Shown here: piece by piece, positions 1-51,379 of the stretch
Layout of the letters: every line of letters starts with the position of its first letter
How positions within the stretch are numbered: the first letter of the stretch is position 1
Origin: Candidatus Hadarchaeota archaeon
Lineage (GTDB): Archaea > Hadarchaeota > Hadarchaeia > Hadarchaeales > JAWBSP01
Direction of reading: 5' to 3'
NCBI GenBank assembly: GCA_964474885.1
Contig: CAYYWO010000001.1
Span: 1 to 51,379, forward strand
DNA length: 51,379 nucleotides
Made by a program: the position numbers and the translations under genes
The notes under the pieces: generated by a model
Databases searched by the model: none
Seen by the model: only the letters and a program-made list of their open reading frames with translations
What the model was told of the DNA's origin: nothing

Positions 1-3000
1 TTCCGGACAACCTGTACTACTGGAGGGTTGCAGTCAGGGACAACGCAGGGAACACAAGTTCGTTCTCTGTAGTCCAGAGCTTCAAAATTGATACGGTTCC
101 ACCCGAAACGCCGCTTTTGATCTCGCCGGAGAACGGAGCAGTGGTTGGAGAGGTGCCCGAGCTATGCTGGTCGAGTGTCTTCGAGAACTCTCTTCCTGTC
201 GTTTACGAGGCACAGATTGCCCAGACCTCAGACTTCACCGTGGGGCTGCAGTCCTCGGGTTGGATCCAAGAGAACTGCTGGATTTGTGGCCCGTTGCAGG
301 AAATAACTTGGTACTGGAGAGTGAGGGCAAAAGACAATGCAGGGAATCTCAGCCCATGGTCGGAGGTTAGATGGTTTGTTGTAAAGCCGAGATGGTGGTG
401 CCTAGACTCGTGGAGCGCCTCAAATGTCTCCCCCTCCTCTTGGCGCATACTCGAGTCTCTCGGGGCAAATGCTGAGACTCCAACGGTCGGATGGGAGGAG
501 ATCGAACAGCTTACCGCAAGCTTATTCACAACGGTAGCCTGGAGGCAACTGGAAGCCAGAACATGTGTTACTAGAACCTTACCCACCTGGCACCCCTTGG
601 ACGCAATAACGGTCGCCTCTGTCAGTCGGGCAATATGGATCCGGCAAGAGGTGTGGGTGGTGAGCGCCACAACGTCAGCCACATGGTTCTCCGTTGAGAG
701 CTGGCAGGACAACGTAGCTGCACCCGTTCCCGCACCGATCTTGCTCTCTCCTGCAAACGGTGAAATCCTAACAGACAACATCCCGACCTTCCGCTGGGAG
801 AACTCCCTGCCGGCGGACAACTTCTGGCTGCAGGTAGACAACGACGAGGACTTCAGCTCCCCGATCATAGACAACCAGCAGATCCTGGAGAACACCTGGA
901 CCTCCACCGTCGAACTGCCTCTAGACAACTACTACTGGAGGGTGAAGGCATTCAGGAACGGTGTGGCCTCCGAGTGGTCAGAGATCTGGGTCTTTGAGGT
1001 GAGGCGCCTCCCGCCAACCGCTCCGGTTCTCGTTAGCCCTGAGAACGATTCTTGGGTGAGGAGGGACGTTACCTTCGAGTGGGTAGCAGGAAAGTACGCG
1101 GACAACCACCGCATAGAAATAGACAACGACCCGGACTTCTCCAGCCCGGAGGAGAACGTCCTGCTGGGCGCTACGGACAACCGGTACACCACCACCCTCG
1201 ATTACGGCACCTACTACTGGAGAGTCTGGGCGATCAACCCAGCTGGGCAGACGGTCAGCGAGAACGTCTGGTGCTTCACGGTCTACGCCACCTGGGATCA
1301 GCTGGAGACTTGGACAGCCGCCGCGGGATCTAGGGCTTCTTGGCTGGATGTAGAGGAATGGGCAGCTACCTCTAGGACAGGGGCAGGTTTCGTGGCACTT
1401 GACGCATGGCAGGTTAGCTTCTTGAGGTATGTGAGCTGGCTGGTTAACGAGAGCTGGGTGGGTGGGGTAAGGACGCTGGGTGCCCCCGTTCTGGTGGCAC
1501 CAGAGAACGACGCGTGGGTGAACGACAACACACCCACCCTGCAGTGGAGGAACGTGGAGGGGGCACTAGAGTACCTGGTGCTGGTGGACAACGACGCAGA
1601 CTTTAACACACCAGTGGTGAGTCAGTTCGTCTCGGAAAATCGGTTCACTACACCCGAGTTGGGTAATGGGACCTACTACTGGAAAGTCAGGGCGAAGGCC
1701 GAGGAGCTCTTAGGTTCGTGGTCCGAGGTCTGGCGGTTCACGGTCGGTTACGATGTGACGCCACCGAGCGAGCCCGTCCCGGTCAGCCCGGAGAACAACG
1801 CTACCCTGAGGGAGCCCGACGGAAGACCTGCCTTCTTCTGGCTCCCCTCCCAAGACGATGTAAGCGACAAAGTAACCTACACGCTCGAGATCTCCACCTC
1901 CCCCGACCTGTCGGTGCTCGTCTATAGGAAGTCTGGCCTGACCGGGAACTCTCACGAGGTGGATAACCTTCTGTCCCAGGACAACTACTGGTGGAGGGTG
2001 AGGGCAATCGACTGGGCAGGCAACGAGAACGTCTCGAGGGTCTTCAGACTAGAGCTCCTGGTCCCGCCGGCTTCCTGCGTGCAACCCATCTCGCCCTACT
2101 GGCAGAACACCTCCCCCATCCTCATCCAGGCCACTGCTTCCGACGCGGACGGAGAGGTAACAGGGGTAGAGCTCTGGTACAGGTACTCTCCCGACAACTC
2201 CAGCTGGGGCACCTGGATCCTGTACGACTACGACACCACAAGGCCCTACAGCTTCAGCTTCGCCCCGCCTAGTGGTGAGGGCTACTACGAGTTCTACTCC
2301 AGAGCTAGGGACAACTCGGGCAACTACGAGGAGCCACCTGCCCAGGCGGATGCCAGGTGCGGATACGACGTGACAGAGCCGGAGGCGCCCGACCTGAGAT
2401 CACCTGAAAACAAAGTGACTCTGGTGGATGCTACGGGACGCCCGACCTTCGAGTGGACCTCGGTGCCCCCGGACCTATCGGAGCTGGTATACGTGCTGGA
2501 GATAGACAACGACCCAGATTTCGATTCACCGCTGTACACAAAAGCCTTGACGGATAACAGGCACACGGTCGAGAATGTGCTGCCCCAAGACAATTACTAC
2601 TGGAGGGTCAGGACAGTCGATGGGGCTGGCAACGAGAACTCCTCGGAGGTCCGAGTTTTCGAGCTGATAGTTCCATCAGTCTCCTGCGTGCAACCCATCT
2701 CGCCCTACTGGCAGAACACCTCCCCCATCCTCATCCAGGCCACTGCTTCCGACGCGGACGGAGAGGTAACAGGGGTAGAGCTCTGGTACAGGTACTCTCC
2801 CGACAACTCCAGCTGGGGCACCTGGATCCTGTACGACTACGACACCACAAGGCCCTACAGCTTCAGCTTCGCCCCGCCTAGTGGTGAGGGCTACTACGAG
2901 TTCTACTCCAGAGCTAGGGACAACTCGGGCAACTACGAGGAGCCACCTGCCCAGGCGGATGCCAGGTGCGGATACGACGTGACAGAGCCGGAGGCGCCCG

Positions 3001-5789
3001 ACCTGAGATCACCTGAAAACAACGCTGAGATCTCCCACTGGCCAGTCTTCGGCTGGACCTCTGTGAGCGATGCTTCTGGTGTGACCTATGAGCTGGTAGT
3101 CGACAATGAGCCCAACTTCTCTCAACCGTTTGTCTATCACGTAGTGGGACTGACTGAGAACTATCACGTTTGCGAGAACGAGCTCTGGAACGGTACCTAC
3201 TACTGGAGGATTAGGTGCACGGACGGTGCTGGTAACTCAGGGAGATGGTCGGAGAACTGGGTCTTCCGCGTAGTCAATAGGTGGATCAAGCTGGATCAGA
3301 TTCAGGTCTCTGTGCGGGCGGGGGCGCGGTGGATCCAGGCCGAGGAATGGACTTCTGTTTTTAAATCTCCATCCTCATGGAAGTGTATCGAGACATTCAA
3401 GGATGACATGACTTCAATCAGCTTGTGGAGACTCTTAGATTCCACACGAGGCAACTGCGAGGCACTCGCCTCTTGGAGGGAAGTGGAGGTTCGGCCGGCT
3501 AGCATCCAGCCAGTAAGCGTCTGGTACTATTTGGACTCAACCTCAGCAGGGCTCTGGACACGCTCCACTTGGAGGAAGCTCGATGATTGGGTCTTGCCAA
3601 TGTATACTCAGTACTTCACGATAACCCTTTCCGAAGGCTCGGGCAGGGTGAGTAACGGGCAGTCCCTGAGTATAACCGTGCAGGTAATAGGATACCACGG
3701 CTACAGCAAGGCGGTCTACCTCAGCGCCCAGAACCTGCCACCTGGAGTGACGGCCAGCTTCTCCCCCAGCTCAGGCGTGCCAGACTTCTCCTCTGCACTC
3801 ACGTTCTCGGTCAGCACGACGGCGACCTCGGGTACATACAACATCACGATTGTGGCCACGGATGGCTCCATGAGGGTGACGAGGTCCTTCACCCTGAGGA
3901 TAGCTGGCTTCCTTAGTATGAGTATCTCCCCGATCTCTGCGACGGTGCACCGCGGGGATGAGATAGAAGTGACCGTTATCGTCACGGGCTCCCCAGGGTA
4001 CTCAGGCACGGTTTCACTCAGTATCCAGGATCTGCCCTCTGGAGTGAGGGCCAGCTTCTCCCCCAGCTCGGGTGCGCCAGACCTCTCCTCCACGCTCACG
4101 CTTTTGACAAGTGTGGATACCCCAGTTGGTACACACGGGATAGAGATAGTGGCCACCGACGGCATCCTGACCGTCACGAAGACCTTCACCTTAACTGTCA
4201 AAGGGAGACCCCCAGCCTCCTCGGTCAAGCAAGTTCCATCTTACTGGCAGTCCACCCTGCCCGTTACAGTGGAGGCGACGGCTTACGACAATGATGGTGA
4301 GGTAATCAGCGTGCAACTGTTCTACAGGTATTCGCCTGACGGCTCAGCTTGGGATGCTTGGAGATTCTATGCTCAGGATAATGAGCCACCATGGGCTTGG
4401 AGCTTCTCTCCACCGGAAGGGGAGGGATACTACGAGCTGTACTCCGTCGCCACCGATAACGACGGCTTGGTCGAGAACGCACCTATGCATCCTGATGCAA
4501 GCTTCGGTCTAGATGTTACTCCACCCCCACCTCCCCGGCCTCTGTCCCCAGTTGAGGGCAATCCCACAGGCAGAATCGTGAAGCTCTTCTGGTCCGAGAC
4601 CCCGGATCTGTCGGGTATCTCCAGATATGAAATCCAGGTAAGCTCACAGGAGAACTTCGAGACGGCCTTGGCACAGCTGGCAACCTCCCAGACTTATGTT
4701 GAGTTGGATCTACCGGCCGAAGGTAGGTACTTTTGGAGGATCAGGGCAACCAACGAGGCGGGTCTAACCTCAGGCTGGAGCCAGGTTGCGAGTTTCACGA
4801 GAATATTGAAGACGCCCATGCAGAAGACGAGGGCAAACATCCCGTCCCAGAGTCCTATTGAGTTTGACTTCTCAACCTACTTCCCACGCTTCATAGAGAA
4901 GATCTCTTTGAGCACTACACAGTTCTTCGAGTCGCTGACGGTATCAGTCTACGAATTCGAGAAGGACGAATTCTGTGAGACTTTCGCTTGGTTGCCCGAG
5001 CCCCCGTACGAATACGCAGGCTGGCTCGCGCTGGATGTATCAAAGGAAAAAGTGGAGTCGACCGCGATCCTCTTCAAGGTGAGCAAGTCCTGGTTGCGGG
5101 AGGGAGCTCTGGACGAAAATAAGGTGTATCTGCAGAGGCTGTACAAAGGCAGATGGGAGAACATACCAGCCAGGTTCATCGGGGAGGACGATAAATATTG
5201 CTATTATGAAGCATCCTTCACAGGATTCTTCGAGGCACTCTCAGCGGCTGCGGCTAGGAAAGCGGTGCCACCTGCACCTCCAGTACCCGTATCTAGACCG
5301 CCTTATCTACTCTATGCCTTCCTGGCAATTCTGGGGACGATTGGAATAGGGTTCGCGTACTATCTCTACCAGCGCGGGGTTCTCAAACCAGCGGTACCTT
5401 TGGAACGCGTGGCCCCACCCACCCTACCAGCTGCTCTCACTCGCATAAAACCAGCGGTTGCGCTCGAGAAATTGAAACCTGCAGCTCCTAAAGTCGAGCT
5501 TTTACCACCGCCCCTTAAAGTGAAGCCCTTGGAGGTTCAAAGGGTGGTGCGTAAACCTCTGCCGGCTACGGAGGTACTGGAATCTCTCAAGCGCATCTCA
5601 AGTCGGTCTACTCTTGGGGAGCTGGAGAAGGTGGTCGAGATTCCCGCGGTTTCACCCGCTATCAAGCTCGAGGAGCTCGTAGAGGAAGTGAAGGGGATCA
5701 GACCAGTGACCGTGGAAAAGAAGGGGGTGTCCCTCTCGGAGGGCATGCTGAAGAAGTTAAAAGAATTGTCGGAAAGGAAAACTTTTTAA
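1..5789 (+). CDS. Giant membrane-anchored surface protein, 5'-partial (>1928 aa): FN3/Ig-like repeats, Trp repeats, PGF-pre-PGF-like domain, TM helix, cytoplasmic tail
   Basis: Frame is open from nt 3 (PDNLYYWRVAVRDNAGN...), so the true start lies outside the window. Recurrent P-x-L-x-SPEN...YYWRVRA-x-D-x-AGN modules. FKVSKSW...YEASFTGF resembles PGF-pre-PGF. Hydrophobic helix at ~5304-5369. Confidence 0.85.
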   Translation, partial: PDNLYYWRVAVRDNAGNTSSFSVVQSFKIDTVPPETPLLISPENGAVVGEVPELCWSSVFENSLPVVYEAQIAQTSDFTVGLQSSGWIQENCWICGPLQEITWYWRVRAKDNAGNLSPWSEVRWFVVKPRWWCLDSWSASNVSPSSWRILESLGANAETPTVGWEEIEQLTASLFTTVAWRQLEARTCVTRTLPTWHPLDAITVASVSRAIWIRQEVWVVSATTSATWFSVESWQDNVAAPVPAPILLSPANGEILTDNIPTFRWENSLPADNFWLQVDNDEDFSSPIIDNQQILENTWTSTVELPLDNYYWRVKAFRNGVASEWSEIWVFEVRRLPPTAPVLVSPENDSWVRRDVTFEWVAGKYADNHRIEIDNDPDFSSPEENVLLGATDNRYTTTLDYGTYYWRVWAINPAGQTVSENVWCFTVYATWDQLETWTAAAGSRASWLDVEEWAATSRTGAGFVALDAWQVSFLRYVSWLVNESWVGGVRTLGAPVLVAPENDAWVNDNTPTLQWRNVEGALEYLVLVDNDADFNTPVVSQFVSENRFTTPELGNGTYYWKVRAKAEELLGSWSEVWRFTVGYDVTPPSEPVPVSPENNATLREPDGRPAFFWLPSQDDVSDKVTYTLEISTSPDLSVLVYRKSGLTGNSHEVDNLLSQDNYWWRVRAIDWAGNENVSRVFRLELLVPPASCVQPISPYWQNTSPILIQATASDADGEVTGVELWYRYSPDNSSWGTWILYDYDTTRPYSFSFAPPSGEGYYEFYSRARDNSGNYEEPPAQADARCGYDVTEPEAPDLRSPENKVTLVDATGRPTFEWTSVPPDLSELVYVLEIDNDPDFDSPLYTKALTDNRHTVENVLPQDNYYWRVRTVDGAGNENSSEVRVFELIVPSVSCVQPISPYWQNTSPILIQATASDADGEVTGVELWYRYSPDNSSWGTWILYDYDTTRPYSFSFAPPSGEGYYEFYSRARDNSGNYEEPPAQADARCGYDVTEPEAPDLRSPENNAEISHWPVFGWTSVSDASGVTYELVVDNEPNFSQPFVYHVVGLTENYHVCENELWNGTYYWRIRCTDGAGNSGRWSENWVFRVVNRWIKLDQIQVSVRAGARWIQAEEWTSVFKSPSSWKCIETFKDDMTSISLWRLLDSTRGNCEALASWREVEVRPASIQPVSVWYYLDSTSAGLWTRSTWRKLDDWVLPMYTQYFTITLSEGSGRVSNGQSLSITVQVIGYHGYSKAVYLSAQNLPPGVTASFSPSSGVPDFSSALTFSVSTTATSGTYNITIVATDGSMRVTRSFTLRIAGFLSMSISPISATVHRGDEIEVTVIVTGSPGYSGTVSLSIQDLPSGVRASFSPSSGAPDLSSTLTLLTSVDTPVGTHGIEIVATDGILTVTKTFTLTVKGRPPASSVKQVPSYWQSTLPVTVEATAYDNDGEVISVQLFYRYSPDGSAWDAWRFYAQDNEPPWAWSFSPPEGEGYYELYSVATDNDGLVENAPMHPDASFGLDVTPPPPPRPLSPVEGNPTGRIVKLFWSETPDLSGISRYEIQVSSQENFETALAQLATSQTYVELDLPAEGRYFWRIRATNEAGLTSGWSQVASFTRILKTPMQKTRANIPSQSPIEFDFSTYFPRFIEKISLSTTQFFESLTVSVYEFEKDEFCETFAWLPEPPYEYAGWLALDVSKEKVESTAILFKVSKSWLREGALDENKVYLQRLYKGRWENIPARFIGEDDKYCYYEASFTGFFEALSAAAARKAVPPAPPVPVSRPPYLLYAFLAILGTIGIGFAYYLYQRGVLKPAVPLERVAPPTLPAALTRIKPAVALEKLKPAAPKVELLPPPLKVKPLEVQRVVRKPLPATEVLESLKRISSRSTLGELEKVVEIPAVSPAIKLEELVEEVKGIRPVTVEKKGVSLSEGMLKKLKELSERKTF
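2073..3022 (+). repeat. 341-bp exact direct repeat inside the surface protein gene (2073-2413 = 2682-3022)
   Basis: Identical by eye with a 609-bp offset. A diverged third copy of the same domain lies at ~4218-4520. Confidence 0.92.
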
Positions 5790-5795
5790 ACTACC

Positions 5796-5806
5796 TTTTT
5801 TTTTTT
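5796..5806 (+). terminator. Oligo-T tract: putative archaeal terminator, running into a TATA-like TTTTAA for the next gene
   Basis: T11 run starting 7 nt after the stop codon. Confidence 0.45.
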
Positions 5807-5835
5807 AAGCTAACTATTAGAAGGAAATCTCAAAT

Positions 5836-6618
5836 ATGGCGCTTAGGACAAGGAGGGGTATAGTTTTAGGCGTTACGTCTGCTAAGGGAGGAGTAGGTAA
5901 GACCACGACAGTTTCGAACCTGGGTGCGGCTCTTGCTCAGCGGAAGAAGGGGAAGGTGATAATCGTTGAGACGAACATGACGGCCTCTAATTTAGGCCTG
6001 CATTTGGGGATCGTGGACCCACCCGTGACCATCCAGGACATAGTGCTCGGGAGGTACCCTAAGATAGAGGACGGGATCCAGAAGCTGGACTACGGATTGC
6101 ACGTGGTCTCGGGCTCTATCGCACACACAACGGAGATGGGATCGATCGATCTCAGCCCCGCTACCGATCAGCTGCGGAAGAAGTACGAAGTAATCCTGTT
6201 GGATACGGCCCCCGGCTTTGCACAAGAGGTCCTTTCGGCCCTGCGTGTGTGCGACGGGGTCTTGGTCTGCTGTCAACCGCAGATCCCAGCCATTGCGGGG
6301 ACCCTGCAGACCATGCGCACCTTGGAGTCGATGCGGATACCGGTAGTGGGGGTGGTGCTCACCAGGGTGACGAGGAAGAGGTACGAGATATCGACCTCCG
6401 AAATCAAGCGCACGCTAGGCTGGCCCACACTGGTAGAAATACCTGAGGATGATATGGTACCCGAGAGCATAACTAGGGGACTGCCGGTTGTCCTTTATGC
6501 TCCGAATTCTCCAGCAGCTAGGGCCTATCTGGAACTGGCTAGGTGGATTTTGGCGTATCTCCGGGCGAAGAAGCCCGGAACCAAGAAGAAAGCCAAAGCT
6601 AAGAGGACGAAAAAATAA
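5836..6618 (+). CDS. MinD/ParA-family ATPase (deviant)
   Basis: KGGVGKTT deviant Walker A, LLDTAPG Walker B, IPED motif, Lys-rich C-terminus. Confidence 0.88.
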   Translation: MALRTRRGIVLGVTSAKGGVGKTTTVSNLGAALAQRKKGKVIIVETNMTASNLGLHLGIVDPPVTIQDIVLGRYPKIEDGIQKLDYGLHVVSGSIAHTTEMGSIDLSPATDQLRKKYEVILLDTAPGFAQEVLSALRVCDGVLVCCQPQIPAIAGTLQTMRTLESMRIPVVGVVLTRVTRKRYEISTSEIKRTLGWPTLVEIPEDDMVPESITRGLPVVLYAPNSPAARAYLELARWILAYLRAKKPGTKKKAKAKRTKK

Positions 6619-6619
6619 T

Positions 6620-7447
6620 TCACTTCCTCTTGCTCTTTCTCTTTCTTCCAAGCGCTAGGTTGAACTTTGTGGCTAGCCTAGTGGGAGAAATGGGCATGTG
6701 GAGGATCTGACTGGCGATATCCCGGAGGGCTAGGGAGGCAGGGGCATCTGGATAGAGTGCAACTACAGGCAGATCTCTGCGGAAGGCATCCTCCACCAGC
6801 TCGTCATCCTCTATCACCCCGAGGACCCTCGCGATTTCCTCGGCCTGCAGAACCCACTGTTCTGTATTGGTTGCGGGTGGGACGCGGTTTAACACGACCC
6901 CTATACCATCTAGGCCGAGCAATTGCTTCAGGCCTAGGGCCGTCTGGCGGGCGGACAGTATGGAATCGACATCGGGGTTGATCACGTAAAGCAAGCCGTC
7001 TGCAATTGCAGTCAGGATCAGGTGCTCGAAGCCGACTGAGGCCGGTGTGTCCACCACGATGTATGAGAACTTCCTCCGCAGAGTCGAGAGCATCCGCTCA
7101 AACCTCCTCACCATGGTTCTGACAAAACTCACCATGTCCCTGGCACCCGGGGGCAGGAACCTCCCACCTGCCGGTAGGATCGCGAGCTTGGGAAAGAGAG
7201 GCTGCCCGCCGGATCTGAGCTGGCATGCGTAGACTGCTTCTGCGAGGGTACACTTTCCTTCGAGCACATGGGCGAGGGTCAGATCTGCCCCAGGGCACAT
7301 CTTAAGCTCAACGGTCCTGACGTGGACATCTCCATCCACCAGCAGGACCATGTCGTCCTGTAGCTTGCTCAGCCAGCAGGCGATCCCCATGGCGACCGTG
7401 CTCTTCCCAACGCCACCCTTGGTGCCCAGGACGGATATGACCGGCAT
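6620..7447 (-). CDS. MinD/ParA-family ATPase
   Basis: KGGVGKST, LVDGD, VVDTPA, VVLNRV, IEDD motifs. Confidence 0.9.
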   Translation of the reverse strand: MPVISVLGTKGGVGKSTVAMGIACWLSKLQDDMVLLVDGDVHVRTVELKMCPGADLTLAHVLEGKCTLAEAVYACQLRSGGQPLFPKLAILPAGGRFLPPGARDMVSFVRTMVRRFERMLSTLRRKFSYIVVDTPASVGFEHLILTAIADGLLYVINPDVDSILSARQTALGLKQLLGLDGIGVVLNRVPPATNTEQWVLQAEEIARVLGVIEDDELVEDAFRRDLPVVALYPDAPASLALRDIASQILHMPISPTRLATKFNLALGRKRKSKRK

Positions 7448-7893
7448 TATTTCCTCCTCTTGGGTACCTCTTCCAGCCTCCTGGCCATCTGCCTGGTCTT
7501 CATGCTGACGAGGACTTCCCTCAGCTCCTCGTCTAGGGTCGAGACGTGTATCCTCTCCTCCAGAGGCCTGGCCTGCACCTTGAGATCGACAGCCCTGTGC
7601 ACTCTCTTAGCCTTCCCGATGGGGTCGTATTCGAACCTGACCAAACCCGCTTCCTCCAGCTTCTGCAGGTGGTAGCTCATGAGGATGTTGCTTATCTTCC
7701 GCCCGAATTTCTCGGATGCACGCTTTGCGAGCTCAGCCTGTCTCAGGGGTCCTTGGGAGAGGGTGGAGAAGACCCACTGCCTGATGGGATCGGATAGGGC
7801 CTCCGCTATCCTGAAGAGCTCATCCTGCCCCAGCTCCTGCCACTGCTCCTCGTCGGGGAACAGCCTCCGCGGCTTACCCTTTTCGATTTGCAT
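7447..7893 (-). CDS. ArsR-type winged-helix transcriptional regulator
   Basis: EALSDPIR...SYHLQKLEEAGLV. Its stop overlaps the MinD start (TAATG). Confidence 0.85.
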   Translation of the reverse strand: MQIEKGKPRRLFPDEEQWQELGQDELFRIAEALSDPIRQWVFSTLSQGPLRQAELAKRASEKFGRKISNILMSYHLQKLEEAGLVRFEYDPIGKAKRVHRAVDLKVQARPLEERIHVSTLDEELREVLVSMKTRQMARRLEEVPKRRK

Positions 7894-7934
7894 TTAACTT
7901 TCAAAAAAATCTTCTTTAGAGTATAAATTGATTT

Positions 7935-8612
7935 TTACAATCTCAGGATTGGCACGTTTAACCTTTCCACGAGCAGGGCAGGCAGGTCTAGGACCTTGTG
8001 GTGCTTCAGGGCGATGGCGTGATCGCTGGTGGCGATGATGCTGAACTTCCGGAGCTCGAAATCGACGTTGGCGGAGGTTTTTGCGCTACCATCCAGTTCA
8101 GCTTCCGAGATCTCCTTCCTAACGAGTTCCGCCAGCTTCCCACTCCAGCTCATCTGTTTCTCGAACAGGAACTCGAACCACTTGGGCTTCAGCTCGTCCA
8201 GGATTTGCAGTATATTCCTTATTGCAACTCTCGTTTTCGGGTTGATCCTGTACTTGCCAAAAACCGCACTGGCATCCCTAACCCAGCCATCGTCGCACAG
8301 GTAAAGGGGCTTCTTGGAGAGCATGGCCTCGACTGTTATGAGCACATTGTACCCGTCTATCCCCAGCTCCTTGTTCCTCACCTCCTCCGGCCTCGCCTTC
8401 CTCTTCCCCAGCTCCTTCACCTCCTGGGCTGAGAAGACTACCCTGACCAGGATGTTCCGCTGGGTTGCGGGGAACCTGTAGTGGTTGGCAACAAAGTTGA
8501 GGGCACTTTCTTGGGGATATCCACGGTTGATCAGCCACCTCAACTCCTCGGCCGCCTTCCTGAGGAGCTCAGTCGAGGTAGATCGCAGGTTTGAAGGGTA
8601 GGGCCCGCCCAT
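7935..8612 (-). CDS. DUF434 domain protein (PIN/NYN-like nuclease); start uncertain
   Basis: LRWLINRGYP..ALNFVANHY, IDGYNVLITVE, DGWVRD, ATSD motifs. The N-terminus overlaps the duplicated leuS 3' end. Confidence 0.8.
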   Translation of the reverse strand: MGGPYPSNLRSTSTELLRKAAEELRWLINRGYPQESALNFVANHYRFPATQRNILVRVVFSAQEVKELGKRKARPEEVRNKELGIDGYNVLITVEAMLSKKPLYLCDDGWVRDASAVFGKYRINPKTRVAIRNILQILDELKPKWFEFLFEKQMSWSGKLAELVRKEISEAELDGSAKTSANVDFELRKFSIIATSDHAIALKHHKVLDLPALLVERLNVPILRL

Positions 8613-8676
8613 CCCCCTGCGGCTCCCTCTCATCCCAAAATTCAACTCTTTTCCCAATCTTTTTTTCGATTATGTG
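8560..8676 (-). repeat. Diverged duplicate of the leuS 3' end (matches 10606-10740)
   Basis: 8560-8604 matches 10606-10650 at 42/45 nt. Translates to IEKKIGKRVEFWDEREPQGDGRALPFKPAIYLD, versus LeuS IEKKIGGRVEVWDEKDPQKYDPQGKASRALPFKPAIYLE. Confidence 0.88.
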
Positions 8677-8810
8677 GGTAAGCAGTACTGTTTCAGTATG
8701 ATTACCTTGGTCTCGAGGTGGATCCCCTAAAAAGCTGTTTGGAATTTCTCCTACCACGAGCTTTCGAGGGTTAAAGAAAACCAACTTTTAAGAGGAACCG
8801 AAAACTTGTC

Positions 8811-9100
8811 GTGCGGACCTCTACGATTTCGATAGCAGGTAACCCAATTGTTGAGGCTCTCCAGCGCGGCGCGCGTCTGATCATCATTAAGGGGCTTCGC
8901 AGAACGGGAAAAACTTCGCTCTTCAAAACTTGCTTGGAGGAAGCGAAGATCCCCTATCTGCTCATCGATGGAAGGAGATTCGCGCACAGCCCAACATCTC
9001 AAGAGTAGATTTGATACGAGCACTGGAACAGGTTTCAACGAGCTTTTGAGCATAGAGAAAAGGGGCTGCACCCTCGTGCTTATCAGATCTCTTGTCATAG
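8811..9100 (+). pseudogene. Truncated archaeal AAA ATPase fragment
   Basis: LIIIKGLRRTGKTSL Walker A followed by a stop at 9008. No full-length ORF. Confidence 0.7.
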
Positions 9101-9277
9101 AACTAAACGAGCTCTCCGTATCAATTTTGGAGGGATGAATTTCATAAGCAGGGGCGAGATAACCTCTCCCTCCGAAGTCCCTCTCGTGAAGTCCAATATG
9201 TATTTTTTAAAGGTTTTTGGATGAAGGTTCCACTTTGGCTTTAAGTTTTCTCTCACGACTTTTCTTGACATTTTAGT

Positions 9278-9321
9278 ATTTCCCTCTAGAAAGGGAAATT
9301 TTTATAAAAAATTTCCCTCTA
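9278..9321 (+). promoter_or_regulatory. TATA box (TTTATAAA, 9301) embedded in inverted repeats; putative operator
   Basis: ATTTCCCT-N6-AGGGAAAT (9278-9299) and AGGGAAATTTTT-ATA-AAAAATTTCCCT (9292-9318), just before ATG 9329. Confidence 0.65.
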
Positions 9322-9328
9322 TATAGAG

Positions 9329-10609
9329 ATGATCCCCCGCGAAACATGGGCCAGACTCATTAAAGACTTTGCTGAGTTCGAACTACCCGAGCTGGTACCA
9401 CGCGACATCCAGCTCCCCCCCAGCGGATTAAGAAGAGCAGTCGCGATAGTTGGACCCCGTAGAGCTGGGAAAACATTTCTGATGTACCAAATCATGGGCG
9501 AACTCGAGAGAGAGCGCACGCTGTACGTGGACTTGGAAAGCGACATGCTGGTTGGTTGCGGGGTTCTGGATCTGAGGGTGATGCTCGATGTGTTCTACGA
9601 GCTGTATCCGGAAAACGCCAAGCGCGAGATATATCTTTTTCTGGACGAGGTTCAAAACGTCCCCGGCTGGGAGCGCTTTGTGCGCACCCTGCTCGCCAGC
9701 GGGAGAGTGAGAGTGTTCGTGAGCGGCTCGTCCTCCAAGATGCTTTCGAGGGAGATTGCTACGGCTCTCCGCGGCAGGTCACTCTCCTGCTACATCTATC
9801 CGTTCAGTTTCAGGGAATACCTGCGGGCGAAGGGCGTGGAACCAACGCAGTACCCGTCGACGGCGGAAAAGGCCAAGATCTTGAAATCACTGGCGGACTA
9901 CATAAGCGGAAGCTATCCGGAAGCAGTCATGTTCGAGCCTGAACGGGAACGGATCTTGCGCGAAATCCTGGAAGTCACCATCTATCGCGACATCGTTGAG
10001 CGCTTCAAGGTCAAAAATGTGGGGGTGCTGAAGCTCCTGCTGCGGGCCCTGCTCTCGTCAACGTATTTTTCTGTGCACAAGTTTTACAATTATCTCAAAT
10101 CCACCGGGCGGAAGGTGAGCAAGAACACGCTTTACGAGTATCTGGAGTACTTTTCAGACTCCCTCATCCTCTTTCCCCTCCGCAAGTATTCACCGTCATA
10201 CAAAGACATCGAGCAAAGCACACCCAAGATTTACCCCGTTGACAACGGGCTGTGCTCAGTCGTGGGAGTTGAGGACCGCGGCAGGTTCATGGAACAAGTG
10301 GTGTTCCTGGAGTTCGTGCGCCGGGGACTGCTACCGAACTCCAACCTGTTCTATGTAAACACGCGGCGGGGTGAGGTAGACTTTGCACTGAAGCACGGAC
10401 GCACCATTTCAGAGCTCGTCCAAGTCTGCTACGGTATTGAGGATATGAACACTAGGGAACGCGAGCTGGGCGCGCTCGTTGCGGCTGGAAAGGGATTGGA
10501 TTGCAGGAGGCTCCGGGTAATCACATGGGATCAGGAAGAAACGGTTCAGTACGGTGGGAGAAACATCAAGCTGACCCCGCTGTGGAAGTGGTTGCTGGGG
10601 TTCGGCTGA
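9329..10609 (+). CDS. AAA_14 / DUF4143 ATP-binding protein
   Basis: GPRRAGKT, FLDEVQ, SGSSS, PFSFRE, KIYPVDNG, EVDF and VQV motifs. Confidence 0.9.
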   Translation: MIPRETWARLIKDFAEFELPELVPRDIQLPPSGLRRAVAIVGPRRAGKTFLMYQIMGELERERTLYVDLESDMLVGCGVLDLRVMLDVFYELYPENAKREIYLFLDEVQNVPGWERFVRTLLASGRVRVFVSGSSSKMLSREIATALRGRSLSCYIYPFSFREYLRAKGVEPTQYPSTAEKAKILKSLADYISGSYPEAVMFEPERERILREILEVTIYRDIVERFKVKNVGVLKLLLRALLSSTYFSVHKFYNYLKSTGRKVSKNTLYEYLEYFSDSLILFPLRKYSPSYKDIEQSTPKIYPVDNGLCSVVGVEDRGRFMEQVVFLEFVRRGLLPNSNLFYVNTRRGEVDFALKHGRTISELVQVCYGIEDMNTRERELGALVAAGKGLDCRRLRVITWDQEETVQYGGRNIKLTPLWKWLLGFG

Positions 10610-10614
10610 GGAGC

Positions 10615-13428
10615 TCACTCGAGGTAGATCGCAGGCTTAAAGGGTAGGGCTCTGGATGCCTTTCCTTGGGGGTCGTATTTCTGCGGATCTTTCTCGTCCC
10701 AAACCTCAACCCTCCCCCCAATCTTTTTTTCGATATATGCAAGATTCTCCTTCAGGTACTTCAGCTCGGGTGTCCTCACGCTCGCCAGCCTTTTTGAAGT
10801 GTCGGGCCCCAGCTGCTTCCGGAGCTTGTTGATTTTGCCCAGCACCTCCGAGGCCTCCCTCTCGTCCAGCCCCGCTCGGACGGCGTGCTGCAGGGCCTCG
10901 CCGAACTCACGTCCCTCCACCAGTTCTTTGAACAGATCCACCTTCAGTTGGGAGGCTGTGTAGATGTAGACCCGGGCGGGCTTGCGCTTGGTCACCCTAA
11001 CTACCTCCGTCAAATCTTGAAGAAGCCTATCCAGGTATTCCTCCATCACCTCCAGCTCGGAATCTTCCATCTCTGGTGAGGGCTCGGGCCAGGACTGCGT
11101 GCAGATGAAACCCTTCTTTCCAAGTCTGGACCAGAGCTCTTCGCAGAGGTGGGGGATGAAAGGGGAGAGGAGCCTCAGCCAGGTCTCGAGGAATCGTCTC
11201 CCAACGGCAGCCTTCCCTCCCCGCTCGAAGTACCTCTCCACATCTTTGAGGATCTCGAAGAAGGCAGTTTGAAGGGACTTCCTCGTCTCAAACCTCTCCA
11301 TGGATTGCGTCACCTTCCTGATGTGGCCCTGGAGCCTGCTCATCAGCCACCTGTCCACGGGTGCCGGCTCACCCCCTTGGAGCAGGCGCTCGACCGCCGA
11401 GAGGAAGCGATTGATGTTGCCGACAGTGGCCCTGGCTTCGCTTTCCCTCCAGTTGAAGTCCTGCCAGGGCTCGGATCCCAGTAGCAGGTAAAACCTGACC
11501 CCATCCGCCCCGTATTTTCTCACCACTTCGGGTATGGTCACTAGCCATCCCTTGGAGGTGGACATCTTCCTCCCCTCCAGCATGACCATGCCCAAGGCGA
11601 GGATGCCCCTGGGGAGTTTGTGGGGGAAGAGTAGCGAGTGGTGGAAGATGAAGAAGGTGAGGTGATTCGAGATGAGCTCATAGGCGGAGACCCTGAAGTC
11701 CAGGGGGTACCAATAATCAAACTCCTGCCGCATCCTAGTGAGGAGCCCAGGCTGGATGCCTCTCTCCTTCTCCAGCTGGGCCGGATCCCCCTGGCCGGCG
11801 AAGATGAAATCGAAGACCGGGTCATCGAGTTTCTCAGGTTCTATCTGCTTGATCAGGTGGGAGATGGTGTAAAAAGCCATATAGATGGTAGAGTCACTGA
11901 GGGACTCGATTATCCAGTCGGGCGCCCAGGGAGCAGGAGTACCCAAGCCGATTTTCCTCGTACACGGCCACTCGTGTAGCCAATTTATAGTGAATTCATA
12001 CTGCGCTCTCGATTCGGGCGGCACGAGCTCCATCTGGGATAGGGCGGATCGGGCCTGCTCCTTCCAGTTTGGGTTGGAATAATCGATGAACCACTGATCC
12101 TCAACGACCTTCACGATGCAGGACGAACCGCATCTGCATGTGACAGGAAGATAGGAGAATTCATACATGATCGCCCCATCCCCGGAGCAAATGAGATCCC
12201 CCTTAACCTCCTCCCTTGCTCTTGAAACAGGCATACCGGCATACTTTCCCGTCCACTCCTTCATCCTGCCGCGGGCGAACTCCTCCTTGTAGACCTCTTT
12301 CGTGGCCTCCTCGAGCTTCGGATCCAGCTGATCTTTGATCTTCATCCTCTCGACCACGGTGACGGCGGGGCATTCTCCATAGCCCTCTAATTCGATGAGC
12401 GGGATGGGCTTCAATTTGCTTGCGAGTTCTTTCCACTTCTCATCCCTTTCTAGGTCCTTCAGTGCGATGTAGTCATAGGGAGCATGAGCTGGGACGGAAC
12501 CGACGACGCCGGTCGCGGAGTTGGGGTCCACGAACTCAGCTGGTAGGATGGGGACCCTCTTGTTCGTGATGGGGACGGAGACTTCGCTACCGAACTCGGG
12601 CGTGAAATCTGATAAGATCTCGACGTTGTAGCCCTGATGCTTCAGCTTCTTGGCACCTTCTCTGCTCACGACCCATTTCTCCCCATCCACCCTGGCGACC
12701 ACGTAAGAAGCTTTTGGGTTTAACCATATGTTCGTCAGACCGAAAATGGTCTCAGGCCGGAGCGTGGCAGCTGGGAAACAGAGATCCCCCTGCCTGTACT
12801 TGATCAGAGTGAACTCGAGGATTTCTACCCCTTCCCCCTCCAGCAAGTCATGATCGGTAACGGGATTGTTGCAGCTGGGGCACCATTTGACGGGGTGCCT
12901 CCCCTTGACAATCAGTCCTCTCTGTTGTAGCTTGTGGTACTGCCAGGTAATGAACTTTTGGTAATGGGAGTCAACGGTTGTAAATTCCCTCCTCCAGTCG
13001 ATAGAGAGGCCGAGCATTTCGGTCCCCCTCCTGTACCCAAGTTCGCTGGATTTTGCCCAGTATTGAGCGAAGTACACGGGGTCCTCGAACTTCTCGATTT
13101 CCTCCTCCGGGACTCCGAATCTCTTCAGTGCCTGGAGAGTGGGCGGGTCTCTCGATTTGACACGCTTGGAAACACCCACGATGGGCGTGCCCGTGAAATG
13201 GTACGCAAATGGGAAGAGGACATTGTAGCCCCTCATGCGCTTGTACCTGGCTATCACATCGGGGACCAGATAGGTACGCGCATGCCCTAGGTGCATAGGG
13301 CCCGAGACGTAGGGGTAAGCAACTGTTATGAAAAATTTGGGCCTGTTATCTGGGCTTGCCTCGAAGATTCTGGCCTGTCTCCACGCACGTTGCCACTTCT
13401 CACTTATTTCTGGCAGTCTGATGGGCAT
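10615..13428 (-). CDS. leuS: Leucine--tRNA ligase (archaeal type)
   Basis: YPYVSGPMHLGH (HIGH), ATLRPET, SVPAHAPYD, ESLSDSTIY, KMSTS, terminal PFKPAIYLE. Start taken at MPIRL. Confidence 0.97.
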   Translation of the reverse strand: MPIRLPEISEKWQRAWRQARIFEASPDNRPKFFITVAYPYVSGPMHLGHARTYLVPDVIARYKRMRGYNVLFPFAYHFTGTPIVGVSKRVKSRDPPTLQALKRFGVPEEEIEKFEDPVYFAQYWAKSSELGYRRGTEMLGLSIDWRREFTTVDSHYQKFITWQYHKLQQRGLIVKGRHPVKWCPSCNNPVTDHDLLEGEGVEILEFTLIKYRQGDLCFPAATLRPETIFGLTNIWLNPKASYVVARVDGEKWVVSREGAKKLKHQGYNVEILSDFTPEFGSEVSVPITNKRVPILPAEFVDPNSATGVVGSVPAHAPYDYIALKDLERDEKWKELASKLKPIPLIELEGYGECPAVTVVERMKIKDQLDPKLEEATKEVYKEEFARGRMKEWTGKYAGMPVSRAREEVKGDLICSGDGAIMYEFSYLPVTCRCGSSCIVKVVEDQWFIDYSNPNWKEQARSALSQMELVPPESRAQYEFTINWLHEWPCTRKIGLGTPAPWAPDWIIESLSDSTIYMAFYTISHLIKQIEPEKLDDPVFDFIFAGQGDPAQLEKERGIQPGLLTRMRQEFDYWYPLDFRVSAYELISNHLTFFIFHHSLLFPHKLPRGILALGMVMLEGRKMSTSKGWLVTIPEVVRKYGADGVRFYLLLGSEPWQDFNWRESEARATVGNINRFLSAVERLLQGGEPAPVDRWLMSRLQGHIRKVTQSMERFETRKSLQTAFFEILKDVERYFERGGKAAVGRRFLETWLRLLSPFIPHLCEELWSRLGKKGFICTQSWPEPSPEMEDSELEVMEEYLDRLLQDLTEVVRVTKRKPARVYIYTASQLKVDLFKELVEGREFGEALQHAVRAGLDEREASEVLGKINKLRKQLGPDTSKRLASVRTPELKYLKENLAYIEKKIGGRVEVWDEKDPQKYDPQGKASRALPFKPAIYLE

Positions 13429-13456
13429 TCTAAAATCTCCGCCTACCATAAATTGG

Positions 13457-14140
13457 ATGCTTTGTATGATCCTGTGCGGCGGCTTGGGGAAACGTATGAG
13501 GGGGCTGACAAACATGCCAAAAGTCTTGCTTGAGATCAGACCAGGTTTGACCCTCCTCGATTACCAGCTTGAAAAATACAGGAAGGCAGGCTTCAGCAAG
13601 GCCTATCTCCTAACCGCTTACGGCCACGACTTAATCAGGGATCGATACGGGGAGGAGTTCAAGGGACTCAAATTGGAGTACGTGCACGAGGGTGAGCCTA
13701 GGGGTACGCTGAACGCCATCAGGCTGGGCTTGGAGAGGGCAAACCAGGACGTGATGGTGAGCAATGGGGATGTCATAGCGGAGATCGATCTGCAACGGAT
13801 GTGGCGTGAGTTCAAGGGTAGCAACGCGCTCGCCTCAGTTTTTGTCACGCCTATGCGTAGCCCATATGGTGTGGTTCAGCTCGAGGGGAGTAAGATCGTT
13901 GGATTCAAGGAAAAACCGCTTTTGGGCATCTACATCAACGGAGGCTACTACTGCCTGAGGAGGGAAGTGCTCCCGCTTCTCGAAGAATTTCGCGAGGGGG
14001 ACATCGAGAGGACCCTCTTTCCTAAGCTGGCTAGCGAGGGTAAAATGATCAGCTACAAAGAGGAGGGGAATAAGTTCTGGATCTCAGTGGATACCCCCAA
14101 GGATTTGGACGAAGTGAGGAAGAGGTTCACCTCTACTTGA
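13457..14140 (+). CDS. Sugar-phosphate nucleotidyltransferase (NTP_transferase family)
   Basis: [10 protein letters not shown]...[27 protein letters not shown]. Confidence 0.9.
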
Positions 14141-14318
14141 GTCTGAACCTTTGAACAGTTTTGTTCTTCCAGCTGTACCTCTTAATGCGCTTTGATCTAC
14201 CAAAGCCACAAGCCGCACATTTCTTCTTTTGTGGATTGTAGGCTCTCCTGCCGCACCGTCTGCACCGGATGTGAGTGACATGGTGCCTCTTTCCTTTTGA
14301 GGGAGTGCCCTTTGACAT
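14133..14318 (-). CDS. rpl37e: 50S ribosomal protein L37e
   Basis: [24 protein letters not shown]...CAACGFG; conserved position after lsm. Confidence 0.97.
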
Positions 14319-14320
14319 GC

Positions 14321-14551
14321 TCAACCTGGGGAGACGAAGAGCACGCTGTCCCCCCTGATCATCATCCTTCCGTACCTGCGCTTTACTTCACCACCTTGGA
14401 TCTCTTCGGCATCCTCGAGCACGAGATTGACATGGAGGTCGAAACCTGCCAGTCTCCCCCTGATAATGTGACCGTCTTTCAGCCCAACTAGCACTACTGA
14501 ATTCAAGGACTGGGTTAGCACGTCATAAGGTTTGACAGGGGTAGTAGGCAT
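14321..14551 (-). CDS. lsm: Sm-like archaeal protein (SmAP1/Lsm)
   Basis: [14 protein letters not shown] (Sm1) and IRGDSV (Sm2). Confidence 0.95.
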
Positions 14552-14594
14552 CAATATCGGAGGTAAGAACTTTTAAATGTGGAGTTAAGAATAA

Positions 14595-15812
14595 GTGGTG
14601 AAGACTAAAATCAAATTGAATTGGTTCGAAGGAGTGGGAGCACCTCCGCAAATTCACCGCAAGATAAAACTTTCAAAGACTGACAGGAAAGGGCTGGAAA
14701 TTGGCGGAAAGTATGTAAAGGGAGTCTGGTTCCGCATGGTCGAGGTAATCGACCAAGTAGAGAAGGGGAAGATGCCTCCAAAGGAAGAGAGACTAGGAGC
14801 AGCTGCACTCGTTCCACTTCAGCTAGACTATGCTTCACTCGCCCCCCTCATGAAAGTGTTCCTTCCAAAGATTCTCCTCCCGAATGCCACGCTGTTCACC
14901 ATGATAACGAATGAGACTGGGGAACATCTGATCTGGGCAGCTGTGGAGTACTGCGAGCGGGGTGTTTATAAGTGGGTCAAGCAACTGAATGTGGAGGAGG
15001 ATTGGGCGGATGAAATAAATCCGCTCATTGCACAGAACGATCTGAGGGGTGCTTACGAGAGAGGGAAGGAGTTTGTCAGGGAGAAATTTGGAGTTGAGGT
15101 TGGGTGGATCAAAGTAGCCAGACCTCAGTTCTTTATAGAATTGTACAAGACCTTCGAGGCGGAGAAGTGGGGAGAGGACTTGGTCGGTGGACTACCAGCC
15201 TTAATAAACTTCCTGCAGGAGGTCTTCAAGCCGCAGCCCCTCGGGAAGAGCAAGTTACCATGCCACATAAACTTCTACCCGGTTCCATACTGCTTCGGGA
15301 TGCTCCAACGGTTGTTGCCTACCCTGAGCAAACTGAAAGCAGAGGAGCTCTCCCGCGAACTCAAGAGGCTCATGTCTAGGATGCCAAACTCCAGGACTGT
15401 TGCGGTCCTGTCTGACGGGGCCAGGGCAGCGGCCTTTGATGTTAGACTCGAGGACGGCCGCCTATTGATTTACCCCATCCCTCAGGAAGAAGCCGACAGG
15501 CTTTTCGATCGAGACGTGAGGGAGATGGCGGAGAAGTTCAAGGATAAATTCGAGCCGGACAATGTGCTTGTCATAGGTCCCAGGGCTCTGGAGCGGTTGG
15601 CGGATTTCTTGGAAAAATTCCTTCAGGCTGAGGTCCCATTTGACGAAAGGGCATACGAGGTTTTGGGCAAGTTCGTACTCCAGTTCCTGAGAGTGAGAGA
15701 TGTGTACTTCGATCTCGCCCCCGAAAAGATGGCCCTGGCAACGAGGGCGTCGCTGGGCATTTCAGCGTCCCTGCTTCCTCTCATCTCTCCCTTCCTCCGC
15801 AGTATAGCGTAA
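14595..15812 (+). CDS. Hypothetical protein (405 aa)
   Basis: Long ORF with a TATA-like TTTTAAAT at ~14571. No recognisable motif. Confidence 0.75.
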   Translation: MVKTKIKLNWFEGVGAPPQIHRKIKLSKTDRKGLEIGGKYVKGVWFRMVEVIDQVEKGKMPPKEERLGAAALVPLQLDYASLAPLMKVFLPKILLPNATLFTMITNETGEHLIWAAVEYCERGVYKWVKQLNVEEDWADEINPLIAQNDLRGAYERGKEFVREKFGVEVGWIKVARPQFFIELYKTFEAEKWGEDLVGGLPALINFLQEVFKPQPLGKSKLPCHINFYPVPYCFGMLQRLLPTLSKLKAEELSRELKRLMSRMPNSRTVAVLSDGARAAAFDVRLEDGRLLIYPIPQEEADRLFDRDVREMAEKFKDKFEPDNVLVIGPRALERLADFLEKFLQAEVPFDERAYEVLGKFVLQFLRVRDVYFDLAPEKMALATRASLGISASLLPLISPFLRSIA

Positions 15813-15841
15813 GACTTTTAAAGCAAGAGTTGTTGTACAAA

Positions 15842-16186
15842 ATGGCGGTAGATACAAGACTTGTTGAGGGTACCACAAAGTTGCTGGCTCTCGTAGGGCC
15901 GCTTTCGAAGATGGTCGCCAACATCCTCACACCTGAAAACACAGAATTCTTGATTGAACTTCTTAGGAAGGAAGAGGTAAAAGAGAGCACGGCAACTCTG
16001 TTAGAGGCATTAGACACTGGATTACTAGCAGTTCTCCTACCAACGATTGGCTCAGTTGTGGGCGCTTTCCTAGCAGAGATCAGAGAGAGGGAGGACCTGA
16101 AGAAAGCCTTGGTGGGCATGATAACAAGCTTATCAACCCTGAACAAGGAACTGACTCGGTTATTGCTCGGACCGCCTTCCAAGTGA
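15842..16186 (+). CDS. Hypothetical all-helical Leu-rich protein (paralog of 17367-17834)
   Basis: Amphipathic pattern; aligns by eye with the downstream paralog; overlaps the next start. Confidence 0.75.
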   Translation: MAVDTRLVEGTTKLLALVGPLSKMVANILTPENTEFLIELLRKEEVKESTATLLEALDTGLLAVLLPTIGSVVGAFLAEIREREDLKKALVGMITSLSTLNKELTRLLLGPPSK

Positions 16187-17367
16187 TGGTGAAGGCGCTG
16201 GTTACGGGGGCCTGTGGTTTTGTAGGCTCAGAAGTAGTTAGACAGTTAGTAGAAAAAGGTTATAAGGTAAGAGCAACGGATCTTCCCCAGGCTGACTGGA
16301 GCCCCTTAAAGAAGCTAGGAGTGGAGATCCGTCCAGCCGACCTCACCAAACCCGAAACCTTAGCAGAGGTGGTGAAGGGAGTTGATGTTATTTTCAACCC
16401 TGCCTCTCTCTTCAACTACAGTTCCCCAATGGATGCCATGATGAAGGTGAATGTAGATGGTATAAGGAACCTGTGTGAAGCCGTGCTCAAGCACAATCCT
16501 TCGTTAAAGGTCTTCGTACATTGGAGCACTCTAGAGGTAGTGGGGTATAACATGTTCGACCCCAAGTATTTACCACCCAGTCAGGAGCTGACTGAGGAGT
16601 ACTCAAATCTAACGCCAGGAGATTCACCTTATGCGAAAACCAAATGGCTACAGGAACAGGAGGTTTGGAAATATCACCGCGAGCGGGGGCTGCCCGTAAT
16701 TGTTTTGAGGCTGGGGACAGTCTACGGGGCAGGCCGCACGAGGAAAATCATCAGGGAGGAGAAAACCTCCTTGACAGCCAAGTTGATCAACTTGTTCGCG
16801 GATGTCGCGGCCTTAGGGTCTTTTCCGAAGAACATAAACTGGCGTTGGCCCCTAGTGCACGTTCAGGATGTGGCGGGTGCGGCCATTTTCCTTTCGGAGA
16901 AGCCGGAAGCGATCGGGCAAGTGTTTAATATAGTGGACGATGGTTGTACATTCTCTGAGATGATTTTCGCCGTAGCCGAAAAGCTCGGGATTAAGCTGAG
17001 ACCTTTAGAGTTCCCTTCCCTGGAGGACCTTTGGCCGCCCCTCTCGAAATACCTACGAGGGGACTTGCCCCCGAAATTGTTGGATACCGCCTACAGAACC
17101 CTAGTGAAGGAGCTTGAGAGAGGAGGGAGAAAGGTCTGGATGCAGCCTCAGTACTTGGTCTCCTATGCTAAACTAATTTTTGGCATGGAAGGGTGGGCTA
17201 ACAACTTTAAAGCTTCTAACAAAAAGCTGAAGTCCCTCGGTTATCGTTTCAAGTACAAGAATATCATCCAGGCTTTGGACGAAATGATCGAGGAGTTCAA
17301 GCGAAAGGGCTGGCTGGTTCAGAATCCAGGCCTCGGTCACCTGCTGAAAGAGGGGTTGCTTTACTGA
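16186..17367 (+). CDS. NAD-dependent epimerase/dehydratase, extended SDR (3beta-HSD-like)
   Basis: VTGACGFVG, HWST, YAKTK (YxxxK), VHVQDVA. Confidence 0.9.
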   Translation: MVKALVTGACGFVGSEVVRQLVEKGYKVRATDLPQADWSPLKKLGVEIRPADLTKPETLAEVVKGVDVIFNPASLFNYSSPMDAMMKVNVDGIRNLCEAVLKHNPSLKVFVHWSTLEVVGYNMFDPKYLPPSQELTEEYSNLTPGDSPYAKTKWLQEQEVWKYHRERGLPVIVLRLGTVYGAGRTRKIIREEKTSLTAKLINLFADVAALGSFPKNINWRWPLVHVQDVAGAAIFLSEKPEAIGQVFNIVDDGCTFSEMIFAVAEKLGIKLRPLEFPSLEDLWPPLSKYLRGDLPPKLLDTAYRTLVKELERGGRKVWMQPQYLVSYAKLIFGMEGWANNFKASNKKLKSLGYRFKYKNIIQALDEMIEEFKRKGWLVQNPGLGHLLKEGLLY

Positions 17368-17834
17368 TGCCACAAAGGAAGCTAGGGAATATTGGGGATA
17401 TTGGGGGCTTGTTGCAGCTGTTATCTACCCTCCCCGGTTTGCTCAGGGGCGTTCCGATCCTGCTCCGACTCCTTTCAGACGCCAGAGTCAGGGAGTTGAT
17501 TGCAAAAACGATAGATAGGTTGCTCGTTCCTGCTCTGAATGCATTGGGGCAGATGTTCACCCCCGAGCTCATAGAGGCGTGGGGTAAACTCCTGGATGAC
17601 GAGAGAGTCTATAAAGCCTTGGATGATTTATACACTTCTCTGGATCCGGAACTCTCGGCACAGTTGAGCAAGATCGTGGGAGCGGTGATGGGTGCTCTGT
17701 TTCTCCAGCTGCTGGAAAACGAGAGGACGAGGGAAGCTCTTGTGGTCTTCACCCAGAGTTTGGCCACTTTTTCGAAAGAGTTTCTGTCAACACTGACTCG
17801 TGAGGAGACACTTCCTGAGAAAAAAAGAGGCTAA
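17367..17834 (+). CDS. Hypothetical all-helical Leu-rich protein (paralog of 15842-16186)
   Basis: TGATG coupling to the SDR gene; amphipathic helices. Confidence 0.75.
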   Translation: MPQRKLGNIGDIGGLLQLLSTLPGLLRGVPILLRLLSDARVRELIAKTIDRLLVPALNALGQMFTPELIEAWGKLLDDERVYKALDDLYTSLDPELSAQLSKIVGAVMGALFLQLLENERTREALVVFTQSLATFSKEFLSTLTREETLPEKKRG

Positions 17835-18249
17835 AGAGCTTCTCCACGAACTGGAGAGCATAGGCCTGCTGAAAGAACTGTCTTCGGGGATAGAACGGGT
17901 GGAAAGGGGAGATGAGGAAGTTTACCTGCTTGAGGGCAGGCCCCTCTGCTTTCGAAAGGAAGGCAGGCTTTTTCCCTCCCTGCACTACGCGGATGCCTTT
18001 AGGCTGAAGAAGGTTGTGGTGGACATGGGTGCGGTTAGGCATCTGATCAACGGAGCGGACGTTATGGCACCGGGCATCGTGGAGATGGATGAGGTCAAAA
18101 AGGGCGAGCTGGTTTTGGTGGTCGACCAGAAGTACCGAAAGCCGCTCGTGATCGGGTACTCTCTGGTCGAGGGGAAAAAGCCGGAGAAGGGAAAAGTTGT
18201 CAAGAATGTGCACAGGCTAGGGGACAAGATCTGGAAAATGGGAGTTTGA
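17800..18249 (+). CDS. PUA-domain RNA-binding protein (DUF1947+PUA, MCT-1-like)
   Basis: RHFLRKKEAK N-terminus; VVVDMGAVRHLINGADVMAPGI; HRLGDKIW. Confidence 0.92.
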   Translation: MRRHFLRKKEAKELLHELESIGLLKELSSGIERVERGDEEVYLLEGRPLCFRKEGRLFPSLHYADAFRLKKVVVDMGAVRHLINGADVMAPGIVEMDEVKKGELVLVVDQKYRKPLVIGYSLVEGKKPEKGKVVKNVHRLGDKIWKMGV

Positions 18250-18474
18250 TTGACATATGTGCTAATAGGGAGCTGGCGGAGCGGTTTGGGAGGGAGGCTC
18301 ATCTTTGAGAGGACTTGAGAAAATCGGTTCCTCTCAGCGCAAGGAGGCTCGTTCTCATCCTTTGATGAATTTCATTGAGACTCGGTCCCGCAATTCCCTC
18401 CATCTTCCAGAGGTGGGATCTTTATCTGTCGAGAACCAATCGTGCTGATCTTGGTTTCCCGGGATTGAGAGAGG

Positions 18475-18546
18475 TGGACCGGGCGGGATTCGAACCCGCG
18501 ACCTCTCGCATGCCAAGCGAGCGATCTACCGCTGATCTACCGGCCC
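18475..18546 (-). tRNA. tRNA-Ala (GGC)
   Basis: Cloverleaf with GGGCCGG acceptor carrying a G3:U70 pair, anticodon arm CTCGC-TTGGCAT-GCGAG, TTCGAAT T-loop. Confidence 0.96.
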
Positions 18547-18585
18547 ATCAGAAAATTTAGTTAGAATTATGAAAAGAACTAAAAA

Positions 18586-19464
18586 TCACAAGACACCCAA
18601 ATCCTTCAGAACCTGACGTAACTTCTCCCGGTTTTGTGGACTGATTTCGACGAGTGGCAACCTGGGTCCCCCAGCGGGTAAGCCCATCATCTGCATGGCG
18701 GCTTTGACAGGAATCGGGTTCGTTTCTACGAACAGTACTTGGAATAGGGGGGAGAGCCGATGGTGGAGTTCTCTTGCCTCCTCTACCTTGCCCTGTCTGA
18801 ATGCTCTTACCATTTCGACCACCATCTTGGGCACCACGTTCGAGGCTACGGAGACGACTCCGACTCCTCCCAGAGCCAGAATAGGTAGGGTCTGGTTGTC
18901 GTTTCCAGACAGGACCGCAAAATCGAGACCCCTCGTGAGCCTGATGACTTCAGAAGCTTGGTCTACCGTGCTCGCCTCCTTTATTCCCTTGATATTCTTG
19001 AGGCCGGCCAGCCTGGCGACGGTTTGTGGGAGCAAGTTAACACCTGTGCGGGAGGGGACGTTATACAGAAACTGGGGGAGGTCGACCTCCTCAGCTATCT
19101 TGCGGAAGTGCTGGTACAGCCCCTCTTGGGTGGGTTTATTGTAGTAGGGAACCACAAGCAAAGCAGCATCGGCCCCGGCTCTCTTGGCGAACTCAGTGAG
19201 CATCAGGGCCTCATGGGTTGAGTTACTTCCGGTACCCGCCATCACAGGGATCCTCCCTTTGACCTCCTCAACTACGATCTCGATCACTCGTTCGTGTTCT
19301 TCATACGTTAGCGTGGCACATTCTCCCGTCGTTCCAACTGGTACGAGCCCATCTACCCCCGATTGGAGCTGGAACCTGACCAGTTCCCTCAATCCCTCCT
19401 CATCCAGCTTTCCGTCGGCCTTAAATGGTGTTACGAGTGCCGTGAAAACCCCTTCGAACCTCAT
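18586..19464 (-). CDS. dapA: 4-hydroxy-tetrahydrodipicolinate synthase
   Basis: GTTGE, VPYYNKP, YNVPSRTG, GIKEAS, ETNPIPVK. Confidence 0.96.
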   Translation of the reverse strand: MRFEGVFTALVTPFKADGKLDEEGLRELVRFQLQSGVDGLVPVGTTGECATLTYEEHERVIEIVVEEVKGRIPVMAGTGSNSTHEALMLTEFAKRAGADAALLVVPYYNKPTQEGLYQHFRKIAEEVDLPQFLYNVPSRTGVNLLPQTVARLAGLKNIKGIKEASTVDQASEVIRLTRGLDFAVLSGNDNQTLPILALGGVGVVSVASNVVPKMVVEMVRAFRQGKVEEARELHHRLSPLFQVLFVETNPIPVKAAMQMMGLPAGGPRLPLVEISPQNREKLRQVLKDLGVL

Positions 19465-20690
19465 TGGTCGAGCCGCTCCATGACCTTTTTTAGGATCTCG
19501 AATGCCCTGTTTCTGTTCTGCCAATCTATCAGGAAGCTTATGGATGCCCTGCTCGTCATCATTTCCGCTATGTTTATCCCTTCTTCAGCAAGGGGAGTTG
19601 TGAGTTTGGCGATCATGCCGGGTGTGTCTATGAACTTCTCGCTCTCGCAAACAATCAATGCCATTTCTCCCGCGCTTGTAACCGATTTCATGTGCGCATC
19701 CGATTTCACGACCTCGTGCAGAGCCTTCAAGCTTCTGTCCTCGTCCTCCTTCGCAACGTAAAGAGAGAAGGAGCGAGGACCAATAGACACACCGAAGATG
19801 TTCACACCCAGCTGGCTGAGCGGACCAACGGTTCTATATAGGATGCCGGGTGTAGTCTGCATATCCTCACCAACTATGGTAATCATCACTAGAGGGCTTG
19901 GATGCATCCTTATCGCGGACGGAGCTTCATGTGGCCCCATTATTTCGGTTCCTCTGGCCTTCAAATCTCCATGCTTGTAGCTGATAATTTTAGCCTTGAT
20001 GTGGGGGTCTTTGAAGTCCAGGGCCCTAGGGTGCATCTTCCCCATGCCATATCTAGCGAGATCCCTCAGCTCTTCTACAGTTACCTCGGGTAACAGCTGG
20101 GGGTTGTCAACTTTCCTCGGATCGGCACTCAAGATGCCGTCGACATCCGTCACAAGGATGGTTTCATCTGCTCTTAAGCACTTGCTCAGCACGAAGGCAG
20201 TTATGTCGCTTCCCCCTCTCCCCAGCGTTCGGAGTCTGTTGCTTCTGTCCTTCCCCAAAAAACCGCAAACGACAGGGATCTCCCCCCGCTGTATGATCGG
20301 CAGCAGGAGTTGCTTCACTTTTTCTTCAGTAGCCTGAAGATCCACTCTTGCATTTCCTGGTGTTCCATCAGTGACCACGGGCCATTCCGGTTTTTCAGGT
20401 GTTATGGCTCGGGCTTTCAAACCCGAGCTCCTCAGGGCCGCGGCCAGAATCCTGGCTGACAGTATCTCGCCCACGCTTACGATCTCATCCAGCTCCTCTT
20501 GGCTTACCTTCCCCCTCGTGGCCTCTTGGGCGTACCGAATCAATTCGTCGGTTGTATCCCCCATGGCTGAGGCGACAACGAGGATTCTCTCTCCTTCCTC
20601 GCTGGCCTTAGCTATCATCCTGGCGGCATGCCGTACAAGCTCAGGATTCCTCAGGCTTGATCCGCCGAACTTTACGACCTTCAAAGCCAT
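19461..20690 (-). CDS. lysC: Aspartate kinase
   Basis: KFGGSS, TLGRGGSD, DVDGILSADP, two ACT-like domains. Confidence 0.93.
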   Translation of the reverse strand: MALKVVKFGGSSLRNPELVRHAARMIAKASEEGERILVVASAMGDTTDELIRYAQEATRGKVSQEELDEIVSVGEILSARILAAALRSSGLKARAITPEKPEWPVVTDGTPGNARVDLQATEEKVKQLLLPIIQRGEIPVVCGFLGKDRSNRLRTLGRGGSDITAFVLSKCLRADETILVTDVDGILSADPRKVDNPQLLPEVTVEELRDLARYGMGKMHPRALDFKDPHIKAKIISYKHGDLKARGTEIMGPHEAPSAIRMHPSPLVMITIVGEDMQTTPGILYRTVGPLSQLGVNIFGVSIGPRSFSLYVAKEDEDRSLKALHEVVKSDAHMKSVTSAGEMALIVCESEKFIDTPGMIAKLTTPLAEEGINIAEMMTSRASISFLIDWQNRNRAFEILKKVMERLDQ

Positions 20691-21976
20691 GGGGGGATGC
20701 TGTCGAATTGGATGATGTCTTCTGGTTCTTCCCGTCTCCGTATCAGGGCGACACCCTTGTCTGAGACCAGAACCATGGCTGGCCTTCCGTGACCGGTGTG
20801 CTGACTGGACATGGAGATTCCGTAAGCCCCCACGTCGAAGATGGCCACTACATCGCCTGGTTTCGGCTTCGGGAGTTTTCTTTTGTTTCCGAGGATGTCA
20901 GAGGTCTCACAAAGCGGCCCGGCCACGTTAACCTCATGGTCATGGGGGTCATTCATTCTGTTGGCAAGTTCCATGTGGTGGTAAGAACCATACAACGCCG
21001 GTCTGATGAGCACGTTCATCCCTGCGTCAACGTAAACCCAGGGAGGCATCCAAGATCTCTCCTTGCAGGCACCCACCCGGGTCAGGAGAACTCCTGCATC
21101 TGCCACCAGATACCTACCAGGTTCTAAGACGAGGATGGGGAGGGGAACCGAATGCTTTTCCAGTGTGTTCTTGATCTCCCTTATTACACCTTGGGCGATC
21201 TCCTCTAGAGGTGCAGGTTTTTCGTCAGGTTGATACGGCACCCCGATACCTCCACCCAAATCCAACATCTCGACGGGGGCAAACTTACGCAGTTCAGCAT
21301 AAAATTCAGCCAATTTCCTCGCTTCCTCTATAAAAGGCTCGGCCTCTAGAATCTGAGATCCTATGTGGCAGTGCACGCACTCGAGCTTCACCTTTCCAGA
21401 CTTTGCTGCCTCCCTGTAGGCTTCAAGAGCCTCCCCAGACTCGAGATCCAGCCCGAATTTGCTCTCCCTGGCTCCCGCAACGATGTAAGGATGCGTTGAG
21501 GGTCTTATGTTCGGGTTAATCCTGAAACCAATCCTGGCTTTTTTTCCCGTCTTCTCCAATATACCGAGTAACCTACGAAACTCGTCCAAACTATCCAAGT
21601 TGATCAAGATGCCATTCTCCACGGCTTCGGTCAGCTCCTCGTCGGACTTGTTTGGCCCGTTGAAGACGATCTTTTCAGGGGGTACTCCGACTTTCAATGC
21701 GATCCGCAACTCGGTCAGCGATGCCACATCTGCACCCGCTCCTTCCTGCTGTAAGATCTTGCAGATGGCGAGATTGTTGTTCGCCTTGTAGGCATAGCAG
21801 ATGAGCAGTTTCGGCCAGCCTGAAAAGGCTTTCTTGAGTTTCCGGAAGTTTTCCCTTATCCTCACCTCGTCCATGACGTAGAGCGGAGTGCCGAACTTCT
21901 CGACCAGATCCAAGGCATCGTGGCCCCTCACCACCAAGTGTCCCCTGTCGTTTACGGAAAAGTGAGGCTTCAGCAC
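20681..21976 (-). CDS. lysA: Diaminopimelate decarboxylase
   Basis: FGTPLYV, YAYKAN, SKFG, HCHIGSQ, EPGR, GPLCE. Confidence 0.95.
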   Translation of the reverse strand: MLKPHFSVNDRGHLVVRGHDALDLVEKFGTPLYVMDEVRIRENFRKLKKAFSGWPKLLICYAYKANNNLAICKILQQEGAGADVASLTELRIALKVGVPPEKIVFNGPNKSDEELTEAVENGILINLDSLDEFRRLLGILEKTGKKARIGFRINPNIRPSTHPYIVAGARESKFGLDLESGEALEAYREAAKSGKVKLECVHCHIGSQILEAEPFIEEARKLAEFYAELRKFAPVEMLDLGGGIGVPYQPDEKPAPLEEIAQGVIREIKNTLEKHSVPLPILVLEPGRYLVADAGVLLTRVGACKERSWMPPWVYVDAGMNVLIRPALYGSYHHMELANRMNDPHDHEVNVAGPLCETSDILGNKRKLPKPKPGDVVAIFDVGAYGISMSSQHTGHGRPAMVLVSDKGVALIRRREEPEDIIQFDSIPPWL

Positions 21977-23301
21977 TTTCTACTTACCTCTCTTACGGCC
22001 TCTTCCAGCAGGTCCAGTCCCAGCTCGAGTTCCTCGGTCTTGATGATCAGCGGCGGGGCAATCCTGATGGTGCAGTTTCCACCTCTGAAGACGAGCACCC
22101 CGCGCTTCAGAGCCTCTCTGATGACAAGTTCCCTCTGCTCAAGGCCCGGGATCTTTTTCTCATCCTTGATGAACTCGATAGCTATCATGAGCCCTTTCCC
22201 CCGCACGTCCCCCACTATCTTGTACCGATCCACCCACCCTTTAAGTCTCGTCATGGCTCGTCTCCCTAGCTCGGCAGCCCTCTCAGCCAGCCTTTCTCTT
22301 TCCAGTAAGTTCAACCCAGCCAGCGCGGCTGCGCAGGCCAGAGCATTACCTCCAAAGGTATTTGCGTGGGCACCCTCCGTCCAGTCCATGACCTCCTCAC
22401 TGCCTATGAGTGCGCCTATTGGTACCATGCCCCCACTAAGTGCTTTGGCGACGCAGATGAGATCGGGTACGACCCCCCAGTGTTCGATCGCGAAATTTTT
22501 TCCGGTTCTGCCGAGTCCTGCTTGGACCTCGTCGTCAATGAAGACCCAGCCGTGTTTGTTGCAGAGTTCTTTCACCATTGGGAAAAATTCGGGTGGGGGC
22601 ACTATGTAGCCAGAGGTTCCCTGAATGGGTTCAGTTATGATGGCCCCCACGTCTGTAGGGGAAACAGTGGTGCGGAGCATTCTCTTCAAGTACTCAACGC
22701 AGAGGAAGTCGCAGCCAGGATATTTCTGACCAAATGGGCACCTGAAGCAGTACGGGAATGGGGCGAAGTAAACGCACGGTAGGAGGGGCTCGAACCTCTC
22801 CCTATAAACGTTGCTGGAGCCGGTAACGCTGAGTGCGCCTAGTGTCCTGCCGTGAAAGGAACCCAGAAAGGAGATGATGCCCGGTCTCCTTGTGTGCCAC
22901 CTTGCGCACTTCAGCGCAGCCTCAACAGATTCCGCCCCACTGTTGCAGAAGAACACCTTTTTCTTGAAGCTTCCCGGCGTGAGCTTGGAGAGTCTCTCGG
23001 CTAGCTCGACTTGGAGGGGATGGTAGAAGTCTGTTCCGGGCACGTGACCCAGCTTCTCCGCCTGCTTTTTGACCGCCTCAACGATTTCTGGGTGACAGTA
23101 ACCGTAGTTGAGAACGAACATTCCAGCGGAAAGATCGAGGAAGGTGTTCCCGTCCACGTCGATGAGGTAACACCCCGAGCCGTGGGACCAGACGAGGGGG
23201 TCCTGCCTAGTGCAGGAGGGAGAAATGACATGCTCGTCTCTGGAGATCCATCCCCTTCCTCTAGGACCAGGGATTTCAGTTTTCACATTAGGTTTTAGCA
23301 T
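21970..23301 (-). CDS. Class III PLP aminotransferase (GABA/ornithine aminotransferase-like)
   Basis: NSGAESVE, FHGRT, EPIQG, DEVQAGLGRTG, AKALSGG, TFGGN. Confidence 0.9.
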   Translation of the reverse strand: MLKPNVKTEIPGPRGRGWISRDEHVISPSCTRQDPLVWSHGSGCYLIDVDGNTFLDLSAGMFVLNYGYCHPEIVEAVKKQAEKLGHVPGTDFYHPLQVELAERLSKLTPGSFKKKVFFCNSGAESVEAALKCARWHTRRPGIISFLGSFHGRTLGALSVTGSSNVYRERFEPLLPCVYFAPFPYCFRCPFGQKYPGCDFLCVEYLKRMLRTTVSPTDVGAIITEPIQGTSGYIVPPPEFFPMVKELCNKHGWVFIDDEVQAGLGRTGKNFAIEHWGVVPDLICVAKALSGGMVPIGALIGSEEVMDWTEGAHANTFGGNALACAAALAGLNLLERERLAERAAELGRRAMTRLKGWVDRYKIVGDVRGKGLMIAIEFIKDEKKIPGLEQRELVIREALKRGVLVFRGGNCTIRIAPPLIIKTEELELGLDLLEEAVREVSRKC

Positions 23302-23489
23302 GAAATATTCTCTTATGCTAAGCATTTAACGGTTTGACAAGAACCTTCAAGTAAGGTTTATGCAGTGAAGAGGAGTTGGTTCCTCAAAAGGCTGCTAGCG
23401 ACCTGCCTCTGAAACCCCGAGGACCTTAGCTGCATTGCAAAAGCTTTCTGTCCGTGTAATCAGAAGCCCTAGAACTGGGGTCCGCGGGC

Positions 23490-24701
23490 TCACGCGCCAA
23501 ATTTCTTGAGCTTTCCCATGAGATTCAGCAGGAGGGGAAGGAGATCCCTGCCCCTGATGACGCCCAGACCCCCCTTGGCGCAACTTCTCTCGTCAAATCT
23601 TTGTATGTCATCCTTTCTCACGCCCGGACCGCAAATGGCAACCGGCACGGCATCCCCGGAGTGCTCGCCCAGCTCTATCGGCGTTGTGTGGTCTATTGCC
23701 AGAACTAAAAAATCGGCTTTGTCAAGGAGTTCTGCGAGATGCTTGTCGACCTGTTCTATGAAGTTCTTCTTCTCTTGTGCCTTTCTATCATGGCTGAGTT
23801 CGTCGAAGGCCTTTATGTGCAGGAGGACGAGATCGTGCCGTTGCAGGGCATCTATGGTAGCAAAGATCTTCCCCTTGAGGTTCGTCCTGACATTTCCGGT
23901 AGCCCCTTCCACCTCTATCACTTCCATCCCAGCCAGCTTGCACACACCCTTCACCAAGGCAGCGGCCGCGACGCAGGCCCCACTTATGCCGTACTTCTGC
24001 TGAATAGGCTCTAGGTAGGGAACCACACCGGCCCCGCGGAGAAGGAGGATGTTGGCAGGAGGTATGCCTTTGCTAGCTCTCTCCAAGTTTTCGGGATGGT
24101 TGGCTAGGGTCTTCCTGACCTTCTGTGTAAACATGTTCACGATTTTGGCAGTTTTTCTGGCAGCAGCTGTCTGGTTCAGTGGCTTACAAGGCTGGACGGG
24201 TTTGCCCGTTTCATGGGGGTCAGTATCGCTCACGGCGGCCGAGAGACCGCGTCCCCGCAGTACAAAAGCCGCCCGGTGCCCAACAGTATTCTTGAAGAGA
24301 AACTTCACCGGTAACTTGATCTTTCTTACGGCATCCTCGATCCTCTGCGTTGGAGGGACTCTACCCGCTCTCCTGTCGATGATAAGGCCTCCTTTGTCGA
24401 GGGTTGCGTAGTTCGCCCGGAAAGCGACGTCCCCAGGTCTCAGCTCCAGACCAGCCCCAGCAGCCTCGAATGGCCCCCTCCCCGTGTAGACTTGATAGGG
24501 ATCGTAGCCCAGGAGGGCGAGATGGGCAGTGTCGCTCCCGGGTGGGATGCCGGGATCCAGTGCGTACATGAGCCCGCAGATGCCCTCTCGTGCTATTAAA
24601 TCCATGGTGGGTTTCTCGGCTGCCTCCAGCGGTGTGAGGTTACCCAAAGCAGGTACGGGCCTATCGGCCATCCCGTCGCAAATTATCAAAACTGCCTTCA
24701 T
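23490..24701 (-). CDS. apgM: 2,3-bisphosphoglycerate-independent phosphoglycerate mutase
   Basis: DGMADRP, TPLEAA, PGSDTAH, GRGPFEA, DRRAGR, DHTTP. Confidence 0.93.
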   Translation of the reverse strand: MKAVLIICDGMADRPVPALGNLTPLEAAEKPTMDLIAREGICGLMYALDPGIPPGSDTAHLALLGYDPYQVYTGRGPFEAAGAGLELRPGDVAFRANYATLDKGGLIIDRRAGRVPPTQRIEDAVRKIKLPVKFLFKNTVGHRAAFVLRGRGLSAAVSDTDPHETGKPVQPCKPLNQTAAARKTAKIVNMFTQKVRKTLANHPENLERASKGIPPANILLLRGAGVVPYLEPIQQKYGISGACVAAAALVKGVCKLAGMEVIEVEGATGNVRTNLKGKIFATIDALQRHDLVLLHIKAFDELSHDRKAQEKKNFIEQVDKHLAELLDKADFLVLAIDHTTPIELGEHSGDAVPVAICGPGVRKDDIQRFDERSCAKGGLGVIRGRDLLPLLLNLMGKLKKFGA

Positions 24702-25180
24702 TTTCTCGCTCTCATGGATCCTTTTATTTTTGGCGCCAGTTCGTTTGTCTGGAGTTCTATGACATCCCCCAGCCGCTTGACGGGCCAAACCCAGGCCCCA
24801 TTGACCTTCCGCACACCCTTGCGTTCCAGCTCCCGCTTGAGCTCCTCCCGCTTCCGCTCAAGATAACGCTCCGGGTCGAAGAGGATGACTCCCTCTATTA
24901 CGGCGTCCAGCAGGTAGCCCGCCTTCGAGGCGAGCTGCTCCTCGGACTCCTCGGGCGTCATCCACACGCTCTGAAAGATGGACGGGGAGTCCTCTATCCG
25001 CCTCACGAGCTCGGCACGCTCCCAGAGATCAGGCGGGAGCCCCCTACACACCACCACCAAGTCCACGTCACTTTTCGGGAAGGGGAAGGCCTGGCCCCGT
25101 GCGACCGAGCCGAAGAGGATCACACCCACCAGCCCCTCTACTCCACGCACGCGCCGCAGGTACTCTTCGATCGCCTGCAC
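24698..25180 (-). CDS. Minimal nucleotidyltransferase (MNT) antitoxin-like protein
   Basis: LFGSVARG..SDVDLVVV. Start uncertain. Confidence 0.8.
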   Translation of the reverse strand: MQAIEEYLRRVRGVEGLVGVILFGSVARGQAFPFPKSDVDLVVVCRGLPPDLWERAELVRRIEDSPSIFQSVWMTPEESEEQLASKAGYLLDAVIEGVILFDPERYLERKREELKRELERKGVRKVNGAWVWPVKRLGDVIELQTNELAPKIKGSMRARK

Positions 25181-25189
25181 GTAGCGCCT

Positions 25190-25626
25190 ATCCAGCCTCC
25201 CGAGCCCTCCACAATTCTAACCACCTCTCGGGCGTTCTCCAGCAGCAGCTTGGCGCGTGCCTCGTCGTAGATCTCTGATGGGGGCATGATCCGTTCCTTG
25301 GGTTTCCCATCCGTAGCGGGGGAACTCGCGCTGACTCTCTAGAACCGCGGAGAGCCCGACCACTCTCTCAGTAGCGCACCTGCTCCTCGGATAGCTCGTA
25401 CCTCCCGCGGAGCAAACGTGTCTTTATCTCGAAGGATGGGAAGTGGGTCTTTCCAGCTTCTATCCCGAAAATCGTCAGGAGGGCCTTGCAGGCCTTCTCT
25501 GCAGCCTGCTGGGAGTGGAAAACCGCGCTCGGGTACCTCGCGTGGTCGAATGCTATCTCGGCATCCTCCAGATCCTGCCTGGCCATTTTCCAGCCACGCT
25601 CTTGCCTTTTCCAAGTTCTTCATCAA
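25190..25626 (-). pseudogene. HEPN-domain gene, frameshifted
   Basis: MKNLEKARAWL / MARQDLEDAE..FHSQQAAEKACKA..KTH / PRY..EIYDEARAK..AREVV are split over different frames. Confidence 0.75.
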
Positions 25627-25687
25627 ACCCTCCCGCCGTGCGGTAAAATCCGAGGTCCGATAGAAAACGGCAAACCGATTTCTTAAT

Positions 25688-25762
25688 GGGCCCGTGATCC
25701 AGCCAGGACAGGATGCCCGGCTTCGGACCGGGTAGTCGTGGGTTCAAATCCCACCGGGCCCA
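25688..25762 (+). tRNA. tRNA-Arg (TCG)
   Basis: GGGCCCG acceptor; CCCGG-CTTCGGA-CCGGG anticodon arm; GTGGG-TTCAAAT-CCCAC T arm. Confidence 0.94.
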
Positions 25763-25765
25763 CTT

Positions 25766-25839
25766 GGGCCGGTAGTCTAGCCAGGACAGGACGCGGGCCT
25801 CCGGAGCCTGTAGCCCGGGTTCAAATCCCGGCCGGCCCG
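25766..25839 (+). tRNA. tRNA-Arg (CCG)
   Basis: GGGCCGG acceptor; CGGGC-CTCCGGA-GCCTG anticodon arm; CCGGG-TTCAAAT-CCCGG T arm; 3 nt after the first tRNA. Confidence 0.94.
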
Positions 25840-25857
25840 CTGGTCGGAACTGTTAAG

Positions 25858-26260
25858 ATGGAGGCGCCAGTGTTCTTGATGGAAGCCGAACTCTGCTGGG
25901 CGATCGAAAGCACGTGCAGGCGTGCTGGATGTGAGTACGCAATTCTCTTCGGATCTAGTGCCAGGGGGGAACGGGAGTACAGCGACATAGACTTGGCCGT
26001 GAAGTTCAGCACAGATCCGACAAGGCTGGCCTCGCGGCTCGCCATGGAGCTGGAGGAAAAACTGGAAGGAGGGTGACCTAGCCGACAGCATCCTAATTCG
26101 AGATCTTCTGGCTGGGAGGCTTGTGTACTGCAAGAATCGCGAGAGCTATTCGGATGACCGCCTGAACGCGCTCGACGAGTACCTCGATTTTGCACCCCGC
26201 TTTGAGAGGGTTTTCCGCATGAGCCAAGGAGGGGATAAAGAGTGCCGCCGCCGGGGATAA
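25858..26260 (+). pseudogene. MNT nucleotidyltransferase, frameshifted
   Basis: ILFGSSARG..SDIDLAV stops at 26076. The continuation (GRLVYCKNRE..DEYLDFAP) is in another frame. Confidence 0.7.
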
Positions 26261-26669
26261 AGGCTATGGTCGAGCGGTTCTGGAGGGCGGTCCGAGGCTG
26301 GAGGCACGGCCAAGCTAACTCCAGAGGATTCAAGGGATGAGAACGCAGTGGATGGCCGAGCGGAACTTCCAAGTTGCAGCCGAGGCCCTAGGATGTGGGG
26401 GAGTTCGTTATCTCGGAGCGGGGATGGGAGGCGCCCAAGTCTTACCGCGAGGTTGGACGGATTCTCGGGGAAAAGGGAATTTTCGGGCACGGACAGACCG
26501 AATCCTTCGAGGAGTTCGTGGGCCTGAGGCACGTAAGTTCACAATTACGTGTACATCGACCCCCTCCGGTTTCACGAGATGGCTAGGAACTCCAAGCAAG
26601 AAGCTGGCGGATCTCATGAATGTTTTGTTGGAGTACCTGCATAGGGCCGGAATAGATCCGCGAGGTTAA
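26260..26669 (+). pseudogene. HEPN/DUF86 (HepT-like) gene, frameshifted
   Basis: AERNFQVAAEA / GEFVISERGWEAPKSYREVGRILGEKGI..VGLR / HNYVYID occur in different frames. Confidence 0.72.
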
Positions 26670-26766
26670 GGGTTGAGCACCCATACTGGAAATGCAGGTA
26701 TGAAGTGCACGAGATTTTCTAATAGGGCTTCCCTCTCTATGCTAGCCTGTCCAGTAATTCGTTAGC

Positions 26767-28083
26767 TCACGTACAGCTTTCGTGGGGCCTGGCGCTCCAG
26801 ATGGCGGATGCGAGGAAGAGCGGCAGGTTCTCTTTTGAGAGAACAAAGACCTTTTTGAGATGCTTGGGCTTCTTCCAGCTCTTAGCCCCCCACTTGACTT
26901 CGAACCCGACTTGCCTTCGTCCTGCGAGTACCACGGCATCGACCTCGCTACCGTCCTTCCAGAAGTAAGTATCGAAGACTCTGGTGAGATGGGAAACCAC
27001 AACGGATTCGACCACCATTTCCTCCGGAGCCTCCTCCCCCGTGTAGTAGGAAAACACACGGTACAGGAAGGGATCCATTAGGTGGACTTTCTTGTTCTTT
27101 CTATACAAGATTTTAAAATCAGGTCCGATGAGGTTCAGAACCTTCGCGACTAAGAGATTCTCGAGGCACTCGACATAGGCTTGGGCCGTGTGGGGAGAAC
27201 CGATCGAGGTTTCTCTGGCAACTCCCAGCCAACTCAGGGGGGACAGCCTCGCTCTCAAGATGTAGCTCAGTATCCCTTTCATGTATGCGTCACTCTTCCC
27301 ACTCTTCCTCCAGTCGCTTCTAAGCCACTCCAGACAGGCTTTCTTGGACTCCGTGGAAACCCTTCCATCCGTTAGGAGTTCCCTTACGGGGACCGGGAAT
27401 CCTCCGCTCTTCAGATAGCGTTCAAAGAGCCGAGAGATTTTAGATGCGTAGGGCGCATTGGCTCTAACACATCTCATCACTGCATCGAGGTCGGCGGCAG
27501 GAGCGCGCCTGATATCCAACCTGCCCAGTTTCTGCACGTACTCTCCAAAGTCCAGCGGGAAGAGGTACAGGTCCTGCCCATGGCCTCTCCTCCCGGGAAA
27601 CCTCTCCTTCTGTGCCAAGAGTTCGATGCTGGAAGAACCCGTGATGACCAGCACATCCCGGCGGAAGATCCCCCGGTCTATTCTGGACTTGATAGCCCGC
27701 CACCACTCCTCCACGAACGTTATTTCGTCCAGAAACATAACGGAACTCTTTATTCCCCACTCTTCCCGTGCTGCTAGGTAGTTATCCATGATTTCTCCGA
27801 GCTCGCGATAGTCGGAGAGTTCGTCGCAGGAATAGTAGAATACCGATTTCGGGTTTCTGTCTCTTATCAGATTTTGAATGAGTATTTTTAATGTGGTAGT
27901 TTTCCCGACCTGCCGTGGTCCTACGAGAAAATTGAGTGAAAAGGGCTCCAATGGAATGTGATCTATGATGCTTGGAACCCACTTTATCCTGTACTGCTTC
28001 CACCGCTCGTAAGTGTAATCCTCCTCACCGGCCCACCAAGGATTTTGTTCATAATTGCAAATGATATTTAGATGTATTTGCAA
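26767..28083 (-). CDS. AAA_14 / DUF4143 ATP-binding protein (start uncertain)
   Basis: QNPWW, GPRQVGKTT, FLDEIT, TGSSS, SGGFP, KVHLMDP, EVDAV, FEVKW. Confidence 0.88.
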   Translation of the reverse strand: MQIHLNIICNYEQNPWWAGEEDYTYERWKQYRIKWVPSIIDHIPLEPFSLNFLVGPRQVGKTTTLKILIQNLIRDRNPKSVFYYSCDELSDYRELGEIMDNYLAAREEWGIKSSVMFLDEITFVEEWWRAIKSRIDRGIFRRDVLVITGSSSIELLAQKERFPGRRGHGQDLYLFPLDFGEYVQKLGRLDIRRAPAADLDAVMRCVRANAPYASKISRLFERYLKSGGFPVPVRELLTDGRVSTESKKACLEWLRSDWRKSGKSDAYMKGILSYILRARLSPLSWLGVARETSIGSPHTAQAYVECLENLLVAKVLNLIGPDFKILYRKNKKVHLMDPFLYRVFSYYTGEEAPEEMVVESVVVSHLTRVFDTYFWKDGSEVDAVVLAGRRQVGFEVKWGAKSWKKPKHLKKVFVLSKENLPLFLASAIWSARPHESCT

Positions 28084-28246
28084 TAATTTTGCAACAAAAA
28101 CCTTGGGGGATGTCGTTGCAACGTGTCATGTTGTTCTGGTTGGAGTATGGCCTTTTGGCAGAATAAATAATTGGAGGTGCTGAGCTAGGTTTGAAAGGAA
28201 CTCCGGCAGCGTTCTAAGACTTTAACAGCGGGGAAGCAGAGTGGTG

Positions 28247-28468
28247 ATGGCCAGGGTCTCGAGGAAAGAGGTGATCGAGTACCTGAGATCAAAGGGAGGG
28301 TCGGCAACGGTCGATGAGATGAGGGCAGACAATTTTGGTGATGTCGGAAGAGGCTGGGATACCATCAGGTTGTTGCAGAAGCTCAGGCAGGAAGGCATCC
28401 TCGAGAGGGAGATAGAGCACACACCCGAAAGGCAGACGATCATCCGCTGGCTTCTCAAAAGAAGGTGA
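28247..28468 (+). CDS. Small winged-helix-like protein
   Basis: VIEYLRSKGGSATVDEM...LLQKLRQEGILER; GTGA overlap with the next gene. Confidence 0.65.
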   Translation: MARVSRKEVIEYLRSKGGSATVDEMRADNFGDVGRGWDTIRLLQKLRQEGILEREIEHTPERQTIIRWLLKRR

Positions 28469-28881
28469 GGGAGTACCACGATTTCCGTGAGGCCATGCGA
28501 AGGTTGGATTTGATACACTCATTGGGCCCCAAGCAGCTCGTCAAGTACAAGTTCTTGGTTGACTTGGGCGAAATGGCCGTGGATGATGCCATCCGCTCCC
28601 TCGTCAGGATGGGGAAGCAAATCCTTAGGTCGGAAATCACAGAGGAAAAGCAGGTCATCGAAGCTCTCAGAAAGAAGAAGATCCTGAACGCTCAGCAGGC
28701 GAGGAGTTTTAGTAAGCTGCTGACCTTCAGGGAGGCTCTTGAGGAAGCGAAATCCGCCGATGAGAAGGAGAGGATTTCGGCAAGGGAGGTTCACGCCGCA
28801 TTTGAGAGGCTCAGGAAGGAGCTGATGAGTCTGTGGGAGATCCTACGTAAACAGCTGCCTTTCGAGGTTCGGGAGACCTAG
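28465..28881 (+). CDS. HEPN/DUF86-like protein lacking RxxxxH
   Basis: EEKQVIEALRKKKILN..ARSFSKLLTFREALEE resembles the DUF86 core, but the catalytic His is missing. Confidence 0.55.
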   Translation: MREYHDFREAMRRLDLIHSLGPKQLVKYKFLVDLGEMAVDDAIRSLVRMGKQILRSEITEEKQVIEALRKKKILNAQQARSFSKLLTFREALEEAKSADEKERISAREVHAAFERLRKELMSLWEILRKQLPFEVRET

Positions 28882-29294
28882 CTGATGTAGTACAGCCCTC
28901 CTTTCTCTTGCTTCTGGGCCGGAGGTGGACCGGGCACAGGGAGAGGTGGCGGCACACCTATGCTCTTCGAGAGGATGACAGCCTCCGCTAAGGATGCCGT
29001 CGTTATGCTTTGCAGAACTGAGGGAGGTGGTGGGAGGCGCTTGTTGTATCCCTCTTCGATCTTCTTAAGCTCCTCCTCTTTTCCTGTCACGATAGCCCTC
29101 CCCTTCAGGCTTATTTGTGCTACCGAGGGATTGTACGAGATCGAGACCACAAACGGTAACACGAGGCCTCTCTCGCTCTTCTCCAGACCGGTTACGCTCA
29201 CGTTGGCCGAGATGTGCACATTAGATGGTAGGGGCTTGGAGAACTCCCAGAGCTTCTCCGCGGAAAGGTAGTAAATCTGAACGGTTATCTGCAT
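28878..29294 (-). CDS. Conserved archaeal protein, possible SecB-like fold
   Basis: Beta-rich FVVSISYNPSVAQISLKG, helix, then GVPPPLP. The longer track ORF runs into the tRNA, so it was trimmed. Confidence 0.65.
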   Translation of the reverse strand: MQITVQIYYLSAEKLWEFSKPLPSNVHISANVSVTGLEKSERGLVLPFVVSISYNPSVAQISLKGRAIVTGKEEELKKIEEGYNKRLPPPPSVLQSITTASLAEAVILSKSIGVPPPLPVPGPPPAQKQEKGGLYYIS

Positions 29295-29343
29295 TCTTTT
29301 CTGGCTTTTCAAGACTAAATAGAACCACGAAGTAAAATTTAGA

Positions 29344-29464
29344 GGGGCCGTGGTGTAGCTTGGTCTAGCACGGCGGGCTCCAGCGGAAGGGGTTAGCTGA
29401 GGCGATGATGAGCCGTTGGAGCCGAAGAAACCCGCAAACCCGGGTTCAAATCCTGGCGGCCCCA
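29344..29464 (+). tRNA. tRNA-Trp (CCA) with an intron at 37/38 (29384-29429)
   Basis: GGGGCCG acceptor; GCGGG-CT-CCA-G[intron]A-CCCGC anticodon arm; CCGGG-TTCAAAT-CCTGG T arm. Confidence 0.94.
29384..29429 (+). ncRNA. tRNA-Trp intron-encoded box C/D guide RNA
   Basis: D' CTGA and C' ATGATGA present. The GGGTT guide places its fifth nucleotide upstream of D' opposite C39. CCGTTGGAG is complementary to the anticodon loop. Confidence 0.75.
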
Positions 29465-29696
29465 CTAACCTTCTGGAATCTGAGATGTCAAAGATGACTA
29501 AGGTTGGATTTCACTATCCCGCTCGATCGCAACCTCGGCGTTTTTCTTTTAATCAGCGCATGTGATAAGCTCGGAGAGCGACCCTCAGAAGGATTTTTCA
29601 ACCATCTTAGGCACTGTTTCAGCCTTGATTTAGCGACGCGGGGAGGAGACAAAAACGTGTTTATTCTGGGGCTACGAACGGTCTCAGTTTTTATCG

Positions 29697-32600
29697 GTGC
29701 TTCACTCAAAATTAGATCGACGGGGGAGGGGAGTTTTGAGGTGCACGGGATACACCTTAGTGTTTCTGGCTCTCTTCCTAGCTCTAGTCCCAGCTGCCAG
29801 GGGCTGGGATAATCTCTCGGGAGGTGATCACCAGGGATCCAACTGGGTGATCTCTTCAGACACGGAAATAGCGGGCAACCACTACAACATACGCCTTTTC
29901 CGGATCTTGCCCGGCGTCAAGGTGACGGTGAAACCCTACGACGGTTCTAACTATGGCTGGTTGGAGATCCACGCAGAGAATATAGTCATCCAAGGGATAC
30001 TGAGCGCCGACGAAGCCGGGTATCGCCCAGCAGAAGGACCTGGAGCTGGAGAAAACGGTACCCACTTATCTGCTGCGGGCGGCCCTAGCTACGGGAGCTT
30101 GGCAGGCTTTTCTGTTGAAATGGGTTCGGGCGGCGGAAATGCCATCTCCATCAAGGTCACCAGTAGTAACATTGAGCGTTATGGAGGCGGAGGTGCAGGT
30201 TACGGAGGGAGAGGAGGGAGGGCGAGTGAGAGTACAAGCTTCGAGGATGATTACAATATAATATATGGCGGATGTGGCGGGGGGAAAATCCTCCTCTTTT
30301 CGAACACGGTTTTGATATCGGGTTCATTGACGGCTAAAGGCGGCAAGGGTCAGGACGTCAGCGGTTTTGGCGCGGGAGGTGGCGGAAGCGGTGGGGGGAT
30401 CTTGATCTCAGCAGACAACGTGCGGATTTCGGGAACGGTCAGCGTTCGTGGGGGCGACGGTGGTTATGCTAGTGGAGAAGCCGGGCATGGGGGAGGGGGT
30501 GCGGGCGGGCGAATCAAAATTTTCGCGTCCCGTCTTGATATTTCGGGCACGATAGATGTGAGCGGTGGGGATGGAGGCGGAGGAGCGCACTACCCAGGCC
30601 AACCCGGACAACCCGGGACCTTTTACACTGAAGGTGGCCCCTTCTTGACCAGCCCAGACAACAATGCCCTCGTCTCCTCTAAAAGTGTACAGTTCATGTG
30701 GTCCGATGCCTACGCCGACAACTACCGGATTCTTATCGCACGCGATGCTTCGTTCTCAAACATTGTGGAAAATGTGACACTTTCGGGTAGCACGACTTCT
30801 TATACCGTTGCGCTTCCTGGAGGCGACCTTTACTGGAGGGTCGTTGCAATCAGATCTATTGGTGAGAACTCATCAGAAGTTTACCATCTGAGGCACTACC
30901 TCCCACCTGAAATCCTTTCCATCACATGCGACAATACAGTAGTAGACAGAAAAGTCGAGTCTTGGTGGGCGGTGGGCGGAACGCGGATTTCTATTACCGT
31001 GAGGGACGACGACGGTAACACCGCCTTATCTCCAGAAGATGTCCGAATACGGATTCGGGGCGCGGACGGTAGCTTGGTTGTAGAAAATGTGCCCCCGTGC
31101 AGTTATGCGGATGTGGACGAAAACACCCGGGTATTCTACTATCTCTACGATCCGGCGGATTCTCTCCCTGACTCGGCCCTTGGTCCGTTTGATGTCCAAG
31201 TGTTTGTCTCTGACATTTACGGGATGACTGACAACGAGGACTTCGACGGGATGGGAAAAGATTTGTTCGTCGTGAACGATCTAGAGGTCAGTCTGTTGAT
31301 TACGGACAATACTCCAATTTGGCAACTGGAAGTAAAGGGGAGCGCGCTCAGAGTTTACGAAAACCAGTTCACGAGTCTCGACAACGTGGTGATCGTGGAC
31401 AACAACGAGGGGAAGATCCAGGCCACCTTCGCTGACAACTCGTTCTCTGGGGCCTACGGCCTCGTTTCGCCTGTACGCCTGCACCACGGCGATTGTGGTC
31501 AGATTTACATTGTTGCTAGAGATAACGCACTAGACGGGGTGAGCCAAATCCTAACCTACCAGGTTGAGGGAGACAACTTGAAAATCCTGGACATTATCTG
31601 CACTAGGTACCCGGACAGGACGGAGCTGGTCTTTGAAGCCAGATGGGCCTCTGACGATTCAAATGTGGGCTACGGGACAGTTTGCCTCCCCGAGAACTCG
31701 GAGGTCTCCTGCCAGATTTTGAACGGATCTGGGACCTTGGTCTTCCCGCACTCGGTCAGGGTGGACTCCGGGAGCAGGACTCTGACATGCCTGGATGACG
31801 CGGACAGGCCGATATGGCAGATCCTCAGCCAGAGCTTCTCCTTCAACGTTCTTCCCGTTGCGACCGATTTGAAGGCAGACAACCGCCCGCTACCGGCTAG
31901 GGTGACGGCCTGCCCCGTGTTCAGCTGGACATTCCGCGACAACAATCCTAACGACGTGCAGTACGGTGTGCATATCCAGGTCGGCAGCGCCCCCGGCGAG
32001 AACGACCTCTGGGACTGGATAGACCCCGGCTTCACCCTGCAGGAGAAGGCCTACGAGGGCCTTGCCCTGCAGAGAGGGCAGACATACTATATAAGGATAA
32101 TCGTCAGGGACTCCAACCTGATGGAGTGGCAGAACGCCGACAATGAGGAATTCTGGACCGAGGCTCGGTTTAGGGTGAACAGGCTGGGCGAGATCAAGCA
32201 GTTGCTGGTGAACGGGGAGACGTCCCCCGAGGTGTCTGATGAGACCCTGGAGTTTGAGTGGAGCTTCTTAGATCCGGATGGTGACGCGCCTGTGACCTTT
32301 GAGATAGCAGTGGGAACCCGACCGTCGCAGGGGGACGTATGGAGGGTGGAGGTTCCGGGGAACATCAACAAAACCCTGTACAAAGGGTCACCCCTGTCTG
32401 CAGGCACATATTACGTTGGAGTGAGGGGCTTTGACGGGTTGGAATGGTCGGAGTGGAGATGGACAAGCTTCACAGTGTTACCTGCTCAGGTCGAGGAGCC
32501 AGCCCAAGTTGTGGTTGAGAATGAACCGCATGACAATAATCCCCCTCTTATTCAGGTCGTACAGTTTGAGGAAAACCTTCACGAGGGAGACGATCTCCAC

Positions 32601-33308
32601 GTCAGATTTCTAATCGCCGATGAGTCAGGCATCTCAGGCATCGAGGTTTACTGGGATAATGAGCTGGTACCCTGCGATTTCAACGAAAACATACTCTCAG
32701 TCGAAATCAGAGGCCTGAAGACTGGGAGGCATACCCTGCTGGTGCTGGCTTTGGATGCCTTGGGAAATGTTTCATTTCTGTCCAGGACGGTGAGGGTCTC
32801 CCCGAAGCCTTTGCCGATAAAAGTCGATTTGCTCTCCCCAAGCAGGCTCGTGCCCGAAAACGGGTACGCTCAGCTCGTGCTTCTCGTGCAGAATCCAAAT
32901 CCCGAGGAGAAGGAGGTAAGCCTGATGATCTCGATAGGTGGGAGAATACGGAGCCTGGGTCTCATCCTCTCTCCGTTTGAGAACCGCTTGGTATCGATCA
33001 ACACGTTTTTGGGCTCGAAAGAGGGTGAACTGCCCCTCCGCGTCCTCGACAATACTGGCAGGACGCTGGTTTCGACCAGCTTGCAGCTGGCGGGCTCTCG
33101 ACCCGGGGAGATAGGTGAGGAGAGGCCAGAATCCACCGATCTGTTACTGCTGCTCCTTGTTGTACCAGCGGCCGCCCTACCTCTCGCGGTTGTCCTTCGG
33201 AGGCGAAAAAGACCGAGGCAGAGGGTCACGGAGACCGAACCAGTGCAGAAGGAAGTCCCCGAGGTGGTCAGGGCCTTAGTTTCATTGCTCGAGGAGGAAA
33301 ATGACTAG
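29697..33308 (+). CDS. Large secreted, membrane-anchored surface protein (Gly-rich N-domain, Ig/FN3-like domains, C-terminal TM)
   Basis: Signal peptide LVFLALFLALVPAARG; GGGSGG-type repeats; C-terminal LLLLLLVVPAAALPLAVVL-RRRKR. Confidence 0.85.
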   Translation: MLHSKLDRRGRGVLRCTGYTLVFLALFLALVPAARGWDNLSGGDHQGSNWVISSDTEIAGNHYNIRLFRILPGVKVTVKPYDGSNYGWLEIHAENIVIQGILSADEAGYRPAEGPGAGENGTHLSAAGGPSYGSLAGFSVEMGSGGGNAISIKVTSSNIERYGGGGAGYGGRGGRASESTSFEDDYNIIYGGCGGGKILLFSNTVLISGSLTAKGGKGQDVSGFGAGGGGSGGGILISADNVRISGTVSVRGGDGGYASGEAGHGGGGAGGRIKIFASRLDISGTIDVSGGDGGGGAHYPGQPGQPGTFYTEGGPFLTSPDNNALVSSKSVQFMWSDAYADNYRILIARDASFSNIVENVTLSGSTTSYTVALPGGDLYWRVVAIRSIGENSSEVYHLRHYLPPEILSITCDNTVVDRKVESWWAVGGTRISITVRDDDGNTALSPEDVRIRIRGADGSLVVENVPPCSYADVDENTRVFYYLYDPADSLPDSALGPFDVQVFVSDIYGMTDNEDFDGMGKDLFVVNDLEVSLLITDNTPIWQLEVKGSALRVYENQFTSLDNVVIVDNNEGKIQATFADNSFSGAYGLVSPVRLHHGDCGQIYIVARDNALDGVSQILTYQVEGDNLKILDIICTRYPDRTELVFEARWASDDSNVGYGTVCLPENSEVSCQILNGSGTLVFPHSVRVDSGSRTLTCLDDADRPIWQILSQSFSFNVLPVATDLKADNRPLPARVTACPVFSWTFRDNNPNDVQYGVHIQVGSAPGENDLWDWIDPGFTLQEKAYEGLALQRGQTYYIRIIVRDSNLMEWQNADNEEFWTEARFRVNRLGEIKQLLVNGETSPEVSDETLEFEWSFLDPDGDAPVTFEIAVGTRPSQGDVWRVEVPGNINKTLYKGSPLSAGTYYVGVRGFDGLEWSEWRWTSFTVLPAQVEEPAQVVVENEPHDNNPPLIQVVQFEENLHEGDDLHVRFLIADESGISGIEVYWDNELVPCDFNENILSVEIRGLKTGRHTLLVLALDALGNVSFLSRTVRVSPKPLPIKVDLLSPSRLVPENGYAQLVLLVQNPNPEEKEVSLMISIGGRIRSLGLILSPFENRLVSINTFLGSKEGELPLRVLDNTGRTLVSTSLQLAGSRPGEIGEERPESTDLLLLLLVVPAAALPLAVVLRRRKRPRQRVTETEPVQKEVPEVVRALVSLLEEEND

Positions 33309-34143
33309 CCTAGCGGTGGCGGCCATAAAGGGGGGAACGGGCAAGAGTACAATAGCGCTCGGTTTGGCGGTGGAGTTCTGTAAGAAGTACAAGTCCGTTC
33401 TGATCTTGGATGGGGATCAGCACGTCAGGACCAGTGAGCTGAAGCTTATAGAGGTTAGGCGTGGAGAGCCCAGATTGAGGGAAGTTCTGGAAGGCAAGGC
33501 AGATTGGAGGGAGGCGATTTATGCTTGTTGCTTGCAGAGGGGAGATGAATACCTCCTGCCCAACCTGTACGTTCTGCCAGCCGGCTCTGCTTTCCTTCCC
33601 GATCTCGAACTAGGATTCCCCGTCGAGGTCTTCTGGCAGCGTGTTCAGAAGTTTGATGGTATCATGAAGGAGCTTGAGAGGCATGTTGATCTGATAATAA
33701 TCGACACACCCGCAAACTTCAGTAGGGAGCATCTCGTTCTTCTTTCCGCCTCCGATGCAATCCTTCCCGTTTTGAATCCAGATGACGATACTTTCCTCTC
33801 CACGAAAAAGAAGCTGCATGAGTTGCAGGATTTCCTAGGGGAGTTCCAGATCCCCGGTTGCGTGCTGAACAGGGTGCCCTTGGATTTCGATGAGGATTAC
33901 TGGTTGCACAGGGCCGAAAAAGAAATTGCCCCAGTCCTTGGTATAGTACACATGGATGAATTAGTAACTAGGGCATTCAGCGAGAATTTGCCCGTCCAAG
34001 TAAGATATCCTAATTGCAGGGCCTCCAAGGAGCTGGAACAGCTTGCTAAAAGCGTAGCTAGGTTCAGGATTAAACCTAGGAAGCTGCAGATCGTGGGGCG
34101 TTTGGACAGAGCTCTGACCAAGTTACGCATGCTCAGAGGATGA
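33301..34143 (+). CDS. MinD/ParA-family ATPase (paralog of 6620-7447)
   Basis: KGGTGKST, DGDQHVRTSELK, IIDTPA..EHL, VLNRVP; overlaps the upstream gene by 8 nt. Confidence 0.9.
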   Translation: MTSLAVAAIKGGTGKSTIALGLAVEFCKKYKSVLILDGDQHVRTSELKLIEVRRGEPRLREVLEGKADWREAIYACCLQRGDEYLLPNLYVLPAGSAFLPDLELGFPVEVFWQRVQKFDGIMKELERHVDLIIIDTPANFSREHLVLLSASDAILPVLNPDDDTFLSTKKKLHELQDFLGEFQIPGCVLNRVPLDFDEDYWLHRAEKEIAPVLGIVHMDELVTRAFSENLPVQVRYPNCRASKELEQLAKSVARFRIKPRKLQIVGRLDRALTKLRMLRG

Positions 34144-36077
34144 TCGAACCCTCGCCAGAAAACCTGCAAAAGGAGTGGCTGCTGACAAATGGTCTGGGTG
34201 GATACGCCTCCTCGACGATCCTGAACCTGCACACCAGGAAATACCATGGTCTTTTGGTCGCGACCTTGGGTTCACCGTGGTCCAGAAGACTCCTTCTGTC
34301 CAAACTCTGGATCGAGGCTGATACGAGTCTGGGTAGCTTCCATCTGGACTCGAACTTCTTTCCAGGTTGCATTCACCCCCAAGGTTACGAGTACCTGAAG
34401 GAGTTCAGGCTCGATCCCTTTCCCACTTTTGTCTATGAGGCACCCGGCATCCAGCTAGAACAGGTAATCTGTATGCCCCACGGCATGAACGCGATTGTGG
34501 TTGGTTTGAGGGTGCTTTCCCGAACTGGAGCAAAACTCAGAGTCTACCCACTGGTCAACTGCAGGAGCATTCATAGTCTAACCAAGATGGGTGATCTGAC
34601 ATTCGAACAGGAAAGGATCGAGGGCGGTGTCCATCTGAAGGCAAAGCCAGAAAACATCAGCATCTATTTGGGTTCGGATCAGGCGGTCTATGTTCCCTCT
34701 ACTTTGGAAGAGCGAGAGCGCTGGTATCTCAACATGGAGTATCCCGAAGAGAGGCACAGGGGATACGGATACCGAGAAGATCACTACTGTCCAGGATTTT
34801 TCGAGGTAGAGACGAAGCTGGCAAATTTATACTTGATTGGATCTGGAGGATGGCAGGGGAGGGAGGCATACTTCGAACTCCTGCAGAATCCGGCTACAGC
34901 TCTCTCCAAAGAAAGACGGAGATGGAGAGCACTAGTTTCCGTTCGTGCTGAGTTGTACCCCCTTACGGCTATAGCGGATAGTTTCATCGTTAGAGGGAGC
35001 ACTGGGACTTACGTCGTGGCAGGTTACCACTGGTTCTCGGTGTGGATGAGGGATACTTTCATTAGTTTGCCTGGATTAACGCTGGTGCTGGGTAGATTCG
35101 AAGACGCTAAGGATGTGCTTCTGACCTCCCTGTCACATCTCCGGAATGGGGTTTTTCCGAACTTCATTGAGGAAGGGCGACCAGAGTTTTCCGCCGGTGA
35201 CGTCGGCCTGTGGTTTATCTACGCACTTTGCAAATATATGTCCTATACTAATGATGGAGAGCTACTGCATTTGGTCAGACCACATCTGAGGGAGATAGTG
35301 ACAGCATATGTTTTGGGGAAGGGACCTGCGAAAATGGATGAAGACGGCTTGCTCACCTCTCTTCCTGGGAGCACATGGATGGACGCGAGGGTGGAAGGCA
35401 AAGCCGTCACCCCCCGAGGTGGAAAACCGGTTGAGTTGAACGCCTTGTGGTACAATGCAATCAGTTTCTTGGAGAAGATAGGCGAAAGGGTTCCGATTTC
35501 TTCCTCCGAACTGGAGCGGAGATTCTTGGCGGAGTTCTGGGATGGGGAGAGAGGTTATCTCTGCGATGTTGCGGGGAGTGGGACTAAAGACTGGAGCCTG
35601 AGACCTAACCAGCTTTTCGCTCTCAGCTTGCCCTTTCCTGTGATTAGGAGGAGGGAAATCGCGGAACGCATCCTAGAGAGGGTGAGAAATGAGCTACTGA
35701 CCCCCTTCGGTTTGCGCACCCTAAGCCCTCGTGAGCCAGGCTACAGGGGTGTGTATAGAGGTGACGTTTATGAGAGAGACATGGCGTACCATCAAGGAAC
35801 TGCTTGGCCATGGTTGCTGGGGCATTTTATAACAGCGTCTATCAGGTTTGGGAAAAGCCCGTCGGACATGGTAGCCCTTCTCAAACCTTTCATGTCAAAG
35901 CACCTCAATCAGGCTGGCCTGGGAACTATCTCGGAACTCTTCGATGGGGATCCGCCCCATACTCCCGGCGGATGTATATCTCAAGCTTGGGGCGTTGCTG
36001 AAATCCTCCGTTCGTACATGGAGGATGTACTAGGGATTAGGCCGCCTTACGAGACAGAATACTCTGCAGGTGTATGA
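34140..36077 (+). CDS. Glycogen debranching enzyme (amylo-alpha-1,6-glucosidase, GDE_N+GDE_C)
   Basis: EWLLTNGLGGYAS, AGYHWF..WMRDTFISLPG, TWMDA, RPNQL, YHQGTAWPW, SQAW. Confidence 0.93.
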   Translation: MIEPSPENLQKEWLLTNGLGGYASSTILNLHTRKYHGLLVATLGSPWSRRLLLSKLWIEADTSLGSFHLDSNFFPGCIHPQGYEYLKEFRLDPFPTFVYEAPGIQLEQVICMPHGMNAIVVGLRVLSRTGAKLRVYPLVNCRSIHSLTKMGDLTFEQERIEGGVHLKAKPENISIYLGSDQAVYVPSTLEERERWYLNMEYPEERHRGYGYREDHYCPGFFEVETKLANLYLIGSGGWQGREAYFELLQNPATALSKERRRWRALVSVRAELYPLTAIADSFIVRGSTGTYVVAGYHWFSVWMRDTFISLPGLTLVLGRFEDAKDVLLTSLSHLRNGVFPNFIEEGRPEFSAGDVGLWFIYALCKYMSYTNDGELLHLVRPHLREIVTAYVLGKGPAKMDEDGLLTSLPGSTWMDARVEGKAVTPRGGKPVELNALWYNAISFLEKIGERVPISSSELERRFLAEFWDGERGYLCDVAGSGTKDWSLRPNQLFALSLPFPVIRRREIAERILERVRNELLTPFGLRTLSPREPGYRGVYRGDVYERDMAYHQGTAWPWLLGHFITASIRFGKSPSDMVALLKPFMSKHLNQAGLGTISELFDGDPPHTPGGCISQAWGVAEILRSYMEDVLGIRPPYETEYSAGV

Positions 36078-37579
36078 AAGACATATGTTTGGGATTTGAG
36101 GTTCACCAGCCCTACAGGATTCGAGCTAAGCTAGACGAAAAACTTCCCCTCGAGGAGCGATACTTCGACAACGAGAAGAACAGAACCATCCTCGATAGGG
36201 TATGCAGAAAGTGCTACTTGCCGGCTACCCAGATAATCAGAGAGAACGTGGAGAAGTTTGAGAGCGAAGACAAACCCTTCAAAGTTTGCTTCAGCATTTC
36301 TGGAGTCCTGCTAGAGCAACTAGAAAGATGGAGAAGAGATGTACTTGAGGCATTCCAACAGTTAGCAACCAGTAAATTTGTCGAGTTTTTGAATCAGACC
36401 TATTATCACTCCCTAACGAGCTTATTCTCATCGGAGAGGGAAGAGTTCGTGGAGCAGGTGACCATGCACAGGACTGTGATCAAGGATCTCTTTGGCAGGA
36501 GACCTCGAGTTTTTGAGAATACCGAGTTCATCTATAATAATTCTATTGCTAAAACCGTCCGACGCTTAGGATTCGAGGGTATGCTGACGGAGGGGGCTGA
36601 GCGGATCTTAGGCTGGCGCTCGCCCAATTATGTTTACAAGGCAAGGGACACCGATTTGAAAGTACTTCTGAGGAACTATCAGCTATCGGACGATATAGCC
36701 TTCAGGTTTACCATCGCTAATTGGTCGGAGTATCCTCTTACAGCCGATAAGTATGCTGCTTGGTTGGCGGCCACGCCGGGAGAGTGCATAAACATCTTCA
36801 TAGATTTCGAAACATTCGGAGAACATCACTGGCCTGAGACAGGGATTCTAGAATTTCTTAGGTGGCTTCCAGAGGAGGTTTTAAAACGGGAAAACCTTAG
36901 GTTTGTCACCCCTTCTGAGTTGTTAAACCGGACACCGGTGGGAGAGATAGATGTCTTTGAATACGCTACGGTTTCGTGGGCTGATACGGACAAGGGAATT
37001 AAGGCATGGCTGGGGAACGAAATGCAGAGGATAAGCTACCGTGCCTTGAAGGAAATGGAGCCTTATGTCAAGAGCCTTTGTGATCCAGAACTCCTGCGAA
37101 TTTGGAGGATGTTTGGCATAAGTGACAACATCTACTACATGTACACTGAGTGGGGGCCGTCAGGCGTAGTGCACGGTTATTTCAGCCAGATGTACCCCAC
37201 AGATGCCTTTGCTGCTTTCACCCGCAGTTTTTCAGATTTCCAGGCCCTAGTAATGGAAAAACTGAACGATGAGAAGATAAAGTTACTCAGGATTTTCCCA
37301 CCGGAAAAGGCATTTCACTTCTTTGAGAACAACAGATATGTCACGTCTGTCTTTAGCCTCGTGGAATTGTACGAAAAGGTTGATGCTATCCCCTCTTCAT
37401 GCCTTAGGGCCAACATGCGCGACATCGAGCAATGGATCAGGTGGACGGTCGGAGACGGAGAGATAGCTGACAGGATCAAGGAGCTGCATGAGTTAGACCT
37501 TTCTGGGGAACAATTGAGGAAGAAGGTAAAGGCGGTGCTCGAAGAAAAACTGAGGGCCATAAAGCTGAGGGGCTTATGA
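36074..37579 (+). CDS. Glycoside hydrolase family 57 (alpha-amylase-like)
   Basis: FEVHQP, TYYHSL, NTEFIY, DFETFGEH, SDNIYYM. Confidence 0.93.
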   Translation: MKDICLGFEVHQPYRIRAKLDEKLPLEERYFDNEKNRTILDRVCRKCYLPATQIIRENVEKFESEDKPFKVCFSISGVLLEQLERWRRDVLEAFQQLATSKFVEFLNQTYYHSLTSLFSSEREEFVEQVTMHRTVIKDLFGRRPRVFENTEFIYNNSIAKTVRRLGFEGMLTEGAERILGWRSPNYVYKARDTDLKVLLRNYQLSDDIAFRFTIANWSEYPLTADKYAAWLAATPGECINIFIDFETFGEHHWPETGILEFLRWLPEEVLKRENLRFVTPSELLNRTPVGEIDVFEYATVSWADTDKGIKAWLGNEMQRISYRALKEMEPYVKSLCDPELLRIWRMFGISDNIYYMYTEWGPSGVVHGYFSQMYPTDAFAAFTRSFSDFQALVMEKLNDEKIKLLRIFPPEKAFHFFENNRYVTSVFSLVELYEKVDAIPSSCLRANMRDIEQWIRWTVGDGEIADRIKELHELDLSGEQLRKKVKAVLEEKLRAIKLRGL

Positions 37580-38739
37580 GAATAGCTCACTTTTGCTGGG
37601 AGAGCTTGTACGGGATCCGCTGTGGTGGCTTAGCAAGTGCTATCACGGGTTTGACGGAAGCTTTAGCGGAGAAAGGACACGAGGTCCATCTCTTCACGAG
37701 GTGGAAGGAGGGCTTTGAAAGGCACGAATGCATAAACGGCGTACACATCCACAGGTGTGTGTTTGATCCCAAGGGAAACATGCTCGAATTTGCTTGGAAG
37801 ATGAGCCAAGCTATGGTCTCGGATTTTCAATATATCAAGAGGCAGGTAGGAGACTTTGACATTGTCCATTGTCACGACTGGCATGTAGTAGATGCGCTTG
37901 AGGCCCTGAAAAGGGCAGGTTATCGAACAGTCTTCACCTGCCACTCGACGGAGTGGGGGAGGTGCGGAAATGCTTTTGGCGATGGGTGGGAGTCACGTGC
38001 GATATCCCACAAAGAATGGTATGGCATTTACTTGGCAGACCTTGTCACAACAGTTTCAAAAGCCATGAAGGGGGAAATTCAGTGGCTCTATCAAGTACCC
38101 GATTGGAAGATACAGGTGATTCCAAACGGTATTCGACCCGAAAAGTACGCGATGGATGTGGATGCCGGGCAGATTAAGAAAGCCTACGGGATACACCCTC
38201 TTGCACCGGTAATCCTGTTCGTGGGGAGAATATCCTATCAGAAAGGGCCTGATCTATTGGTAGAGGCGATCCCTCACGTGCTCAGCTATAGATGGGATGC
38301 CGTGTTTGTTTTCGTGGGGGAGGGTGATTCGAGGGCCTACTGTGAGTCCAGAGTCAGGGAGTTGGGGGTCGGAGAGCGAACGAAGTTTTTAGGATGGGTC
38401 TCGGATGAAGAATACACGAAGTTGTTGAACGCATGTGACATCGTGTGCATTCCGAGCAGGAATGAGCCCTTCGGTCTCGTTTTGCTGGAAGCTTGGTCTG
38501 CTGGTAAGGCAGTAGTTGCCACAGATGTTGGCGGGCTTTCTGAAAATATCGAGAACTTTGTAGACGGGATTAAGGTCTTTACCTATCCTGAATCGATAGC
38601 GTGGGGAATAAATTACATAATAAACGATGCTTTCGGTGTCCGGTACCTCGGTGAGAACGGTAGGAAGAAGGTGAAAAACTTCGCTTGGGAAATTATAGCA
38701 GACAGGATGTTGTCCGCTTACCGGAGTATACTGAAGTAG
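37576..38739 (+). CDS. GT4 glycosyltransferase (glycogen synthase-like)
   Basis: HCHDW, HSTEWGR, VGRISYQKGPD, PSRNEPFG. Confidence 0.92.
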   Translation: MRIAHFCWESLYGIRCGGLASAITGLTEALAEKGHEVHLFTRWKEGFERHECINGVHIHRCVFDPKGNMLEFAWKMSQAMVSDFQYIKRQVGDFDIVHCHDWHVVDALEALKRAGYRTVFTCHSTEWGRCGNAFGDGWESRAISHKEWYGIYLADLVTTVSKAMKGEIQWLYQVPDWKIQVIPNGIRPEKYAMDVDAGQIKKAYGIHPLAPVILFVGRISYQKGPDLLVEAIPHVLSYRWDAVFVFVGEGDSRAYCESRVRELGVGERTKFLGWVSDEEYTKLLNACDIVCIPSRNEPFGLVLLEAWSAGKAVVATDVGGLSENIENFVDGIKVFTYPESIAWGINYIINDAFGVRYLGENGRKKVKNFAWEIIADRMLSAYRSILK

Positions 38740-39402
38740 CTATGCTCTTATCAGTTCAGTGTTGACCTCTTCTCCCTCCACAGAGAATTCTGCGGCGTAC
38801 CCCTGGGAGAGTGGGCCTGGATTAACGACTATTGTTCTGCCCAGCTGAGAAACGCTCCTAGCTTCGTGCACGTGTCCGCAGAGGTTTAAGAGCGGTTGGT
38901 GTTTTTCGATGAACTTCCTCACACTCTTGCTTCCGACGTGAGTACCATTTGGTAGCAGATCTGCTTGAGTTCCAAAGGGAGGGACGTGCGTAACGAGAAT
39001 AAAATTGTTGTCTTCTGTTAGTTTGACCAAGGAGTCGAGTTCTTCTAGGATTTCCGCCTCAGTGTACTCCAGTGGCGTGTTGAAGGGGGTGACATTCGAT
39101 CCACCCAGCCCGACAAAGGGGAGTTTGCCTATTTTTACACATTTCTTGTGCAAGTTTATTCCTAGTTCTTCCAGAATCTCAGGAGTTTCTTTCGGGTCGC
39201 AATTTCCTGGAACAGACAGGATTGGTATCCCAAACTTGCTAACGTGTTCGAAGAGTTCTCTTATCGCGTCTAACGGCCCCAGTTGCGTGATATCCCCTAT
39301 CAGAATTAGACCTTCATATTTTCTCCTCTCCAGCAGACTCTCGAGATTTTTCTGAGCAGCGGGATGTCCATGCAGATCCGCTACCACTAAGAAGGGCCAC
39401 AT
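38740..39402 (-). CDS. Metallophosphoesterase (calcineurin-like)
   Basis: DLHG, GDIT, GNCD, THVPP, GHVHE, NPG. Confidence 0.9.
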   Translation of the reverse strand: MWPFLVVADLHGHPAAQKNLESLLERRKYEGLILIGDITQLGPLDAIRELFEHVSKFGIPILSVPGNCDPKETPEILEELGINLHKKCVKIGKLPFVGLGGSNVTPFNTPLEYTEAEILEELDSLVKLTEDNNFILVTHVPPFGTQADLLPNGTHVGSKSVRKFIEKHQPLLNLCGHVHEARSVSQLGRTIVVNPGPLSQGYAAEFSVEGEEVNTELIRA

Positions 39403-39472
39403 CAACACAGCCTTGTTTTTCTTTTTAACCCCTAACTGTTCGGCAAAAAATTTAATTGGTGTTCGAAAAATT

Positions 39473-40702
39473 GTGGTGGACCTGTTAATCAAGGACGCGC
39501 TGATATTAACTTTCGACCACAGCTTTAGCATCAGGAAGGGATCAATTGCCATTGAGGGAGGGAAAATCAAAAAAATCTCAAAGAATATGAGGAAAGGGGA
39601 TGCTGATGAAGTGATTAACGCCCGAGGAAAAGTGGTTATGCCCGCGATGATCCTCCCTTATTGCTCATTGCAAAATTGCTTGCTCGTCGGTAGGAGGTCA
39701 CCATCCTTCTGGAAGAGGGTGAACCAGAACCAGTTGCAGACTGCGGTGAGATGGGCCTGTCTCAGGCTTCTGCGCTCGGGTGTGGTTTTCGTGTCCAACG
39801 TCATACATACAGTGAAAAATGGCAATTTGTTCCAAACAGCTCAAGAAATGGAGGAAGCAGAAATGAGAGGTTTTTTAGCACTTGAACTCTCGGAGCATGG
39901 GAAGAGCGGATACAGAGCCCTCTCGGAAACTGAGAGGTTTTTAGAGAGAAACCCCTCAAAGAGAATCAAAGGTTTGGTCTGTGTCCATGCGTGCACCTCT
40001 GATGACATTTTGCAAGAGGCTCGTGAACTCGCTTCCTCTTTCCGCACGAAGCTATTGATTGTTATCTCGAGGGAGCTGGAGCACTTCTACTATGTCAGCA
40101 GGGAGTTTGGAACCTCGCCAATGGGGAGGATAATAAACGCTGGCTTGCTGGAACCGAATGCGATAGTGACGCATTACGTTCACCGTGTGCAGTGCACTGA
40201 ACTAGAGGAACTGCAAAAAAGTGGTGCAAAACTTGTCCACATTCTCCCCGATTCTGGTTATCTTGAGGATTTCTCCCCTGTTGAGGAGGCCCTGCACAAG
40301 AATATCACGAGCGGAATAGGAATGGAGAGGTTCATGGATGTCTTTGAACTGATGCGCAACTTCTTTTTTAGTTGCCAACAGAGAAAGATCACTTTGGAGC
40401 CGAAACATGTGTTGGCAATGTTTACCCGAATGCCAGCCGAAATGTATGGACTGAACTCTGGGTGTGTTGAGCAGGGAAGAGTGGCAGATCTGCTTGTTTT
40501 AGATCTCCCTGAGTTGAAAGGAGGCCTCATCTACGAGACAATTTTGACTGCTTGCACTTCTCACTTCATCAGCGCCGTTATTGCTGGGGGAAAGCTGATT
40601 GATGAGGAAAAGCTGAGATACAGGGAAAAAGAATTGAAAATGGAGTTTTATCGAGTTCTAAAAGATCTCTACAAAAAGGACATTAGGAACCCAGAATGGT
40701 GA
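39473..40702 (+). CDS. Amidohydrolase-family protein (SsnA/MtaD-like) with degenerate metal site
   Basis: N-terminal DLLIKDA..IAIEGGKI..INARGKVVMP and C-terminal GCVEQGRVADLLVLD. HxH and the catalytic Asp are absent. Confidence 0.8.
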   Translation: MVDLLIKDALILTFDHSFSIRKGSIAIEGGKIKKISKNMRKGDADEVINARGKVVMPAMILPYCSLQNCLLVGRRSPSFWKRVNQNQLQTAVRWACLRLLRSGVVFVSNVIHTVKNGNLFQTAQEMEEAEMRGFLALELSEHGKSGYRALSETERFLERNPSKRIKGLVCVHACTSDDILQEARELASSFRTKLLIVISRELEHFYYVSREFGTSPMGRIINAGLLEPNAIVTHYVHRVQCTELEELQKSGAKLVHILPDSGYLEDFSPVEEALHKNITSGIGMERFMDVFELMRNFFFSCQQRKITLEPKHVLAMFTRMPAEMYGLNSGCVEQGRVADLLVLDLPELKGGLIYETILTACTSHFISAVIAGGKLIDEEKLRYREKELKMEFYRVLKDLYKKDIRNPEW

Positions 40703-41769
40703 GGCTTTCTGTTGAAATAGCTGGACTGAGATTCAGAACACCTATTCTAACTGGTGCTGGGCCTGTGATTCGAGATTCTTCAAGCCTGCTGGTAGCTGCT
40801 GAGAACGGCATCGGAGGCCTCGTGACGGGCACCATCACGAGCAAGCCAAGTCCAGTCTACCCATATCTGTGTAAAGTTAGGGACTGTGTGTTGACAGCCA
40901 ACCTTGCTTCCCCTCTGTCCCCGGAAAGTTGGGAAAGAGAGATCCCAAGGGCCAAGAGGACGGGCCTACCGCTCATAGCTAACATAGGGTTCGACCTAGA
41001 GGACATCATTAACTTGGCTCCGCGTATGATAGAGGCGGGTGCTGATGGAATAGAGATAACTTTGAGGAGGAATTTAACTCTCCACAAGTTCAGGGAACTG
41101 GTCAAAGAGGCCAGGAAGGTGATATCCGAACCCCTCTTTGTAAAGTTGAACACGAGTATGCACCCCATAGCTGAGTTTGCAAAAGCAGCGGCGGAACAGG
41201 GGGTGGATGGCCTGACCGTCATAGATGCCGTGGGCCCTTGTACGCTCCTGAGGGACGATGGCACACCATTCCTAGGCAGCGAGGGGGGGATTGGTTGGTT
41301 GTGTGGTCCTGCGATCAAACCTATGGCACTTAGAGCGTTGGTGGAAGTAGCTGAGCAGGTTGAAATCCCCATCTTTGGTGCGGGAGGGGTCTTAGAGGGG
41401 AGGGATGTAGCCGAGTTCATAATGGCTGGGGCGTGGGCTGTGCAGGTCAATTCGGCTGTCATCTTGAGAGGGCCAAAAGTCTACGGGCAGCTCGTCAGAG
41501 AGTTTATGCAGTTCATGCAGATGAAAAACGTGGACGATGTCGGTAGCCTGAGGGGCGCAACTCTCAGGCGCTTGCCCAAGTCCCCCCTTACCACCCCCAA
41601 GGTACCCACGCTTTTGGCTTCCAAGTGCAATAACTGTGGCTTGTGTGCACGCTTCTGCTTCTATGATGCAATTCGGGTGGGTGGCAAGATGCCCAGAATC
41701 GAGCCCAACAAGTGCACGGGTTGCGGGCTTTGTGTTTCCGTTTGTCCGGCGGGGGCTTTGAGATTTTAA
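40696..41769 (+). CDS. Dihydroorotate/dihydropyrimidine dehydrogenase (PreA-like) with 2x[4Fe-4S] domain; degenerate active site
   Basis: PLFVKL, GPAIKPMAL, GAGGV, AGAWAVQV; CNNCGLCARFC and CTGCGLCVSVC. Confidence 0.82.
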   Translation: MVRLSVEIAGLRFRTPILTGAGPVIRDSSSLLVAAENGIGGLVTGTITSKPSPVYPYLCKVRDCVLTANLASPLSPESWEREIPRAKRTGLPLIANIGFDLEDIINLAPRMIEAGADGIEITLRRNLTLHKFRELVKEARKVISEPLFVKLNTSMHPIAEFAKAAAEQGVDGLTVIDAVGPCTLLRDDGTPFLGSEGGIGWLCGPAIKPMALRALVEVAEQVEIPIFGAGGVLEGRDVAEFIMAGAWAVQVNSAVILRGPKVYGQLVREFMQFMQMKNVDDVGSLRGATLRRLPKSPLTTPKVPTLLASKCNNCGLCARFCFYDAIRVGGKMPRIEPNKCTGCGLCVSVCPAGALRF

Positions 41770-41813
41770 AATAATGTGACAATCGTCACATATTCTCTGA
41801 CCAAGGAACTTGT

Positions 41814-41821
41814 CTTAAATG
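41814..41821 (+). promoter_or_regulatory. TATA-like box for the putative ncRNA
   Basis: CTTAAATG centred ~24 nt upstream of the predicted RNA 5' end at 41842. Confidence 0.5.
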
Positions 41822-41841
41822 GAAAGCTGAGAAAAATAGTC

Positions 41842-42073
41842 GGCGGGGACGGAAGCCCGGGGGTGTGGCCGAACCCGAGCCTACGGGCAAGGGGGAGCCG
41901 CCCAAAAACGGGGGCTAAAAACCCCGGACTGGGGCGGATAAGCGCCGGGAGGTTCGGCGCGAGGTCACAAACCCGGGAAAAAGACCCCGGACGTGAAAAA
42001 GCGAGGGTTGCAGGGGAGGTGGTCGAGATCCCCGGACCCTCGCCGAGTAGCGGAGGGGTCGAAGTCCCCGCCA
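41842..42073 (+). ncRNA. Unassigned highly structured ncRNA (~230 nt)
   Basis: 9-bp terminal helix GGCGGGGAC/GTCCCCGCC, about eight internal helices, cUACGg loop, upstream TATA-like box, T5 directly downstream. Confidence 0.75.
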
Positions 42074-42100
42074 TTTTTGTTATTCTTGGGAAGTTTAGGG

Positions 42101-44500
42101 ATGCGTGGGATTCTCTTAGATGTTTGTGACGAGGGCCGTAATATCGAGCTCTTCGTCAAAACCGAGAAGGGTATTGTCAAGGCAGTTGACGAGAACTTTT
42201 TTCCATGTTTTTATGTTCTCCCGAAAGAAGTGGACAGAGAGTTCAGGATTTTGAGGAAACTTGCACTTAAAGAAGGTAACAGGGAGATCCGTCCAGTTTC
42301 AGTTTCTCTCGAAAAGAAGTTTTTGAGGGGGAATCAGGTTGATGCTATCAGGATTGCGGTTGCCAAGCACTCCGACATAGACCCGCTCAGGCACTTCATA
42401 AGGGATGCTCTTCATCTGCAGTCGTTTGGGTATGACCTGCCGGTAGTCAGGAGATACTTTCTCACCCATCGACTGCTACCTTTCTGTGGTGTTTGCCTAG
42501 AGGGGGAGATCAAGGATAATGAGTTAAGGCTCACAAGGCCTCCGGAGCCCTTCGAAAGCAGGATGCCAGAACTTTCAGTGATGTCCTTTGATATAGAGGT
42601 CTACAATCCAGCCGGTACACCTCGACCGGATAAGGATCCTGTGATAATGATAAGCTTGGCGGATACGGGCGGCTTCCGAAAGGTGCTCACCTGGAAGAGT
42701 GTCCCTGGACTAGATTACGTTGAGGAAGTAGGTGGGGAGAGACAGATGCTGAGAAGGTTCGTGGAAATAGTCCAAGAGCGCGATCCGGACATCTTGGTGG
42801 GCTACAACACCGACCTCTTCGATTTTCCCTATCTCCGCAGCAGGGCGGAGCACTTGGGTGTTAAACTGAAGCTGGGTAGGGACGGATCCGAGCCAACCGC
42901 TAGAAGGAGGAGGTTTGCTTCGGCCACTCGTGTGAAGGGGAGAATACATTGTGATCTGTATGCTATGGTCAATTTTCTGGCGCTGACGGGCGGTATCCGG
43001 TTGATACACTACACCCTCGGGGATGTCTACAAGTATCTGCTTGGAAAAGAAAAACCAGACATCGAGTTCACGGAGATCGTCAGGTGCTGGGACGAAGGGG
43101 GGGAGGCCCTGAAGGAGTTGGCGGAATACTGCATGTCTGATGCGGCTGCTGCTCTAGAACTCTCCCAGGAGTTGTTGCCGCTTTTCATCGAGCTCGCGAG
43201 GATAATAGGCCAGAGCCTCTTCGACGTTGGCAGAATGACTCCAGGTCAAATGGTTGAGTGGCTTCTGATCCGCGAGGCGGAGGCAAGGCAAGAGCTCGTT
43301 CCTCCCAGACCTGTGGCTGAAGAACAGGAGGAGAGAGAAGAAGAGACGTACGCTGGTGCCTATGTCATGGAGCCAGAGCAAGGATTGCATGAGAACCTTG
43401 TGGTCTTCGACTTTCGGTCACTTTATCCTTCCATAATTATCACGCACAGGATAGATCCGTTCAACCTCAACTGTGAGTGCTGCAGGGACGGTGCCACCGT
43501 TGTCCCGGAGCTAGGCTACCATTTCTGCACCAAAAGAGAAGGATTCATAGCACCAGTCCTCAAGAGACTTGTCGAGGAGCGGATCAAGCTGAAAAGGGAA
43601 CTGAAAAAACTGGAGAAAAGCTCGGAGGAATACAAGAAGCTTTACGTCAGGCAGAATGCACTCAAGATAATCTCGAACAGCTTCTACGGTATGCTGGGCT
43701 TCTCCAAGGCTAGGTGGTACTCCAAGGAGTGTGCAGAGAGCATAACTGCATTCGGCCGGCACTATATTCAGAGGACGATTAAACTTGCGGAAGAGGACGG
43801 CTTCAAGGTGATCTATAGCGATACGGATTCACTTCACTGCAAGCTAGGCGCGAAGTCCAAGGAGGATGCGCTTAGATTGATAGAGAAGGTTAATCGGATT
43901 TTGCCGGGCTGTATTGAGCTGGAGCTGGAGGATTTCTATCCTAGGGGCATTTACATAACCAAGAAGAGGTACGCTTTGATCGACGAGAAGAACCGGATGA
44001 CGGTTAAAGGATTGGAATTCGTTAGGAGGGACTGGGCAGCCATTGCCAAGAAGACACAGGAGAAAGTTCTAAAGGCAATCCTAGTGGAGGGTTCCCCCAA
44101 GCAAGCTTTGGAAGCCGTTAGAAGGACGATCCAAGATCTCAGAGAGTACAAGGTCCCCCTAGAGGATCTGATCATTTACACTCAGCTCAAAATGTCACTG
44201 GAGGAGTACAAAGCCATCGGGCCGCACGTTTCGGTTGCCATGAAGCTCAAGCAAAGGGGGAGACCTGTGGAGCCGGGGATGATGATAGCGTATGTGGTAG
44301 CGAAAGGTCCGGGTAGCATAAGCGACAGGGCCTTTCCGGCGGATGAGTTCAAAAAGCAGAGGATGAAATACGATCCAGAATACTATATCGATCACCAAGT
44401 CCTTCCGGCTGTTATGAGGATAATGGAGGTTCTGGGATTCAGGGAAGAGGATCTCAAGGGCGGGGAAAAACAGGTAAGTTTAAGCAAGTTCTTTCAGTAG
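42101..44500 (+). CDS. polB: DNA polymerase family B
   Basis: FDIEV (ExoI), YNTDLFDF, DFRSLYPSII, KIISNSFYG, YSDTDS, KKRY. No intein. Confidence 0.96.
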   Translation: MRGILLDVCDEGRNIELFVKTEKGIVKAVDENFFPCFYVLPKEVDREFRILRKLALKEGNREIRPVSVSLEKKFLRGNQVDAIRIAVAKHSDIDPLRHFIRDALHLQSFGYDLPVVRRYFLTHRLLPFCGVCLEGEIKDNELRLTRPPEPFESRMPELSVMSFDIEVYNPAGTPRPDKDPVIMISLADTGGFRKVLTWKSVPGLDYVEEVGGERQMLRRFVEIVQERDPDILVGYNTDLFDFPYLRSRAEHLGVKLKLGRDGSEPTARRRRFASATRVKGRIHCDLYAMVNFLALTGGIRLIHYTLGDVYKYLLGKEKPDIEFTEIVRCWDEGGEALKELAEYCMSDAAAALELSQELLPLFIELARIIGQSLFDVGRMTPGQMVEWLLIREAEARQELVPPRPVAEEQEEREEETYAGAYVMEPEQGLHENLVVFDFRSLYPSIIITHRIDPFNLNCECCRDGATVVPELGYHFCTKREGFIAPVLKRLVEERIKLKRELKKLEKSSEEYKKLYVRQNALKIISNSFYGMLGFSKARWYSKECAESITAFGRHYIQRTIKLAEEDGFKVIYSDTDSLHCKLGAKSKEDALRLIEKVNRILPGCIELELEDFYPRGIYITKKRYALIDEKNRMTVKGLEFVRRDWAAIAKKTQEKVLKAILVEGSPKQALEAVRRTIQDLREYKVPLEDLIIYTQLKMSLEEYKAIGPHVSVAMKLKQRGRPVEPGMMIAYVVAKGPGSISDRAFPADEFKKQRMKYDPEYYIDHQVLPAVMRIMEVLGFREEDLKGGEKQVSLSKFFQ

Positions 44501-45397
44501 ATGCAGGCTGAGGAATTGGAGGCCTACAGAAGAGCGGGGAAGATCGCTGCCCAGGTCAGGGAAGAAATTAGGAAGAAAGTAAGGCCTGGTGTGAAGGTAC
44601 TGGATATAGCTGAACAGGCAGAGAACCTGATCAGGGAGCTGGGAGCAGCTCCAGCCTTTCCCTGTAACGTATCCATAAACGAAATAGCTGCCCACTATAG
44701 TCCTCCCCCCTGGGATCAAACGGTGATAGGCGAGGACGACTTGGTGAAGATAGACATTGGCGCCCAAGTAGATGGGTACATCGGGGATACGGCGTTCTCG
44801 GTTAGTTTCGACCCTGAAGGGGAGAAGCTTGTTAGAACAGCTGAAAAAGCTCTCGAGGAAGCGATCTCCCGTGTGAAACCTGGCGTGGATGTGGGCGAGA
44901 TAGGGGCAGCAATTGAGGAGGTAGTAAAATCCTCGGGTTTGAAACCTGTACAGAACTTGACCGGACATTCGTTGTCGAGGGGGGAGTTGCATTCCGGCAT
45001 TTCGATCCCGAACGTGGGAGGGCAGACAGGTCAGAGGTTAAAGAAAGGACATGCCATAGCCATCGAACCATTCATTACGGAGGGTGCGGGATTTGTTGAG
45101 GATGACGAGCGCAGAGTGTACATATACTCTTACTTACGGGAGGGTCCCGTTAGATCCCGGATGGCTAGGGAGATGCTCCAACGCATCAAAAGAAACTTCT
45201 CGACTTTTCCCTTCTCCATAAGATGGCTGTCGCCTAACGTCTCGAGGCTAAGGCTGGAGCTCACGCTGAGAGAGTTACGAATGGCTGGCATCCTTCGCCC
45301 TTACCCAGTCCTCGTTGAGAGAGCGAAGGGAAAAGTAGCCCAGGCCGAGCACACCGTAGTGGTTACCGACACAGGCTGTGAGGTCACCACACTGTAA
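44501..45397 (+). CDS. map: Methionine aminopeptidase, type II
   Basis: FPCNVSINEIAAHY, KIDIG..DG..GDTA, NLTGH, AIEPF, QAEHT. Confidence 0.96.
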   Translation: MQAEELEAYRRAGKIAAQVREEIRKKVRPGVKVLDIAEQAENLIRELGAAPAFPCNVSINEIAAHYSPPPWDQTVIGEDDLVKIDIGAQVDGYIGDTAFSVSFDPEGEKLVRTAEKALEEAISRVKPGVDVGEIGAAIEEVVKSSGLKPVQNLTGHSLSRGELHSGISIPNVGGQTGQRLKKGHAIAIEPFITEGAGFVEDDERRVYIYSYLREGPVRSRMAREMLQRIKRNFSTFPFSIRWLSPNVSRLRLELTLRELRMAGILRPYPVLVERAKGKVAQAEHTVVVTDTGCEVTTL

Positions 45398-45464
45398 ACC
45401 ACCTTTCAGCGGGCCCGAAAAGCTCGCGCATGCTGACCATATTTAGTGCCAAGCGGAGTCCCCG

Positions 45465-45659
45465 ATGAGGCTGTGGGAAGACAAAAAGACGGTTGAGCGT
45501 TTCCGCCGCATGAGCGGCTCGGAGAGCCTGAAGCTGACTCTCGCTCTGAGCGAGGAGTACGCCACCATATTCGCAAACTCGCTTGGGAAGGACAAGCCCG
45601 ATACTGGCGTTTATTGTTTGATAAGGGGTGAGAAGAAACGCCCATCGAGGAAGCCATAA
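45465..45659 (+). CDS. Small hypothetical protein, possible TA partner
   Basis: VERFRRMSGSESLKLTLALSE; lies directly upstream of a nucleotidyltransferase. Confidence 0.5.
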   Translation: MRLWEDKKTVERFRRMSGSESLKLTLALSEEYATIFANSLGKDKPDTGVYCLIRGEKKRPSRKP

Positions 45660-45667
45660 AACGGGTA

Positions 45668-46186
45668 GTGAGGGTTCTCAGGCAGCTGAGGGTACCCTAC
45701 GCCTTTACCGGCGGAATTGTAGTCGGTTTCTACGGTTTCCCGCGAGCTACATACGACGTTGACGTGGTGATAGAAGCCAGAGATCCCTCCAAGCTTGTCC
45801 GCATGCTCAGAAAAGTTGGTTTTGAGCTCAACCCCGACGAAGCAAAACTCATGATGGAGAAGGGAAACCGCTTTGTCTGCTACTTGGGTCCGTGCAGGGT
45901 CGATCTTTGGCTGGCAAAAACACCTCGGGAGATGGCGGAGCTGAGGCGGGCGAGAACAGTGAGGATATTCGGCATGCGAACACGTTTGCTTGCGCCAGAG
46001 GACGTGATCCTCCGCAAGTTGGACTCGGGCAGAGGCAAAGACTTCGAGGACGCCTTGGGCATACTAGTAAGGCAGAAGGGAAAGCTCGACCTCTCATACT
46101 TGAAGTCCCGAGCTTCTGCTCTGCGGCTGGAGCGAGCCATCGCAAAGTTGTTTAGAGAAGCCGAGCGCGCGGAAGCCGCGGCTTGA
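45668..46186 (+). CDS. Nucleotidyltransferase (DUF6036/AbiEii-like)
   Basis: GGIVVGFYGFPRATYDVDVV, APEDVILRKL..GRGKDFEDA. Confidence 0.8.
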   Translation: MRVLRQLRVPYAFTGGIVVGFYGFPRATYDVDVVIEARDPSKLVRMLRKVGFELNPDEAKLMMEKGNRFVCYLGPCRVDLWLAKTPREMAELRRARTVRIFGMRTRLLAPEDVILRKLDSGRGKDFEDALGILVRQKGKLDLSYLKSRASALRLERAIAKLFREAERAEAAA

Positions 46187-46214
46187 GTGGAGAACGCCAG
46201 TTCGTTTATAAAGT

Positions 46215-48311
46215 TTACGAGAGGACGACTTTCACGTCCACAGCTTGGCAGCCCTCTCCCTCATCATAGACAAAGAGGGGGTTGATGTCCATTTCCGATA
46301 TCTCAGGGATGTCCGTGACCAGCGAACTCGTCCTCAGCAGGACTTGGATAACTGAGTCTATATCACTTGGCCTCGCCCCACGGAAGCCTTTCAGCAGGTA
46401 GTATGCCTTGGTTTCTGTTATCATGTCCTCGGCCTCCTTGGGGGAAAGAGGAGTGAGTCGATACGAGATGTCTTTAAAGAGCTCCGTTAACGCACCCCCC
46501 AAACCAAACATTATGACGTGCCCGAAGACGGGGTCTCTGTTAACTCCAATTATCACCTCCTTCCCTTTCGGTGCCATCTTTTGGATCGTGACCCCGTAAA
46601 TCTGGGCAGTAGGGAGGTTGGATGAAACGCTCCTTGAGATGCGCTCGTAAGCCTCCTTGAGTTCGCTTTCGTCCCGTATGTTCAGGGCGATCCCCTCCAC
46701 ATCAGCCTTGTGCAGGATGTCGGGGGAGGCTATCTTCAGCGCAACGGGATATCCCATCTCGTTCGCAAGCTCGATGGCCTGCTCGAGGGAGGTCGCAAGC
46801 TTGGTGGGGACAGCTGGGATGCCATACCTCCTGATGAGCTCGATGGCTTCGGGTTCTAGGAGCGTCTTCCTCTTCTCGGCCCGTGCTTTCTGTATCAGAG
46901 ACTTGGCGGTCGATATACCCTTTGGAATGGGGGTGGACATCCCTTCCAGCAACTCCCTCACTCTCCGGTACTCACACAGACTAGCCATGGCCTTGACCGC
47001 CCGCTCGGGCATGTCAAAGGTGGGTATGCCTCTCTCAATCAGGAAGTTGACAGCCCTTTCTACCTGCTCCCCTCCGAGGAAGATCGCCAAAATGGGCTTA
47101 TCCGGATGCTTCTTGTTCAGCTCAACGATGGCCTTGGCGGTTTCCATAGGTTCCGTCATGGCCTGAGGAGTCAGTGCAATTATCGCCCCGTCAACATTGC
47201 GGTCGCTCAGTACAGCGTCGATGGCGATTCGGTACCTGCTAGCTCTGGCATCTCCTATCACATCTATGGGATTTGCGATCGATGCCATAGGTGGCAGGTT
47301 TGAGCGGAGGAAGTCTTTGGTGGATTCGCCTAATTCTGCAAGTTTCAGTCCGTGGGCCAGAATCTGGTCAGCCGTGACCACGCCCACTCCACCAGCATTG
47401 GTTATAATACAAACCTTGTTGCCTTGGGGAGGCTCCTGAAAGGAGAAAGCCATGGCGATGTCAAAGAATTCGGTTAGGTCTGAGGTGAGAAAAATACCCG
47501 CCTTTTTTGTGGCGGCCCTGAGAGCCGCAGAGCTGCCAATCATAGCTCCCGTATGGCTCTTGGCGGCTCGAGCTCCTGCGTCAGTTACTCCTCCTTTCAG
47601 GAGAACGATGGGCTTCCTCCTGCTGACCCTAGCGGAGACTTCAACGAACCTCTTCCCCTGCTCGATGGATTCCAGATAAAGCAGTATGACTCGGGTATAG
47701 GGGTCATCACCTAGAGCCTCGATGAAATCCGTCTCGTTGAGGTCTGCCTTGTTTCCGAGACTCACGATTTTGGAAAAACCTATCCCCCTCCGCAGGGACC
47801 AATCCAGAATGGCCGAGATGAGGGCACCACTTTGGGAGATAAATGCAATGTTTCCTCTCTTTGGCATCTTGCCCGAGAAACTGGCATTGATAGGGGTGTG
47901 GAGATCCAAGATCCCTAGGCAGTTGGGCCCTACTATTCTGAGATTGTACTTCTTTGCGATTCCAGTGATCTTAATTTCTCTCTTCTGCCCCTCCTCCCCC
48001 ACCTCACGGAAACCAGCAGAAATTATCACGGCGAAGGGGATTCTTTTTTTCCCACATTCCTCAACAACGGACGGAACCACGGAAGCCGGGACAGCGATCA
48101 CGGCAAGATCCACATCAGTTGGTATGTCTAGGACGGAGGGATAGGCCTTCAACCCGAGGATTTCATCGGCCCTGGGATTTACCGGGAAAACTTCCCCCCT
48201 GAAACCGCTTCGGATAATGTTTTGGAGGGTAGCGTGCCCAACTTTGTGAGGTTCTCTTGAGGCACCTATGACGGCAACACTCTTGGGGTTAAAAAGCCTT
48301 GTCAGCCCCAT
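46215..48311 (-). CDS. acd: Acetate--CoA ligase (ADP-forming), fused alpha/beta
   Basis: PKSVAVIGAS, GPNCLG, SQSGA, KSHTGA (phospho-His), NPID, ATP-grasp HKAD..DINPL. Confidence 0.93.
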   Translation of the reverse strand: MGLTRLFNPKSVAVIGASREPHKVGHATLQNIIRSGFRGEVFPVNPRADEILGLKAYPSVLDIPTDVDLAVIAVPASVVPSVVEECGKKRIPFAVIISAGFREVGEEGQKREIKITGIAKKYNLRIVGPNCLGILDLHTPINASFSGKMPKRGNIAFISQSGALISAILDWSLRRGIGFSKIVSLGNKADLNETDFIEALGDDPYTRVILLYLESIEQGKRFVEVSARVSRRKPIVLLKGGVTDAGARAAKSHTGAMIGSSAALRAATKKAGIFLTSDLTEFFDIAMAFSFQEPPQGNKVCIITNAGGVGVVTADQILAHGLKLAELGESTKDFLRSNLPPMASIANPIDVIGDARASRYRIAIDAVLSDRNVDGAIIALTPQAMTEPMETAKAIVELNKKHPDKPILAIFLGGEQVERAVNFLIERGIPTFDMPERAVKAMASLCEYRRVRELLEGMSTPIPKGISTAKSLIQKARAEKRKTLLEPEAIELIRRYGIPAVPTKLATSLEQAIELANEMGYPVALKIASPDILHKADVEGIALNIRDESELKEAYERISRSVSSNLPTAQIYGVTIQKMAPKGKEVIIGVNRDPVFGHVIMFGLGGALTELFKDISYRLTPLSPKEAEDMITETKAYYLLKGFRGARPSDIDSVIQVLLRTSSLVTDIPEISEMDINPLFVYDEGEGCQAVDVKVVLS

Positions 48312-48398
48312 TTTAAAAATTTCAGGCAAACTTAAACTTCTGCGGACGTTTGGATTTTAGTGAAGGAAAGGAACGGATCTCCATTGCTACAACTAAAC

Positions 48399-48448
48399 TG
48401 TTTATCTGTTACAAACACCTTGCAGAAGTGTTTATCTATTATAAACAC
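48399..48448. promoter_or_regulatory. Two tandem palindromic 20-bp boxes (putative TF sites)
   Basis: TGTTTATCTGTTACAAACAC (48399) and TGTTTATCTATTATAAACAC (48429): 18/20 identical, 30-bp spacing. Confidence 0.6.
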
Positions 48449-48509
48449 ATGGTCTCGGACACTTGCAGGTTTCACAGACAAGTTGGGGAGGGACTAGATC
48501 AAGCCAAGC

Positions 48510-49205
48510 CTAACTACTTCTAGAGATTCTAGTTAGCTCCATGATAGGTCGTTCATATTGGAGAAGAAACATCGCATGGTCTTTCTCGAAGGGATCTAGG
48601 TGCAGGATGTCGAGCACTTTGAACTTGGACCCGAGCTTTTCCGCCTCGCGCTTGTAGATGGTTCTGGGATCGGCTGTGACGTCGATAGCTCTGGCTTTGA
48701 GTGCCAAGAAGGCGAAACCGCGTTCTTTCAGGAAAACCTCCGCATTCCGTAGCAGAATGTCTGTCTGATCTGGTTGGGCGACATCCTCGTAGATCACATC
48801 CACCTCACCGACGAAAAAGCGGTAGGCTTCAGGGTGGCGGGCATCCGCCAGAATCGGTAGCATGTTCTCTCTATTTTTGCATGACAGGATGAGTTCCATC
48901 ATTGGCCTGTGGGAAAATTCAACACAGTAGACAACCCCCTCGGGTCCAACCAAGTCGGAGATGTGACTCGCTGTTGTGCCGGAGCCCGCCCCCAAGTACA
49001 GCACTTTGCTCCCATGAGTGAGGGGCAGATCCCTCAACCCTTTTATGAGGGCAGCGGAAAGCTTGCTCCTGAAGGGATTCCATACTCTGTACTCCTTCCC
49101 CCCGATCTGGACGAGCTCCTCTCCGTATACCTTCGTCCCAGGGGTCAGGTTCAGGGTGGCAGGCCGTGCCTTCCCGCCCATCTCCACCCACTTAAGCCTC
49201 TCCAT
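48510..49205 (-). CDS. flpA: Fibrillarin rRNA/tRNA 2'-O-methyltransferase
   Basis: VYGE, YRVWNPFRSKL, VLYLGAGSGTTASH, DVAQPDQ, PFEKDH. Confidence 0.96.
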   Translation of the reverse strand: MERLKWVEMGGKARPATLNLTPGTKVYGEELVQIGGKEYRVWNPFRSKLSAALIKGLRDLPLTHGSKVLYLGAGSGTTASHISDLVGPEGVVYCVEFSHRPMMELILSCKNRENMLPILADARHPEAYRFFVGEVDVIYEDVAQPDQTDILLRNAEVFLKERGFAFLALKARAIDVTADPRTIYKREAEKLGSKFKVLDILHLDPFEKDHAMFLLQYERPIMELTRISRSS

Positions 49206-50289
49206 GTAGGATCTCCTCAACCTTGCGCTGGAGGTCTGCAGACAGCTCATCTCCGATGAATCTCTTGGTGGTCGCATCCACACGTGCCGCGATGGCGAGT
49301 TTGTTGGCAAGCGCTCGAGCGATTTTTCCCCTAACCTTTTTTGGTGCACCTCTCACCAGGGGATGGAGAAATATCAGGCCATGTTTCGGCCTCTTTCCCT
49401 TGGTTTTCAGCGCCCTGAAGAGGGCCTTTTCAGCCCCGAGCACTTGGAGGTGGCTGGCCGTCATCCTCCCCAGCTCCTCCAGTCCTCCCACTTTTGAGAG
49501 CATCTTAGCCGCCAGAACCCCCCCGAGGATCGCGGAGGTGTTGGGGGCGATTTCGCTCATCAGGGAGCCTAGCTGTTTCTCGATCTCCTGCTTCAGCTCG
49601 AGCGCTTCCAGCAGATTTTTCGCGCAAGATTTCATGAGTTGCAAAACATCTGGATTGAGCTCACTACCTACGGAATGCGAGGCCATTTCCAGGATTTTGG
49701 AGCCAACTTGTCCGAACTCCTCCAACCCTGCTTCCTGCAGTTCATGTCTTGACCCTATGGAGATGATTTTCAGCCTTTGTGGCAGATCAAGGCTCAAGTC
49801 CTCGATTTCGGGGAAATGGTGGAGATACAGCTCAAACAAAATCGATGCAATGGCATTCACGTGCTTCTCTATGTTTTCCATTACCCTGACGCCAAGGGCG
49901 ACTATGCTCTCACTCCTCCCCAGCTCGTGCCTGATTTTCTGAAGGACGAGGGGTGATGCGATGTCCGAGACCTGTTTCGCGGGCAGCTTGGACAGGTTCT
50001 TTCTGGCCAGCTTTCCTGCGGGGTTGGGGAAGGCAACCTCGAATCTCAGATTGGGGAACCTTTGGGTGAGCCGGGCCAGCATTTCCTTCGATTCCAGCAC
50101 AAACACGGTGTATCCCCGCTTTGACAACTCCTCGATTAGCTGCAGATGCTCGGCAGTCGGCTCGCCAGAGATGATCTGCTCGATCTTTTTCAGCCTCTCA
50201 GCTGGTGGGAAGGTTCTCTTCCACAGCTCTCGGCCCCCTTCGTCGCATGCGAAAATCCCCTCAACGGTTTCGGCGATGTGAACCTTCAT
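49192..50289 (-). CDS. nop5: Box C/D RNP protein Nop5
   Basis: HFPEI, APNT, QVLGAEKALFR, PKHGLIF, RGKIARALANKLAIAARVD. Confidence 0.94.
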   Translation of the reverse strand: MKVHIAETVEGIFACDEGGRELWKRTFPPAERLKKIEQIISGEPTAEHLQLIEELSKRGYTVFVLESKEMLARLTQRFPNLRFEVAFPNPAGKLARKNLSKLPAKQVSDIASPLVLQKIRHELGRSESIVALGVRVMENIEKHVNAIASILFELYLHHFPEIEDLSLDLPQRLKIISIGSRHELQEAGLEEFGQVGSKILEMASHSVGSELNPDVLQLMKSCAKNLLEALELKQEIEKQLGSLMSEIAPNTSAILGGVLAAKMLSKVGGLEELGRMTASHLQVLGAEKALFRALKTKGKRPKHGLIFLHPLVRGAPKKVRGKIARALANKLAIAARVDATTKRFIGDELSADLQRKVEEILHGEA

Positions 50290-50333
50290 AAACAATGTTG
50301 CTTTTCACCTTATCATTCGAAATCAACTTTACG

Positions 50334-51005
50334 ATGAGGATAGCAGCCTGCGGGGACATACACGCCCCCAAATTTTTGGACCTCTTCGCAGAGAGTCTTC
50401 CCAGTTTAGGTAGGGTTGATCTGTTCATCCTGGCGGGGGATGTGGTCCTCAAGAACGATTTCACCCAGCTAACCCATGTGGTCAGAAGGATAAGGGAGGT
50501 CTATGGAGGGCGCATCGTAGCCTGTTTTGGGAACGAAGAATACGAGCAAAACAAACCTGAGTACCTCAAGTTCCAAGAGATAACTTGGCTCGACGACGAG
50601 GCAATGACGATCGAGGCGGAAGGGAAGAGGGTAGGGATCGTGGGCTCGCGGGGCTCCCTCGATAGACCGACCTTCTGGCAAAGGAGGAATATACCCGGGA
50701 TCTGGAGGAGGTATAGGGAGCGTGTGACAAAAATGGATTCGCTTCTAGCCGACCTCGCAGCTGACGTAACAGTAGTGGTCACACACTACGCACCAACTTA
50801 CCGCACCCTCATCGGCGAGAGGGAGTCAGCTTGGCCCGAAATGGGATGTCGGAGAATGGAGGAGGTAATTCTGAGAAGGAGACCAGACTACTGGCTCCAC
50901 GCTCACGCGCACAGGAGCACCTCGCTGGTCGTGAGGATAGGGGAGACCCTTGTGATGAACGTTTCCCTCCCTGCGGTTGGGAAAGTAACAGTTTTTGACA
51001 TTTGA
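50334..51005 (+). CDS. Metallophosphoesterase
   Basis: GDIH, AGD, GNEE, THYAP, HAHAH. Confidence 0.88.
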   Translation: MRIAACGDIHAPKFLDLFAESLPSLGRVDLFILAGDVVLKNDFTQLTHVVRRIREVYGGRIVACFGNEEYEQNKPEYLKFQEITWLDDEAMTIEAEGKRVGIVGSRGSLDRPTFWQRRNIPGIWRRYRERVTKMDSLLADLAADVTVVVTHYAPTYRTLIGERESAWPEMGCRRMEEVILRRRPDYWLHAHAHRSTSLVVRIGETLVMNVSLPAVGKVTVFDI

Positions 51006-51083
51006 AAGCATTTCTGTTCGGTTGGGCCTCCCGGGCTCTTCTTAATAGCCCTATTTAAATACTCGAGAAACAAGAAAAGAAAG

Positions 51084-51379
51084 TTGAGGGCGAAGACCGG
51101 AATACCCGGCCTCATCGTGCTCTTCCTGCTATCTAGCATACTGATAATTACAAACTTGGTCCTCGCAACCGGCGACTACTTCCTCGATAACTGGAATGAA
51201 AACTTCGCGCTGGGGGTTCACGAGAACACTGAAAACATAAACAATCAGCTCCGTCTCGCTCCTGAGAATACCTCCGGTCGCTTTACCTCTCGAGTGCTAG
51301 ATGCCGGGGAAAATGTGAGATGGGACAACATCGTGTGGGAAGGAAGTAAACCGACTGCATTTGTGCAGGAGAACGACAA
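51084..51379 (+). CDS. Secreted surface protein, 3'-partial (not in the ORF track)
   Basis: TTG start after TTTAAAT; MRAKTGIPGLIVLFLLSSILIITNLVLA signal peptide, then TGDYFLDNWNENFALGVHENTEN..GRFTSRVLDAGENVRWDNIVW; frame open to the window end. Confidence 0.8.
   Translation, partial: MRAKTGIPGLIVLFLLSSILIITNLVLATGDYFLDNWNENFALGVHENTENINNQLRLAPENTSGRFTSRVLDAGENVRWDNIVWEGSKPTAFVQEND

What the first reader, a model, noticed from the sequence alone, without database searches (positions are those of the whole stretch)
41842..42073. Unassigned ~230-nt multi-helix ncRNA with its own promoter and terminator, upstream of polB
Seen in sequence: a GC-rich island with A-rich linkers that folds almost completely. 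P1 is 41842-50/42064-72. P2 is CCCGGG-GG-UGUGGCC (41856-70) pairing with GGUCACA-AA-CCCGGG (41963-77), including tandem G.A pairs. P2 closes a junction of three arms: CCC-GA-GCC-UACG-GGC-AA-GGG; CCGCCC/GGGCGG with inner CGGGG/CCCCG; and GCGCCGGG/UUCGGCGC. A second domain has GACCCC/GGGGUC enclosing GCGAGGGU/ACCCUCGC and GGGGA/UCCCC. G.U pairs, the UNCG loop, a TATA-like box ~24 nt upstream and T5 right after the end all favour a + strand transcript. CCCCGGAC occurs three times (41922, 41985, 42030), and the RNA ends in GCCA. Established knowledge: RNase P (GAGGAAAGUC/ACAGAA) and SRP helix 8 signatures are absent. Inference: a new archaeal structured RNA class, or a cis-element controlling polB, which starts 28 nt downstream.
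Basis: partly seen in the sequence, partly recalled or inferred. Interest (0 to 1): 0.85.

Follow-up and report, generated by a model that had tools for sequence, protein, structure and literature searches.

The report
New structured RNA family in Hadarchaeota
This is the gene for a tightly folded RNA of about 231 bases that matches no catalogued RNA family, is found only in the archaeal phylum Hadarchaeota (often in several copies per genome), and acts as a free-standing RNA of unknown job rather than as a switch for the neighbouring DNA polymerase gene.

Summary
Covariation supports the fold: 40 of 62 pairs change on both sides in 44 genomic homologues, and 53 of 62 in 81 metagenomic ones. 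G-U outnumbers A-C 220 to 23, which fixes the + strand. No Rfam family matches. The same genome has RNase P, SRP and 5S RNAs elsewhere.

A covariance model finds the RNA in 51 of 66 Hadarchaeota genomes. A 42-nt core pattern hits only Hadarchaeota among 185,579 species genomes and no viral contig.

One family of genomes (f3) carries 2-6 paralogues. Each type sits in its own conserved gene context: before polB, before a convergent oxidoreductase gene, in tandem, or near glnA.

Nearly every copy has its own BRE/TATA box and T-run. It is therefore a stand-alone, trans-acting RNA, not a polB leader.

The function is unknown. My best guess is a stable RNP or tertiary-fold RNA. No expression data were available.

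The parts
41776..41795 (.). Possible transcription-factor site upstream of the promoter: inverted repeat GTGAC-AATC-GTCAC followed by ATAT. The two same-genus homologues carry CACATATGACA at the same place. Many f3 copies carry a GGAGATATCTCC-type palindrome there.
   Evidence: Sequence. Flanks of 85 distinct copies. A palindrome-like site lies at -75..-36 in 32 of 84 copies. That it binds a factor is inference.
41803..41821 (+). Archaeal promoter: purine/A-rich BRE region and a TATA-like box CTTAAATG (41814-41821). The box ends 20 nt before G1 of the RNA.
   Evidence: A TATA-like box lies at -40..-18 in 75 of 84 family members, against 1-2 of 80-83 at positions shifted by 150-450 nt.
41842..42073 (+). 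The RNA gene: 232 nt, GC 0.69. P1 (41842-50 / 42064-72) closes a three-way junction that joins domain 1 and domain 2.
41856..41977 (+). Domain 1. P2 (41856-61 / 41972-77 and 41864-70 / 41963-69) closes a four-way junction. Its arms are P3 (41874-93, UACG loop), P4 (41898-903 / 41932-37 with inner 41909-13 / 41922-26 and A-rich loops) and P5 (41942-48 / 41954-60).
   Evidence: for coordinates. helices 2-6: 23 of 34 pairs change on both sides.
41983..42060 (+). Domain 2: P6 41983-88 / 42055-60, P7 41992-94 / 42050-52, P8 42001-09 / 42035-43, P9 42013-17 / 42029-33.
   Evidence: helices 7-10: 14 of 19 pairs change on both sides.
41989..41991 (+). 5' side (GGA) of a symmetric internal loop. It faces GA at 42053-54, which allows tandem sheared G.A/A.G pairs between P6 and P7.
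   Evidence: A150 is invariant; G211, G212 and A213 are each present in at least 90% of sequences. The motif name is recalled, not tested.
41995..42000 (+). GAAAAA, the 5' strand of the P7/P8 internal loop. It faces CGAGUA at 42044-49. The pairing of AGUA with GAA resembles the sarcin-ricin / loop E (bulged-G) motif.
   Evidence: A155-A158, A205, U207 and A208 are invariant in 44 sequences. R-A-K-U-A-D is found in 92 of 104 T1-size and 43 of 44 shorter members. The motif consensus is recalled.
42018..42028 (+). Apical loop GGUGGUCGAGA of P9, the hallmark of the 231-nt subtype (T1). The shorter paralogues replace it with a short GNRA-type hairpin.
   Evidence: UGGUCGA is invariant in A1. It is present in 100 of 104 T1-size members and 5 of 44 shorter ones. 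Subtype alignment.
42074..42078 (+). T5 run directly after the 3' A. It is an archaeal-type terminator signal, and it lies at -27..-23 of the polB ATG, where a TATA box for a leaderless polB mRNA would sit.
   Evidence: TTTT lies within 14 nt of the 3' end in 76 of 85 members, against 2-7 of 81 at shifted positions. The dual use as a polB TATA box is inference.
42101..44500 (+). polB (family B DNA polymerase, 799 aa), the conserved downstream neighbour of the T1a paralogue.
   Evidence: Pfam DNA_pol_B E = 5.7e-76. Synteny.

Best explanation
Window 41842-42073 (+) is the gene of a roughly 231-nt, independently transcribed, compactly folded non-coding RNA. It belongs to a previously uncatalogued family that I found only in Hadarchaeota.

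Transcription (sequence evidence plus inference):
- Transcription starts at or next to G1, from a BRE/TATA promoter about 20-25 nt upstream.
- It stops in the T-run right after the closing helix P1.

Fold (shown by covariation):
- P1 closes a three-way junction.
- Domain 1 is a four-way junction with three hairpin arms and conserved A-rich loops.
- Domain 2 is a long arm with a tandem G.A loop, an AGUA/GAA (loop E-like) internal loop and an invariant apical loop, UGGUCGA.

Mode of action: the RNA acts in trans. Paralogues with the same core sit in unrelated, convergent gene contexts (shown).

Mechanism (inferred, not shown): it is a stable scaffold RNA whose conserved junctions and loops bind one or more proteins or another RNA. 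The paralogues T1, T2 and T3 share the core and swap the apical module, which would change partner specificity.

Adjacency to polB is best read as a shared or overlapping control region, with the RNA terminator and the polB promoter in the same 28-70 nt, not as the RNA's function.
For: Fold:
- z = -7.22.
- 44 homologues: 62 pairs, 97.3% of cells paired, 40 pairs with compensatory change against 12-20 for slid controls, 0 of 500 shuffles as good.
- Independent metagenome set of 81 distinct sequences: 53 of 62 pairs, 96.2% paired.
- The 21 highest mutual-information column pairs all lie in the proposed structure.

Strand and non-coding nature:
- G-U 220 against A-C 23, out of 2714 cells.
- Lengths of 227-233 nt; no reading frame is kept open across homologues.

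Own transcription unit: TATA-like box in 75 of 84 copies and T-run in 76 of 85, against at most 2 and at most 7 at shifted control positions.

Not a known RNA:
- Rfam gives no hit.
- RNase P (216 bits), SRP (163 bits) and 5S (97 bits) are elsewhere in the genome.
- The family model finds nothing significant in those three loci.

Distribution:
- 51 of 66 genomes of the phylum.
- The core pattern gives 66 stretches in 185,579 species genomes, all Hadarchaeota.
- 0 in viral contigs.
- At least 120 metagenome stretches; all 80 that I examined hold a member.

Trans action:
- T1b copies are followed by a convergent FAD-oxidoreductase gene 5-14 nt after the RNA end.
- T2 lies in tandem upstream of T1b, and T1b keeps its own promoter in the spacer.
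- T3 lies next to glnA, gdh or AOR genes.
- Paralogue clades follow gene context.
Against: - There are no expression data. No RNA run holds the stretch, so the transcript, its ends and its abundance are inferred from sequence signals only.
- No partner protein was found. The neighbouring genes are unrelated housekeeping genes.
- The RNA was not found in some near-complete genomes: G008 (95% complete, 9 contigs), G018 (90%, 10 contigs), G012, G029 and G065, none at E <= 1. It is therefore not indispensable to every Hadarchaeon.
- In this genome, as in both other f1 genomes and the one f2 genome checked with the broader model, there is a single copy. It always lies 28-46 nt before polB, so a second, cis role there cannot be excluded.
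- The scaffold/RNP mechanism is a default inference from architecture and is not tested.
Confidence: 0.6

Rival explanations
1. The RNA is a ribozyme or an RNA-only machine. Its many invariant unpaired nucleotides and two multi-helix junctions would build an active site or a self-assembling architecture, as in the large ornate bacterial RNAs, rather than a protein-binding scaffold.
For: - 64 invariant columns in 44 sequences, many of them in junctions and loops.
- Four conserved GAAAA-type A-rich segments, of the kind that usually make A-minor contacts.
- GNRA-type loops replace the apical loop in T2 and T3.
- The invariant loop holds the self-complementary UCGA.
- No conserved protein neighbour.
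Against: - No match to any ribozyme family in Rfam.
- No long-range or pseudoknot covariation was found beyond the nested structure.
- A 4-nt palindrome is weak evidence for dimerisation.
- Nothing here tests catalysis.
Confidence: 0.15
2. The RNA is a cis-acting leader or regulator of polB. It would be the 5' part of the polB transcript (riboswitch, attenuator or thermosensor), or its transcription would modulate the polB promoter that overlaps its terminator.
For: - The RNA lies 28-70 nt upstream of polB on the same strand in f1, f2 and many f3 genomes. 19 of 85 distinct copies have polB within 1.8 kb downstream.
- In genomes of genus g6 that lack the RNA, a different structured element with a very similar GC-rich terminal stem occupies the same spot.
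- The T-run lies where a TATA box for a leaderless polB mRNA would be.
Against: - 22 T1-size copies with the same core and loops are followed by a convergent gene.
- In genus g8 an opposite-strand HAD gene separates the RNA from polB by about 950 nt.
- Every copy ends in a terminator-like T-run.
- Spacer length and sequence are not conserved.
Confidence: 0.08
3. The RNA binds tRNA or CCA ends in trans. The invariant loop UGGU would pair with the 3' ACCA of tRNAs, as the T-box bulge and RNase P L15 do. The loop E-like and G.A modules resemble T-box stem I elements.
For: - UGGUCGA is invariant in the T1 loop (100 of 104).
- The AGUA/GAA internal loop and the tandem G.A loop are conserved.
- The parallels with T-box and RNase P are recalled, not tested.
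Against: - T2 and T3 paralogues lack the loop yet keep the core.
- No codon-like covarying triplet was seen.
- No T-box or RNase P similarity by Rfam or by the family model.
- A four-base complementarity is expected by chance.
Confidence: 0.05
4. It is not a functional RNA: a repeat or mobile element, a DNA-level signal, or a short protein-coding gene (ORFs 41776-42129 + and 41766-42074 - overlap it).
For: - It is multi-copy in f3 genomes.
- Overlapping ORFs are listed.
- Contigs often break inside it.
Against: - Paralogues keep fixed syntenic positions across genera.
- Compensatory changes occur in 40-53 of 62 pairs.
- The G-U against A-C asymmetry shows selection on the RNA.
- Lengths differ by 1-2 nt, and no frame stays open across homologues.
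Confidence: 0.01

Closest known systems
Large 'ornate' orphan ncRNAs found by comparative genomics in bacteria (OLE, GOLLD, ROOL, raiA, HEARO)
   Same: A long, multi-junction, highly conserved fold. Lineage-restricted, with its own transcription signals. Discovered from sequence, with the function initially unknown.
   Different: Those are bacterial, and at least some are much larger (OLE is about 600 nt in the abstract start seen; the rest is recalled). None matches here by Rfam. This family is archaeal, about 200-233 nt, and has 1-6 syntenic paralogues per genome.
Archaeal RNase P RNA (RF00373) and SRP RNA (RF01857)
   Same: Stable, GC-rich, multi-domain archaeal RNAs. A terminal helix pairs the 5' and 3' ends. 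The genes stand alone.
   Different: Both are present elsewhere in this genome. There is no Rfam match at the candidate. The family model does not match those loci.
5S rRNA (RF00001)
   Same: A closing helix of about 9 bp, a three-way junction, and an arm with a loop E-type AGUA/GAA internal loop. Short strings such as CCGAAC, GAAGUG and GAGUAG recall 5S motifs (recalled).
   Different: A normal 120-nt 5S gene exists in this genome and in 5 of 5 relatives checked, including two that lack this RNA. The candidate is twice as long, the motifs come in a different order, and Rfam's 5S model does not hit it.
Paralogous protein-binding RNAs (Y RNAs, vault RNAs, 6S-1/6S-2, GlmY/GlmZ)
   Same: Several paralogues per genome share a conserved terminal stem and core but differ in one module. 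They act in trans.
   Different: No Ro, vault or RNA-polymerase-type partner was identified or tested. The architecture is unlike any of them. The resemblance is functional analogy only (recalled).
High-GC RNA genes of AT-rich hyperthermophiles (HgcC/E/F/G; Klein, Misulovin and Eddy 2002, recalled, not read here)
   Same: It stands out as a GC-rich island (0.69) in a genome of lower GC (0.52). It is an orphan archaeal RNA.
   Different: The Hgc families are in Rfam (as I recall), and nothing in Rfam matches here.

Membership tests
Any Rfam 15 family (4227 models) | Score at or above the family's gathering threshold | tested here: not met
   4 hits in the window, all tRNA, none at 41842-42073; best permissive hits score 13.8-18.7 bits, with E from 0.61 to 9.3, far below gathering; 0 hits at E <= 0.05 in six loci holding the T1, T2, T3 and g6-variant forms.
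Archaeal RNase P RNA | Match to RF00373 (or the type T model), and being the genome's only such gene | tested here: not met
   The genome's RNase P RNA is at G000:C9:2628-2910 (216 bits). The candidate gives no hit.
Archaeal SRP RNA | Match to RF01857 | tested here: not met
   SRP RNA is at G000:C6:23492-23802 (163.3 bits). The candidate gives no hit.
5S rRNA | Match to RF00001; about 120 nt | tested here: not met
   5S is at G000:C11:9239-9359 (97 bits). It is also present in 5 of 5 relatives checked. The candidate is 232 nt and gives no hit.
tRNA / tmRNA | Cloverleaf with a T-arm next to the acceptor 3' strand; for tmRNA also a tag reading frame | tested here: not met
   ARAGORN finds 3 tRNAs and no tmRNA in the window, none at this place. 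Covariation supports P1 (9 bp) and P6, not a T-arm hairpin.
Cis-regulatory leader / riboswitch | Always lies in the 5' UTR of the regulated gene, on the same strand | tested here: not met
   22 T1-size and 9 T2 copies are followed by a convergent gene. 76 of 85 copies end in a T-run.
Cis-regulatory leader / riboswitch | Ligand- or signal-dependent switch between alternative folds | not testable with these tools
   No alternative conserved pairing appeared in the mutual-information scan. Biochemistry is needed.
Stand-alone structured ncRNA gene (generic) | Conserved secondary structure with compensatory changes | tested here: met
   40 of 62 pairs; 53 of 62.
Stand-alone structured ncRNA gene (generic) | Own promoter and terminator | tested here: met
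   TATA-like box in 75 of 84 copies and T-run in 76 of 85, against at most 2 and at most 7 in shifted controls. This is sequence signals only.
Stand-alone structured ncRNA gene (generic) | A discrete transcript is observed | not testable with these tools
   No RNA run holds the stretch.
K-turn / L7Ae-binding RNAs | A 3-nt bulge followed by tandem G.A/A.G pairs | tested here: not met
   By eye on the alignment: the tandem G.A loop between P6 and P7 is roughly symmetric in the consensus (3 x 3, or 3 x 2 in this copy) and has no one-sided 3-nt bulge. The motif definition is recalled.

The most novel reading that the evidence does not exclude
This is the RNA core of an undescribed, phylum-specific ribonucleoprotein or ribozyme. 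It would be a further large 'machine' RNA of an archaeal lineage, beside rRNA, RNase P RNA and SRP RNA. Paralogues T1, T2 and T3 would give alternative versions of the machine, as P and MRP do. A dedicated transcription factor would control it, and it may be coupled to DNA replication through its conserved link to polB.
Probability: 0.2. Interest if true: 0.9.

Novelty: categorically new. Interest (0 to 1): 0.78.

Why it matters
As far as I recall, archaea have very few known large structured RNAs beyond rRNA, tRNA, RNase P RNA and SRP RNA.

Here is an RNA of about 231 nt with ten covariation-supported helices and two multi-helix junctions. Dozens of its unpaired nucleotides are invariant, and it is conserved across most of an uncultured phylum. 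It has duplicated into syntenic paralogues and carries near-consensus promoters plus, at many copies, a palindromic upstream site.

RNAs with this degree of conservation have usually turned out to be ribozymes, RNP cores or sensors.

The alignments, two covariance models and 148 distinct sequences make the family directly testable by structure probing, cryo-EM, pull-downs and metatranscriptome mapping. The family also gives a new marker for Hadarchaeota.

Caveat: the function is unknown. 'New' here means a new family, not a proven new mechanism.

Tried and rejected
Explanations tested and rejected:
- RNase P, SRP, 5S, tRNA or tmRNA identity. Bona fide genes lie elsewhere and no model matches the candidate.
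- The triple CCCCGGAC as a functional repeat. It is real in the window but not conserved.
- An mRNA target for the invariant loop. Its complement TCTCGACCAC is over-represented in the window: 13 hits against 3.7 expected. However, 9 of the 12 sites outside the RNA are in-frame GTG-GTC-GAG codons on the coding strand. That is codon usage, not a target.
- A wider regulon for the promoter palindrome. The pattern GRARATAKHTCYAYTT gave 5 hits in 5 f3 genomes. Four lie upstream of T1 RNA genes and one lies between convergent ORFs with no TATA box. A stricter pattern gave 1 hit. The 5S, RNase P and SRP promoters lack it.
- Extra copies in f1 and f2. The weak model hits in G003 (16 bits) look like purine-rich coding sequence by eye.
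- Pseudoknots. No convincing long-range covariation was seen.
- Coding potential.
- Viral carriage. 0 hits in viral contigs.

Steps that gave nothing usable:
- Expression: no RNA holder was listed for the stretch.
- A GC-island scan of the genome was uninformative and its output was cut.
- Papers: I saw only search listings and abstract starts and read no paper. 0 papers hold Hadarchaeota together with 'structured RNA' or 'ncRNA'. The 4 papers that hold Hadesarchaea together with 'noncoding RNA' are on other subjects, judging by their titles. Supplements were not consulted.
- Homologues outside the phylum could be sought only by an exact 42-nt degenerate pattern. Divergent relatives elsewhere cannot be excluded.

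Full report
**1. The observation**

Window 41842-42073 (+) is a GC-rich island. Its GC is 0.69, against 0.52 for the genome. It lies between a DHO_dh/4Fe-4S gene (40696-41769) and polB (42101-44500; Pfam DNA_pol_B E = 5.7e-76).

The fold:
- The + strand folds to -139.4 kcal/mol. 200 dinucleotide shuffles give -102.6 +/- 5.1, so z = -7.22 and none fold as well.
- The minus strand gives z = -5.51.
- It adds one 3-bp helix, CGU/GCG at 41992-94 / 42050-52.

The other details are also as stated: CCCCGGAC three times, the UACG loop, the TATA-like box CTTAAATG at 41814-21, T5 at 42074-78, the 3' GCCA, and the 28-nt gap to polB.

**2. It is none of the known RNAs**

- Rfam at gathering thresholds finds only four tRNAs in the window.
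- A permissive scan of 41700-42200 gives only noise, 13.8-18.7 bits.
- ARAGORN finds no tRNA or tmRNA there.
- The same genome (G000, 1.18 Mb, 60 contigs, 92% complete) encodes these RNAs elsewhere:
  - RNase P RNA at C9:2628-2910 (216 bits).
  - SRP RNA at C6:23492-23802 (163 bits).
  - 5S rRNA at C11:9239-9359 (97 bits).
- The family model built here scores at most about 10 bits anywhere in those loci, in a 26-nt hairpin outside the SRP gene.

**3. Homologues and structure**

Finding homologues:
- BLAST of the 232 nt against 61 related genomes found matches in 40 of them. Most span the full length at 69-88% identity.
- I aligned 44 full-length homologues (A1). Mean column identity is 81%, and 64 columns are invariant.
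- The ends are sharp: GGCGGGG at the 5' end and CCCCGCC(A) at the 3' end.

Support for the fold:
- RNAalifold predicts 60 pairs, 39 of them with compensatory changes.
- With P1 extended to 9 bp, I counted 62 pairs.
  - 97.3% of cells are paired.
  - 40 pairs change on both sides, against 12-20 when partners are slid by 1-3 columns.
  - The covariation score is 0.439, against 0.06-0.09 for the slid controls.
  - 0 of 500 shuffles reach any measure.
- In a wider alignment of 85 distinct members, the 21 highest mutual-information column pairs all belong to this structure.
- A separate set from metagenomes has 81 distinct sequences. It was aligned by the model, so it leans towards the model's structure. 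It gives 53 of 62 pairs with compensatory change and 96.2% paired.

Strand and coding:
- G-U pairs outnumber A-C 220 to 23. The + strand is therefore the RNA.
- Lengths of 227-233 nt and shifting open frames exclude a protein gene.

Architecture (window coordinates in the parts list):
- P1 closes a three-way junction.
- Domain 1 is P2 closing a four-way junction with arms P3, P4 and P5.
- Domain 2 is P6, a tandem G.A loop, P7, an AGUA/GAA internal loop, P8, P9 and the apical loop.
- The names 'tandem sheared G.A' and 'loop E / sarcin-ricin-like' rest on recalled consensus, not on a test.

**4. Distribution**

- Covariance model R1 finds the RNA in 51 of 65 genomes of the class and 51 of 66 of the phylum.
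- By family, not counting G000: f1 2 of 2, f2 6 of 6, f3 40 of 46, f4 1 of 1, f5 1 of 9, f6 0 of 1.
- Five negative genomes of at least 90% completeness were searched again with laxer filters. None gave a hit at E <= 1.
- A 42-nt degenerate core pattern matches 58 of 73 distinct members. Results by collection:
  - Species genomes (185,579): 66 stretches, and 64 carry Hadarchaeota, Hadesarchaea or Hodarchaeaceae labels.
  - Viral contigs: nothing.
- All 80 metagenome loci that I examined hold a family member, 87 matches in all.
- In total there are 148 distinct sequences: 104 of T1 size and 44 shorter.

**5. Paralogues and contexts**

Copy number: in f1 (all three genomes) and in the f2 genome checked with the broader model (G003) there is a single copy. 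Genomes of f3 have 2-6 matches.

Alignment and a tree separate the following types:
- T1a (about 231 nt) lies directly upstream of polB on the same strand. 19 of 85 distinct copies have polB within 1.8 kb downstream. In genus g8 an opposite-strand HAD hydrolase gene lies between the RNA and polB.
- T1b (about 232 nt) lies between a divergent DRG-type GTPase gene and a convergent FAD-oxidoreductase gene. That gene's 3' end is 5-14 nt from the RNA end. There are 22 such copies.
- T1c is a group from genus g10 in a third context.
- T2 (about 204 nt) lies in tandem about 85-90 nt upstream of T1b. A short GNRA-type hairpin replaces the T1 apical loop.
- T3 (about 200-212 nt) lies beside glnA, gdh, AOR or cation-efflux genes.

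Sources for these contexts are. All types keep the core. UGGUCGA is T1-specific, in 100 of 104 T1-size members against 5 of 44 shorter ones. The neighbouring genes share no theme, although AOR genes recur.

**6. Transcription signals**

- A TATA-like box lies at -40..-18 in 75 of 84 copies, usually behind an A-rich BRE. At positions shifted by 150-450 nt it appears in 1-2 of 80-83.
- TTTT follows within 14 nt of the 3' end in 76 of 85 copies, against 2-7 of 81 at shifted positions.
- The tandem T2-T1b spacer holds a T-run and then a full promoter. The two RNAs are therefore separate units.
- A palindrome-like site lies just upstream of the promoter in 32 of 84 copies (mostly GGAGATATCTCC-like; my search pattern also admitted the f1 and f2 variants).
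- In five f3 genomes a strict version of this motif occurs five times, four of them at T1 RNA genes. It is absent from the 5S, RNase P and SRP promoters. I infer a dedicated regulator.

**7. What it does**

Shown:
- A conserved, strand-specific, elaborate fold.
- Transcription signals of its own.
- Vertical inheritance in fixed positions.
- Paralogues whose downstream gene is convergent.

It follows that the RNA acts in trans and is not a polB leader.

Not shown: expression, because no RNA run holds the stretch, and any partner or activity.

My best inference, at about 0.45 for the mechanism itself, is a stable RNP or tertiary-fold scaffold RNA. Its core is shared by the paralogues and its apical module sets specificity.

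Rivals: ribozyme or RNA-only assembly (0.15), cis control of polB (0.08), tRNA or CCA-end binding (0.05), and artefact (0.01).

The polB link is conserved and unexplained. The terminator T-run sits where the TATA box of a leaderless polB mRNA would be. The two genes may therefore simply share control DNA.

In genomes of genus g6 that lack the family, a different structured element occupies the same spot before polB. It is 192 nt in one genome and 148 nt in the other. It is closed by a very similar GC-rich terminal stem, GGCGGAGGCG.../GGCGGGGAGG.... The family model does not match it beyond that stem.

**8. Novelty**

- No Rfam family matches.
- Four literature searches gave nothing on ncRNAs of this phylum. 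I saw listings only and read no paper.

I therefore rate it a new RNA family. Its function is unknown. Relatives outside the phylum could be sought only by an exact pattern.

Noticed in passing
L157 (reverse complement 1272-1463) and L158 (1318-1465), upstream of polB in two g6 genomes: Genomes that lack the family still carry a different structured element at the same spot before polB. It is 192 nt in one and 148 nt in the other. It is closed by a very similar 10-bp GC-rich terminal stem (GGCGGAGGCG.../GGCGGGGAGG...). The 148-nt form has an internal T7 run and an AT-rich interior, so it may be degenerate.
   Followed up: partly
L157 (reverse complement from 1139) and L158 (from 1202), about 110-130 nt upstream of those elements: A conserved element of about 70 nt (GGGGYGRY..CCAAGCUGGCUGGGAC..GGAUGARCAGCU..CCCC) closed by an 8-12 bp stem. 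It has no Rfam hit at E <= 0.05. It may be another small RNA.
   Followed up: no
Upstream of many T1 copies (about -60..-47); window 41776-41795 for the local variant: A palindrome, GGAGATATCTCC / GGAAATATYTCC, lies just upstream of the BRE/TATA of T1 RNA genes. In five f3 genomes it is almost confined to these genes (4 of 5 strict matches). The variants are GGAATATCCCA in f2 and CACATATGACA in f1.
   Followed up: partly
window 29344-29464 (+): Rfam calls a tRNA of 121 nt (48 bits) that ARAGORN does not report. It is probably an intron-containing tRNA gene.
   Followed up: no
window 25688-25840 (+): Two tRNA-Arg genes (anticodons TCG and CCG) lie head to tail, 2 nt apart.
   Followed up: no
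Metagenome loci L173, L180, L188, L200, L202, L206, L224, L232 and L237: Many contigs end inside the RNA. This fits assembly breaks at a multi-copy sequence, and it means copy numbers in MAGs are probably undercounted.
   Followed up: no
Loci (e.g. L013, L131, L090, L146, L099, L072, L105, L149): Aldehyde:ferredoxin oxidoreductase (AOR) genes lie next to RNA copies of several subtypes: 13 of 85 contexts within 1.8 kb. This could be segmental duplication of an AOR-RNA module, or chance in genomes with many AOR genes.
   Followed up: no
window-wide: The 10-mer TCTCGACCAC with at most 1 mismatch occurs 13 times against 3.7 expected. In-frame GTG-GTC-GAG (Val-Val-Glu) codons on coding strands explain this.
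   Followed up: yes
L054, L058, L028 and L051; L065 and L042: In g8 genomes the polB gene about 1 kb downstream of T1a matches the window's PolB at only about 30% identity over the first 150 residues that lie in the short loci. In the longer loci it matches at 59%. The weak hit is probably an effect of the locus ending early.
   Followed up: partly
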